Assembly (NCBI GenBank): GCA_052327205.1
Contig: CM126209.1
Location: 34,286,001-34,350,000 of the forward strand
From: Somniosus microcephalus
Taxonomy: Eukaryota
Reading direction: 5' to 3'
DNA length: 64,000 nucleotides
Part shown: one piece after another, positions 1 through 64,000 of the stretch
Layout of the letters: every line of letters begins with the position of its first letter
Position numbering within the stretch: the stretch's first letter is position 1
Translations under genes and position numbers: made by a program
The notes under the pieces: generated by a model
Databases searched by the model: none
What the model saw: the letters and a program-made list of their open reading frames with translations, nothing else
What the model was told of the DNA's origin: nothing

Positions 1-179
1 TTGAAGAGCCATTAAAAGAAACCTACTTCAGCAAAGACATGACTACGAGAAAATGATCAGGAACTCAAACTTTCAGTTTCCTTTGGTTAGAAAAATAAAA
101 CTGTTTTGAATCAGGAGGTGGTTATTAGCAGCATTTCAACACTCCCCAGGTAAACCTTGCAGTGAACTCTAAGCAACAT

Positions 180-680
180 AAAACAGGTGAAAACATACAA
201 CATTACAAAGAAACTCAAAGAATGGGCCTGGTGGAATACATCCTAGAATTGTCAAAGTGAAAATACTGGTAAAGGTTTAGTCGATATTTTAGAAGTTTCT
301 TGATTAGCAGGATAGCAACCATCGCAATAAGAAAACTGGGCAAGTCATGCACCTGGTAATTATAGACCAGTTAACAGTACTTCATTGAGGAAAATGCTAG
401 AGAATATTGCAGAGGGTGCAATCAGTCTTCATTAAAAGAGCGCAATGGCCATAAGAAATTGATAGTGTGGATCTAGAAGCAGCAAGTTATACTTTACTTT
501 TTAGAGTTTCAGGAGATTAGTAAACAAAATAATGGATGATGGTTATCCAGTGAACAAAATTTACTTGGATTTTCAGAAGGTACTTCCAAAAGTTCCACAT
601 GTAAGTCTTTTAAAGAATCTTGATAAACCTTATTAACTGCTGGACTAATAACTTAGTGGAAAACAAGTAATGATTAAATG
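180..680 (+). mobile_element. Degenerate CR1-type LINE RT fragment
   Basis: Decayed motifs GPGGIHPRI, PGNYRPV and IYLDFQK..KVPH are readable through stops and frameshifts. Confidence 0.7.
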
Positions 681-689
681 AATTTTTTT

Positions 690-3600
690 TTAAAAATTCA
701 TTCATGGGATGTGGACATCACTGGCAAGGCCAACATTTATTGCCCATTCCTAGTTGCCCTCGAGAAGGTGGTGGTAAGCCGCCGCCTTGAACTGCTGCAG
801 TCGGTGTGGTGAAGGTACTCCCACAGTGCTGTTAGGTAGGGAGTTCCAGGATTTTGACCCAGTGACTATGAAGGAATGGCGATATACTTTCAAGTCAGGA
901 TGGTGTGTGGCTTGGAGGGGAACTTGGAGGTGGTGGTGTTCCCAAGCGCCTGCTGCCCTTGTCCTTCTAGGTGGAAGAAGTTACGGGTTTGGGAGGTGCT
1001 GCTAAAGAAGTCTTGGCGAGTTGCTGCAGTGCATCTTCTAGATGGTATACACTGCAGCCACTGTACGCCGGTGTTGGAGGGAGTGAATGTTTAAGGTGGT
1101 GGATGGGGTGCCAATCAAGCAGGCTGCTTTGTCTTGGATGATGTCGAACTTCTTGAGTGTTGTTGGAGCTGCACTCATCCAGGCAAGTGGAGAGTATTCC
1201 ATCACACTCCTGACTTGTGCCTTGTAGATGGTGGAAAGGCTTTGGGAAGTCAGGAGATGAGACACTCGCCGTAGAATACCTAGCCTCTGACCTGCTCTTG
1301 TTGCCACAGTATTTATGTGGCTGGTCCAGCTAAGTTTCTGGTCAATGGTGACCCCCAGGATAGTGATGGCGGAGGATTCGGCAATGGTAATGCCATTGAA
1401 TGTCAAGGGGCGGTGGTTGGACTCTTGCTTCTTGGAGATAGAAGTGCCAGGCAATGACTGTGGTGCGAATGTTACCTGCCACTCATCAGCCCAAGCCTGA
1501 ACGTCATCCAGGTCTTGTTGCATGTGGGCATGGACTGCTTTATTATCTGAGGAGTTGCGAATGACACTGAACACTGTGCAGTCATCAGCGAACATCCCCA
1601 TTTCTGACCTTATGATGGAGGGAAGGTCATTGATGAAGCAGCTGTAGATGGTTGGGCCTAAAACACTGCCCTGAGGAACTCCTGCAGCGATGTCCTGGGG
1701 CTGTGATGATTGACCTCCAACCATCACAACCATCTTCCTTTGTACTAGAGTTCCCCCCCCCCCGCCACCCCCACCGATTCCGATTGACTTCAGTTTTACT
1801 AGGGCTCCTTGATGCCACAATCGGTCAAATGCTGTCTTGATGTCAAGGGCAGTCACTCTTGCCTCACCTATGGAATTCAGCTCTTTTGTCCATGTTTGGA
1901 CCAAGGCTGTAATGAGGTCTGGAACAGAGTAGTCCTGGCGGAACCCAAATTGGCATCAGTGAGCAGGTTATTGGTGAGTAAGTGCTGCTTGATAGCACTG
2001 TTGACAGCACCTTCCATCACTCTGCTGATGATTGAGAGTAGACTGATGGGGCGGTAATTGGCTGGATTGGATTTGTCCTGCTTTTTCTGGACAGGACATA
2101 CCTGGGCAGTTTTCCACATTGTCTGATAGATGCCAGTGTTATAGCTGTACTGGAACATCTTGGCTAGAGGCACGGCTAGTTCTGGAGCACAAGTCCTCTG
2201 CACTACAGCCGGGATGTTGTCGGGGCCCACAGCCTTTGTTGTATCCAGTGCGCTCAGCCGTTTCTTGATATCACGTGGAGTGAATTGAATTGTCTGAAGA
2301 CTGGCTTCTGTGGTGGTGGGGGGGACCTCAGGAAGAAGCCGATATGGATCATCCACTCGGCACTTCTGGCTGAAGATGGTTGCAAAAGCTTCAAGCTTTG
2401 TCTTTTGCACTCACATGCTAGGCTCCACCATCATTGAGGATGGGGATATTCATGGAGCCTCCTCCTCCCGTTAGTTGTTTAATGGGCCACCACCATTTAC
2501 GACTGGATGTGGCAGGACTGCACTGCTTTGTTCTGATCTGTTAATTGTGGGATCGGCTTAGCTCTGTCTATAGCATGCTGCTTCCGCTTTTTGGCATGCA
2601 TGTAGTTCTGTGTTGCACCGCATATTTAGATACGTCTGGTGCTGCTCCTGGCATGCTCTTCTACACTCCTTATTGAACCAGGGTTGCACCCCTGACTTGA
2701 TGGTAATGGTAGAGTGAGGGATATGCCGGGCCATGAGGTTACAGATTGTGGTGGAATACAATTCTGCTGCTGCTGATGGCCCACAGCGCCTCATGGATGC
2801 CCAGTTTTGAGCTGCTAGGTCTGTTCTGCATCTATCCCATTTAGCACGATGGTAGTGCCACACAACACGATGGACGGTGTCCTCAGTGTGAAGACAGGAC
2901 TTCGTCTCCACAATGACTGTGCAGTGGTTACTGCTACCAATACTGTCATGGACAGATGCATCTGCGACAGGTAGATTGGTGAAGACGAGGTCAAATAGGT
3001 TTCTCCCTCGTGTTGGTTCTCTCACCACCTGTCGCAGGCCCAAACTGGCAGCTATGTCCTTCAGGACTCGGCCAGCTCGGTCCGTAGTGGTGCTACCGAG
3101 TCACTCTTGGTGATGGACATTGATATCCCCCACCCAGAGTACATTCTGTGCCCTTGCTACTCTCAGTGCTTCTTCCAAGTGTTGTTCAACATGGAGGAGT
3201 ACTGATTCCTCAGCTGAGGGAGGGCGGTAGGTGGTAATCAGCAGGAGGTTTCCCTGCCCATGCTTGACCTGAAGCCATGAGACTTCATGGGGTCCGGAGT
3301 CAATGTTGAGGACTCCCAGGTCCACTCCTTCCCGACTGTATACCACTGTGTCGCCAACCCTGGTGGGTCTGTCCTGCTGGTGGGGCAGGACATACCCGGG
3401 GATGGTGATGGAGGAGTTTAGGACATTGGCTGAAAGGTATGATTCCGTGAGTATGACTATGTCAGGCTGTTGCTTGACTAGTCTGTGGGACAGCTCTCCC
3501 AATTTTGGCACAAGTCCCCAGATGTTTGTGAGGAGGACTGGGCTGGGTGTGCCATTGTCGTGTCTGTAGCCGGTGCCGAGGTCAATGCCAAGTAGTCCGT

Positions 3601-3934
3601 CTGGTTTTATTGTTATTCGTAGCAGTTTTTTTTTACAACTGAGTGGCTTGCTAGGGCAGTTAAGAATCAACCACATTGCTGTGGGTCTGGAGTCACATAT
3701 AGGCCAGACCAGGTAAGGATGGCAGATTTCCTTCCCTGAAGGACATTAGTGAATCAGATGAGTTTTTATGACAATCCGATAGTTTCATGGTCACTATTAC
3801 TGATACTAGCTTTTTATTCCAGATTTATTTAATTTAAATTCCCCAGCTGCTGTGGAGGGATTTGAACTCACTTCTCTGGATCATTATTCCAGGCCTCTGG
3901 ATTACTAGTCTAGTAACATAACCACTATGCTACC
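690..3934 (-). mobile_element. Near full-length, frameshifted CR1/L2-group LINE (APE endonuclease + RT) with a tRNA-like 5' head
   Basis: Successive minus ORFs: 3101-3676 (PDIVILTESYL, TYRPP, VGDIN), 2558-3043 (EPTRGRNLFDLVF, SNH), 1877-2410 (GPDNIP, PANYRPISLLS) and 1038-1904 (LDIKTAFD, GVPQGSVLGP, FADD). An A-rich 3' end lies near 682-690. Confidence 0.92.
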
Positions 3935-5234
3935 GGGTGACAAGAACTAAGGAATTCTGCAAGGATCTTTCCAGGGCCCATTATTGTTCACAATATCTCT
4001 AAATAACAGAGTGGAGAACATATTGTTATAAAATTTTTGATGACATTGAAGTATGTAGCTAGGTGACAAACGTAAGTTATTAATATAATTCAAAAGGAAT
4101 GAATTATATGGATGAACTAAGGAATAGGCCTCACTACATCTTTTATCTTTTTTTTTGGCGGGGGGGGGGCGGGGGGGCGGGCGGGGGACATCTATCCCAG
4201 ACTTGTGCATCAGGTGAAATATGTTAAGTACAACACAAATAGCTGGAAGGAGTGATACCAACTGCAAAAGAATATACAAAGATAAAACTGTTTTTTGTGT
4301 GCATTCGTTTAGTCTTTGATGCTGCAACTACAGTAATAGTTAGCCTTTTAATTTGTGCAATAGTAACATTTGAATGTAGTGTGTGTCTGGAAAGAACTCT
4401 GAACACAGTTTGCTTAAAATATTTCTTCTGCATATAAAATAATATTTTAACACATTTTTTGTAAATTGAGAGTCTGGTACATGCCCTCTATCTAAATGGT
4501 TAAGGATTTGACCACTGAATTATTGATAGTGGATACACATTACATAGTGTTAATCTCCAGTATCTTCTAAATTTTACTACATTAAATAACAACATTGTAA
4601 TCTCTGATTTAAAGTAACCTTAAAACAATGTCAGTATAGTTGAAAATTACACAAGTCAACAGTTTACTTTTTATGTATGAAAATAGCAAAGTGGCAATAC
4701 CACCCTTTAAGGAATAGTTTTCATATTTTATTTCATAAGCATATTCATTCATATCCTCATTTCCACTGCTTTTCAAAGTAGCAATTCTAACTGCAGGAGA
4801 ATTAGTATAGTATTGGTACTTTACAATTAGCAGAATGCTGGAAAACTTGGTTTCTTAATGTTTATCCACACATTTCAAATGATAAGCACGTATATTCATA
4901 CAATAAATCATGGTTACAAGGGGCTATGAAAATAATTACAGTAATAAATGCATTTGAGTAATTACAAAGATCTCAACTCACTTGCTTAAGCAGTTAAATA
5001 TGAAATCATAAAACAGTATATATATTATATGAATGCACTCTACCACACAATTGTGTTAATCATGAAATTAAAAAACAATTACTATTGTTTTTAACTATCA
5101 CACTAAAAGGCAATTGCAACTAGAGATCTAAACCCACATGTATTAAGGATAGAGGTAAGTTATTTGGTAGCAGAGATTTATATAACAATTTCAAGGCACA
5201 TTACCCATTCCTTCAGGTTGTCTTTTTAAGAAAA

Positions 5235-5622
5235 GGAAGCATTTACATAATGATTTATCATGTCCTTGGGACATCTCAAAGCAATTCTGATGAATTTCAT
5301 TTAAAGTGTAGTTAGTCACTGTTACTATGTAAACAAATGTGCCAGTCAATCTGTGCACAGCAAGATCCCACAAATAGCAAATGAGGTCGCTAACCAGTTC
5401 ATCGGTTTTTGATGGTGCTAGCTGAGGAAGAAATTTTGGCAGGAGACCAGGAGAACTCCCTGTTCTTCTTTGGCTAATGCTGTGAAATCTTTTAGCTGAA
5501 CTCACAAAGGTAGATGAGTTTGCAGTACAAGGTCTCATCCACACTGAAGTGTCAGCCTGCAGCGAGGCTTGAACACACAATCCTCTGACTCAGAGGCAGG
5601 AGTGCCACCAACTGAGCCAAGC
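5235..5622 (-). mobile_element. DeuSINE (SacSINE1/AmnSINE1-like), degenerate
   Basis: Reverse complement of the copies at 10787 and 36639: head cttggctcagttggtggcac, body tttgtgggatcttgctgtgcaca. Confidence 0.75.
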
Positions 5623-7676
5623 TAGCAAAAATCCACACAAATCTTGTAACTGTTTCCAAATCTACCTATTTCATAATACAATATATTAAAAATCCAACAC
5701 CTGCATGCAGTTCCTGTCTGCACCACTTGATGGCCTATTGTCAAGTTTGTCACTTTTTTTGTGGCAACTTTTTTCCTCATAAAGTCCCATGTCCACATTT
5801 ATTATGGAAAATATCCATATAAACTTATTGCTCGATTTGACCACCAGGTTCTCAAAAAAAAAATTCTGAATCTTAACAACTAAAATCTCTAAAATCACAA
5901 ACAAAGCACCTTTGATGGAATGAGATAGGAAGGTCAGGTGTGTGCGTGTGCGTGTGTGAAGGGTAAATAATATCAATTTTTTGGTGAGTGAATGACCCAT
6001 TCATTTTTCTAGATTAGCACTAATTACACCTAAGTGGGTGAATCGCAAGATATATATTGATGTCAAAGTCCATTCAGTTCACTTTAATCCATCCAGAAAA
6101 ACAGTGCCATCACAACCGCCAACTGTCTCAAATAATTCCAAATGGCAATCTGATCCTGGACCACCACTGCTGCAAATTTGACCACCCCAGTGGTAACTAT
6201 GTGATAACAGCCAGAGGATGTCTCTCCCGCTGATTTCCCTATCCCACCCCAGCGGCTCATAATTAAGCAAGGAAGGATCTGTTTGTATCCACCCCACAGC
6301 AACACGGCTGAGATCAGGAACTCAACAGTGTGGGAGATTTCCAGTGCAAACTCATCCTACTACACTAAACAGACCATTGCGATAAGTTACGACACCACAT
6401 CACTATGCAATAGTTCTGTTCATACAATCCTTCCTGTTTGAAAGAGTAGCTAATGGTTTTGTAGTTAAAGGAGGAAAGTATTCTAACGGTCTAATCTTCA
6501 TGTGCAAGTGCATTTAACATCATAAATTTCTATAACTGTAACCACCCAGTTTTGTAACTGGTTAACATCTATTTGTTAATAAACACAATTTGTTCATGCA
6601 AATATTGTTGCACATAATAGGTGACAATAAAACATTTAATATTTATTAAAAATAAATGATTTCGGAATGTCAATTACCTTTAAAACTATTGCAGTGAAGT
6701 TTGTTCTGCACAGCGAGAGCTGCAGTCTCATTACGAGCCTGGAGGTTACAATTAAACACCCAGCATGACTACCATAGGCTCCAATTACAATTATTAAAAA
6801 AAAGATTTTTTTCTCCACAATTATCTTAGAAAAGACTTCAAATCATAACCAAAAAGCACAGAGCAACCTAAATGCCAAATTTTGTATGTGATTAGAGGTT
6901 TTTTGAGTCATTTGAAATTATTTTTTAAAAAATACAGTAGTTTCACAATAAAATAGAGTTTTCAAAAGTTTGCATTGATACTATTAAGACCCCTTCAACA
7001 ATTCTGTGCTATTTCCCATATCTGATGGATACTTGGATTAGGATCATGTTAAAAAAAATGCTGCAGATAAAAACAAAAGTGTTTTCAGCACTCAGTTATA
7101 ACTATTTCCAACAAAAAGCCTTTGTATTAATAGGTTTATGACAAACAGCAGAACTGATATCCTGACCATTTTGTGGCCTAGTTATATTGTTGTGTAACTC
7201 ATGTTCTGTGTTGTACTGATGCAAAAACAGCATCAGCAAAGTGGGCAAAAAGATGGCGCATTACATTTACCAAATGGGGCGGGAACCTTACACCATTTCA
7301 GCTTTGCGCTATGGGACCACCTTGCAACTTTTTAACATTAACAAAGAACTGGCTATCCCAATGGCTCTTTGCAGACATTAAAAAATGTAACAAGCATTTC
7401 AGCACCACAGTTTGTATACAGCTACACTTGCTTGACCCGACACCAATATGGCTCTGCGTCATTCTAAGCAGGTACTGCTCAAACATCATTATAGATATGC
7501 GATATGGGGAAAAGCACACAAGCTAGCAGTGCAAATGGTGTGAGGGGTGAGGTTGTAATCCAACAACCTGCATTTAGAAAACACCTTTAATATAGAAAGA
7601 TATCCCAATAGTGGATCCACCTTGATATTGCTCATGGTGAACCAGAGGATATGCTGCTTTATAGCATGGAGGCTAT

Positions 7677-8640
7677 GGGACAGAATTTGTACAGAGTACG
7701 CCGTCACACCCCCTTTGAAATTGACCGCAAGTACAGGATTTGCGCATGCGCTAAATCCCGAACTTGCGATCTATCAAGTTCTGACTAAACAGAGCATCCG
7801 CTGTGACTGTCAAATCCTCATTGCTGGTGCAATGTTGGGCTAATTGCCCACCAACTGCACATCTATTACAAAGGAAAATTTTATGGCTGGTGCAAACAGG
7901 CGCAGGAGCCTGTTTGCACAGCATAAGGGGAGGTGGAATATGCAATATTAGGTGAAGCATCAAAACAGCAGCTTGAAATATGGTTTCAGTGTGCGCTGAA
8001 TGGGTTTAAAACTTATCAAACTTAAGGGCAGTTAAGATAAAGTAAGATTAAATATAAATAACTGTCCTTCCAGGAACAGCAAGTGCTAATTACACGGTTT
8101 CAAAAGACAGGTTCTCATAAATCTTCAGGTTAATGAACTTGGTATATTTCAGAGATTTAGGGCACTTTAATTTTTTGTGCATTTAAAATCATGTCTGTAA
8201 TAAGTTCACGGCTAAATGCAACATTGCTTAAATGGAATGGCAGGTTCCAAAGCTCTAAGTGCGTGTCGCCATTTAGAGATTAATTTTTTCTTGCATGGCC
8301 TAAATATTGGAAGTCGACCCACACTTCCACATGAAATTCTGCCGTACATGCCAAGGTGCACCAGAAACAGGACGGCAGAAAAGCCTTCTCAAATCCATGC
8401 CCTACAAATGAATGGGCATCAGCGATTTCTGTTTCCTGATTGGCATACCACCCCACTTGATCCCAGGTATGCTTACGCACACGATACACCCCTGGGATCA
8501 GTGGGTCACTACACTGCGCACAATTCCACAACGAAATAACACAAGTTTTCGAAGGGGGCCTCGCATCAGTTAAGTGTGGATTTCGTTCGGAGGTCGGCGG
8601 CGCACTCCTTAGCTGCGCTGCCGGCCAGAGTTTGAGCCAA
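7677..8640 (+). mobile_element. Diverged palindrome-rich MITE related to the 27345 and 61958 copies
   Basis: Shares the internal order: GCGCATGCGC hairpin (7725-7770), caggcgca/gcctg hairpin (~7890-7920), AT-rich middle, then gattggc..tgatcccagg..cccctggga (~8438-8500). TIRs are poor; tat/tat flanks are a possible TSD. Confidence 0.55.
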
Positions 8641-8844
8641 TATGTCACGCCATGTTAGATACAGTGTAATATCATGGCCACCGAATTATGGCAACCGAGT
8701 AAATCAAATTCAGTTTATGATATTCTGAGATTTTTACTGCTGCTTTGGAGGTCCAATTCCATGACATTTATGGCCCAGTAATTATTTTCCCTTCTGACTG
8801 ATAGAAATCCTGGTCTTTTAGGCTTGTCTACTCAAGAACTGTGA

Positions 8845-9100
8845 ACGTAGGAACAGGAGTAGGTAATTCAGCCCCTCGCGCATTTTCTGCCATTCAATTG
8901 GATCATGGCTGATCTGTACCTCAACTCCATTCACCCACCTTTGTTCATAATCCCTTGATCCCCATACCCAAAAAAATTCTATCGATCTCAGTCTTGAAAT
9001 TTTCAATTGACCCAGCATCCACAGCCATTTGAGGGAGCGAGCTCCAGATTTCCACTACCCTTTGTGAAAAACTGCTTTCTGAATTCATAGCCAAATGGCC
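8845..9100 (-). mobile_element. CR1 LINE 3' end fragment
   Basis: gaacaggagtagg..ttcagcccctc...ccattcaat..gatcatggctgatc matches the 3' UTR of the intact CR1 at 48253. Confidence 0.8.
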
Positions 9101-9744
9101 TGTGGTGTCAAGTTTGAAGCTTCATGATTCACTGTGCCAAATTTGGCACTTTATCAGAGTAAGAAAATAATGTCAGCCAAATTCACAAGCAATAATTCTG
9201 TCCAACATTTGATTGGATATATGCCGTTCGTTCTTCACAGACCCAAGACCTGTGTCTCCAGTCATCATTTCATTAGCACTTTGGAGTCATACCATGTGGC
9301 AATAACCATGATGTTTTGGAGCACTTATACTTGTTAAAGGCACTGTGATTAGCCCAAGATCAGCAAAAATCTGTGGTGACTGAAGAAAGCAGAAGGAAAC
9401 ATTCAAGTTTGGAGATAAATTCCTGGTCTTTGGTTTTTACTTGCACAGTCTAAGAGTATGGAGAGATGAAGAGCTGGTCTACAGCAGTGTTAAAGAAATT
9501 GTAAAAATGCATAATTTCCTATATCATTAAACGAATACAGAACAATTAGCCTGAAGTGTGATTCTAATGGCTATATGTTAGGTTTCTGATGCTATGAACT
9601 GGAATTGCATAACTCATGTAGTTATCGGAACCCCAAGATTATGTTATATACTTGAACAAAACCATTTAAAACGATTTACAAAGTATAGAGCCTGCAAAGG
9701 CTCAGATGATAAAGATAGTGTAATTGAGCTATACAGATTATAAG

Positions 9745-10050
9745 GACCTAGGTTCATTCACCTTAGGCCATCTCAGATGATGCAGCAGTACAATTGATAT
9801 CAAAGCCCCTCGACTAGGGAAGGGTAAATTCGCCAGTGTTCCTACTCCTAACAGCTATCCTATTACTGCTGCTGGGGAAAAAAGGTGTGTATAATAAATA
9901 TATATATTTGTCAGGTAAGGTTAAGATTGAGTCTGGCTGTAGTGCACCACAGTGAAATAACCTGCCAGCATTCACTGTCTGAGTTCACACTTGGAGAAGG
10001 CACTGTGTGGGGTGTCAGTCCCTTCAGAAAAAGGAGGGGAGAAAATTAGA
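9745..10050 (+). repeat. Old dispersed SINE-like repeat, copy 1 of about 4
   Basis: gccagtgttcctactcctaacagctatcc is the reverse complement of a motif found at ~27088, ~37894 and, more weakly, ~58855. Confidence 0.5.
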
Positions 10051-10786
10051 GTAGAATATTTTTTGAATCTTGGAAGAAAAAAAATGAAAGCTCTTTTCTG
10101 ATCAATGGTTTTGGTTCTCTGTGGTGTGCATAAAACATGCATGTTTCAAAAAGCAGTACTATTGCATTCAAATTCTGACAGTATCTATGGTACAGTATGG
10201 GTTAAGACACTGGTGCAAAATTTCATCTTCAGCACACTGGCACTGAGCTTTGTTTGCCAGAGAGCATATTGGAATATGAAAGAGCATCCCAGCATGTGAA
10301 GCTCTGGGCCAGTAGCACTGAAAACCCAAATTTACCCCTCTGAACAAGAAAGGCTAGTTACAGATTATACCCATTCTATTCAAAGTCTTCATCAATCATT
10401 AGTTGGATGGCATCATAAGGGACGCATTTATAGTGCTGGTTAAAGTCATTTCTGAAAGGATTGTGGCATTACTTTTCATCAATGATATTGTGTTATTGGT
10501 CAATTTGGCTGGGGATCTTGTGCACTCAATGCCATCTTGAACAATGAGCTTACCAATGAGATATAATTGACTGGAAGATACAAGGGGCATCTGTCCTAAT
10601 TGTTGATATCAGTACCTGGGGGTTCAGTGAATGCCAACTTTAGCTTGAGCACAGTAATTTGTGCCAATAATGAGAAGAGGTAAAGGGATGCTGGTCTCTC
10701 TAAATTTCCTCCCCCCAGAATGACAACAAAACTCCAATTCAGATTAAGCATGTGGTGTACAAGACATGTATCCAAACAATTATGCG

Positions 10787-11220
10787 TCAGCCTTGGCTCA
10801 GTGGCAGCACACTCACCTCCGAGTCAAGGTTCTGGATTGGAGTCCCAATCCAGAGCCTGGAGCGCATAATCCAGGCTGACATTTCAGTGCAGTATTGAGG
10901 GAGTGCTGCACTGTGGAACATGCCATCTTCCAGATGAGACATTAAACCAAAGTCCTGTCTGGCCTCTCAGGTGGAAATAAAAGATTCCATAGCACTATTC
11001 AGAGAAGAACAGGGTAATTCTCCCAGTGTTGTAGCCACTATTTATCCCTCAACCAACATCACTAAAACAAATTATCTGATCATTATCCCACTGCTGTTTG
11101 TGGGACCTTGCTATGCACAAATTGGCTGCCACGTGACTACACTTCAAATGTATTTCATTGGCTGTAAAGCACTTTGGGACTTCCCGACGTTGTGAAAGGC
11201 GCTATGTAAATGTAAGCTCT
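10787..11220 (+). mobile_element. DeuSINE (SacSINE1-like), near complete
   Basis: tRNA-like head cagccttggctcagtgg, Deu-like core cagatgagacattaaacc...gtttgtgggaccttgct, and L2-like tail gtgaaaggcgctatgtaaatg. Confidence 0.82.
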
Positions 11221-12125
11221 TTTGGTCTTTCTTATCTGTGGTTTAGAGCGTCTAGGCAAGTAAAGGAAAGGCTGCCTTCAGTTCATGGACAAAATCCAGG
11301 ACCAAGCTGTTGAGTAGATTTGTGGGGGAGAAAATGAACAACTATAGGGAACGAGGTTCTCCAGCCTACACTGATCTATTAGCATCTTACAGGTGGAAAA
11401 TCAGCTATGCAGCAAACATGTCTTTGGAGCTGGATTAAGCTGTTGGTGGTGAGTAGCTCGTTATAGTTAGAACTTCGCACATTGTCCTATTCAGTACCTT
11501 CCACCACATTGAATGCAGATTTCTGTCATTTAAATGGTGAGGAAACTGAGGCTTAGGATAACTGCTGCTGGAAAATGTTACTCGAGGGTGGATATTCAAA
11601 TATACGCCCAAATATCCAGGTTTCAGTGTCTACGTTGATGAGGTTAGAGAGACAAACAGTTGTTGCTGAATCTCCATACTCCAAATGGACATTCTGTCGA
11701 TGTGTTATGGCATCTGTCCATGTGGTCAAGACGATGGTGGCAATTCACTCAACTGTGTAGCTCAGCATGCTGTTTGGGATAAGTTCCATTTACCCACTGC
11801 TTGAATAGCAATGAGCCAATACCTAACTTGGTCAGTTGTCCAGCAGCCAACTAGTGACTATCTTGCTGAGTGGAATTTATTTTGAGTGAAGCTAGCTCTA
11901 AGATGACATGTCTGGCAGTGGGAGATTGGAATAGAATTACTCCTCTGTGGAAGAGTTAATAATCCGACACCCAAATCAGGCATGTCCAGAATACTGTTGG
12001 TGATTAACTAGCCAGCCTAGCTGATTGACAGGACATCAATTGGTCACTTGGGACTGGAATTCTTCCTACTTGCTCCAGATAAACTTGTAAATCAACAAGA
12101 AATAGGATGGACAAGCCATGGGAAG

Positions 12126-13395
12126 CTTCTTCTCCTTCTTAGGCAGTCCCTCGGAACCAAGGATGACTTGCTTCCACATTAAAAATGAGTTCTCAGGTGA
12201 CTGAGGAGTCCAATGCGGGACCTACAGTCTCTGTCACAGGTGGGGCTTGGTTATCGTGCGCTCCTTGCGCTTGGCTTCCGCTTGCTCCCAGCGAAGAGAC
12301 TCGAGGTATTCGGCGCCTTCCCGGATGCTTCTCCTCCACTTTGTGCGGTCTTGGGCCAGGGATTCCCAGGTGTCGGTGGGGATGTTGCACTTTTTCAAGG
12401 AGGCTTTGAGGGTGTCCTTGAAGTGTTTCCTCTGCCCACCTGGGCTCTCTTGCCGTGTTGGAGCTCCGAGTAGAGCGCTTGTTTTGGGAGTCTCGTATCG
12501 GGCATGCAGACGATGTGACCCATCCATCAGAACTGATTGAGCATGGTCAAAACTTTGATGCTGGGGATGTTGGCCTGAGCGAGAACACAGGTGTTGGTGC
12601 ACCTATCCTGCCAATGGATTTGCAGGATCTTGCGGAGGCAGCGTTGGTGGCACCTCTCCAGTGCTTTGAGGTGCCTGCTATACATGGTCCATGTCTCTGA
12701 GGCATACAGGAGGACGGGTATTGCTACTCCTCTGTAGACCATGAGCTTGGTGCTGGGTTTGAGGTCCTGGTCTTCAAACACTCTCTTCCTCAGGTGACCG
12801 AAGGCTGCACTGGCACACTGAAGGCGGTGTTGGACCTCGTCATCGACATCTGCCCTTGTTGACAGTAGGCTCCCGAGGTATGGAAAGTGGTCCGCGTTGT
12901 CCAAGGCCTTGTCGTGGATTTTGATAATCGGGGAGCAGTACTGTGTGGCGGGGGCAGGTTGGTAGAGGACCTTTGTCTTATGGATGTTTAGTGTAAGGCC
13001 CATGCTCTCGTACACTTCAGGGAAGGTGTTAACAATGGGTTGGAGTTCGACCTCCGAGTGTGCGCAGACGACAGAGGATGGGATGACCTTGGATCTGGAC
13101 TGGAGGCGACGGAGGTTGAACAGTTTCCCGTTGTTCTGTAAATTAGCTCCACTCCAGTAGGGAGCTTACTGAGGGCGAGATGGAGCATTGCAGCAAGGAA
13201 GATCAAGAAGAGCGTTGGTGCGATGACACAACCTTACTTGACCCAGGTCCATACGTGAATTGGGTCTGTGGTGGAACCGTTGGTCAGGATCACGGCTTGC
13301 ATGTCGTCGTGAAGCAGGCGGAGGATGGTGACAAACTTTTGAGGGCAGCCAAATTTGAGGAGGACACTCCATAATCCCTCACGGTTGACAGTATC
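12126..13395 (-). mobile_element. 5'-truncated RTE-clade (BovB-like) LINE
   Basis: ORF 12527-13015 has GLTLNIHKTKVL, FPYLGS and LLYASETWT; the tail is (GAA)n-like at ~12126-12140. It is highly similar to 54428-55441, and the YAD motif is deleted near 13070. Confidence 0.92.
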
Positions 13396-13470
13396 GATTA
13401 GCAATGTTCTTTACTGCCAAGCTGTGAGGTTTTGGCTGGTTAAATTCCAACACTACTCCTGCACACATTT

Positions 13471-14063
13471 GAGCCCTGATTGCAACTGGGATAAAATGAG
13501 AACCCCCCCCCCGCCCACCCCTGGGAGAGTTTAATGTGAGGCCTGGGCCATTTTAACTCCCGGGCCTCAATTAAATAGTGCTGAACTTTCTCCTGCCCAA
13601 AGCTGGCAGGAATGACGTCAATGCTAGCATGAAGCAGGGGTGTCTGGGACAATTGTGGCTGGAGAAGTGGGGGTGGGGGGGGGGGGGGGGGGAGGCTGCC
13701 CGGGGCACAGGAGGCCCAAGGTTTCTCCGATGGGCCAGGAAGAGCAGAAGGGGCCATGCTATTTTTTTTTTTTTTTTTTAAACAAACAACCTGCCTGGGC
13801 TTTTTCTGGTCCGATGCTGCTTGAAGCTGGCGGATCAAAGACTGTGCGCAAATTGCACTTTTCAGAATTAAAATTACAACAGGGTCCAAATTATGTAACT
13901 GGACCCCAACATTTCAATATTTACGAGGCCTTCGCCTGCCGGCTGAAAACCCTGGAGTTGCGGAATGGAAACGCTGTAGGAATGCAGCAGGTTCTATCGG
14001 CTGCCATTTTAACTCTGCCGCCCGGCCCATTCTCGCCAGGCGGGCAGGGTTAAAATTGAGGCG
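13471..14063. mobile_element. Probable MITE (GC-rich, weak TIRs) with poly-G and poly-T runs
   Basis: GC-rich island ending gggttaaaattgaggc, with weak inverted similarity to gagccctgattgcaac at the left end. Internal inverted pair gggtcca/tggaccc. Confidence 0.45.
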
Positions 14064-17000
14064 TTGTCTCTAAACTAGCTGAAATTAGGCATGTGGTGAC
14101 TGTGTGGACTCCATATCAAGCAAACAGAACTTCTATGTGGATCTCTCATAGTTTGCTTTGGGGACTCAGTAAGTTTCCACATGTTTCAGTAAACTGATTA
14201 ACCAAAAGGAAGGACCTACAAGGAACTGCCACAAATTTGGACTAGGAATAAAGCTGCAGGGAAAACAAAGATTTTTTGGGGGCATTTATGGCAACTTCAT
14301 CCTAAACTTGAACCAGCAGCAAATAAACCTCAACTGCAAAGGCCAAAATTGGCATAGTCCTCGTGAAAACTGTATTTTAAATAGTAGACAGAGAAGAAAA
14401 TAAAGTTAAATACGGTTGTATGAGATAGTGCACCTAAAGCACATGGCAAAGTCATAGACATTACAATCAAAATGGTTTCTTAAAGAGGCAGACATCCTGG
14501 TGATTTCCCATTTGGACTGAGTAACTTACCAAGTGGAGGATAACAAAAGGAAAGATTGTATTATTGTGCTATTGAAGCATGGCTGTGGAAATATATACAA
14601 TAATATATTTGTTTGCAACAATTTTAAATCCCATACTGTATTGTGTACAATTTCTGATCAACAGGTCCCATTACTATAGTAGGATTTGAATGTACCACTG
14701 CATGCATTTATATTTTGCAATTCTTCACAAACATATAGCTTGTAAAACTAAAGCCAAGCAACAGTAAATAGTAATTTGATGAACGTGAAGGGTCGGAACA
14801 CACTTTAATGTTTGGACTAGTTCCTTGAAAACTGCTTATATATTTGTAATGGTTGCAGGAAGTATAGTTTAAGACACTTCAATGCACACAAAGTCTGAAG
14901 AGTGAGTTTCACCATCAGTGCTCTTGGGTTTAGTATTTACTAAGCCAGCAGTGCAATGGAGGTGAATTAATATGCAGTCATTAACCAAGTGTGCTCCGGC
15001 AATTAAATAATTTCAACTGTGTATGTTAATTTAGCTCCCTCATACGGTTGAGCTCAGTATCTCCCTTTAAGTTGGTTCTGGTGATGCGAGCAGCACTCAT
15101 GAACAAATATAACCTCGTCTCGTCAAAAGCAAATAAAAGAGAGAAGCAGAGAGAAAGTAAAAGAATGTTAAATTAAATAATCATTTGATTTTTTTTTTTT
15201 TAAAGGAATATTAATGGTGATACACACCCTTTCAGAACAGCAACTCCAATACCACACAATGTGACACCAGCCATATAGACTAAAAATATTTTTATTCAAC
15301 ACAACTACTACTCTATTTTAACATATACAGAAAAATATTGACACCCCCCCCCCCCCCCCCAGCTAAAGTATGACTTTGATATGTAGGCATTGCTATCAAT
15401 TGCTGCTATATTGTCTGAAATTGCATTTCACATCTACCAGGTTTTTGTGGTTACTGATTCTATTCTACATTGGTGCTGTAGAATAAAACTACTTAACTGT
15501 TGAGTGACTTGAATTACCCACATTCATAATCAAGTCAGGGTTTCACAAGTAACCCAGGGATATAATAAAGACTGTTCAGTTGAGATGGCTACTCAAAGAA
15601 GCCAGGCAATAACTTTAAGAATGAATGCTCCAGACTAGGGAGGGAAAGATCTACATTCTTTGAGCTTTGAGTAATTCTAACTACAGCTTGGGTTTTAATG
15701 CACAAGTGTTTCTTAGGAAAGCTTTTGAGACTGTAACATTCATAAAATAATTATTTTAATAATCTTACAGGAATCCTTCATGCAATTATATAAGATTCTT
15801 TTAAGATTCCTGTGGGGAATTCCCTGAAGAGCATATGAAGTAAATTCAGTTGCAGAAAAGATGTAATATGCATATTTGAATTTTGCCTAGTTCTAGTACA
15901 AAACCATACATGAACATTTTAAGGATTTTCAAAATAGCTTTACAAGAAATACTTTATGATGCCACCTAAACATCAAAATATTTTGGTACTATATTCATGT
16001 GTCACATTTTTGGTTGACAATGGTTTTCAATCCTGCAAGCTTTTTAAAAAGCAATATATGCTACATATAGTAAAAATCACTCAATTCAACAAGTCTGAAT
16101 TCAGCTTAAAATAAAAAGTCATATCTTTGCAGATATTTCAGGTATTAATGTCTGCTCATAAGACAGTCCAAATGGCAGAAAATAGATTAGGTTTTAAAAG
16201 CACAATTAGTATACTGAATTATAAAAAAAATGCCAAGCTTCTACTTTACTAAACTCCTAGGAATAAATAAATGAGGTGTATGTTGTGCAAACTATAATCT
16301 AAAAAGATGAAAATACATACCAGTATAAATATTTTAGTAAACTACCACACAAAAATACATGAATGTTTAATTTAGGCACTACCTATGTCATTATCTGTTA
16401 CACATTCTACCACTGATTCCCTTTTGGGAATCCCAAAATGCATGCAGTTTTTAAAATCTCTAGATATCAGCATTATTTTATATTCTGCTGAAAAAAAACA
16501 CACACAGCCCTATGTAGAGGAAAGCTCTCATTCCCCATATATTATAGCATATACAGGAACACTTGAAAAGTACATCTTTTAGAGCCTCTACAGAGTCACA
16601 GCAAGTTTTTTTTAAAGTTTTCACATACCACTTGGGACTCTGCCTCTTGAGAAATTAGCAAGTCCATTTTGAGTTTTGGCATAGGCAAGGTTTCTAAATA
16701 TATATTTTTTTCTTCCTAAAGCAAGCAATAACCATATACAAGACCCATCACCAAATTTAAAAGAAATATGAAGAATTTACTTCAGTAATTTTGCACTTAT
16801 ATTAGATTAGAGTTGAAACACGAAACAGTTCAAAGTTAGAGATGAAAAGTCCCAGCTATCAAAATGACTTTAAAACCTTAGATCTAAACAGCGCTCATTC
16901 TGAATTGTCTGAATGATAGAGATTAATTTCAGCTTTACATATGCTTCAGATTTACATCTACAATGTTGATACACATATAATTTATAAAAACATTATATGT

Positions 17001-20000
17001 ATGCTAAAGCTTTCACCTGAATATTTTTGCTCACATCAGGGGTTTGAAGGGTGATTTTAATCATTATGATCTATCAGATTAGCATAGAGTGCCATTCATA
17101 CTCATTCACCATAATTACATAAATTGTTGCATCTCATTCCAACAGACTGCAAGCAAGTCTATTTAGACTGTTTCTGACAAGTGGGCTCCACTTTATACTT
17201 ATCTCGGAGTTTCAAGTATCATGCTTATCTCATGGTATTGCATTAAGTTTTGCTTTGTATAGAAAATATGAATATGTTAGAGCATATGCACCCTAAATTA
17301 AATCCCATAAACATGGATCGCTTAGGGGAAACAAAATTTAATCGTGAAGTCAAAAATTACATAACTATATGCACGAGCTAGTAGTGTTTCCAATGACTAT
17401 GCTACAGCCCTTAGTAACTGTGCCTTGTAGCGGTTTAGTTTGCTTTGGTTGTGAAGAATGATATACATATCGCACTTCCTTCCTCTTACTACACTATAGA
17501 AGTAACCAAACACTAACACATGGAATAATAGACGCTGCCACACCTTTCATGTTCTGTACAATTTAATTCCAAAAACATATTCAGGTGGTCTCAAAATTTA
17601 AAAATTCCATACAAAAAAAAAGCATTGATGACAAAGCCATTCCTGTAGTATGTGCTTCAACTAGAATGCTAGAAGTGTGTGGACATCAGCAGGAAGATTG
17701 TGTATATACTACCTGAACGGATTTATTGTGCTGTGATTTTTATATATTTACACTTAATGTCTGCATGTTAAAAGAAATTTGTATTGTTGGTAGGATTTTG
17801 ATGTAATTGTTGCACTTTGTACAAATATTTTGATGTTGATACAAGAATGGTATTGGGTGTGATAGCACTAAGATGCAATTGGTTACAAGGAGTTTTTAAA
17901 AAAACAGCCAAACAGTAATGTAAACACATACGGTACATACATTCACCCAGAACGCTAACCATGTGTTCGTTTTTTGTGCCATTATTTAACTCCCATGTTG
18001 AATCATTTATTTTCTACCGAAAAATGCTGTACATGCAAGATAACTCAGTCTACAGTGTTATAAAGCTGTAACAATTGAGGTATAAAGGTTATAGTTTATT
18101 ACAAAAGTGAAGCTCAAACAGTTTATTAAATTCACCTGCAGCTGAAGGGTGTATTATTCTGTATAACATACAGAGAACTGGGACTTTCCTACCCTATTCT
18201 TGTTTTATTTTGTTTTTGCCAGAAATAGCGTCATGTTGGACATGGTAAATGGCAGGTTGCGGTGATCAAATTGAATAATTTGATAACTAATGGTATCGGG
18301 CTTTACGTTACAGACTGATACAGTGCTAATACTATACGGTACTAATCTCAGATAATTTGACGCCAGGAAGGAGCACCAGAAAACTGATCACAAGCAAGAC
18401 ACTCACGGACAATTTTCTCTTAAGAAACAACTTACCTGTGACCAAATTTTAGACCAATAGTGAGAAGCAAAACATAAAAATCATGATTAAGAGCAAAATA
18501 TATATGGAAAGATACAATTTTTTAAACTGCACCTTGGCAAAGCACTTTGAAACATTTTTCAACATTAACGCCGCTATGTAAATACAAGTTGTTATTCATT
18601 TGCTTCCGAGACAATCATGAAAACATTGTGAAGTGTACTAAAGAACATACCAAGAAAATTATAGCTAATACTGAGCATTGGTGTTCTCAGAATATTTTAT
18701 CCCAATCTAAAAGCAGCAAAAAGATAGCATCGGATTTTGGGTTGTCTCTCTATTTGTTGTGACCCACCCAAGTTTCCCCCCAGGGCTCAATTCTCCCTCC
18801 TGAAAGACTGCATTGACCACAGCACATTCCCTGTTAACTAGACAAAGTCTGCACTATTCTAACACTGGTTTCTTTGTAAGCATATAGAAAATGACCCAGT
18901 GACACTACACAAAGATAGTAATTATTGAATTACACAGCCTGTCACTGTCGTTTGTGTCACACCTCTAACAGGTGCCATTAACAGAACTGCCAAATTATAA
19001 TAATCTTTTCAAGCCCTCTGTGGTCCTAATAATGCCTTTTTCCTGCCCACATAATCAATGTGTGAACAGTAAGCCATTTATATTGTTACTAAATATAGTG
19101 AACTGAAAGCTTTGACTTGTAGCTTGTTAAGATTGAAGAGCATTTACTATAACATTTACCATAAAAATGGTTTACAGTGCAGGATAATAACATACATTAC
19201 AAAGCACTTAATATCAACAGCAAAAGATGGAACATGAACATCAGTTGCAGTTATTTCCAATATAAAATAGCCCATATAATTTATTTTATGGAACCGTAGT
19301 ATATTATTATGTAGTCTGTGCTCTAGTGTGAAACAGATTCTTATTTTATTTCAAATTTCTTAAGTGTATGCATTAAAAGATATAAAAATATTGAGTAGAA
19401 TTTATTATTTTAAGCTATATTTTCAGGTTAAATCATATAAAACTCAAACATATTAATTAGAAAATAGAAAATCAAGTACAAATTACATGACAAAAGATGA
19501 AAAAATGTTTAGGGACTTTAGTCCTTTGCATTTACCGGAAGAAAAATACTGGGCAATGCTAGTTTAAATTTCAAGTTAATTGTTGTTCTTCTTTTAAATG
19601 TAGTTTTAATTTACTTTAATTCAAAATTAGATTTCACTATGATACATTACAAAGAAAAAAATGTATCCTAAAAGTTGTACAGCATTCCTCAGTCTACAAT
19701 AGGTAAAATATATTTTCCTTAAACAATTATTGTAGAGTGGTGTGTGTGCGCGCATGCGTTTGTGTGTAAAAATGTACTTTCTCCTCAATGACACGATTAT
19801 TCTTTTGAAATTTGACCCAGTAAAGCAATATGCTATAAAGTATTGAACAGTGTAAAACCAGGCTACAATAAAACTTTAAGGTTAAGAATGTCAGACATTC
19901 ACATTAAATCACTTACTCTATGCAGACATTATTCTATGATCAGCCTTCCAATAAAATATTGCTCAGACTTGCAGCATGTTGTAAAGATTGGGGGGGGTGG

Positions 20001-23000
20001 GGGGGAATGTCAAAAACAAATGTATAATTAAGGTAAACCACAGCGCTGCTTTTGCAAAATAAACAGTAAACTTTATGCCACACTGTTTCTAATTATACTC
20101 GCTTGGTCCACTGTTTTATTTTTGCTAAATTATTAATTTACCTCATTGTTTAAAAGAACTAACGTGACAGTCCTGCTTCTTTTGACAACGATGCATTGAT
20201 AGCAAATATCTCTAATTCTTTTGGTATAAGCAGAGACATAATAGGCTGTTGACTTCCATTTTAAAAATAATCATCATTCCTGATAATGTTTAGGTTCAGT
20301 TTATTTTAACTGAAACCACAACTGATCTTTTTTCCAAAACTAGGCAAATTTTAAATAGGCATGTGAAGAGACAATCATCTTACTGTGCACTGTTTAATGG
20401 GTTGGTGTAAAATTTAAAATGTTTAGTATAATATGAATTTAAAAAAATAGTTAACAGTTCCATGTCTCTCAGTCAAAATCATTCCTCTACAACAATCTTA
20501 TGTTATGTTCTATGTTCTAACAATCTATTAAAAATCACTTTTCATTACTGTAGTATTAAGGAGGTTTAAAGTCTCAACTAACAATATTTACGCTAGACAA
20601 TTGAATGATATTAAATTAAGGTTATGTATTAATGCTAGATAAACTTTTAAACTCAACATCTCCTTCCATGTTTACTAAAGTAAATTACTCAACGTACAGT
20701 TGGTAAAAGATACAGTATTTTAAAAACAAACAACTAAAACATTAACAGTAACCCCTGTATTGTCTGCTCCAGGTTTTTTCTATGTTTAAGATTTGAAACT
20801 ATTGACTAGATTACTATTGAATTATTATAACCCTGCTCGATTATGCACTAGTCAAGTAGACAGGAAGGATGCTAGAGGAAGGACTGAAGTTCATAAACAG
20901 CTCAAGAGCGCAGCCTATCTGTGTTAGCCCATCTACATCATTTGAAATTCAAACTCGGAGAAACCATCCATTCCTTCACATTTTGATCCAGCAGGAATAT
21001 CGATTACAGATTCGGAATACTTTCCATTTCTATAATTTATCTACATATTAATTCATCCAATAAATCAATCAATAACTTTTCACTTGCACATCGAGTTGAA
21101 CAACATCCTCTACTGGCACAGTTTTTCGGTGACAATGCCTTGATCGGAACTTCACCCCTTAACAAATCTGTCAGCTCTTCAAAGTTCCACAAAGGAAACT
21201 TCCTGGGGTTCCACTTCTCCCCTTTGTTTTCCATTTCCTTTTGAAGACTTTATTAAACAAAATTTGGACTACGCTTGGAGTGTCACACAACGGTCATCGC
21301 ATCTGTTGTTTTCCTACCAGTAACTTTGAGCAAAGAGAATGATTTTTGTGCATTTCATACAATTCACAAAGCAAAGGCCATTAAAGTACCTGATAATAAA
21401 TGAGAATCGATTGCCACCATTTTAAAAGTAAAATCAAGCAGTAACTAAACTGCTATTTATGGTAATGCAGCCTACTTTCAGGATAATGCTAAAATAGCCC
21501 TCAATACTCAATTGTTCGCTGAAGAATAATCATTAGAAATAACTCCATATCTCTGAAAGTTCTAGATTACCTCTTAATTGTCAATTCTATTAAATGTAGT
21601 AGTTATAAATAGGATTATTTTTTATTTACTATGTTGCATGAAGAATTTGTCCCCACATTAACAATGCGCAAAAGTACAAAACATTTGCAAGTATCCAGCT
21701 CTCAATGATCAAATCTGAATTCAAATGAAATCCTCATGGGAGTCAATAGCAATAGAGATCAAGTACATAAATATCACTAAGTGTTGTGGGTTATTTTGCA
21801 ACAAAGGTTACATTGCAATGTATTTAATTTTGAACCTACAGGATAATCTAAAATGCCGTTTGAGGAAAAAGTAAAATATAAATTGCAAAAATACCATTGA
21901 AACAGCTTTATTCATAGAATTTTGCTAGACCAATGCTGAGCTGAATAATATGGGATTCCTGGTTTCAAATTTAGGTTTGGTTTAGGGTGGACATTCAACA
22001 AACTTGTAATGATAGTTCAAACCACATAGACAAACCATGCATGGGAAAGTTTTCAGGCGCCAATTAAGTCATTAAAAAAGAGACACTATGAAGCAGATCC
22101 AGAATAAGATGTATTGCCATGTCATGTTGATATTAGTCAAGAAGATACTGCGTTTAAAATTCAATTAATGCTTGTGATATTGATTAACACAAAACTTGTG
22201 CCTACCATTTTTAAGGTTAATGTTTTTTGTCATTTTGTAGTATTGGAATACAAGTAACAGCTCATCAAGTTCATTGGTTTCAATGGCGCATAGTGCACAC
22301 ATTGGCAAGGAGTGAAAGTAAAATTTGCTATTTATTGCAATCGGAGTATTTAATATAAGCACGTGCTATAAACTGCTGTTTGTCAACTTATCTTATTTTT
22401 TCACATTACACTTTGTGTTTCCTGGAAATATATATTCTTGTACTTCATCTCTACAATGTTTACAAAATTTTAATGTATTGATTGCTATCCTCAAGTTACA
22501 TGTCAACTAAAAAAAAGAGCAAAACAAAATTGAAATAGCAAATAGTGTATAGTGTATGCATGTGGAGAAAATGTTAATCTTCAAGTCAAATTTACATTTA
22601 CTGTGTACTTACAATGCAAATATTTTGTTTCTCAATTCTTTGGTTATTAAATACATCAACTTGGAATGACAGTATACTTCGACAAAATTTTTTTTTTCAT
22701 TGATGAGGTTTGTACATCTGTAAACCCATGTTACTTAAAAATTGCAGAATGTTTAAAATACACATCGTAATACCTTAAGCCATGTACTGTAATGATCTTT
22801 TCAAACACATTAAGAGGAATAATTTCTCTGCAAAGGCATTCAAAAATATGTAAGTAAAAAAAAAAATTAAGAAATAAATTGTGTTTATTTTGAAAAAACA
22901 ACTTTTAAACCATTTTCTTTCTTGGCCTGAAATGGTGCTCAGCTGTCACAAGGCTTGGCGACATCTGTTTTTCCTAATTACCAATAGCCTCTTCTTTTTG

Positions 23001-26000
23001 AGGAGTTTTTCAAAGAAAACCAAATACAAACTATTGAATTCTCTTAAAGCTCTGTGCTCTTTTAGTCTTCTGCTGGCCATATCATGGCGAAGATCACTGC
23101 ATGTTGAGCCGGTCATTGTGCAGACTGTGTGCTTTGTTTGGGGCATAAATTGGGGTTTGGGCCTTAGCTACCGTAGTTCAAGCGTAAAAATACTTTGCCC
23201 ATCACACCGTATACTGTTGCCAGCGACCCTCTAAATCCTTGAACCAACTGTGTCCTTTAGTGTCACAACAGATAATGCTGATTTATTACAATGTGTGAGT
23301 TTCTACTGATTAAAATAAGCCACAAGCACGTGGTACTGGAATTAGCACATTTAGAAGTCTGTTTCCCACATCCTATTTTGCGCTAGTGCGGCTGATCCCT
23401 GCAATTCTACGCGGGTGCAATTTTAATGACTGCTACGTTTTTGATGTTTCGATGAAAAACGCTGCTAGGTGTTTGTGGCAGCACTAGATACCGAGCCTGA
23501 ATTGCTCTGATTGGAACGCTGTGACACTAGCTCTGTTTACGATACCATCGGTGTCATTTTCCTTTTAACGATAAGACACTTCCCTGACAAGGCTCGATTA
23601 GGGAAAAAATTATTATTACATTCACTTTTTTCAGACAGGATAGCGAGATAAACAGGAGCGAGCCTTAGGGAGGAAAAAAGGTGAAGATATGAGAAAAAGC
23701 AAATAAAAAAAATTCTTTGCTTCCATCGAACTATTTAATTAATAGAAAAATATCTAGAATATTGCACTAATATTTCATCATTCTAATATGGATTCATTTG
23801 CCTTGTTCGTTACCATGCTTTCATTGCTCCTAAATTCCATTTTTTGTAATGTATTTTAGATTTATTTGGCCTTTTTATAATGATTAAATTTTTTTGCGCT
23901 GTCCATATTTCACATACACAGCATGAAATGTTATTCATCACACAAAAAGAAATCCCAGATAGCAGACTAGTACTCAATACAGATTTTGCTTAAGCCTAAA
24001 GATGGTTAAGTAGATAACTAGACGCAGCACTTTCTTCAAATACGCCAGCTTCTGTTCTATTAATGGGGAAGCTGTGTAGTGAGCTAAAATATACAATACA
24101 CATGATGTGCCATTTAAAAAATAAAGCTTAATGTACATTGGCATCCTTAGTGTTTTCTCCCCGAGGTTCTAAATTAATGACAATAAAATAATTACATTTT
24201 TGTAATTTCTAAGGACTCTGAAGAAGTAAACAGCACCATAGTTTTTCTGAATTCTTGCAGAAGCTAATAGGCATTTTTGCCCTAGAATGCTTTGCATTAA
24301 AAGAGAGCAAAATTAGGTTAATCTCAACACTCTAACTGCAGGTTATTGTTAGCAATGCAAGATTAAAAATAATAGGAAGGTGTTAATTTTTTATGTTAGG
24401 TTTTGTCTATCCAAGGCAATTATTGGAAGAACAACCAGATCAGATTCTCCAGTTTTACTTCTGTTGACTGAAACATCAATACTGAAGTTACCAGAGGCTA
24501 GGGAGAGATCAGAGTGTGATGGTTACAGGAGTACTTGAATACCCATCGTCTGGCACAGCAAGATCTCAAAGTCTCCCATAGGCTTCAAAGAGACCCGATT
24601 ATTTTTTTTCCGAGACCCTCTGCTTTCCAGTGAAGCTGTAACCATGATTTTTTTCCGCCTAATACCACAGGAAAAAATCAAAACAGGCTAAACAAATTGA
24701 TGTACTCTTTAATATAGTCAGTGCATCATCATAGGATCTTGTGTCTCGCTTGCTGACAACTTGAGCTCTGTGTACCATACATCTATCACTTTGTTGGCAA
24801 CTTCAATGCTTCAGGAGAAAAAAAAGCCTCTCAATTGAGTTATTGGCACCTTTGATTGACATAGCCTAATCAGCTTATCTGCACATTAATAAAGCTGATG
24901 GCCTGCAGAGCTGGTCTTGTACCCAACCTCAATGAACTTCCAGGAGCGAAAGCCTCTAGGGCCAGCCTAATAGCACCAGAAGCCATTTACTGCTGAATGC
25001 TTCCAGAAAGAGCCGAGCAGCAGTGACATGGCTTAAATGTGAAAGCCATTCCATTTGTTTTGAGAGATTTTTATTTCCTGCAATAAAATGTTTTTCCTAC
25101 TCAGATCATGACCTTTTAATGTTAAGTATCCCTAAAATATTTCACATAATGCCACATTTAATTGTTCAGCCTTAAATACGAACATTTATCCCATGAACAC
25201 TATTTTCAGTCACCTGCAATGACATTTCAAACTAGCAATAAATAATATACCATATTAGATGTGTAGAAATATTAAGTATTGCGTGATGTTCCGATGACAT
25301 TACCCAACTGGAATAGATCCCGAGGATACATCTCCTACAGAAGCAGCAGAGACTGGTCACTTTCTACATTTATACTGGATTCATGTTTTATATTTAAAAA
25401 AGTCAGCTCCTTCAAAAAAAAAGTCCATACAGATTAAATAAACCAAATTTGTTGCACTGCTAAATTTATTTTACTTACAACGCTGACCTCAATTTACTTG
25501 TAACTTTAGCACTCAAACTATGGGCAATTTGTGAATTTAACTCCGTAATACAGTTCTGCTAGTGCAATATCCTACATTTGTTGTACAGGTATGAACAATC
25601 ATTTCACATCTTAACAGAATCAATATTTCTCACCTGTGAAAATCAAAATTACACACCAAATATCAAACAAAGGGATGCAACTGTGATGTGGCTTGTGATG
25701 TAATAGTACTGTATCTTTTAAAGGCTGTTATTCAAATTCTACTAATGTCCAGATGTCATTAGACTAGACTTTGTAGTATGCGTAATTTTAAAGAAAAACT
25801 GTAATTCTAATTAACACAATGTTGCTTTAGTTATTCTGCCATTTTACCTTTTTCCAGCATCTCTGCCATTGACCATTACCCAACTAAGTCAGTGGACAAG
25901 TGCCCTGCTCCCAGATTGCTCTTACACAAGTCACTAGGAAGTGCACGAGTGTGGTCCTGGTGAACCTTCCCCCTCATCATACCCAGATCCCTGTGGGGAA

Positions 26001-26859
26001 ACTAACCTCTGCTCAATGACAAAACAATCTCTCATTCTCTATTACATATACTACCTATTTTTCTACCACAAAAAAATGGTCCCACTGCACCAGTCTATGA
26101 TACTGTACACCTTTGAACCTGTTTTCCTATGAAATCACCTGTGCCACTTGTGAACTTCAACCCTCACTGGGTGAAGAAAAATACTGGCAAAAAACAGCAG
26201 CCACCAATTGGCATGCAATTTATACTAGCTGAAGCAACAGATGCAGGACACCGCCTGAAATAGATAGAAATTGTATTTATTTTATCAAGAATGAAGAGGT
26301 TAGTGGAGAAATACATGGCTGTAATTGAATCTCAGGGTTCTGAAATGATCAGAACCCCTCGATTCAATCGCTGAAATTTATCGGACCGTCAGCCATCTAT
26401 TAGCCTACATACAGAAGTGTCGCATCTCTCCAAAACAGGGTAATTGATTTCTCCGTAAAACTAACCTCTTATTATCCAAGGTCTAGGATAATGAATGCTT
26501 GCAAAACACCGTCATCTAGTCACATAACACAGCCAGGCAAAAAACGCAGAAGCGCAGTGAACACAGTGACAACTGCAAGGAGCAGTAATAGAAGACGTAA
26601 ACTTCAGCAGGAAAATTCCAAAAGAAAAGCTCCAAAAAGGCAAAATAAAAACTTGTATTTTTATGCTTGGGAGCTGTTGAAGGCTTTAATAAATCAATCT
26701 GTAAAAATAGCCTCGTTACAGATCAGAAATTACTTATTCGCCATATAAAACATTTAAAAGAGCTACGTCTGCTTAATAGTGCGTTTGATAAACTAAAAAT
26801 TATCAGTGTGTTTTTTTTGGTGTGCTTAACCAAGAAAAGCTGCTGGTGTTAGATCATGT

Positions 26860-27240
26860 TTTTTTTTCCCTTGCCAATATTTTCCCCTCATCTCTTGAAG
26901 CTGCCAACTCTTTGCTGGGTTGCACCTCCACAAGCACCACCCATCCGCCAATATTTTGTCAAATGCCCAAACAACCATTATTCAAATGCATGCCTTGATG
27001 GTGTGTATCAGCCTGCTATTCCACTATAGGGCTATCACAGCTGTGCCCAATACTGTCTACATATGCAAGCTTCCAGTAGGGGCTGGTGGATAGCAATTAG
27101 GAGCAAGAATTCTGGCTGATTTTTAGCTCCCAGACACCAATTGTAGCATCCCTATTGTTGACCCAACTGAGATTGGCTAACGCAATATAATTTAGGGATT
27201 AAACATAGAACCTTTCTGTTCTGTATATCTCAGCTACTTA
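26860..27240 (-). repeat. Old dispersed SINE-like repeat, copy 2
   Basis: ggatagcaattaggagcaagaattctggctgatttt is shared with the 37700, 58650 and (reverse) 9745 copies. Confidence 0.5.
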
Positions 27241-27344
27241 GTTTCAAAATATGGTGCACACAAAAGTATTGCTCACCATGTCAAAACAGGAAGACAAAAT
27301 GGTTGGCAGTTAGAACTCTATTGACTTATACACTAAAACAAAAA

Positions 27345-28107
27345 GGCCAGAACTTCGGGTCCCCACGGGTGAGTACACGCTGGGTACTCACTCGTAGGCC
27401 CAACGAAAGTGCCGGTTTCGTGCATGCACTGCGCATGCGCGGGAAACCGGAACTTCCGTTCCCTTAAAGGAAGGGGTTCACAGGTCGAACGCGTGCGCCG
27501 GAGAGGCAGCGCGTACACCTGGAACTTCCGTTTTTTCCCCAGGTTTTTCCCGGGAGGGTAAGTCTCCAGCAGCTACGCTTATAAAAAGCAGTCGCAAGGC
27601 CTGCTTTTATCAAGGTAAGTGGTGAATTAAGTAATATTAAAACATTTTTTCAACAGGTTTATTATTTTTAAATACTTTAAAGAGAGTTAAGTTTATTTTT
27701 AGCCACGTTAGAAATTGTAATTAATTTTTTCAAAAATTTAAATTATTGTTTAAATTGTTATTTTATGTCATTTATAGTTATTTTAAAAATGTGATTTAAA
27801 AAATTTTTTTATATGAAGTTTTAGTTATGTTTTGGGGCTGAATTGTATTCATAGGTTTGACAGGTCTTCCTGTCAAATCTATGAATACAGATTCCCTGCT
27901 ACCATTGGCTCTCCATGGCCCATGTGATCCCAGGGGATGCTTCGAACTAACTGCGCCCCTGGGATACGCAAGCACTGCGCGCTGGCAGTTGGAGCAGGCC
28001 CAGGATCAGAATCCCACGCGGGCCCACAGCTCAACGGCCGGCGCGCGAGTTAAGTGCAGGTCGGAGGCTTGCACCTGCGGGAAGCCTCCGACCCAAATTT
28101 CTGGGCC
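27345..28107 (+). mobile_element. MITE with ~18-bp GGCC.. TIRs and a 3-bp TSD (PIF/Harbinger-like)
   Basis: Left end ggccagaacttcgggtc, right end gacccaaatttctgggcc, flanks aaa/aaa. Colinear with 61958-63294. Confidence 0.88.
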
Positions 28108-29340
28108 AAAAATAGATCTCTCTGCTTTTATACCACTCTTGTTTAATTTAAACCAGCATGTAAAAAAATCATCCAGCCTGTTCTTAATTCATTTTAGCTG
28201 CATTGGCAACAGTACATACTTATGCTCAACATCTGTAGCTTGCCATTATTTGGAATGACCCCCCAAAAGCTTTATGCATTTTTCTGTTATTGTCTGCAAA
28301 CACTCTCCCTGCCTCTTCCCCATTCCAACATCTCTGAAAAGCCTGCTTCCTGTTTTTTCCACTCTCCCAGTTAAGCCCTTTGTCAGTACACCATATTTAA
28401 TGCTTCTTTTACCTCTACCTTCCTTTTGGTACAAGATTCCTCCACCCTCAACTTTCTCCACCCTTCATTAGCTTATTCTGCCCCTCTGTATTGATACCGT
28501 TTGGTTTCAGTCTCGTGGCTGCCTCTTTTTCTTACCACTCTTAGTATCATGCACCTGGTTCTGTTCTTGCTATTTTCTTTTTGCCTATCTCTCCATAGGA
28601 CTTCTCATCTGAATCTCTCTCCTCTGCTGCCAAGATGAATTTGAGGCCTGATTTTGAGTACAGTGCCGCAGAACTGCTCTACCGGACCTCAAGCTTGAAT
28701 TATACCATTTCTTAGCTTCCCTTCAAAACAAACGTTACACATGAATGGAATGCATGTAAAACTATTTTATTTCTGAGAAGTTTAACCTGAAAACCATGAA
28801 ATAATGGCTCAGTAGTGAATGCCTATACAAAAATAAATCACCTTCTAAAGTGTATAATGAACAAAGTCCAAATCTGCAGTCCAAAGTCACCAAATTATTT
28901 ATTTTTGCATTAATCAGTCTTTTGATTATTATTATGCACATACATACACTTTAAAGGCAAATTAAAGTTTTCTTCTGTGCATAAAGTATAACAAAAGAAT
29001 TAGGTGCAAGATTATAAATGTGGCAATTGCTTAAGAACCACATTTTTCAAATATATATTTTGTGTACAAAAATACTGTGAATTTTCATTTCTGCAAATAC
29101 TTTGTTTACATAATTATATTCCAACTGAGTATTATTCAGATATACAGAAACCTCAAGAATTGTTTTAGTAGATATTATGCTTTCAAGTTTGAGAGAAGCA
29201 CAAACACCCAATCGCCTTTCCAATATGTAAACCACATCTATAGCTGCCGCCTTTCCCCCCTTTGAAGTGCACCAGAAATGTCATGTGTTGTGAACACTAC
29301 TGCATAAGCCAGATAATTTGCTCACTCTCAAAATCCTTAC

Positions 29341-29425
29341 CAGTTTCAACGGTTAGTTGGTATCCAGCCTCCAGTCTCCGTGTTGACCTTTCCAACCGCT
29401 CTGTATTATCCAACAGGCATGCTCT
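29341..29425 (-). CDS. VTI1A: VTI1A internal coding exon (equivalent to human exon 5), 85 nt, RACLLDNTERLERSTRRLEAGYQLTVET, start of the Qb-SNARE motif region
   Basis: Minus strand reads ttttgtttcag|AGAGCATGCCTG...GTTGAAACTG|gtaagg. It matches mammalian RAHLLDNTERLERSSRRLEAGYQIAVET. Phase 0/1. Confidence 0.97.
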
Positions 29426-32104
29426 CTGAAACAAAATTGTAGATGATTATACACAACACTTAAGTACTAGGTATAATTATATCTAATTTAGTGGTAAAGG
29501 AACCATACAGGAACAAAAACACAAGCTAAATTTTGGAGTCAGACAGTATAACAATTTGTAAGTTCAGCTCAAAAGGAGAAATAAAATCTACTTTCTAAAA
29601 CTGTTCAAACAATTTCATTTCTTCAAGAACCTATTGATATTTTCAATAGATGCCAAGTAAATACCCATTTGCTATTTTTAGTAACTGAAGGTGAAGTAGA
29701 TGTCATAGCACTAAGTATTTGTAGTATGAAAGCATTTTGATTTACATTAGAATGTAATCAAGGCTAAAGTCTAAATACCATACACCTATAAAGAGCCCTG
29801 GAAATAATATTTGCGATAGTGTCAAGACACATAAAAAGGAAAAAAAACTTGGCTTTGTGCGCAGTGAGATTCTTGCAGGTTGGGTTAGAATAAACTAGCG
29901 AAGGCATATATTCCCAATTAAATCCCAATTCTTTGCTACAAGTCTGAAATCAACAATTTCCTTGTACTGGACTAAATGAACCAGGATTCTTTTAGCACAT
30001 ATATTAATAACCACTCAGAATTCCAATCAATGAAAACTAATTTAACTACAATTAAGCAATGTAAACATGTAATATGACTCCATCTGAACTGTTATGTTGT
30101 ACATGCATGTGCATATGCTTTAAAACAATGTGAATTCCTAATATGCACTATTACTAAATAAATAGTATATTATTGCAACCACGTATCAGCTTCAATAATA
30201 GTTCACGGATTTGTGTTTCCAAAACAGAAGTTCATTTCAATGGGCTTTTACTTATAGAACACAAACTGTTAAAGATGCTGAATGCCACATTTTCAGTGAA
30301 AAAACTAGCGCAATATTTAGATTTGCTACATCTTCTTGATTATTAGAAATATATCACAGTTTGAGAACAATCATATGGTAGTCTTGATCTTTAATAGTTT
30401 TTACTTGTATTTTTTCTAACGTGTCTTATTATGGGATCCCTCAGAATTTCACTTGGGATTTTATGCTCATTACAGCAAAATATGGAGTGCTTTGTGAATG
30501 CCAGGAGTCTTATTTAAACGGATGTTCCGTTGAATAATTAGGCTCCAATAGTGTGCCACACAAGTTGAAATAAATAGCTGTATAACAAGAGAAGTAGAAT
30601 TTTAGATAAGCACAACTACAGCACAATTATCATATCTTATATACAAAACATCTGTAACATTTTATTGTCATTGTTACTGTCATCATTAAGATACTCTGGC
30701 TTTTTAAGGCCATTCTAAAAATGAAGAAGCCTTTAATCAGTGGACATATCCCTTGACTTTAGTGCATCGTGATAGAATTTGAATATTGGAACTGAAGCTT
30801 ATTTCCACGAGAAAAACAGAAAAATGTCAAACGAAGCTCAGAAAATGTATTTTAGTTAATGCTATTCAGAATAAATCTGTATCTGTAAATTACAGCAGTG
30901 CGGCTACATCACCTTTAAAATGAGTACGCTAATATACATATATTTAAATAACCAAATCTTGAATTTAGGTGAATCAATACAGAAGGTTATTGAAGCATTA
31001 AAGTAAAGCTTTTATGTTCTTTGTACACTCTCCTATTGAAAGGAAAAAGTTCTGTCTTTGCAATAATCTTAAATGTGTTAAGTTTATTAATTATAAAGTA
31101 AGATTTTTTAAGTTTATTAATTAAAAAAGATAGATTTTTTAAAAGAACTCCTACCGCACAAAAAGAGAGGAGAGGAAAAGAAAGATTTTCACACACAGGA
31201 CAGGATCCCACTTGCAATGTTGTTTCCTACCACTTTACGCCCATCAACTCTTTTCTTTAGGGAATTTTAATCCTACTTTCTTTCAGGGAAAAAAAAGGCT
31301 AGACCCTGGTTTGTCATCCAAGTTCTATTCATGCTGTCAAAAGGCATACAAACTAATCACATGGAAAAAACAAGAGGGGCTACCACATTTCAAGACCATT
31401 TTTGAGTTTGACAGTCAGAAGGCTTCACCAAGAACTTTCTTCGCTGACAGATGTCACTTAAAATTGGAGAAATACTTTCTAATAAAAATGGTGCCATATG
31501 AACAATCTGAATCATGTCCATAGAAGTGAGTTGCCTTGCTCTAATGAGCCCCTATGGATCTCCCTGATGCAGCTGTATTGACATGCTCACTTAAGCTAAT
31601 ACACCTAGACCAAGATGCCTTGGTGCCTTGAGCACTGACAGTCTGGGATACTGACAGTGTATCTTGCTTCAATCTTCAAAGGAGAAGTGATTAGAATGTT
31701 ATCATTACCATTCGAAACGTGATTTTCCTATTCCCTCCTGGCAGAGGTGACATATCTGTGAGATGTGGCCAGCAGATCGCAGCAGCTAAAGCCACTTCAA
31801 AGCTTCCCTTGAAATTTTTTTCGAAATCATTAGAACAATGTGTTCAGATCAACGCAGATAGGACCTGATGTGAAGGTCAGACACATTGCAATAACAATCT
31901 ATACTAATTAATCTAGCTCTTCAAATAGTGAGTATACTTGTTTTGGATAAATTATACTGATTACCTTACATAACATAAAAACAAAATGTAAAGAAATCCT
32001 GTAGGGTTGGTAACATGGTTCTCAAAAAATTAACAGTTGACAGAAAACACCAATATTTTCCAAACAAACACAGATACCTAAACAACAAACAAGGATGCAC
32101 TCAC

Positions 32105-32125
32105 CTCTTCACGCAATTTTATCAA
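32105..32125 (-). CDS. VTI1A: VTI1A 21-nt alternative microexon encoding LIKLREE (Vti1a-beta insert)
   Basis: Minus strand reads tttctttccttttcatctttctgtgcgttcacag|TTGATAAAATTGCGTGAAGAG|gtgagt. It lies between the ENQ and RA.LL exons, preserves frame, and encodes the known 7-aa brain-isoform insert. Confidence 0.95.
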
Positions 32126-34166
32126 CTGTGAACGCACAGAAAGATGAAAAGGAAAGAAATGGCAGGGATGAAACATCTGTCATACAGTTGGGTAGAACAT
32201 TAACTATGACAATTTATCTGTTTACATACTTAGTATTAAGAAATCATAGAAGAGCCTCTTTAAAGAGCCTAAAAAGGCTCACGCAAAGAGAATTTTCAAA
32301 ATCATATTTTGAAAGAACAAAGATTAGTTCTTCCTTTGTCAACACAGACGGTTACAATCATTTCTCTCTTGTTTAGTACGCGAGAGATATGTTTGCCGCA
32401 ATCTTCAAAGAGAGAACGAGGGGCTTCATAGCAATGATTTTAAAGAGGTAAAGAGAGTGTAGAGCATTATTTCAAGGTGCTGATGTGCAGATCCTATTGT
32501 AATCGTCTATTTAACAGCTACAATTAAAGACAAATCTTACCAGCAGCTACTGTGAAACCAAACACATACAACATGTTCCATCAATGGGGCTAACTGCACC
32601 AATTTGCACACAGGTATGCATTTTAATTCTTTGAATCCATGAGGTAAAAAAGCTGCTTTAAAAAAAACTCAAACACACAGCGCAAAATTCAAAAGGGGGA
32701 GAGGATAGTGCAGCAGGTAAAAGAGATGACAAACCACAACAGCAGTAAAAGGAAACAAGGAACGAAAAGTACTTTATCGTGAGATATTTTTGGTAAACTA
32801 TCTTATAGAAATATACAATGCTGTTATTCACTTAACATAAAACAAACACTATTCAATGATATGATTGTCAAAGTGCCTTGTGCTTTGCAAGACAGCGAAA
32901 GTCTTTTTTAAGTCACCACCTCAAAATGACCAGAATGCTCAATGGGCCAAAATGCAAAACTAAGCAGGAGAGATGACCTGTTCTCTGGTCATAACCATAA
33001 GTACTACGAAGCATGGCGCAGCTGTTTTATAATAGAATCCAAACAAAATGCGCTCTATCTTGTTTGTGCTGCCTGGCTGATTTTAAAGCTTCTCCATGGA
33101 TTTGAGGATGGTTTTGCAATGGGCTTTAGGTTTTGTTTCGTACCATGCCGAGGTACGTATTAATTCATATTAACAAAAAAAAAGTATTCAACTAGACAAG
33201 ACAACGGTATACTGGAAGCGCTATGCAGTCTGAAATTTTACGATTACATTTTGCATTTTCTTCATTATCATCATTAAGAACGGGGTACTGCCATTTCAGT
33301 TATGATAATCACGGGATTTTCAAACAAAGATTTTCAATATGGTATTCGATACGAGTGGTAATCTGTTCTTTGTAACCTGAAAAATCTGGTACGCGCTGGT
33401 TTGAACCGGCAGAATCTCTAGTGGCCAGACTGCTGCTGTGACTGAAATCGAAACTGCGCCGCAGTATGTGAAGAGCACGTGATGCGCGAAACTACAGAAT
33501 TATGAAAAGCGATAACGCCAATTCCTTCTCTGCCCGCATACAGATAACGAATAAATGCTGAACTCTATTAAATGTCCTTTACACATTATCGCTAGGGGAA
33601 CACACAATTTTCAGAACTTATAAAGGTTCACCATTCATTTCGTTATAAATCCATGCCATGCAACTAACAGATTTGTTGCTCATAATGATCAGCTCTGCCA
33701 GGCTATATGAGATGATACTGACCTCCTTTAGATCTTCGGGAATTAAATTGACCGGCATCAACCCCTGCGCTAAAACTGCAGTATGGTGTATTTCTTGCAC
33801 AGTAAGCCCCCATAGCATTATCGCTAGAGCTCACTACTTCACAGGTTCCTGCCATATTACTTGCATTAATAAAATAAACAAACTCATAAGCAAAGTTTGA
33901 CATCTTCTAAGCTGGAAATTTGCTCGTGAAATAAAAAAAATCTCTCAGATAAAATTTGGAAGGTCTAACATGTCTTCTCTGTACTATGATTAAAACTTAA
34001 ACGGTTTAAAATCGAAGGTTTGTTGTTGCTTAGCTTTGCATTAAACAATGTATTTCCACTTGAGTTGCTGTTAATGCTGTTAGTGAGCAGCTTGAGAAGA
34101 CGTACTAGTCGCTGACCTTCATCACCCTCAAGCCACCCACAAGGGTATGCTGATTAGTGGCCTTAC

Positions 34167-34250
34167 CTGGTTCTCGGAGGTATTCCCATCATCCCCTAGG
34201 AGCTCATTTCGAAGGTTTACCTCATCACTGTAGGCGATCCGTGACCTTTT
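34167..34250 (-). CDS. VTI1A: VTI1A internal coding exon (equivalent to human exon 4), 84 nt, KRSRIAYSDEVNLRNELLGDDGNTSENQ
   Basis: Minus strand reads ...ttttcctttcgtttccag|AAAAGGTCACGG...GAGAACCAG|gtaagg. The translation matches remembered mammalian VTI1A KRSRIAYSDEVRNELLGDDGNSSENQ apart from a 2-aa insertion (NL) and one S>T change. Phase 0/0. Confidence 0.97.
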
Positions 34251-34332
34251 CTGGAAACGAAAGGAAAAAGAGCAAAACTTGTGTTAGAAAGTAGGCTTAC
34301 GAATTACTATAAGCATAGTCTTCCTACAGCAG

Positions 34333-34348
34333 CAGAGCCCCCTAATGG
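34333..34348 (-). promoter_or_regulatory. CTCF-like motif
   Basis: Minus strand CCATTAGGGGGCTCTG compared by eye with consensus CCASYAGRKGGCRS. Confidence 0.4.
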
Positions 34349-35456
34349 ACCATCTATACAAAACAGATCCACTTTAGCAGTTTAGCGCTTATGTATGACA
34401 ACTGTTTCTGGATAGATGCATAGGTAAAGAGACAAAGCACTTATCATCCAGAATTTGGGATTCAGCGCACAATCGTTTGCAAAAGTTGGTTTATTCTATT
34501 GCTTTCACATCACCCACACAACTTTTTTTGGGGGCAGCATGGGGAATGGGAGGAGGGAGATAAAAACATTAAGGGCTCAACTGCTCAACATTTTAAAATC
34601 AGTTCACACAGATGACTAATTTTAAGAGAAAGCACATTTTATTCTTCTTGAAAACTATTCAGGATTTCTAGTATTTACTTTCCAAAGTGCAGTGCTGGTT
34701 AAAGAATGGATGCTTTTTGCAAACATTAAAAGTTAGTCAAGCTGTCATCATTTGAACAGAGAACAAAAAGGAGTATATTTGTTCCATACTTCATGAAAAA
34801 TACAAAGCTTTCAACAAGACTAAGTTCAAAGTATGGTGAAAAATAATTTGTTTAGTCAACTGAATTACAAGTCTTTACAAACACAACAAATTTGAAAATA
34901 AATTGTTAGTTAGCCTAGCACATGTTTGTTACTCAGAATAATATTTAAAAATATATATTTTTTGAAGAATCACCACAAACAGCTAAACACAATTAGCCAA
35001 TCCGTTTCTAATTCCTTGCTATTCTCAGCTTTTTTTCCCAATGGAAAATCAAAACAGGAAAATGATTAAAAGACAGAGGCATTAAAAAGAAAAAACATAT
35101 GGTAGACCAGAAAAGTTCCTGTATTAAATGGGTTAACTATTTAATTACAATAATGTCTAATATTTAAGTAAGAAAGCTATGAAAACATATGTAGTTACCA
35201 AACATTACAAGGTTTCCAACAGAAAACACAAATCAATGTATGTTGATGGAAGCCTGAGTTCAGGGGAATAAAAAGGTTACATACATAAATCCTACATTCC
35301 AATATATAAAATTGTTATAACTGGTAACCATGACATCACAAGTATTCCTTAGTTCTTCATAAAATTGGATATAATGAGTAAAAATGTTTTTGAATACTTT
35401 CATCAGAAAAAAATAACTGTTTTCATTTAAGCATGCACCTCAACTATTCTTGATGC

Positions 35457-35493
35457 TTCATCACCTCATCAACAGAATTGATGAGGTGATGAA
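35457..35493. repeat. Perfect 16-bp inverted repeat with a 5-nt spacer
   Basis: TTCATCACCTCATCAA cagaa TTGATGAGGTGATGAA. Confidence 0.95.
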
Positions 35494-36638
35494 CTGTAGG
35501 CAGGCTACATAACGGAAAACAATTGAATACTCCAAGTCAGCTTCAAAATTATTGCAGATTTCCACAAGTGAGCAAGACTTGAAAACTCAGAAGTTATGAA
35601 AGTCTTCCTCACAACTGGAATTAACTAGATATCTAAGTTCTTCCATTAGATAAAACTGTTTTAACCATCAAAGGATAAAAATAAAGTTTTTTTCAACTGT
35701 TTTTCTTAAAAGCAACTATTAATAGCAAAGCACATTTTAATACTTCCCTTATTGTTATGTGAGAAGAGCAGGGAAGGAAGTGTTGTGCTGGATCGGAATG
35801 AAAAGGGCAGCAGCAGCTTGTGGTGAGAGTTGAGGCCTGGCAGGGGAGCCTTGCAAGAGGCACAATGTGAACTATTTGAAACACAGCCGTGCTTCAGTTT
35901 TTTAAAACTCAGTAGCCACTTTTTTTCTCACCAACCTTCTTTCCACAAATATTAAACCTTCATAGATAGTGTTATGGGCATTTTCAAAAGAGGTAGGATA
36001 ACTCGCAGTTAAATATGGAGAAGACTACAGCCCAGAGGTTGTCGTGCCAGCCTGGTCAAATGGGCATTCGTGGGATGAAACATAAAACAGATTGAAATCT
36101 ATTAAGACTAAAATGAAAATATAAATTGTTGGTTATGCACTGCTTATGCAAACCATTGCAAAAAAATACAACTAACAGCTGATCAAAATTCCAACAAATT
36201 TGAGGCTCCACTAACAGTCCCACTGGTTTTAGCCATTTGTATTTAACAGCTACAAACTTCGATATGTGCAACAATTCAGTTTATTTAGACAACATGCCCA
36301 ATGAAGAAATGCACTGTTGGGTGTATGATTCCTATTTGTTGAGTTAATCTCTAGAACAGGTTTCAAAACTATTGCAAATGTAATACAATAAAGAGTGCAG
36401 AAATTGAAAGTTGCAAAGACAATTTGGTAACTAGTGCACACATTTTAAATTCTAAATTCATGAATTAAAATAAAATGCAGTACCACGTGTAACTTTAAAA
36501 AAATCTTTGATCAGTCAAAAACAGATTTACCTGTAATCTACACAATGATGCAGCATGAATCAGTAATTCACTAATCCGTGGGAATTTTAAGATTATACCA
36601 TATAATTAATTAAAGTAAATCAAACTATCTTCCCCCTC

Positions 36639-37410
36639 ATCAGCCTTGGCTCAGTAATAGCATTCTCGCCTCAGAGTCAGAAGGTCGTGGGTTCAAGCCC
36701 CACTCCAGAGACTGGAGCACATAATCTGGGCTGGCACTTTAGTGCAGTACAGGAAACTTTGGTTTATCCGGAGGTTGAATGTCCGGAAACCTCGATCCAC
36801 CGGCAGAAATCAGGAGCCGTTTTGTTAGGTTTTTTTTCTTCTCGTGGCTTTTTTTTTTCCCCAACAGTCAGGGTCTGCAAAGTCTCTCTGAAGCTGTTGC
36901 TAAGCTACAGAGATGCTTACAAGGTACGGGCCGACTGTTTAGAAGCTGTTGCTAAGCAACAGTGTTTGTTGCCAGATACGGAGCTGAAAACCTCCGTATG
37001 CTTCAACATTAGCGCTGGTTTGTCCGGCAGTTTTGTTAGATCGGTAACAGCTCGGTCCCGTCGGTGCCGGATATCACAAAGTTTCCTGTACTGAGGGAGT
37101 CTTTCAGATGAGCTGTTAAACCGAGGCCCCCTCTGCTCTCTCACGTGGACGTAAAAGATTCCATGGCACCATTCGAAGAGCAGCAGGGGAGATCTCCCTG
37201 TGTCCTGGCCAATATTTCTCCCTCCACCAACATCGCTAAAACAAATTATCTGGTCATTTATCTCATTGCTGTTTGTGGGACCTTGTTGTGTGCAAATTGG
37301 CTGCTGTATTTCCCTACATTATAACAGTGATCACACATCAAAAGTACTTCTTTGACTGAAATGCGCTTTGGGACGTCCTGGGACAGTGAAAGGCACTATA
37401 AAGGCAAGTT
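36639..37410 (+). mobile_element. DeuSINE (SacSINE1-like) interrupted by a Tc1/mariner-type MITE
   Basis: Colinear with the 10787 copy; its gtgcagTActgagggagt motif is split at TA by the insertion at 36750-37088. Confidence 0.88.
36750..37088 (+). mobile_element. Tc1/mariner (pogo/Tigger-like) MITE, 339 bp
   Basis: TIRs CAGGAAACTTTG / CAAAGTTTCCTG with TA duplicated on both sides; internal direct repeat gaagctgttgctaagc. Confidence 0.92.
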
Positions 37411-37699
37411 CTTTGTTTTTTACTTTCTTTATCAAATATTTCCAGTGTTCTGTCCCGGTTCATTTTGATCTCAGTAAAAGCTGTATACATTAAACATTTG
37501 TAATATATTACACTATAGCGTCCCAAAAGCTAAATTGTATATTATGAAAGGAAACGTCACAACATTTGTGCCAGGTTAGACATTTCAAATGGCATGTCCC
37601 ACCATGAAGAAGTAGAAAATTCTTTAAAATGAACCTTGTATGTAAAACAAATGTTTCACTACTAATGTACAAAATCTTAATTTCTTCCACACCCCACAA

Positions 37700-38030
37700 T
37701 TTTTTCCCTCTTTCGAAGGCATCAGGTCATCCTGAGGCACAGTCTTGCAAGATACTGGCAGACCCCCACTTCCTCACTCAAGTAGCCAGTTTTCCAGTGT
37801 GAGCAGGGTATTCAACTGTTGGTTACATAGCAACCGAGCCTAATTATATCCTCACCCGACAGTAACATGCACACCTTTCTAGTAAAGATCACTGGATAGC
37901 AGTTGGGAGCATGGACTCTGGCTGATATTTCCCCTTCCAAGACTATCCGCACTGGATTCTAATTGTAGCACCACTATCACTGCCCCAGTTCATATCTACT
38001 AAATCAACACAAAGCAGTGATCAAACCTGG
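37700..38030 (-). repeat. Old dispersed SINE-like repeat, copy 3
   Basis: ggatagcagttgggagcatggactctggctgatatttcccc..aattgtagcacc is shared with the 26860 copy. Confidence 0.5.
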
Positions 38031-38249
38031 TGCATCGATAAAACAACAAATGCTGATTTTACCATACAGATGGCTCGAGTCTCCATTCCAAATTCATTTA
38101 AGACATAAGCTTATCTCAACAGAAACTAAAAAGAGAGATATGGATTTATTAGAATTTCTGTTACATACCAAGACACAATACCGTAGGAGGTTACATGATC
38201 CAAATCAACAAGTAACATCACAAGGTGCCACTTTAAACAATAACAAATA

Positions 38250-38700
38250 AACATACATCTGTAGAATACCAACATCACACTAAGCTATGCCAGTCATCTC
38301 CTTGGGCACAGAGAAGGCCTTTGATGCCATTTACTCCCAAATTGACAAGACTTCATTGGGTGAGTACAAACGATATAGTCCAACTCTGGCACTCATACTC
38401 ACAAATAAACTGCTTCTACACCCATTGCCACTTGGCCTGGATAAGAGGCAAGGATGTACACACTGCTCATTTCTATTAATCTTGAAGCCTCTGGCTCAGA
38501 CAATATGGCTTTCTTTGCCGATCAAAGGGGTTAAAGGTCAGCAGGACATAGCATCATATAGACATTGCTTCGGTGTTCATGAAGGATTCAGAGGTTGAGC
38601 CCAACATCATTAAAAAATTATTGAACAATTCTCAAACATATTGGGCTGCCAAATCAATTGGACAAAACCCCAATGCACCAAGCCAGTTGAGTTGAAGTAT
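38250..38700 (+). mobile_element. Highly decayed L1/Tx1-clade RT remnant
   Basis: ORF 38287-38598: ISLGTEKAFD resembles ISLDAEKAFD; KRQGC...LILKPLA...IKGV resembles TRQGCPLS..LEPLA..IRGI. Confidence 0.6.
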
Positions 38701-40057
38701 TTTGTTTAATGGAAGCAGGTAGCTTCTAAACATATCTAATTAACTCCAGCCCCCAACCAAAGACAATTCTGAGGATATTTCTCAAAAATCAAGCGGTTTC
38801 TTGTCCATGTCTTCATGGAGACAACCTGATTGCATTCAAATAAATAAGTAAAAATTCAACCAGTCAATTCAAGTGGAATTTTATTATCGCTCACACATAT
38901 GTTTTGAAAGCTTAACAAAATAGTTTCTATGGATGGAGAGAATTTCAAAAATCAGGCTATAGAACTTGATATGTAAAAATGCCTTTCAATTTAGAAAGTG
39001 ATTATTAGGTCATTTAGCTGGAGACGAAAGGGTGAAGTAGATGTGGACAAAACAGAAGAGTTGTACCTAGGCCTCTATAGAAGATGAACTCTTTTTCTGA
39101 TGAGTCAATTCTACATTTATACACTTTCTTCAGATCTGATACCCCCAGTGCTCACAACCTCCAGTCTTTCTGCCGTGCAATGGATGAATCATTATACCTT
39201 GATCTCCTCCATGCCCTTCACTGGGGCATTGAAAATTCTGTTTCCTTCAATTAATACACAGTTCCTCATGTCTTTTGCAAGGCTAAACAACAGTTATCAC
39301 CCTAACCTTCGCTCACCCCATCCTTACCCTTCAGCCATCAACGTACTTAATTTCACTATCTCAGTTCAAATGAAACTTACATATCTTTTTCTAAAGACAT
39401 CAAGAGTCTGTTTCTTCTTTCATGTTCAATATTTATTCATGTTGAATATTTATTTTCACCTCAGCAACTCAAAACTACTAAAGTGTTCTTGTAAACTTAA
39501 AAAATATATAAACAGGCTCTTCCTCTTCCCTACATCCCATGCTATTGAAATAGAGACTCAGTTTCCTACTTATACTTATTCTTTCCTCAAACCTCAAAAC
39601 TGTGAAACCTTACTCCATCTTTATCACCCTTCTGAAAACTTAGGTTTTTAAAAAAAAAGCCAGGCTTGGCATCATCCCGGTTTATCACCTTATTGCTTCT
39701 TAATCTAATCTTTTCAGGGTCCTACACAATGACCTTTGCATTTCATCTTTGTTTCTCAACATAAAAAAAAGTAAACACAACTTTTGGATGCAGTGCAGAA
39801 AATATCTGAATTGCAGAGGAAAAAGAAGTTTCACCAAAACTAGACAATCCCTTTTTGTCTCGCCCCCCCAGAAAGGTAACTCAGAGTTGAAGTTTGGCGA
39901 CATGCCTCACATAGTAAATTATGAGGAGCAGGAACATAGGTGAAGGCGAAGGATCTGTTTTGCGGACAAGGCCTGGCAGATTTTGGTAGACGTTAAAGAG
40001 ATATGTTTTAACCAGTACAGTATTTACAGGTGGAATTGGTGCCAGATCATTGGTATT

Positions 40058-40715
40058 GAAACACAGAAAATAGGAGCAGGAGTAGGCCATTCGGCCCTTC
40101 GAGCCTGCTCCGCCATTCAATGAGATCATGGCTGATCATCCAATTTCAGTACCCTGTCCCTGCCTTCTCCCCAAATCCCTTGATCCCTTTAGCCTCAAGA
40201 AATATATCCAACTCTTTCTTGAATATATTTAATGAACTGGCCTCCACCGCCCTCTGTGGCAGAGAATTCCACAGGTTCACCACTCTCTGGGTGAAGAAAT
40301 TCCTCCTCATTTCAGTTCTAAATGGCTTACCCCTTATCCTTAGGCTATGACCCCTGGTTCTGGACTCCCTGGCCATCAGAAACATCCTTCCTGCATCTAG
40401 TCTGTCCAGACCTGACAGAATTTTATAGGTTTCGATGAGATCCCCTCTCAATCTTCTAAACTCCAGTGAGTATAAGCCCAATCGACACAATCTCTCCTCA
40501 TACGTCATTCCTGCCATCCCAGGTATCAGCCTGGTGAATCTTCACTGCACTCCCTCCATGGCAAGAACATCCTTCCTCAGGTAAGGTGACCAAAACTGCA
40601 CACAATACTCAAGGTGCGGTCTCACCAAGGTCCTGTACAACTGTAGCAAGATATCCTTGTTCCTGTACTCGAACCCTCTTGCTACGAAGGCCAACATATC
40701 ATTTGCCTTCTTAAC
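40058..40715 (-). mobile_element. 5'-truncated CR1, same family as the intact copy at 48253
   Basis: ORFs 40146-40517 and 40542-40841 are nearly identical to the C-terminus of the 1034-aa ORF (LVRPHLEYCVQFWSP, KGFGEKAGTGY). Confidence 0.95.
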
Positions 40716-41594
40716 CGAAGTATAGAGTTGCAGGCTCCTAAACAATGAGGGATATGCAAGTGACTTTGACTCCAGGAAGATCAACATGACCGACCAATGA
40801 AAAGGACATGAGAAAAAGAACTGGGTAAAATTATATGGCATGTGCTAGCATGCTTCATGGACTGGATACAAGGGAAAAAATATTCCAAGGGTCTGGGGTC
40901 TTAATCTGTGTGACATTGCGTAACCCAGTCATAGAAGCAGTGGCCATTAGGCCAGCTCCAAATAGTGTTATCCAAATAATACCATCACTGAAAGAAAGCT
41001 CAGATAGAAATTCAAATTCAGCTCCACTAACCAAAATATTTTCATGAATCATTTTTTTTAAATTTTTTTATACTGTTTTCAATTTCTTCCTTCTCAATCC
41101 GGGTCAATTTTTAACATCTCTTCTATTTCAGCTTGTTCTTCTTATACAGAGAATACTAATAAGGCACAAAAATAGGGACTCTGATAATGAGGAACAGGTG
41201 ATCGACAAGCGCAAAAATTGCACAAGTGCCACTCAATTGTGGTTAGCAATTTTGCTGACCCATGTTTAAATGGCTCTCATTACCAAAACTAAAAGCCAAC
41301 TAAAGGGCTGTATTTTTAAGCACTGTAAGTTACAGTTGAGTGAAGACATGAATTGGGATTTGTTCTGTACATTGAAGAATAGTGCAAAATAGTTCAATCT
41401 AGCATAGGCCATGTAGAATTCACCCCGCAGCATGTGTTTGAATTTCACAAATGCTGTATCACAATAATGTAACATAATATTTTGCAGAACTATTATAATC
41501 AATAGCAAAATACAAAGCTGTTTTGAATCCCTACTCAATTGTAGTTTTTATTATTTTAAATGATTATGATCTTACTGCAATACAAATTTCTAAA

Positions 41595-43190
41595 TTTGCA
41601 GACAACACCAAATTTTGGGGGTGGGGGGGATAGTCAATACTGAGGAGGACTGCAACTAATTACAATAAGACATTAAGGGGGAAAAATTCAGTTGTTTGCG
41701 CCTCCCGTTAGCGCCTTAAGAGGGCGCTAATGGGGCGCAGCGATGTTTGCGTTGCTCGCGAAATTAACTAGACATTTTGCGGCGGCGCTAAACACTACCG
41801 CCACGATCTCCTGCGCTGGCAGATCGTGATGTCAGTCGAGTGCGCAACGCCCCGGTAGTGCCCCGTACCGGATATTGAGTGGTGCCCCCTGCCTTACCGC
41901 CTGCCGCTAGCAACAACAGGTTGAGGGGAGTGTTTTGCAGTCAGAAAGGGACTGGGGGAGCGCTATTTAAAGGCGACCGCTTCCTGCCTTTTTTTGTTGG
42001 TGACATTTTTGCACCACGCATTCTGAGAGAGAGCGAGAGAGAGAGAGAGACTTCTGGAGAGATTCAACGCTGTGTGAAGGAGTTTTGAGTACTGAGCAGC
42101 ACTTTGCAGGTTTATTTTGATTTGCCCTTCCTTGCTTCGCCAGCGCTCTGAGGTAGCGCCTCGCTCCTCGGCCTTTGCGCCTTAAGACAGGTGTGAAGCA
42201 CCTGATTTAGCGCTCCAATCACCTCCAGGGGCGATAAAAGCCAAGTTTGCCGTCGGAGGTGATAATTATCGCCAGGCGCTAAACTTTGTGCACGGCCGAT
42301 AATGGCGCCCCAAACGGGGCGATACTGAATTTTTCCCCCTAATAAATTTGCAGAATGGGCATATATTTGGCAAATTAATTTCAACACAAATCAGTGTACG
42401 GTATTACATTTTGATAAGAAAAATAGGGAGGTCACATATTACTTGGAAAATAAGAATCTAAATGGGGTAAAAGAGCAAAGGGATCTCGGAGGACAAATAC
42501 ATAAATCACAAAGTATCGACACAGGTTAACAAGGCCATAAAAAAGCAAACCAAGCACTAGGGATTATTTCTAGAGGGATAGAATTGAAAAGTAGTGAAGT
42601 TATGCTAAACTTGTATCAAACTTTGGTTAGACCACACTTGGAGTACTGCGTACAAATCTGGTCGCCATATTATAAAAAGGATATAGAGGCACTAGAGAGG
42701 GTGCAGAGAAGATTTACAAGGATGATACCAGAAATGCGAGGGTATACCTATCAGGAAAGGATGAACAGGCTGGGTCTCTTTTCTCTTGAAAAGAGAAGGC
42801 TGAGGGGTGACCTAATAGAGGTCTTTAAAATCATCAAAGGTTTTGATAGAGTAGAAAGAGAGAGAGTGTTTCCACTTGTGGGGAAGAACAAAACTAGAGG
42901 CCTTCAATATAAGACAGTCACCAAGAAATCAAATAGGAAATTCAGAAGAAACGTCTTTACCCAGAGAGCAGTGAGAATGTGGAACTTGCGACCACAAGGT
43001 GTGGTTGAAGCGATTAGTATCAATGCATTTAAGGGGCGGTTAGATAAGCATATGAGGGAGAAGGGAATAGAGGGTTATGCTGATAGAGTTAGATGAGGAA
43101 AGATGGGAGGAGGATCTAGTGGAGCATAAACACCAGCATGGACTAGTTGGGTCAAAAGGCCAGTTTCTGTGCTGTATATCTGATGTAATC
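41595..43190 (+). mobile_element. CR1 3' portion (older subfamily) interrupted by a MITE
   Basis: SKFADNTK at ~41590-41612; ORF 42584-43096 has LVRPHLEYCVQIWSP...LERVQRRFTR. The sequence is continuous across 41677-42339. Confidence 0.9.
41677..42339. mobile_element. PIF/Harbinger-type MITE with perfect 16-bp TIRs and a TAA TSD
   Basis: TAA|GGGGGAAAAATTCAGT ... ACTGAATTTTTCCCCC|TAA. Removing it and one TAA restores the CR1 sequence gacattaataaatttgcagaatgggc. Confidence 0.93.
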
Positions 43191-44281
43191 CTATATAAAT
43201 GATGGACTGGCTTCCAAACCATCCAGAAATCACCAGATGTCTTAATTTTGAATACTAGAAGCTACACTGCAGCCCATTTAGAGAAAAGTACTGTAACTTT
43301 AAGTACCAATGATTTATAGAAGATTATTTACACCATAAAACCATTGTTACAGAAATGTTACAGCATGTCATACCATTCAAACACAAAAGAAATTCTGTAT
43401 CTTGTATAAAATGCCCACTGGGCTGAAATATTATCTGACTGGTAATCAGAATCTCAGTATAGAAGTTAAAATGGGCCAAATAAAGTTAGTCTGCAGCATT
43501 ATAAGAAACTGAAACCATTTGTACAGTAGCCATATCACAGTCAATTATTTAATAATGCATTAAATCACAATGGGTGGCTTAAACCCTTTGCTGTATGCTT
43601 ACTTCTGGCTTTCTCCCCCCTCTTAACAAAATATTTATAAAGAAAGGACAATGCCAAATTAGGCACAGTACTATTTTGGTCTATTGATAAAACAGATCAC
43701 CAGATGAGCAAATGTATCAATAAAATATTATTCCCCTCTCCTATATACACATACATATCATGGCAAGTATTCAACTGGCAGAGCAAGTAATGTCATAGGT
43801 TCACTACAGTGTAGCTTCAAGATTCATAACACATTTTATTAATAGTTTATGAGTTCTATACTTAGAGTAGTCAGTCAAACCAAGTCTTCCACTGTTCTAT
43901 GCCTTAGCTGTCAGTTGCTATTATCTACCAATATGGCAATAATGTGCATAGCACATGTTCTTCACTCAATACAAAATCCCCCAAAAGTGAAAAGTATGAC
44001 AATTAAAGTCCAGCCCTCAAGGAAGTAATGTTCTAGTGGCATGTTAAATTAATACAAAATGTAAGGCAAGACAAAAAACATTTACAATTCGGTGTTAAAA
44101 TGAAAAACGACTATATTGCAGCACAAACACAAAAATACTTGGGTTAGAGCGTGTTAATTCACTCTAGGAAGGTAATTTTAAAGTTAACCAACAGCGACGG
44201 AGAAAATCAAAACCTTTTGTAAGAAAATGACCCAAATATGCATATCAAAAGCCAAGAAGAGCCAGTGACACAGGAAATATA

Positions 44282-44614
44282 CAGGAAACTTTCTGGTATC
44301 CGGCACTGACGGGACCGAGCTGGTGCCGTTAGATCAAAACTGCCGTATAAACCAGCTCTAATGTTAAAACATACAGAGCTTTTCAGCTCCGTGTGAATCA
44401 ACAAACCCTGTTGCTTAGCAACAGCTTCAAAACAGTCGGCTGCAGCTGCAAGCGTCTCTAGCTGAAGCTGTTGCTTAGCTACAGACCTGGCAGAGCCTGA
44501 CTGGGGAAAAAAAGCAACGAGAAGTAAAAAAAACTTATAGAAAACGGCTCCTGAATTTTGCCGGTAGATAGAGCTTTCCGGACTTTTAACCTCTGGTTAA
44601 ATGAAAGTTTCCTG
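44282..44614 (-). mobile_element. Tc1/mariner (pogo/Tigger-like) MITE, second copy in opposite orientation
   Basis: TA|CAGGAAACTTTC ... GAAAGTTTCCTG|TA; reverse-complement similarity to 36750-37088. Confidence 0.92.
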
Positions 44615-45742
44615 TATTAACAAATAGACAATGACCAGGTAAATGAAAACAAAAAGAAATCCTAATGTCTTTGATCAAAAGTTTAAAAATCATGTGGTCT
44701 ATTAAGCGCTTCAAAATTCTACACTGCATACAAGCATTGTTGATTGGGTGGCCAATGTGGCATTGCCCCATTAATTTTCTTTTCCTTTTAATTAGCTGGC
44801 AGCAGTTCTAGTTTGCCAAACTACTTTACATCAGGAATTTTATTTCACTGTATGCAAACAAATGAGCAAAAAGGTAAATAAAAACAGTGATTTCTTGATA
44901 CAGTATATGACGTAAGAAAACTACTAGGCACTTGGTCTAAGCATTAAACAAAGCTTTAATCAACTGTTTTACAATATGGAGGTCTAGTTGTGTCCTTCAC
45001 TAGTTCCTGTTAAGAACGTCCTGTGCAAGCTGGGCCCGTGCCCGAGTATTTATACTCTCCCTGGACAGCGCCACCCGTAGGTCACTCAGTCTTATTTCAT
45101 AAGTCTTTCTTTCATGAATGACTGATTCATGTCAGTATAATTGTTAGTTTAACTTTTTACTAACATCCAAAGAAAATTTCAAGGTTAAGAGTAAAATAGT
45201 GCACAAAGAACTTGGCAGATTCGAACCACAAAATATCTTTTTACTGCTAACTTTCATTTTCCTGTAAGCTCTTACCGAGAATCACTTTTTAGCATCAGGA
45301 AAACTGCTAAGATAATAAAGAGTGTGGACTAAGAACATTTGTATACGACATAGCACATTAAAATGGAGGACCATATAACAAAATAAACAATGGCACAGGT
45401 GGCGAGAACTGCTGGAATCATACAGCCTAGAAAGCCAGTGTAATAAGTCCTACATAAATAAATATAGCAGATTGCATATGTTATTGTTGTGCTATATAAT
45501 TTAGAGATTAACGTAATAAATCACTGCTTCAAGCTGTTTCCCACATCTGAATATTTACATTCTCTATTTCAGGAAGCATCCTAAATAGTGTCTTTTCTCA
45601 TCTCTATAAATGGATTTTTTTCCAACTCTGCAAAGCTATATCCATATCTTGTTTAAATTCCTGCATAGGGCACACGATCCATTGAAAACTGCTATATAAA
45701 CATTACCTATGTGTGTTGCAATGTTAAAATGTCAACATTTAC

Positions 45743-45835
45743 GTGTAGTACCGCCAGGTAGCGCTCTAATAGGAATTACAATGTTCAATGATGAAACTGA
45801 CCGTCACTATTACTTGTCACGCCACTAGGTGGCTA
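45743..45835 (+). promoter_or_regulatory. Tandem CTCF-like motifs
   Basis: gtgtagta-CCGCCAGGTAGCGC (45751-45764) and CCACTAGGTGGC (45822-45833); matched by eye. Confidence 0.4.
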
Positions 45836-45849
45836 ATAGGAATTTCAAT

Positions 45850-46579
45850 GACCCTGAATTTGCGGTTAGGGGCTTCCCGCGGGGAAATGCCTCCGATCCG
45901 CAAATAAAATGCCTGCGTGCCTGGTGGTCCGGGGACTTGCGGTCCTGGACCTCTCCGGATACGTGCGGGAAGAGGCCTACGTAGCTCAGGGGTGCACGCG
46001 GTTCACAAGCGCCCCCTGGGATCACGTGGGCTGGCCCAATGAATGAAAGAAGGGGATCCCCATTCATAGTTATGGGGATTCCGTATGTATGGAAACCCCA
46101 GAAGTATGAATGGGAATATCCCAAAAAATACCTCTGCACTTCAATTTTTTTTAAAAAATCACATAATTAAAATGGCATTTAATTAGCCATTTAAAAGAAA
46201 AATTTAATTTTTTGAAAAATAAATGTTCATGTTTTAAAGGGGCTAAAACTAAACTTACCTTATTTCACAGGTTTTTAAAATGTTTAAATTATTGATAATT
46301 TTATTTTTCTGTTTTTTAAAACTCTTACACTGGTAAAAGCAGGCCTTACGCCCACTTTTACCAGGTGTAAGAATTTCACGGGCATTCGCTGGGTCCAACT
46401 CTCCGCCCGCGGATGCCCTTTTCCCGGGGCTGCATTGACTCCGTCAAGAAAATTCTTGACAGATCAGAAGTTCCGGGTTTTCGCCCATGCAGAGCGCATG
46501 CCTGAACCCGGAACTTGCACAGCCCCTATGGGCACGTGCGTACCTTGTACGCGCCCGCAGGGGCCGCAAATTATGGCCC
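45850..46579 (-). mobile_element. MITE related to the 27345/61958 family, reverse orientation
   Basis: Imperfect TIRs gaccctgaatttgcgg / ccgcaaattatggccc, flanks aat/att. Internal cccctgggatcacgtgggc and aaaagcaggcctt are reverse complements of family motifs. Confidence 0.78.
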
Positions 46580-47303
46580 ATTATTAATTTAATCACTGAC
46601 CTGTAATGGTTGTCTGCTTTCATCACAAAATGCTTTCTGAAAAAAATGTCATCCACCAATTTCTCTCATTTTTTAGACATTAGAAATTTCAAACAAAAAA
46701 ATTAAAAAATTACATATTTCACAACATGGTGAAATTTATCCACTGAATTGGCTTTTAATGCCTTTTAAAAAAAAAAAGTATTTTTACTTGAAGGCCTCAG
46801 TCTCTCCCACAAACTTGGGCTTGTACTTGATTGAGGTGCCCCTCTGGGGAAAAACTGTTCGCTCAATTGGAATTGTACAGTGTGTGCGCAGTGTACCCAA
46901 CTTCCCAGGATGCAGCAGTACCAGTCAGTCAGCTGAACTGATGGAATATTTGTTAACATCTGGCACGTTATGGTCATTTGTTTTTCCAAATTATTTGAAG
47001 AAAAGCTAGGGACAATTTTCAGAAGTTATAGTCAGATAAAACCTATATAGAGTGTTTTGAAAAGCAGAAACTGCGAGAGAGAGAGAATCAGAAATAATAC
47101 AAACAAAATGACTAAACTGATTACACAACTGTTTCGGTTTTGCTTTGTGTTCAACAAATTTCAGCAAGTGTATTAAGCAGAGAAGAGAACATCTTTTATC
47201 ATCCCAATTGGAATTCAGATTCTTTTAAAAGCTGAATTTTGAAGCAAACCGAAAACCTATAGTTGTGTGCTCTACAAACTTCAGAAAACATATTAAACAC
47301 GAT

Positions 47304-47994
47304 GGGGGAGAAATTGGGTGAGTAGCGCCACTTGTTAGCGCCTAAAGAGGCAGGCAGTGGCTGTAGCGTCACTGGCTGCGCCTCCCGCGATATTGAGTTG
47401 GGGCGATAATGGTGGTGTTAGCCTTTTGCGCTGCGCCGCCACCGATTACGTCATCGGTGTGCACAGCGCCCCATTCGCGATATTTGGTAGCGAACGGCGC
47501 CGTTCGCTACCTGCGCCCGGTTCACGGGGCCTTACTGTGCCGGCAGCAGTGCAAGTTAAGGTGGAGGTGCGGGGCGGCTGCCTTTTTCAGCGGCCGCCTG
47601 CCAGCACCTCCGTCCCCGGCCTCCTGACCACTCCCCCGCGGCATTGCCGGCTGTTTCCTGAGAGCCCGGCACTTCTCCTTGGTGCCGGGCTCATTTGCCG
47701 GCACTCGTGAGCGGGGATCGCGCTGTTGCAGGCACCTCCCCCTTAACAGTGGGAGGAAGGCCTGCAGTACCTCAGCGTGCCGTGCCGCAGCGTGTGGCGC
47801 TGCAGCACGTTGCGCTGCGATATTCAGTTTCAGCACCCTAAGAGGGACGCGGAGCGCCTCGAGCCTCGCCCCGTGTCCCTCGAGGGGCAATGAAACTGAA
47901 TATCTGACGATCGCTGAAGCCTCAAATGCAGCGCTAAATCCTGCGCTCAGGCGACTTTTGCGCCACTTTGACGCCCCAACCCAATTTCTAGGCC
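47304..47994. mobile_element. GC-rich MITE related to the 41677 element
   Basis: Ends gggggAGAAATTGGGT / ACCCAATTTCTaggcc; gttagcgcct.aagagg is shared with the 41677 element; internal hairpin gatattcagtttca...tgaaactgaatatc. No clear TSD. Confidence 0.72.
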
Positions 47995-48158
47995 GGAGAC
48001 TTTTTGCCGTCCAAATTGGAGTTCATTTTTCAGAAAAAGTTGCATTTTCAAGCAAGCAGAAAGTCTCACCTGTTTTTTGTTAATTTAGAAAATGTAAACA
48101 TGGTAATTATTGACACCTGGATGAGACGAACGGAGAGACAGACACAGAGAGAAGCAGA

Positions 48159-48250
48159 AATAACAACAGAAAATGCTGGAAAAACTCAGACCAGGCAACA
48201 TCCGTGGAGAGAGAAATAGAGTCAACATTTCAGGTCAAAACCCTTTGTCA
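48159..48250 (-). repeat. Left arm of a Penelope-type inverted repeat
   Basis: Reverse-complement match over ~90 bp, with few mismatches and one 3-nt indel, to 51329-51420. Confidence 0.8.
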
Positions 48251-48252
48251 AG

Positions 48253-51200
48253 ACATAGAAACATAGAAACATAGAGATAGGAACAGGAGTCGGCCATTCG
48301 GCCCTTCGAGCCTGCTCCGCCATTCAATGAGATCATGGCTGATCTTCGTCTGAGATCATAGCTGATCTTACCAGTTCAGTACCCCGTCCCCGCCTTTTCT
48401 CCGTAACCCTTAATCCCCTTAGCCTTCAGAAATATATCCAATTCTCTCTTGAAAATATTTATTGAATTAGCCTTCACAGCCCTCTGTGGCAGGGAATTCC
48501 ACAGGCTCACCACTCTTTGAGTGAAGAAATTCTTCCTCATCTCTGTTTTAAATGATTTGCCCGCTATTTTTAGACTGTGGCCCCTGGTTCTGTGCTCCCC
48601 TGCCATTGGAAACATTCTCTCTGAATTCAGCCTGTCCAGGCCTGCCATAATTTTATATGTTTCGATGAGATCCCCTCTCAATCTTCTAAACTCCAGTGAG
48701 TACAAGCCCAAACTATTCAATCTCTCCTCGTAGGTCATTCCCGCCATTCCAGGTATCAGCCTGGTGAATCGCCGCTGCACTCTTTCCATGGCAAGAACAT
48801 CCTTCCGCAGATGGGGCGACCAAAACTGTACACAATACTCCAGATGCGGTCTCACCAGCACCTTGTACAGCTGTAGTAAGGTATCCCTATTCCTATACTC
48901 GAACCCCCTTGATATGAAGGCCAACATACCATTTGCCTTCTTAATCGCCTGTTGCACCTGCATGCTCTCCTTCAGTGACTGGTGCACAAGAACACCCAGG
49001 TCCCTCTGCACTTCCCCATCTCCCAATCTATTGCCATTTAGATAATAATCCACCCTCCTGTTTTTACCCCCAAAGTGGATAACCTCGCATTTATCCACAT
49101 TATAGTGCATCTGCCACGTATCCGCCCATTCCCCCAACCTGTCCAAATCGCACTGTAGCCTCCTGACATCCTCATCAGAGCCCACCCCTCCTCCTAGTTT
49201 AGTGTCGTCAGCGAATTTGGAAATATTGCATCCAATTCCCTGATCCAGATCATTTATATATATTGTGAACAGCTGGGGTCCCAGGACAGATCCTTGCGGC
49301 ACCCCGCTGGTCACTGCCTGCCACTCCGAAAACGAGCCGTTTATTCCAACTCTCTGTTTTCTATCCGCCAGCCAGTTCTCTATCCACGTTAATACTTTGC
49401 CCCCAATCCCATGAGCCTTAATTTTGCATGATAATCTTTTGTGTGGAACCTTATCGAAGGCTTTCTGGAAGTCAAGGTACACCACATCCATTGGCTCTCC
49501 CCCATCTATTTTACCAGTTACTTCCTCAAAAAATTCCAGCAGATTAGTCAAACACGATTTACCCTTTGTAAATCCATGTTGACTCTGTCCGATCCTTTCC
49601 CCATTTGTCAAGTGCTCCGCTATTTTATCCTTAATAATGGACTCTAGCATTTTGCCCACAACCGATGTAAGGCTTACTGGTCTATAATTCCCTGCTTTCT
49701 CTCTACCCCCCTTTTTAAATATTGGGGTAACATTAGCTACCCTCCAATCCACGGGTACTGTTCCCGAGTCAATGGAGTTCCGGAAGATGATCCTTAGAGC
49801 ATCTGCTATCTCCAGGGCCACCTCCTTAAGTACCCTAGGATGTAGTTTATCAGGCCCCGGGGATTTGTCGGCCTTCAGTCCCCTCAACTTACCCAACACC
49901 ATATCCCTAGAGATACTAATTTCTGTCAGCTCCTCCCTCTCATTAGTCCCTATGTTTGTCGATATTCCTGGGAGGTTATTTGTGTCCTCCTTTGTGAATA
50001 CAGAACCAAAGTATGAGTTTAATTGGTCTGCCATTTCCTTATTCTCCATTATATATTCTCCCGAATCGGACTGCAAGGGACCGACTTGGGATTTTACCAG
50101 TCTTTTCCTCCTGATATACCGATAAAAGCTTTTGCAGTCTGTCTTTATGTTTGCTGCAAGTTTACTTTCGTATTCTATTTTCCCCTTCCTGATTAATCCC
50201 TTTGTCCTCTTTTGCTGTATCCTGTACTGCCCCCAATCTTCCGGTCTGGTGCTTTTTTTTGCCAGTTGATATGCCCTTTTTTTTGATTTTATGCTGTCCC
50301 TAATTTCCCTCGTTATCCACGGTTGAGTCACCTTTTTAGGTTTATTTTTATGCCAAACCGGTATAAACATGTTCTGGAATTCTTCCATTCTATCTTTGAA
50401 TGCTTGCCATTGTCTATCCACTGTCAATCCCCCCAGAAACACCACCCAATCAATCTTACCCAATTCCCGTCTCATACCCTCGTAATTCCCTTTATTTAAG
50501 TTCTGGACCTTAGTCTCTGATTCAATTTCCTCACTCTCCATCTCGACTGAGAGCTCGATCATATTATGATCGCTCTGACCCAAGGGGCCTCGTACAAGAA
50601 GATTGCTGATAAGTCCCTTCTCATTGCACAATACCCAGTCTAAAATGGCCTGATCTCGAGTCGGCTCCTCGACATATTGGTCCAGATAACCGTCCCGAAA
50701 ACATTCCAGGAATTCCTCCTCCTCAGAATTTTTACTAATTTGGGTAGTCCAATCAATATGTAAATTAAAGTCACCCATGATGACAGCTGTGCTCTTATCG
50801 CACGCTTCTCTAATTTCCCTTTTTATGCCTTCCCTCACCTCCATATTACTATTTGGAGGCCTATATATCACACCCACTAACGTTTTCCTCCCCTTGCTAT
50901 TTCTCATTTCTACCCATACAGATTCCGTTTCATCCGAGTTAATATCCTTCCTTTCCATTGCATTAATCCCCTCCTTTACCAGCAATGCTACCCCACCTCC
51001 CCTACCTTTTTGTCGATCCTTCCTAAATATTGTATATCCCTGGATGTTAAGTTCCCAGCCTTGCCCACCCTGCAGCCACGTTTCTGTAATCCCAATCAAA
51101 TCATACTTGTTTACCTCTATTTCCATAACTAATTCATCCACCTTGTTCCTAATGCTTCTAGCATTAAGATACAAAGCCTTCAGGCTTGCTTTTTTCACAC

Positions 51201-51332
51201 TCTCATTATGAATTAGTTTGGCCCTTTGTGTTTCTCTCCTTTGCTTATTGCTTCTCACCTTTCTACCATCTATTTCTAACTTCATATGACTTCCCTCTTT
51301 TCCACTACCTAGGTTCCCATCCCCCTGCCAAA
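48253..51332 (-). mobile_element. Young CR1 LINE, 5'-truncated just upstream of ORF2, with intact EN+RT
   Basis: Octamer tail (TTCTATGT)n at 48253-48274, CR1 3' UTR, uninterrupted ORF; the 5' junction falls at the WQGDGN linker. Confidence 0.96.
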
Positions 51333-51480
51333 GGGTTTCGACCTGAAACATTGACTCTATTTCTCTCTCCATGGATGTTGCCTGGCCTGCTGAGTTTTTC
51401 CAGCATTTTTTGTTGTTATTTCGGATTTCCAGCATCTGCAGTATTTTGCTATCGTACACAGAGAGAAGCAGAGTGTCCAT
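48376..51480 (-). CDS. CR1 ORF2 protein (APE endonuclease + reverse transcriptase), 1034-aa open frame; the first ~50 aa come from flanking non-CR1 DNA
   Basis: EN motifs LYLNARS, GITETW, GVIYRPP, MGDFN, SDH; RT motifs NYRPVSL, YLDFQKAFD, GVPQGSVLGP, FADD. No internal stops. Confidence 0.95.
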   Translation of the reverse strand: MDTLLLSVYDSKILQMLEIRNNNKKCWKNSAGQATSMEREIESMFQVETLWQGDGNLGSGKEGSHMKLEIDGRKVRSNKQRRETQRAKLIHNESVKKASLKALYLNARSIRNKVDELVMEIEVNKYDLIGITETWLQGGQGWELNIQGYTIFRKDRQKGRGGGVALLVKEGINAMERKDINSDETESVWVEMRNSKGRKTLVGVIYRPPNSNMEVREGIKREIREACDKSTAVIMGDFNLHIDWTTQISKNSEEEEFLECFRDGYLDQYVEEPTRDQAILDWVLCNEKGLISNLLVRGPLGQSDHNMIELSVEMESEEIESETKVQNLNKGNYEGMRRELGKIDWVVFLGGLTVDRQWQAFKDRMEEFQNMFIPVWHKNKPKKVTQPWITREIRDSIKSKKRAYQLAKKSTRPEDWGQYRIQQKRTKGLIRKGKIEYESKLAANIKTDCKSFYRYIRRKRLVKSQVGPLQSDSGEYIMENKEMADQLNSYFGSVFTKEDTNNLPGISTNIGTNEREELTEISISRDMVLGKLRGLKADKSPGPDKLHPRVLKEVALEIADALRIIFRNSIDSGTVPVDWRVANVTPIFKKGGREKAGNYRPVSLTSVVGKMLESIIKDKIAEHLTNGERIGQSQHGFTKGKSCLTNLLEFFEEVTGKIDGGEPMDVVYLDFQKAFDKVPHKRLSCKIKAHGIGGKVLTWIENWLADRKQRVGINGSFSEWQAVTSGVPQGSVLGPQLFTIYINDLDQGIGCNISKFADDTKLGGGVGSDEDVRRLQCDLDRLGEWADTWQMHYNVDKCEVIHFGGKNRRVDYYLNGNRLGDGEVQRDLGVLVHQSLKESMQVQQAIKKANGMLAFISRGFEYRNRDTLLQLYKVLVRPHLEYCVQFWSPHLRKDVLAMERVQRRFTRLIPGMAGMTYEERLNSLGLYSLEFRRLRGDLIETYKIMAGLDRLNSERMFPMAGEHRTRGHSLKIAGKSFKTEMRKNFFTQRVVSLWNSLPQRAVKANSINIFKRELDIFLKAKGIKGYGEKAGTGY
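51329..51455 (+). repeat. Right arm of the Penelope-type inverted repeat (pLTR-like, hammerhead remnant)
   Basis: aagggtttcgacctgaaacattgactct...cctgctgagtttttccagcat...tccagcatctgcagt, followed by the 17-bp TSD acacagagagaagcaga (51456-51472 = 48142-48158). Confidence 0.8.
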
Positions 51481-53704
51481 CTAAAAAACCATCAAGTTGA
51501 ATTTTGAAAGCAAACAAAGCCTCTGAGGGAACTGGATAGAAGGGGAGGGGAGGAGGTCTTTGACCACCCATCCTTGAGGCAGGGTGACGGGGACTGGATG
51601 GAGAGTTACCAGTAGGGTGAGCGACAGTGAAGTGAGGAAAAGGAGATAATTCAAAGGGGAAGAGGTAGCAATAGGAGTAAGTTGGGATAGTGAAGACTTT
51701 AGAAGTAGGGAATAAGGTAGTAGCAAAGAGAGAGGTTAAGAGACGCAATGGAAGCACAAGTAATGTGGGAAAGGGGATGGGAATAGAGTTGCTGAGACCG
51801 GCAGGCCACAATTTCCCTGCAAATTCCTCATATGTTCCTTTCCCCACCACGGCACCCACCTTCCATCTGAAAGAAAAGAAAAAGTCAAAGACAGAGAGAA
51901 AGAGAATGGAGAGAGAAGCAAACACAGGAGTTAGGGAGAGAGAGACAAACAGAAGCAGAAGAAGTGAGACAAAGATAGAAATAGCAATACAAAGACAGTG
52001 TCAGATAAGAAACCATATTTTCCAATTCATAATTTGCAACACCACGGGAGATCCATCAATATATTAAACGCTTTGTGTATAGTGCACAATTCCTGTACAG
52101 ACATCCTGCAACACTTTCCCCGTCAAGTTTTTGTTGATGTAGTCAAAGTAAAAGAGCACAAAATTAACACTGAAGAGGTAGGGAAGGTATGATCAAACAA
52201 AAAAAGTGACTAGAAAACTACCAGCGAGAAACTATAAAGGACTTAGGAAAGCGATCAATCCCAAATGACCAGTCAGAAGAACCTACAACTAAAAGAAAGG
52301 CAAACCAATCACATCCTTTTAGTAACTGAAGTATGTATGTAATCCCAAAAATAAAATATGTACTTTACAGTAACAATTACATTTACCACAGAACTCTGTT
52401 GAAGTCTTTTAATACCATCATTAAAAGTTTTTATTTAAAGGCCCCAAAAGCTGAGGCTTAAGACTGGATATTTTTGCCACAGAGCAGTTGAAGAAATTTG
52501 GCAACCATATCAGTGCAATATGTGCACGTGCTGTTTGCGGAATTTCCCAGCGTGCTACATTTTCCAGAGTAGGTTCTCTCTGGATTTTCAAACTATAAAG
52601 CTTTACCTCTTCATTCTGTGACAGAATTTCTATAATTTTTTTTTTTTGAAGTAATCTTTCACATTTAAATTATGAAAAACTTAATTTATACTTAAGAGGG
52701 CATGGGAGAGAGTGAGATAGATACAAGTCACAGATTTAATCATTTAATTGTGAAATATGCTTTTTTTTTCTATGTTAATTATGCTGGGAAGCTTACTCCT
52801 AAGGGTTTTTCTGCTTCAAAGACAAACTGAATTTCAAACCTTTCATTTTGAGCAGAAGAGGCTAATTATATCACCTGTGTTTTACAATATGCATTAAAGA
52901 AACTAATTACATCACCTGTGTTATCATTACTAAAACTGTTACATCTGCACATACTTCCTGTCTGCACCGCTTGATTTCCTGTTGTCACATTTTGTCACCC
53001 TTTTGTGTCAACATTTCCCGTATTATAATTTCCTATGTCCATATTTATAATGAATTTTGTCAATGTAAACTTGTCATGCTGTCATTACACAATCTAACCA
53101 CTTAGTTGTTTAGTGCCAAGTTTGTGAACATCCTCGAACAACTTCAGAAAAAATTCTAACCCTTTGGTCACCATCTTGGATGGTGCGGATAATTTTCATT
53201 TTCTTTGATGTAGGTTGATCCTTTTTAATATATATTTTATTTTAAAGTTTTGTTAAATTCTTTAGTCTATATATACTTGTAACCTTCAACCTGCAATCTC
53301 CCAGTTCAATGTAAAAGCTTTCCCCCCGCCCACCCCCATACAAGTATAGGTAATCTGCACTTTCCTATCTGCTTAACACTCAACTGTCGCCATGGGCTCA
53401 ACATCACTGTGGGTCAACATGCCACGTGTGTCCCACTAATGCGCCGCCTTCTCTGCAAGACAAAGGGCAACTTCTGCCGTTGAAGCCAGAACTCGTGCAA
53501 GCCCTGTTACTCTTTGTGTAAACAATGGCAATGTCAGAAGCATAATTCCTCCTCTCCTCCAAAAGAAAAACCATTTTGAACGAAAAGATGCATATGAAAG
53601 CCTTCACCACTCCTCCCCCAACTTAGCAGGATATTTAGAAGCAACCTTTTTACTAACCAAGATCACCAGTACCCCCCAACCCACTTATCAGTGCCACCCC
53701 CAAG

Positions 53705-53734
<30 letters not shown>
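53705..53734. repeat. (GA)n microsatellite
   Basis: Read directly from the sequence. Confidence 0.9.
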
Positions 53735-53744
<10 letters not shown>

Positions 53745-53944
53745 AAAAGCAGCCTCGAGCCTTTGGTGGCTCCTTTCCCTGCCACAGCACATCATACCAC
53801 CCACCATCTTTCACCCAAAAGGACAGAAGAAAGAGAGAGAGAGGACTCCTATTGAAGTCAGTGGAAACAAAAATCGGAAGATATAGAACGAGCTACCGAC
53901 GCACAAAGTCAAGATCTATCCCAATGTATGTGTCACTCTGATAG

Positions 53945-54032
53945 TTTCCCACATTACAACAGTGACTACACTCCAAAAGTACCTCATTGGCTGTAAAGCG
54001 CTTTGAGACGTCGAGTGGTCGTGAAAGGCGCT
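53945..54032 (+). mobile_element. DeuSINE/L2-like 3' tail fragment
   Basis: acattacaacagtgactacact..attggctgtaaagcgcttt..gtgaaaggcgct. Confidence 0.75.
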
Positions 54033-54136
54033 TTTTTTCTTTAACTTCATTAATGGAGCTTACATATCTCTGTCTTCATACCTCATTATAATACATTACT
54101 AGACAGGGAGGGCAGGGCTTACAAAAAAAAAAGACA

Positions 54137-55640
54137 CCTTAGAGTGGATGTGAAGGCTTCGGAGAGGGTGCAGAAGAGATTTACTACAATGGTTCCAGGG
54201 ATGAGGGATTACAGTTATGTGGATAGACTGGAGAAGTGGGGTTGTTCTCCTTCGAGCAGAAAAAGCCAAGAGCAAATTTGATAAAGGTGTTTAAAATCAT
54301 GAAGGGTTTAGTAAATAAAGAGAAACTGTTTCCAATGGCAGAAGTGTCGATAACCAGAGAGCACAGATTTAAGGCAACATGAGGGGAAACTTTTTTACGC
54401 AACGAGTGGTTAGGATTTGGGCTGCACGGTCATCGAATTACAGTATGCAGACAACGTTTGCGTCTGCGCACACTCGGAGGTCGAACTCCAAACCATCATC
54501 AACACCTTCACCGAAGCGTACGAGAGCACGGGCCTTACATTAAACATCTGCAAGACAAAAGTCCTCTACCAAGCTGCCCCCGTCACACAGTACTGCTCCC
54601 CGATGATCAAAATCCACGACGAGGCCCTGGACAATGTGGACCACTTTCCATACCTCGGGAGCCTACTGTCAACAAGGGCAGACGTCGATGACGAAGTCCA
54701 ACACCGCCTTCAGTGTGCCAGTGCAGCCTTCGGTCACCTGAGGAAGAGAGTGTTTGAAGACCAGTACCTCAAACCCAACACCAAGCTCATGGTCTACAGA
54801 GCAGCAGTGATACCCGCCCTCCTGTATGCTTCAGACATGGACCATGTATAGCAGGCACCTCAAAGCACTGGAGAGGTACCGCCAATGCTGCCTCTGCAAG
54901 ATCCTGCAAATCCATTGGCATGATAGGCGCACCAACGTCAGTGTTCTCGCTCAGGCCAACATCCCCAGCATCGAAGCTTGACCATGCTCGATCAGCTCCG
55001 ATGGACGGCCCACATCGTCCACATGCCCGATACGAGACTCCCAAAACAAGCGCTCTACTCGGAGCTCCGACACGGCAAGAGAGCCCCAGGTGGGCAGAGG
55101 AAACGCTTCAAGGACACCCTCAAAGCCTCCTTGAAAAAGTGCAACATCCCCAACGACACCTGGGAATCCCTGCCCAAGACTGCACAAAGTGGAGGAGAAG
55201 CATCTGGGAAGGCGCAGAACACCTCGATTCTCTTCACCGGGAGCAAGCAGAAGCCAAGCGCAAACAGCGGAAGGAGCGCACGTCAACCCAAGCACCCCAC
55301 CCACCCACCCCTTCAACCGCCATCTGCCCCACCTGTGACAGAGACTGCAGGTCCCGCATTGGACTCATCAGTCACCTGAGAACTCATTTTTAGTGTGGGA
55401 GCAAGTCATCCTCGGTTCCACGGGACTGCCTAAGAAGAGAAGCACTGCCTGATAGGGTGGTGGAAACAGATTCAATAGCAGCTTTCAAAAGGGAATTGGA
55501 AAAATACTTGAAGGAGAAAAAAATTGCAGGGATATGAAGACGGGGGGAGTGGGACTAACTGGATTGCTCTTCGAAAGAGCTGGCTCAGACTCTATGGGCC
55601 GAATGGCCTCCTTCTGTGCTGTACTATTCGATGATTCTAT
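54137..55640 (+). mobile_element. CR1 3' fragment split by an RTE insertion
   Basis: ERVQKRFT-type sequence runs up to gagtggttaggatttgg (54420) and resumes at gcactgcctgatagggtggtggaa (55442), ending in a gattctat tail. Confidence 0.82.
54428..55441 (+). mobile_element. 5'-truncated RTE-clade (BovB-like) LINE
   Basis: ELQYADN, GLTLNICKTKVL, FPYLGS, C-terminal CPTCDRDCRSRIGLISHLRTH, and a GAA-rich tail. Confidence 0.93.
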
Positions 55641-57289
55641 AAATAGGAAGTCATAGCTCATTCTGTCAATCACTGTCTTGCAGTCAGTTAAAAAACGTTC
55701 TGGTGCTTGAATTACCCATCCCAATTTTCCGATTGAAAAAATATTTTCTTTTGTCAGCAGAGTGGAAATCGGATCTACCAGGAGAAATTCTCAGAACAGC
55801 TGCCATCATTATCGGCCGCATTCTTGGTGCTACAAGACAATTAAGCTCCCACTTCTTTCAAGGTCTAAGCCCAGTGCTTTCATTTTAAAATTCTGTGTCC
55901 CCTGCTTCCTCAATTTTCTCTGCTCCTGACTACAACTATCCACAAGTGCTCCTCTCACCATCAGTCCTCCAGCTGTGCTATGCTCCTCCCCTGATGTGCA
56001 CATCTTTCTGTGCTCTGCCCCTCAGCTGGGGGCGAGACAATGCTAAACACCACAACCCCATTCCAAACCCTAGGCAACCTGTGAGCAATGCCACAGGACA
56101 TCAATTAGTTTTTAATATCACTTGAATTCTGTCAAAAAGTACAACTTTGTAATATTTTGTTTCCAATTGTACAAATATTTAACTTTAATCTATCTATAAT
56201 CATGGGACTATATTATCTTTCACCAGTAGAAAAATACTATAAAATTTAACGTGGCGGTTGCGAACCAGGCCTTTCTTCAGCACCCAAGTAGTTACCCAAG
56301 ATTTACAGTAAATGGTGACTTTAATCAGCTGACATTTAATCTATCATAAATCCTATATCAGTGTTTGCCATATGTAGGTTGATCAAACGTTACTTAATTT
56401 TTCTAAACTTTTCCATAAACCATTTAATAGTGCTGATAGCTATTTCTGTAAAACATCTTAATAACTGTTTTCTTTTTTTGATTTAGCATTCCTCTGAACT
56501 GAAAGAAAATCTTCTCCTCCTACCCAATCAACACCTGCTTCACAGTTATCCATATGGAACATTTAAAATCACCCTCAAGCCATCTCAGATATGGTGGGTT
56601 AATCATTTACCATACAATTATGACTTAACATTTAAATAATCCCTACCCGACAGTCCTGACCGATTTAACATGGCTTATTTAAAGTGGTATTCTGCATGTC
56701 ACAAAATCCAGATGTCTACAAATAGCTTCTTCTATCCAACATTGTGGCAAACTGAAGCGCAATTCTCCTTTTGTGCAATTGCACTATTTGTGAAGAGTTC
56801 AGACAGTGTAACTTTCATGCACAATCTTCCAGATCTATCACACCACAAATCATCCTAGTGCTACTGAACAACCAGAAACGTCCTTTCTAAGCCTCAGAAG
56901 GCCCTCTGAATAAACATATATTTATCTGGAATGTAATGTATTTCTTAGAGAGCATTTTGTTCCAACTGCACTTCTCTTAAATTCTTGAACAAGTCGTAAA
57001 AGTTTTATAATGGCATTTAGAAGCACTTTCCTCTGCAAAGTGCCTTTGTTAGACTTCTATCCACACCAAACTACCTGGGTAACACTTGAGTTCTGGAGCA
57101 TAAAAGGGAGTCTCACAAAATAATCTCCAATACAGAGAGATAGGTACCTACAAGTGCCATCATAAATTTGTTTCAGAAACAGCTATACTGAAACTATCAC
57201 AGCCAATGTCCATTGCTACATTACTGGCAACAGGATTTTCTAAATAATTATAAATCACTCTGATCATCGGCTACACAAATGTCGTATTT

Positions 57290-57740
57290 AAGGCTTCAGT
57301 CACCACATAATTTCCTAAGACTGTTTCCTTCCACCCCCTCAAAATTTACTGCTTCTGCCCCTACCTCACCACCACTGCCAAAATCTTTGTCCACACCTTT
57401 ATCACCTTATGGTTTGACTTTTCTAACACTCTTATAACTGACCTCCAAATTGCACAAATTATAGCTCATCCAGAATCTAATGGTCCAGATCTTCCCCCAC
57501 ACAAAGTGCTGTATTCCCATCATCCAATCCCTTTCAAACTCCACTAACTCCAGTTTGCCTAGCAAATTGACTTCAAAATCCTCCTCCTCACTTTCAATAG
57601 CTCCATGCCATTTTAACTTAATATAATCTCCTCCAACCATACATCCTGCATACCCATCGATAGTCACTCTATCAGCCACTACATCCCTGGCCTCAAAAAA
57701 AAACCTTCCAAGATCGCCCTGCCATGCCACAACCCTCCCA
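57290..57740 (+). mobile_element. Decayed L2 LINE 3' region
   Basis: TAKIFVHTFITLWFDFSNTL resembles AKTLVHAFITSRLDYCNSL; also LHKL*LIQN and IDFKILLLTF. Confidence 0.7.
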
Positions 57741-58649
57741 TTGCCACTAGATACGCAACTAGAATTTTGTGTAAAGCTACATTATAATCTTACTTTTGAG
57801 ACAACTAAAATCCTAACAGAGAATTACAAGTTTAGGACCTAGCCGTGACCAACATTTGAACTTGCTTGCCATTACTGCACAAGTTTAACAACATTCTGTG
57901 TGGGCTTCGATAAAACACTTTTTTTGGGGGAAAAAAGTAAATGTTTAAATACCAACACTATAATGTTTTCTCTCTGTCTGTATTTAGCACTTTCTGTTAA
58001 AAGGTTGAAGGAAAGGAAACGTATCCAAGTTAAATATTTTGCCTCCTATACCAACTTCAAATCAAATCTTATTGCAAATGAACAAGCTATAAATGAACTC
58101 TTCCAAATATAATGCAGACTCCAGGACACCTGCTACAAAACATATTTAATTGACTCTAGGTAGGACCTACCCAACATTCATCACCAACAGTGTTTATTCT
58201 GAATTACAGCAATGAAACATAACATAGGATCGTGTAATCAATTCATTTATACCAATTATTTTCTTGCCTATACTTATATTTAAAACTCTTCAATATAACA
58301 GATAATCCCTTTTTGCTGTTATATATTTGCATTCTGCTGTAGCAATTTGCTTACCTTTCCATTTGCGTATCAGTCTTTGTACAAAACAACACAATAGGTT
58401 TAGAATTTATAGTTGATGCATGGTAGAAAACAGTAGGTCTCGCAAAATACTTGCGTGTCACTCCAAGTATTGTACAACACTTTTCCAGTTCACTACAGGA
58501 CTCAAAACATTTATTTAGGTAAGAAAAAAGGCATTAAACCTATACCGATGAATCGCATGTTTGAAGCAGAATAAATTCATAAAATAATTTGTGATGTCTC
58601 GCAAAGACGTCAGGTCCATGTTCGCAAGTAACATACATTAGCCTACAAA

Positions 58650-59010
58650 TAACCCCCACCCATCTCTCCTGAAGGAGTTAACTACCTTAGTAGGATATTA
58701 CTTCATGGGTGGCAGTTGTCCTCCGGTATCTCACCCAAGTGCCAATTGTGTATGAGCTTTCACAGTGAGTGACAGCAGGCTGGCTGTGGAGAACATCACA
58801 GGCAGACCAAGCCTGTCTTCATCCAAACACTTCCAAATGGATTTGGTGTGTTGCAATCAGGAGAATGGACCTAGCCTAGTTTCCCTTTCCAAATTCAGTG
58901 CTGCTGCAGTCAATCGTAATGCTTCTACCACTGCCTGGATGAGATCAACTATCTCAGCACAGACCAAGCATTGAATCAGAGGCCTGTCTGGTCTTTGTAG
59001 CTCAGGCACA
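58650..59010 (-). repeat. Old dispersed SINE-like repeat, copy 4
   Basis: Weak similarity to the 26860 and 37700 copies (ctcctgaagg, cacccaagt, caggag.atggac). Confidence 0.4.
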
Positions 59011-60449
59011 ATGACCTCACCTCACCTTCCCTCCCATTGTTATGAAATTATATCAGACCAAGTTCAAGCTCAAATCAAATTCAAGTTACTCTCTGGACAG
59101 GGCACCTATAAATTATAAAGAATGTGTGTGAAGCCATTATTAAAGTTTAGTTATTTTGCTTCCAATGAATTTGTCACAGACAAACAGAGACTGTGGAGCA
59201 CATTTCCATCTTGCTCCAAACCTGAATTAGGCCACTTTCATTGTTAGGAACAGGTGCCCCACGACTCTTCGTTCATTACAGCAGCATCAGTACAATTTTG
59301 TGATATCAACACGTACTGAATCTATTAGGAAACGACCATAATAAACAGTTGCAAACAGAAAGATTTTAAAGTGTGGAACTCCAAATGCCTCGAGATGCTA
59401 CAAATGTTTTTACCAAAGAATTAATAGCTATTTACTAAAGCTATTCATTCTTGGTGTATGAAATTAATCACATGAGTATCGGAAGAGTAAACTTCAAACA
59501 ATATTAATTAGTTCATAGCAGTAAGACTCAATTCCTTCTCTCAAAATGGCGGTCGTATATCTAACTGATTATTTTAAAAGTTCAGTAGAGAACAATGACG
59601 CCATCTTGTGGGACAAAATGTGATTTCTGATGCGGAAAAGTTTTATGTTCCACTGGTAGTCATATTATGGAAAAAAATTGTATTATCATTTACAAATTGA
59701 GGTTTTAAATAACGAATCTTATTAATTTTTTCACCATTTGCGGTTTTCCATTGCTTTTTATTCTGCAACTTAAAAAAATTGCCAGCTTTAAATTTCCAGC
59801 TCCATGACCTAGTGATAATATTACTGAAACATACATTGAATGGGGACAAAGTGGCACAGTGCAATGGAACATTAAATACAGCATTATGGAAGGAAGAGAC
59901 ACAGATTTTATCTCACACACTGCTGAATTCTCAATCTCAGCAGTACTATTGTGGAGAGATCTCTCATTACAGGATGAAGGGAAAATTGGAGGCCATCTTG
60001 TCGCTGGACAGCACTGCGTACCTCCTAGCCCTAAACTGAAAAGGGGCATTTGTGACTGGACACCTGGGAGCAGGTTATCCATCCACTTTTAGGAGGTTTA
60101 ATGACTACTAAGACCTATAAAATGAAGGGGCTGAAAAAGGGAAAATAGCAGAATTTCATAATCTCAAAAATATATATTTGAATTGTAATACTGTTGGTTT
60201 ACTATTGGTAACAGTGTCATGATCATAACTTGAAATCCATGCTCAAGCTAAAGAATACAAATAAAAACAAAGCAGGACACTATGATGCTATTTAAAATAT
60301 ATTTACATTTTGGTAATTTTACGCAGGCTTAATAAGTTTAAAATTAAATTGAGAAATCGAGATATGGTGTGATGCGATGCCTTCCATCCTCGCCATCATA
60401 TCTCAATGATTAAATGAAAGATCACAAGACAAATTCAGTTGAAGAAATG

Positions 60450-61560
60450 CCTTCCAGACATACTAATCCGATCATCTTCCCATATCCCATTACAGTATCT
60501 AGCTGTTCTTAAAGGAGTCTAGTGTCATGGCCTCAAGCAACCTTCCTGGCAGCCCATTCCAGCTGTTAATCACCCTCTATGGATAATTACTTCCCAATAC
60601 CTGTCCTAAATTTGCCTTTGCAACCATGAACCACTTGTCCTGCTGCACTAGCTTCTATAACGCTAGAAGATTATGACACAGAAAGAGGCCATTCAGCCAA
60701 TCATGTCCATGCCTGCTCTTTGCTATAGTAATCCAAAATTAATCCCACTGCCCCTTTCTCTCACCACAGACCTGCATCTTATTCTCTGTTTCAAATAAGA
60801 ACACAAGAATTAGGAGCAGGAGTAGGCCATATGGCCTCTCGAGCACGCTCCGCCATTCAGTAAGATCTTTGACCTCAACTCCACTTTCCCACCCGATCCC
60901 CATATTCTTTGATTCTCCTAGAGTCCAAAAATCTATCTATCTCAGCCTTGAATATACTCAACAACTCAGCATCCACAGCCGTTTGGGGTAGAGAATTCCA
61001 AAGTTTATCTACTCTTCCATTAAGAGATTCAATGGTCTGTGCCTCTATCACTCCAGGTGGCAAAGCATTCCTTGCAACAGCTTTGCGCATAAAGTACTGT
61101 TTCTGGTTCATATTCTCTATCTCATTAAGATAACCTCTATATTTTTACAAAATGCCTCCTTTTTTTAAGGTTGAAGAGTCCCATCAAGTCACTTCTTGTA
61201 GTTCTTCCCCTTAACACCACAGATTAACCTTATTCCTCTGACCTAAACACTGCTTGGCTCCTTTATGTTACAGCAATCAGAAGTGTGCACACTATTCCAG
61301 GTGTGCTTGGAACAGGATATTGCACAGCTTTAGCATATTTGAACTCAACTGATTTAGGGATATAAGCCAGCTTTGTTTATTGCTGTCTGACACTGAACCT
61401 GGCAAGACTCAACTAATATCACAGGTCTTTCAACTTCTCCCATGGTAAGTTTTATCTCAGACATGCAGTGCACATACTTCCTATTTTTATTTCCAATATA
61501 TGTGGCACCTTGCATTTATCTGTATTGAACTTCATTCGCCACTCATCAGATCTTGTCTAC
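60450..61560 (-). mobile_element. Mosaic of CR1 3' fragments, including a younger one at ~60798-61005
   Basis: taggagcaggagtaggccat 3' UTR; LWNSLPQTAVDAE..FKAEIDRFL; older decayed CR1 sequence on both sides. Confidence 0.7.
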
Positions 61561-61582
61561 TTCTTCCCAGTCCACAATCGCC

Positions 61583-61935
61583 CGTAGCTTGGCTCAGTTG
61601 GCTGCACTCTTACCTCCGAATCAGATGGTTGCGGATTCAAGCCCCCAGGAGTTGAAAGAGTAATGCTTTGTCAGAGGTGCAGTCCTTCAGATGAGATGTT
61701 AAACCAGGGCTCTGTCTAATGGATGTTAAAAGTTCCATGGCACTAAAGCAGAAAATGCTCAGTGCCTTAACCAACATTATTTCCCTCTACCACCACCAAA
61801 AAAATTTGTTCAACTGGTCATTCATCGCATTTGTTTATGGGATCTTGCTGTGCAAAAAATGGCTGCTGCATTTATCTACATAATAACAGTCACTGCGCTT
61901 CAAAAGAATAGTTGCACATGAAGCACTTTCAGACA
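61583..61935 (+). mobile_element. DeuSINE (SacSINE1-like), degenerate
   Basis: cttggctcagttgg head, cagatgagatgttaaacc, tgggatcttgctgtgc..aatggctgctgc. Confidence 0.75.
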
Positions 61936-61957
61936 TTTATTAGTGACATAAGATATC

Positions 61958-63294
61958 GGCCCAGAAATTCGGGTCTCCACGGGTGAGTACGCATGGGGTA
62001 CTCACCCGTAAGCCCAATGGAAGTGCCGGTTTCATGCATGCACTGCGCATGCATGGGAAACTGGCACTTCCGTTTCCCTGAAAGGGGTTGAGAGGTGGAG
62101 CGCATGCGCAGGAGAGGCAGCGCGTGCGGATCGAACTTACGTTTTTTTGCAGGTTTTCCCGGGAGGGTAAGTCTCCAGGAGTTACACTTTTAAAAAGCAG
62201 GTGCAAGGCCTGCTTTTTACAAGGTAAGTGGTGAATTAATTAAAATTAAAACATTTTTTCCACAGGTTTATTATTTTTAAATACTTTAAAGAAAGGTAAG
62301 TTTATTTTTAGCCCCGTTAGAAAATGTAATTAATTTTTTCAAAAATTTAAATTATTGTTTAAAATAGTTATTTCATGTAATTTATAGTTTACTAGCTGGG
62401 GGGGGGCCCGGCGTTGCCAGGGCAGTTTAGAGGGCCGCGCGGTTGACGGCCGGCCGCTGCCGCTCCCCCGCTCTGTGTCTCGGGCCGCGCGGTTGACGGC
62501 TGCCCGCTGCCGCTCCCCCGTTCTGTGTCTCAGGCCGAGCGGTTGTGAGGCCCGGCCCGAGTGACCCCAACTCACCTCCCGCTCCGGCGGGCCGACGCAG
62601 CTGCCCCGCTCGCTGTCGAGGAAAAGCAGGGGAAAAAATGGCGGCGACGTTTAGGGAGGCTGCTGGATTAGGTCCCGCCCGTGACAACCATCAGGTCACT
62701 GAACTGTAGGAGTGGTCAACCATCACGTCACTCAACGCTAATGAGCGGTAGGATTGGTCAACCGCTAATGAGCGGATTTTTGAACTTTTACTGTCCGAAC
62801 AATTTTTGTCTGACCAAAAAGTAAATACGCCTATGACACTCCCCTGATCATCAGCTTTCTTTTGATATAACATATGTGTAGGTACGCTCTATAACTTTTG
62901 AGTGTATAGCGGACAGACAGACATACATACAGACATACGGATAGACATACTGCTTTCTATAGATAGATTTTTAAAAGTGTGATTTAAAAAAAAAATTATT
63001 TGAAGATTTAGTGATGTTTTGGGGCTTATAGTATTTATAGGTTTGACAGGTCTTCCTGTCAAACTTATGAATGAAGCATTCCCTGCTACCATTGGCTCTC
63101 CATGGCCCACGTGATCCCAGGGGACACATCAAACTAACTGCACCCCTGGGATACGCAAGCACTGCGCGCCGGCAGTTGGAGGAGGCCCAGGATCGGAATC
63201 CCACGCGGGCCCACAGCTCAACGGCCGGCGCGCTAGCTAAGTGCAGGTCGGGAGCTTGCACCCATGGGAAGCCCCCGACCTGAATTTCTGGGCC
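61958..63294 (+). mobile_element. MITE (same family as 27345) carrying a nested ~580-bp insertion; 3-bp TSD ATC
   Basis: ATC|GGCCCAGAAATTCGGGTC ... GACCTGAATTTCTGGGCC|ATC; colinear with 27345-28107 except for 62391-62968. Confidence 0.92.
62391..62968 (+). mobile_element. Non-autonomous Helentron/Helitron-like element (HINE/DINE-1/Lep1-like)
   Basis: Starts ACTAG with the subterminal palindrome cccggcgttgccaggg, has internal ~50-bp tandem repeats, a 3' acag/acat microsatellite and the end ctatagatagat. Inserted in a T-run with no TSD. Confidence 0.72.
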
Positions 63295-63349
63295 ATCATA
63301 TAACCACAACTCCTTCTTTCATTTTAGCTTGGATTCATCTATAAAAGGT

Positions 63350-63750
63350 AACTACTTTGTACTTAGACTGTGATTCCATGTCATTTATGTATACCATGAA
63401 CAGGAGAAAGCCCCAGTATAGATCACTGAGACACACCACTCAGTATCTCTCCTATTACCACCTAGCTCCACACATTGCTTCCTTCCCTTTATCCAGTTAC
63501 TAATCTACATTCACGTCTTACGCTGGTTACCTACTGATAGTTTGTGAAGGAATCCTTCATGCAGTAATTTATCAAATGTCTTTTGGAAGTATAGGTATAC
63601 TACATGGTATGGCTCCCCACTCCTCCTATGCCAGTCAGTCTGAAATGTCACTCCTCAAAATCATCTGAGGTTAGTCATGAAAGTCACTTTGGCTGTCAAT
63701 TATTAGGTTTTTTTCCAATAGTTTTTCCAAAAGATACAGCATTGGCTCTA
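63350..63750 (-). mobile_element. Decayed CR1 RT remnant
   Basis: Minus strand VVYLYFQKTFDK near 63565-63605. Confidence 0.55.
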
Positions 63751-63789
63751 TATTTTCTATCAATCCTCAAATATTAATTGAGGGAAAAA

Positions 63790-64000
63790 AGTTCCAAATT
63801 CTTCATCAAACCTGGCCTTGAACACGATGGCTCCTAAGCCACAAGGGAGACATTAAAGCACGGCAGACAGTGCAGAATAGAGCTGTGAGGCTGATCCGTA
63901 ATGTGAAAGGTCTCAGCTATGAAGGAAGACTGGAGAAATTTGGGATTTTCAGCATGAAAATGAGGTGACTGAGAGCTGATCTTAGAGGTATATAAGGTAG
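63790..64000 (+). mobile_element. Decayed CR1 3' coding remnant, runs off the window end
   Basis: VQNRAVRLIRNVKGLSYEGRLEKFGIFS..LRADL. Confidence 0.75.

Follow-up and report, generated by a model that had tools for sequence, protein, structure and literature searches.

The vti1a gene of the shark Somniosus microcephalus holds, in one of its introns, 21 bases that would encode the seven residues LIKLREE, and the question this locus raises is whether they form a working ortholog of the VTI1A neural microexon of other vertebrates and, if so, by what means its inclusion is controlled, how old it is and what the additional residues may do. It is very probable that these bases constitute the shark's orthologous VTI1A microexon, likely neuron-biased and likely driven by SRRM3/SRRM4 via an upstream UGC. 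The evidence comes from the window (the whole 64,000-nucleotide stretch of DNA that was analysed, here read on the minus strand), from proteins and genome sequence of relatives, and from published work on the orthologous exons.

The exon, its reading frame and its host gene

The cassette microexon occupies positions 32105..32125, is 21 nt long with phase 0-0 and agrees at 20 of 21 nt with both the zebrafish and the mouse exon (supplement of PMC12626420). Upstream of it, and separated by 2,041 nt, is the constitutive 84 nt vti1a exon at 34167..34250, which encodes linker and ends in TSENQ. The constitutive exon downstream (29341..29425, 85 nt), whose start at 29425 is 2,679 nt from the microexon, has a translation beginning RACLLDN, reads RACLLDNTERLE and is the run-in to the SNARE motif; in a comparison with PDB it matches the Vti1a chain 2nps_C with an E value of 3.1e-10, while the upstream exon gave 0 PDB matches. 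The junctions at 34167, 32125/32105 and 29425 are every one phase 0, and the earlier note had all of these coordinates right. Its description of a 21-nt in-frame exon with a strong donor also stands, with a CAG acceptor, the donor GAG/GTGAGT (the slash marking the junction) and LIKLREE as the product. All seven codons and both splice sites are intact, and the exon preserves the frame with a length inside the 3–27 nt range of the SRRM3/4-dependent class.

Short AG..GT intervals are abundant, and a chance intronic look-alike has to be weighed: there are 1,938 candidates of a multiple of three nucleotides, up to 27 nt, on the same strand of the window. Only the microexon among them passes all three filters of a donor matching at least 8/9 of the consensus, a YAG acceptor and a pyrimidine content of at least 70%, thresholds that were chosen with the exon already known. 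By chance, the 4,741-nt interval should contain the exact peptide LIKLREE about 1e-5 times. The look-alike explanation, to which virtually no credence attaches, is already refuted by orthology, as the 21 bases lie in the orthologous intron, in frame, with the agreement to zebrafish and mouse given above. A search of 31700–34400 at Rfam gathering thresholds gave 0 matches, and the two short families of direct repeats and three short inverted pairs found in 31700–34300 do not frame the microexon and are taken as chance.

A genome search with the 226-aa Heterodontus protein returned 10 matches, eight of which are the constitutive vti1a exons in order on C8 over ~327 kb, with the entire window falling within the gene. 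One of the other two is weak and unrelated and one is a paralog on C12 that is read as vti1b; the ordered exons on C8 and the match to 2nps_C identify the host gene as VTI1A and not VTI1B. The equivalent 985-nt intron of the vti1b-type paralog yielded three weak short candidates of 5, 6 and 7 nt, and none of 21 nt. Summed over exons, identities are 216–228 for nine full-length shark and ray proteins, 194–195 for two shark models whose C-termini differ, 210 for the chimaera, 185–194 for four bony vertebrates and 123 for the lamprey. Because the exons are nearer to those of sharks and rays than to those of chimaera or bony vertebrates, the gene is of the cartilaginous-fish, shark/ray type, as had been proposed from the DNA without knowledge of its source. 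The identification of the exon itself as the VTI1A LIKLREE microexon is likewise sustained by orthology, gene, position and phase.

Splice signals and likely regulation

The signals of the SRRM3/4 class are present: a strong 5′ splice site, a set-back pyrimidine tract and a UGC between tract and AG. The 5′ splice site, GTGAGT at 32099..32104, matches 8/9 of the consensus with the last three exon bases included, splice-site strength being a simple count of consensus matches rather than the output of a MaxEnt model. The polypyrimidine tract with its CAG acceptor (32126..32160) is 0.81 pyrimidine and its longest pure run is 14 nt, from -34 to -21 with respect to the 3′ splice site. The first AG upstream of the acceptor is at -53, and branch-point candidates are at -75, -44 and -20. 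The TGC at -11..-9 (32134..32136) is within TGTGCnTTCA, a stretch shared with zebrafish, and is likely an SRRM3/4 enhancer element; a second TGC, which the earlier note did not contain, is evident in the sequence at -39..-37 (32162..32164).

How specific these features are differs from their presence. The pyrimidine tract is there as claimed, yet its 0.81 is within the 0.59–0.84 range of the gene's seven constitutive acceptors. The TGC is where it had been placed; its specificity is low, a TGC in -18..-5 being found at 372 of 1,999 YAG sites and at 12 of the 53 pyrimidine-rich ones (19–23%), and one of the seven constitutive vti1a acceptors has one at -9. Taken alone, a TGC near the acceptor is poor evidence of SRRM3/4 control, and this use of it is weak. 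The case is carried by the published orthologs. In Lopez-Blanch et al. (PMC12626424) the 21-nt zebrafish exon DreEX0084665 has a PSI of 78.6 in neural tissue as against 0–13.4 in 12 other tissue groups, and a dPSI of -49.7 on loss of the eMIC; the human exon HsaEX0070740 has a neural dPSI of 76.5 and gains 91.5 on eMIC overexpression. The mouse exon MmuEX0051652 is listed as eMIC-dependent in supplementary material of PMC8797185, and the part seen of a table on the nSR100 mutant (PMC4387716) gives it negative values, one of them -11.5, under a column header that is not visible. Supplement rows of Calhoun et al. (PMC12626420) mark the zebrafish and mouse exons, both LIKLREE, as Yes for the UC repeat and Yes for UGC. 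Since the zebrafish, mouse and human orthologs are neural and SRRM3/4-controlled, the shark exon is likely regulated alike; by this analogy its neural restriction in Somniosus is likely, and the proposal of SRRM3/4-type neural regulation gains support from orthology to the three exons. Bonnal et al. (bioRxiv 2024.09.17.613571) add that, for microexons as a class, minigene PSI under SRRM4 is conserved from shark to mammals.

The downstream intron invites another explanation, in which the exon is real and neural and its inclusion in this shark's lineage is mainly via other factors acting on a UG/U-rich stretch, with the UGC minor. That stretch (32039..32098) has 10 TG in 60 nt, a density reached by 0.9% of 60-nt segments, keeping in mind that the segment was picked after inspection. 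Such factors would be of the CELF, nELAV or TDP-43 type. The richness in UG was thus correctly seen in the earlier note; as part of a conserved code it does not hold, since zebrafish, judged by eye from the supplement row, is C/U-rich there. The unusual composition of the shark segment is a point in favour of other factors, as are the frequency of UGC by chance and the statement in bioRxiv 2024.09.17.613571 that UGC promotes the SRRM4 response and is not strictly required. The modest value in mouse on loss of SRRM4 alone (PMC4387716) points the same way and, because this fall is modest and the drop in zebrafish without the eMIC is about 50 points out of 77, other factors may contribute. Against their being the main agents, TGTGCnTTCA is retained between shark and zebrafish although the flanks diverge: by eye from the supplement row, nine of its 10 bases agree, with the zebrafish TGC at -16..-14. 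In three species the orthologous exon is SRRM3/4-responsive (PMC12626424 and PMC8797185), and intron swaps among vertebrate orthologs change PSI little (bioRxiv 2024.09.17.613571). Inclusion mainly through other factors is accordingly judged improbable, and control by SRRM3/4 through the upstream UGC is preferred.

Two SRRM3/4-family loci exceed the PF15230 cut-off in this genome, on C22 and C19, and one exon of each was read; one of the two is presumably SRRM3 and the other SRRM4. Under the preferred reading, the exon would by default be skipped, its small size making exon definition inefficient, and the 219-aa form would result, while in cells with SRRM3/4 the factor would aid early spliceosome assembly at the acceptor, with recognition in this species probably assisted through the UGC at -11, giving the 226-aa form. 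The label neural may not be absolute because, in bioRxiv 2022.04.02.486809, VTI1A is named among the hosts of islet microexons, though inclusion of the microexon in zebrafish endocrine pancreas is ~1–3% (PMC12626424).

Four of 23 sequencing runs, none of the 23 listed as RNA, were compared with the downstream exon and part of its intron; X20, X2 and X3 gave no contig there, a blank that can be false and is given no weight. The fourth, X5, from a relative and presumed to be RNA of unstated tissue, gave a 187-nt contig at depth 180 in which the downstream exon runs straight into the following one, at a distance of 74 kb. The contig stops at 29427. AG is the ending of the microexon, of the upstream exon and of the intron alike, and the next base is C for the microexon path as against G for the other two; because the microexon path diverges exactly there, the end of the contig fits a mix of both isoforms and is a weak hint of a branch between them. 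Any other branch at 29427 could also produce such an end.

Distribution, age and the predicted extra heptad

The inclusion and skipping forms are widely annotated. Of the first 112 proteins, 26 fail the pattern used to recognize the junction; the 86 that span it divide into 50 lacking LIKLREE and 36 carrying it. Across 453 proteins the pattern fits 310, with 158 lacking the insert, 147 having LIKLREE and five having conservative variants at one residue; all 152 inserts are 7 aa long. Among cluster members listed, 15 per cluster, LIKLREE forms are annotated in at least 15 of the 20 chondrichthyan genera encountered, chimaera included: Callorhinchus, Carcharodon, Cetorhinus, Heptranchias, Heterodontus, Scyliorhinus, Stegostoma, Pristiophorus (counted through cluster membership), Pristis, Narcine, Mobula, Hemitrygon, Leucoraja, Amblyraja and Rhinoraja. 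The same listed members held no inclusion form for Hemiscyllium, Chiloscyllium, Mustelus, Hypanus and Rhincodon, and only in the last, the whale shark, does a model (X1) positively lack LIKLREE. Inclusion models existing in most chondrichthyan genera encountered, the exon is not generally overlooked, and the expectation that annotation would likely miss it, apt for whale shark X1, is not supported for the group. The shark VTI1A microexon is real and is already known through public shark gene models. The literature, in the passages available on vti1a and on shark and lamprey microexons, gave none naming the shark VTI1A exon, a search with LIKLREE as the term found no paper, and vti1a is absent from the passages seen of bioRxiv 2026.09.05.749416. 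PMC9197314, PMC13106906 and PMC7398939 provide general statements and references.

The same annotation bears on whether the exon is constitutive or broadly included in sharks, or else a conserved remnant out of use in this species. The strong donor and normal pyrimidine tract would suit constitutive use. Against it, gene models of sharks, rays and chimaera list the 226-aa inclusion form next to the 219-aa skipping form, and both occur among assembled transcripts of one cluster, two with the insert (P0035 and P0105) and four without (P0106–P0109); the intact splice sites and seven intact codons speak against a remnant. Constitutive use or disuse is consequently rated very unlikely, lower than inclusion through other factors, and a regulated neural exon remains the preferred reading.

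The same seven residues are present in chimaera, rays, sharks, ray-finned fish, coelacanth and tetrapods, and this comparison of proteins supports a date no later than the jawed-vertebrate ancestor. A 61-protein alignment has no such 7-residue insert in the 53 distant proteins (~32–60% identity), one protein having two letters aligned there, and the insert is absent from three lamprey and two hagfish records, which do not include lamprey isoform X1. A search with the lamprey protein revealed no lamprey inclusion form in the best 120 of 791 matches; the lamprey X1 model being outside these, absence does not follow. An origin in the gnathostome stem is suggested tentatively, because lamprey isoform X1 was not found. 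The earlier dating to the jawed-vertebrate ancestor is thus upheld as a minimum age, with the insert in all the gnathostome groups listed, and as a statement of origin it is tentative only. For a DAAM1 microexon, conservation from sharks to humans is on record (PMC12056172).

With respect to the protein, the insert is directly N-terminal of the Pfam V-SNARE_C region (132–196). AlphaFold2 models of the Heterodontus isoforms, with pTM of 0.38–0.40 and a mean pLDDT of 54 over residues 111–120, place the insert (117–123) of the inclusion form inside a single helix, 114–225, preceded by a short low-confidence loop; the helix of the skipping form is 113–217. A SNARE motif is usually unstructured in isolation, whereas the models draw a helix. 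Numbering from the presumed zero-layer Asp, nearly all proteins have leucines at -24, -31 and -38, and position -45 is Leu in 159 of 159 inclusion forms, while 158 of 161 skipping forms have Ser or Thr at that position, counts made with a looser pattern than that of the 310 proteins and over related, non-independent sequences. This suggests that the insert is one additional heptad, in register, before the SNARE motif. It is predicted to lengthen the helix into the Qb-SNARE motif by that heptad, and the longer helix would tune assembly with SNARE partners or synaptic-vesicle sorting and not create a new function. A fuller proposal, to which we give rather less than even weight and which is speculative, is that vti1a alone acquired the microexon, once lampreys and hagfish had branched off, and that the exon has stayed frozen from then on owing to the in-register heptad it contributes: residue 4 of the insert, a Leu, would extend the L-x6-L-x6-L stripe, and the longer coiled-coil lead-in of neuronal Vti1a would alter the speed of SNARE-complex nucleation or the partner. 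If true, this would give a concrete mechanism to an insert that has, by published description, been largely ignored as to its molecular role. In zebrafish, deletion of the microexon mildly affects social behaviour and the activity of the telencephalon (PMC12626424 and PMC12626420).

Comparison with known microexons

Little is new in the shark exon: the microexon had been annotated throughout the cartilaginous fishes before, and this species extends the list by one shark and confirms the jawed-vertebrate ancestor as the minimum age. The nearest relatives in annotation are the 226-aa isoforms X1 of Callorhinchus (XP_042192605.1), Heterodontus (XP_067909012.1) and Leucoraja (XP_055502856.1), which carry, at this very junction, an insert identical in all seven residues; RefSeq and UniRef isoforms of this kind are gene models that come without tissue or regulator information. 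With HsaEX0070740, MmuEX0051652 and DreEX0084665 the exon shares gene, intron position, phase, the length of 21 nt and LIKLREE, and the neural VTI1A isoform concerned is the Vti1a-beta of Antonin et al. 2000, as cited in PMC12626420. The upstream pyrimidine tract with UGC and a GTRAGT donor are common to shark, zebrafish and mouse. The flanking introns, in contrast, are shorter in the shark, at 2.0 and 2.7 kb, where mouse has ~6.2 and 4.6 kb and zebrafish ~11.5 and 9.1 kb; the UGC is at -11 in the shark and -16 in zebrafish, and the downstream intron is UG/U-rich in the one and C/U-rich in the other. With the SRRM3/4 (eMIC) neural microexons the exon has in common a length of 3–27 nt, preservation of the frame, a strong donor, a UGC before the AG and a host gene in vesicle traffic, while its tract is U-rich where the class has a long UC repeat, its membership here being by orthology.

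Retrotransposon sequence and low-depth contigs in the introns

Within a long vti1a intron, and on the same strand as the gene, an ORF of 1,034 aa runs without interruption through window 48376-51480 (minus) and, with its endonuclease and reverse-transcriptase domains (PF03372, PF14529, PF00078), is that of a LINE-type retrotransposon. Decayed LINE-like pieces lie near 1000-3750, 12200-13200, 40100-40850, 42500-43100 and 54400-55400. Three contigs from X5, a sequencing run from a relative, cover intron sequence at 30229-31127 with a depth of 3-7 versus 180 on the downstream exon, and are unspliced RNA or DNA carry-over.

Short exon-like candidates and SRRM3/4-family loci

Besides the LIKLREE microexon, only two short candidates on the minus strand of the window pass looser splice-signal filters, one of 6 nt (24497-24492) and one of 18 nt (57092-57075), and both are probably due to chance. 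Two SRRM3/4-family exons (PF15230) are present in this shark genome (G000), at C22:17500786-17500929 and C19:55138512-55138646; by sequence the former is SRRM3-like and the latter SRRM4-like.

The upstream linker exon

In the 191-aa catshark and whale shark models (P0011, P0014) the 84-nt upstream vti1a exon (34167-34250, minus) is also skipped, with ...KLDKDF joined in frame to RAxLLDN, and its skipping is possibly a second alternative event in the linker. The shark exon contains SDEVNLRNELL, whereas bony vertebrates have SDEVRNELL at the same place, two residues fewer; the longer spacing is shared by lamprey and hagfish, and two codons were probably lost from the exon in bony vertebrates.

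Follow-up and report, generated by a model that had tools for sequence, protein, structure and literature searches.

Endonuclease-bearing (EN+) Penelope-like elements of the Penelope/Poseidon type encode a reverse transcriptase (RT) with a C-terminal GIY-YIG domain, carry a hammerhead motif in the pLTR and are accompanied by an inverted 5′-truncated copy, as described in parts of two reports (PMC8557442; PMC11167929). Parts of the same reports describe a 30-40-bp tail at one end only and attribute it to a pair of internal sites at which the RT can start (PMC8557442; PMC11167929). Canonical vertebrate CR1 LINEs, as covered in parts of three further reports, combine an esterase ORF1 and an APE-RT ORF2 with a 3′ hairpin, an octamer tail, 5′ truncation, 5′ microhomology and a very short target duplication (PMC4316615; PMC13343379; PMC4245944). 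Part of one of these reports records nested CR1 transposition-in-transposition in crocodilian genomes, at thousands of cases per genome (PMC4316615).

The window analyzed here, a stretch of 64,000 nucleotides from Somniosus microcephalus, contains a unit in which a 17-bp target-site duplication (TSD) encloses, in order, an inverted arm, a 5′-truncated CR1 whose EN-RT frame is open, and the other arm (Table 1). The CR1 is a copy from a very young subfamily; it occupies the seam where two Penelope-like arms meet head to head, within an intron of VTI1A, and it probably arrived there after the palindrome had formed, through target-primed reverse transcription of the ordinary kind with no particular targeting of the site. 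As in transposition-in-transposition, a younger element lies within an older one and the junctions are single-copy; the palindromic Penelope host and the central position of the insert set this case apart.

Table 1. Features of the nested insertion and its surroundings (positions in the window unless given otherwise).
Feature	Position	Strand	Remarks
Left TSD copy, from Penelope-like insertion	48142..48158	.	17-mer ACACAGAGAGAAGCAGA, identical to 51456-51472
Short (tail-less) arm, Penelope-like 3′ end/pLTR, 3′ end outward	48159..48254	-	Assigned by family comparison
CR1 3′ UTR, hairpin and (TTTCTATG)n octamer tail	48255..48375	-	TG/TGT microhomology to target at tail end
CR1 ORF2, own ATG 51285 to stop, 969 aa	48376..51285	-	APE endonuclease and reverse transcriptase
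CR1 5′ truncation point, just beyond ORF1 stop codon	51286..51332	-	ORF1 and promoter missing
Long arm, Penelope-like 3′ end with ~34-bp one-sided tail (about 51423-51455)	51329..51455	+	Antisense open in ORF2 frame
Right TSD copy	51456..51472	.	17-mer ACACAGAGAGAAGCAGA, same as 48142-48158
1034-aa open frame, from 8 flank codons through the TSD and the antisense arm into CR1	48376..51480	-	Predicted; chance N-terminal ORF2 extension
Upstream VTI1A exon	G000:C8:34382473-34382589	-	PDB 1vcs match; only exon matched to a database

The TSD reported in the preliminary description is identical at both sites, and the arms are inverted relative to each other, as stated there, aligning over 97 bp at 89.7% identity (blastn, one arm against the other). 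They are asymmetric, with the extra tail on the right arm only. Both arms had been said to end in aaccctttg at the CR1 junctions; on the left, 7 further nucleotides (tcaagac, 48248-48254) precede the CR1 tail. The inner end of the short arm is the mini-palindrome GTCTTGAC, which lies where a minimal hammerhead-like motif in the U3-A8 form has its 5′ edge. This arm carries one private 3-bp indel, and the 88-nt haplotype of the long arm has no second copy in the genome.

The arm family is abundant: its anchor sequence is matched exactly 6,841 times in the genome. Among 86 family loci taken in genome order, 31 are palindromes of the window type, head to head, tailed on one side and flanked by a TSD, and all 31, like the window copy, pair one long with one short end. 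Family palindrome TSDs measure 10-19 bp (mostly 13-15), with mismatches at 11 of 426 positions between paired copies. Insertions of this Penelope family normally take this form, and the repeats and the duplication therefore belong to Penelope. Indeed, the left and right flanks form a single old dispersed repeat, other copies of which pass from one flank to the other without any insert. The sequence ACACA at the start of the TSD was considered as the natural end of Penelope and rejected: continuing copies read TATCGTACTAG (L013, L010), and the ACACA-bearing copies had been chosen by likeness to the query.

In longer copies (L102, L103, L225) the arm follows a body that matches RVT_1 (E 1.7e-4) and GIY-YIG (E 1.5e-3) at scores falling short of the curated Pfam cut-offs; this body bears out the Penelope label given earlier. 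The family, as read from broken copies, shares with the Penelope/Poseidon type the RT followed by GIY-YIG, the one-end tail, and the inverted 5′-truncated copy that yields flanking inverted repeats. A candidate hammerhead motif in the pLTR may be a further likeness: the CUGACGA..GAAA core with short helices was seen by sequence, and core positions 3 and 8 covary (27 U-A, 20 C-G, 4 U-G and 2 C-A, with overlapping loci counted without de-duplication). An Rfam search of seven loci returned no hammerhead, only sub-threshold matches to miRNA-type hairpins and one other weak match, and the hammerhead-like folds scored no better than those of shuffled sequences. The window copy differs from the Penelope/Poseidon type in its short arms (~100-130 bp), in the CR1 occupying its seam, and in a 17-bp TSD at the long end of the family range.

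Turning to the insert, a domain search of the 1034-aa frame placed Exo_endo_phos at residues 106-305 (E 9.8e-11) and RVT_1 at residues 589-812 (E 2.4e-32). Upstream of the truncation point, 25 of 29 siblings run ...AACTAATTT/GGCAGG into an esterase ORF1, and the other four are truncated within 41 nt; in L069, a sibling 99.7% identical to the window copy, ORF1 matches Lipase_GDSL_2 (E 5.1e-13), and its absence from the window copy is due to truncation. The esterase ORF1, the octamer tail in place of poly(A) and a general likeness point to CR1 rather than L2 or Rex1, and the name given in the preliminary description fits on these grounds and on the EN-RT ORF2. The predicted 3′ hairpin (z -1.06) is by itself not significant. 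Compared with canonical vertebrate CR1 LINEs, this copy shares ORF2, the esterase ORF1 of its full-length siblings, the 3′ hairpin and octamer tail, 5′ truncation, 5′ microhomology and a very short target duplication; nothing substantive differs, the truncation having happened to spare all of ORF2. The CR1 had been thought to have no TSD of its own; a duplication of 0-2 nt (TG) is masked by microhomology at both ends, with 4 nt (TTTG, 51329-51332) shared between the CR1 5′ end and the right arm. Several truncated siblings, read by eye, likewise show short overlaps and no clear TSD. Missing ORF1 and a promoter, the copy was likely dead on arrival, as judged from its sequence. An open 983-codon frame is common to 19 of 20 siblings, and the intact frame of the window copy reflects youth, not selection.

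The ages of the two parts differ. The CR1 has 3 private changes over ~3,035 sites relative to the majority of 20 siblings and no decay at its 69 CpG sites, whereas decay has reached 5 of the 9 CpG sites in the arms (Fisher p 6e-6). The decay count leaves out site 11 (CA 36, TG 1), a subfamily variant. Once possible subfamily variants are dropped, 2 of 7 arm sites are decayed (p 0.007), and private events alone give p 0.006-0.04. Arm variants could also derive from diverged source copies instead of post-insertion mutation. The unique haplotype of the long arm and the mismatches between family TSD pairs also speak for older arms. Overall, the age of the arms appears to be roughly tenfold that of the CR1, and because they have diverged more, the Penelope-like insertion would have preceded the CR1. 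Removing the CR1 in silico restores a seam, GTCAAGAC/AAAGGG, that is present in the empty copies L023 and L046; the same geometry recurs in L030 and in three of the 31 genome-order palindromes (L193, L195, L235). The simpler of the two proposals in the preliminary description, a young CR1 within an older palindrome, is supported by the decayed arms, the near-identity of the CR1 to its siblings and these empty seams.

In the proposed sequence of events, a Penelope element would first prime cDNA from both nicked strands at two internal start sites, giving a short and a tailed arm joined at the GTCYTGAC mini-palindrome and leaving a 17-bp TSD; the structure of this product is observed, and the mechanism is what we infer from it. 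Much later, the CR1 endonuclease would nick the seam, the octamer tail would prime by pairing over 2-3 nt, and the TTTG microhomology would serve to join the truncated CR1 cDNA, leaving 0-2 nt duplicated.

The window CR1 lies within 1-2 nt of the seam. A second composite across a seam, L125, involves another CR1 subfamily and has a 15-bp TSD. At L037, the seam's own 11-bp duplication flanks a 513-bp filler, and at L046 a terminal-inverted-repeat element sits beside the seam.

Such positions raise the possibility that the CR1 came later but that palindrome seams are favored, either because a cruciform loop is nicked there, whether by a host nuclease or by the endonuclease itself, or because interrupted palindromes survive better. 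The window CR1 and L125 both straddle a seam, L037 and L046 have foreign inserts at or beside one (2 of 22 palindromes in a similarity-picked sample), and L229 has an insert ~20 nt away; by a hand estimate, seam-near inserts number ~2-3 in 53 palindromes against ~0.2-0.7 expected. Inserts in general may have a slight preference for seams. Against this, none of the 31 genome-order palindromes has a foreign insert at its seam, while colinear Penelope DNA holds 11 foreign inserts in 10 of the 86 loci, four of them CR1 (read by eye). Genome-wide, CR1-tail matches number 7 at the apex (5 independent), 9 in an in-arm window and 4 in the opposite orientation, with ~2.9 expected by chance; the in-arm control anchor was uncounted, so the apex and arm figures are not normalized. 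The probability of at least 5 apex matches under the chance rate is 0.18. Favored seams are therefore considered unlikely. The enrichment of CR1s at palindrome centers that had been put forward as support for targeting did not appear, and of the suggested structure-directed apex nicking with TTTG microhomology, the microhomology is present and the CR1 apex excess is lacking in both the genome-wide counts and the genome-order sample.

A one-step origin has also been considered, in which the Penelope RT copied the short arm, switched template to a CR1 RNA at its 3′ end and continued for 3 kb, and the product was joined to the tailed arm, a single TSD enclosing both. Template switching of this general kind underlies U6/L1-type chimeras, in which sequences of two RNAs lie inside one TSD; the window unit likewise has two sequences in one TSD, but its parts are of unequal age and its insert lies inside a structure of two arms. 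The single TSD, the exact seam position and the similar layout of L125 suit such capture, and so does the polarity of the top strand, on which the antisense arm is followed by antisense CR1 beginning at its tail, as expected of continuous cDNA synthesis. However, any CR1 at a palindrome center has this polarity relative to one arm, the age difference of the arms runs counter to joint synthesis, the junctions resemble those of CR1 siblings, and nine of the 11 CR1-in-Penelope cases resolved on both sides are colinear, in both orientations, away from seams. Capture at this locus is accordingly rated improbable, and it is just as doubtful that Penelope RT can fix a whole EN-RT ORF at a seam in one step, yielding cross-class PLE-LINE chimeras such as the window locus and L125. 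If true, capture would amount to template switching between retroelement classes and would expose how two Penelope cDNAs join. The searched literature, mostly open-access main texts, held no report of a PLE-CR1 chimera formed in one step or of CR1 targeting PLE palindromes in sharks.

A candidate allele empty of the whole unit, joining 48120 to 51494 in contigs of four public runs (88% likeness, single-copy depth in all four), was set aside, as both flanks belong to one old repeat and paralogues give the same geometry: in the assembly, L261 and L251 match on the left from 48086-48087 and on the right from 51493-51496, at 87-95% over short stretches. No joint from 48254 to 51329, which would mark the palindrome without CR1, occurs among the 15 joints listed of 262, and arm repeats would break such contigs. 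Likewise, no alternative haplotype of the left flank was found among 24 matches in the assembly.

The unit lies in a ~62-kb intron between the exon at G000:C8:34382473-34382589, the nearest one found upstream, and a downstream exon at 34167..34250 (minus strand), which was located by motif and which we take to be VTI1A-like; a third VTI1A-like exon lies at ~29425-29341 (minus strand). The upstream exon matches PDB 1vcs Vti1a (E 2.8e-13) on the minus strand, bearing out the earlier view that the arm-ORF2 frame lies in VTI1A sense. The right arm had also been described, correctly, as fused in frame with ORF2 and supplying extra ATGs (51480 to the native ATG is 65 codons); ORF2 nonetheless keeps its own start and has no need of the arm's. 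The EN-RT frame is open as claimed, and its start, the flanking ATG at 51480, lies outside the TSD that was said to enclose it. For the predicted fusion frame and its added ATGs, chance is the best reading: openness of the arm is a family property (21 of 28 arms), and the phase has a 1-in-3 likelihood of fitting.

Two further readings are very unlikely: that arm, CR1 and arm move together as a composite, and that the fusion of arm and ORF2 is functional and, driven by VTI1A, supplies ORF2 protein. The 1034-aa frame in VTI1A sense would suit either, and a weak phase-0 acceptor-like site, TTTTTTAG/ATG (51481/51480), would suit the phase-0 donor of the upstream exon. That site, however, has only 12 pyrimidines in 19 positions, family arms are commonly open antisense in one frame, and siblings are equally intact. 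Moreover, the 3′ and 5′ junctions each occur once genome-wide, and a spreading composite is therefore ruled against. The co-mobilized chimera entertained in the preliminary description thus fails on the multiple junction copies it had been expected to show, and the outcome, single-copy junctions without CR1 enrichment at palindrome centers, is the one-off nested insertion named there as the opposing case. The locus does not show a new composite element; a recent CR1 within a hairpin-shaped Penelope remnant is most likely ordinary nesting.

Judging from four of 86 sampled loci, CR1-in-Penelope nests probably number some hundreds in the Somniosus microcephalus genome, and the locus serves only as a relative-dating marker. 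Of more use are the by-products of the comparison, namely the uniform TSDs, the strict pairing of a short with a tailed arm, and the clustering of inner ends at the 5′ edge of the hammerhead-like motif. The pairing agrees with reports that the RT of the Anolis element Poseidon starts at two sites, and these features of the Penelope family could constrain models of second-strand synthesis.

The unit consists of a CR1 copy held between two Penelope-like 3' ends (arms), and its coordinates are collected in the table. The preliminary description had recognized a 17-bp repeat bracketing both arms and the CR1, and arms that are inverted copies of one another. Indeed, the two 17-mers are identical and the arms align in inverted orientation over 97 bp at 89.7% identity, with ~34 extra bases at the outer end of the right arm. 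The intact EN-RT ORF claimed there was likewise recovered as a minus-strand frame (51480..48376) of 1034 aa without a stop, in which both the endonuclease and RT domains were found; this frame spans the right arm, confirming its in-frame fusion with ORF2.

Features of the arm-CR1-arm unit in window coordinates
Feature	Position	Remark
Left 17-mer copy	48142-48158	matches right copy
Left arm	48159-48254	
CR1 tail and body	48255-51332	minus strand
Right arm	51329-51455	
Right 17-mer copy	51456-51472	same 17-mer as left

A minus-strand V-SNARE exon, 32 kb outside the window, was matched to Vti1a, and two further VTI1A-like exons, at about 34.2 and 29.4 kb, were located by motif. The unit therefore lies within an intron of VTI1A, ~62 kb long, and the CR1 has the sense orientation. 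Immediately 5' of the 1034-aa frame, at 51481|51480 (-), a weak acceptor-like sequence in phase 0, the phase of the upstream VTI1A donor, forms a candidate splice site. Elsewhere in the window, GC-rich non-coding elements with internal hairpins (47307-47993 and 45800-46580) recur at other loci; contigs of organism C match from 47994 onward and may thus lack the first of these elements.

Inverted repeats closed by a TSD are the usual footprint of this Penelope family, independent of CR1. An exact arm 20-mer occurs 6,841 times in whole-genome counts covering 6.45 Gb, in a genome with shark-like repeats. In longer copies the arm is located behind an RT and GIY-YIG body, whose Pfam matches are weak and under cut-off because family copies are broken. 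To avoid selection by likeness, loci were sampled in genome order, taking every one of the 86 that gave rise to the first 100 matches listed for C1. Head-to-head palindromes flanked by TSDs of 10-19 bp, in most cases 13-15 bp, were present at 31 of the 86 (30 over the script threshold, plus L193 added manually), and in every one of them one end was short and the other tailed. As the normal product of the family, the arms and TSD owe nothing to the CR1. The head-to-head structure is that described for EN+ PLEs (PMC8557442), in which two internal RT start sites account for the one-sided tail (PMC11167929).

The arm inner end appears to overlap a minimal hammerhead-like core, in which the pairing is either C3-G8 or U3-A8. 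These two core positions covary (27 U-A, 20 C-G and 6 mixed among fetched arms, loci not de-duplicated), as also reported for Schistosoma PLEs; Rfam detected no hammerhead in 7 arm loci. Such hammerheads have been reported in PLEs, including opposite-strand motifs 100-700 bp apart (PMC4209133). Inner ends of anchored arms (L157-L242) cluster, with 32/86 inside one 22-nt interval that lies at the motif's 5' edge and precedes the predicted cleavage site; this cluster may mark the RNA 5' end or an RT stall.

The CR1 itself belongs to a young subfamily. All 40 scored matches to its 5' 630 bases were full-length, and over this stretch the 29 sibling loci recovered show 2 differences from the window. 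Because 25 of these 29 continue well upstream into the esterase ORF1, the window copy is 5'-truncated just past the ORF1 stop, where TTTG is common to CR1 and arm. The same open 983-codon frame is carried by 19 of 20 siblings fetched whole (the best matches, biased toward young copies), and thus an intact ORF is the rule in the subfamily. Against the majority of these 20, the window copy differs at three sites, all G>A outside CpG (positions 204, 317 and 1839 counted from 51329 (-), sense strand), which could, at n=3 only, reflect cDNA deamination or RT error. The native ORF2 ATG (51285) is kept. Since 21 of 28 family arms, when read antisense, have one or more frames free of stops, an arm-ORF2 fusion requires just a 1-in-3 phase match. 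TSDs of the CR1 clade are short, near 3-5 bp (PMC4245944). The CR1 target duplication in the window is 0-2 nt, and several truncated siblings, read by eye, show comparably short overlaps. At another locus (L116:2013-2847), ~35-bp fragments of the CR1 3' UTR hairpin are repeated in tandem many times.

Deleting the CR1 in silico yields the seam GTCAAGAC|AAAGGG, present at L023 and L046, with the same geometry at L030, L193, L195 and L235. Judged by sequence divergence, the arms are probably about ten times older than the CR1: family TSD pairs differ at 11/426 positions, about 1.3% per copy vs 0.1% for the CR1, and CpGs are decayed at 5/9 arm sites vs 0/69 in the CR1 (p 6e-6; conservatively 2/7, p 0.007), although arm variants could derive from diverged source copies. 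The left arm has one private indel, and an 88-mer of the right arm occurs nowhere else in the genome. Contigs from four runs showed a joint that skips the entire unit, but this was rejected as an empty allele; both flanks are formed by one old repeat, whose paralogues explain it. No palindrome-only allele appeared among the 15 contig joints listed.

An earlier proposal of a young CR1 inserted into an older palindrome is supported by the divergence and the empty-type seams; its suggested apex nicking is not supported, there being no CR1 excess at the apex. Whole-genome pattern counts placed a CR1 tail after an arm near the apex 7 times, or 5 events once the three on C32, which stem from a single duplicated locus, are counted as one, vs 9 in an equal-width window inside the arm (anchor not counted, hence unnormalised) and 4 in opposite orientation. 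Chance predicts ~2.9 from 179,171 tail matches, giving probabilities of 0.18 for at least 5 and 0.03 for at least 7. Among these matches plus two loci found by similarity, 11 were resolved on both sides: nine are CR1s within colinear Penelope DNA and two (the window and L125) span a seam. At L003 and L062 a Penelope element seems to have entered a CR1 tail; 8 further loci are ambiguous. L125 (G000:C1:48182500-48186500, 1088-2181) is a second arm-CR1-arm composite inside a 15-bp TSD; its 0.9-kb CR1, which belongs to a different subfamily and is 81% identical to the window CR1, spans the seam, and its right arm lacks about 25 nt.

Nesting with a seam preference is unlikely. Inserts at or adjoining the seam at L037 and L046 (2/22 palindromes of similarity-picked sets), and one about 20 nt away at L229, may reflect a slight seam preference of inserts of any kind, but none of the 31 genome-order seams held a foreign insert, against 11 inserts, including 4 CR1, elsewhere in Penelope DNA of that sample. 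L037:985-1510 contains a 513-bp foreign filler flanked by an 11-bp seam duplication, and L046:826-1503 a GC-rich foreign element with terminal inverted repeats at the seam. At L102:1211-3004 (-), a 598-aa ORF that combines a gag-like part with an aspartyl protease continues in frame into a lysine-rich segment that we take, without a database match, to resemble the host gene RALBP1; it is possibly a captured or interrupted retrocopy.

The suggestion of a co-mobilised chimera failed: the tail junction occurs in the window only and the 5' junction once genome-wide. A mobile or functional composite is extremely improbable. One-step template-switch capture of the CR1 is also improbable, though less so, and no report of one-step PLE-CR1 chimeras was found in the literature searched. 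The presence of the CR1 in the palindrome is most likely chance nesting, in an order that we infer. Penelope would have inserted first, with each of the two strands serving as primer and the junction formed at the GTCYTGAC mini-palindrome, and CR1 second, by TPRT aided by microhomology on either side. Such nesting is an already known kind of event, and the window CR1 copy is promoterless and probably inert.
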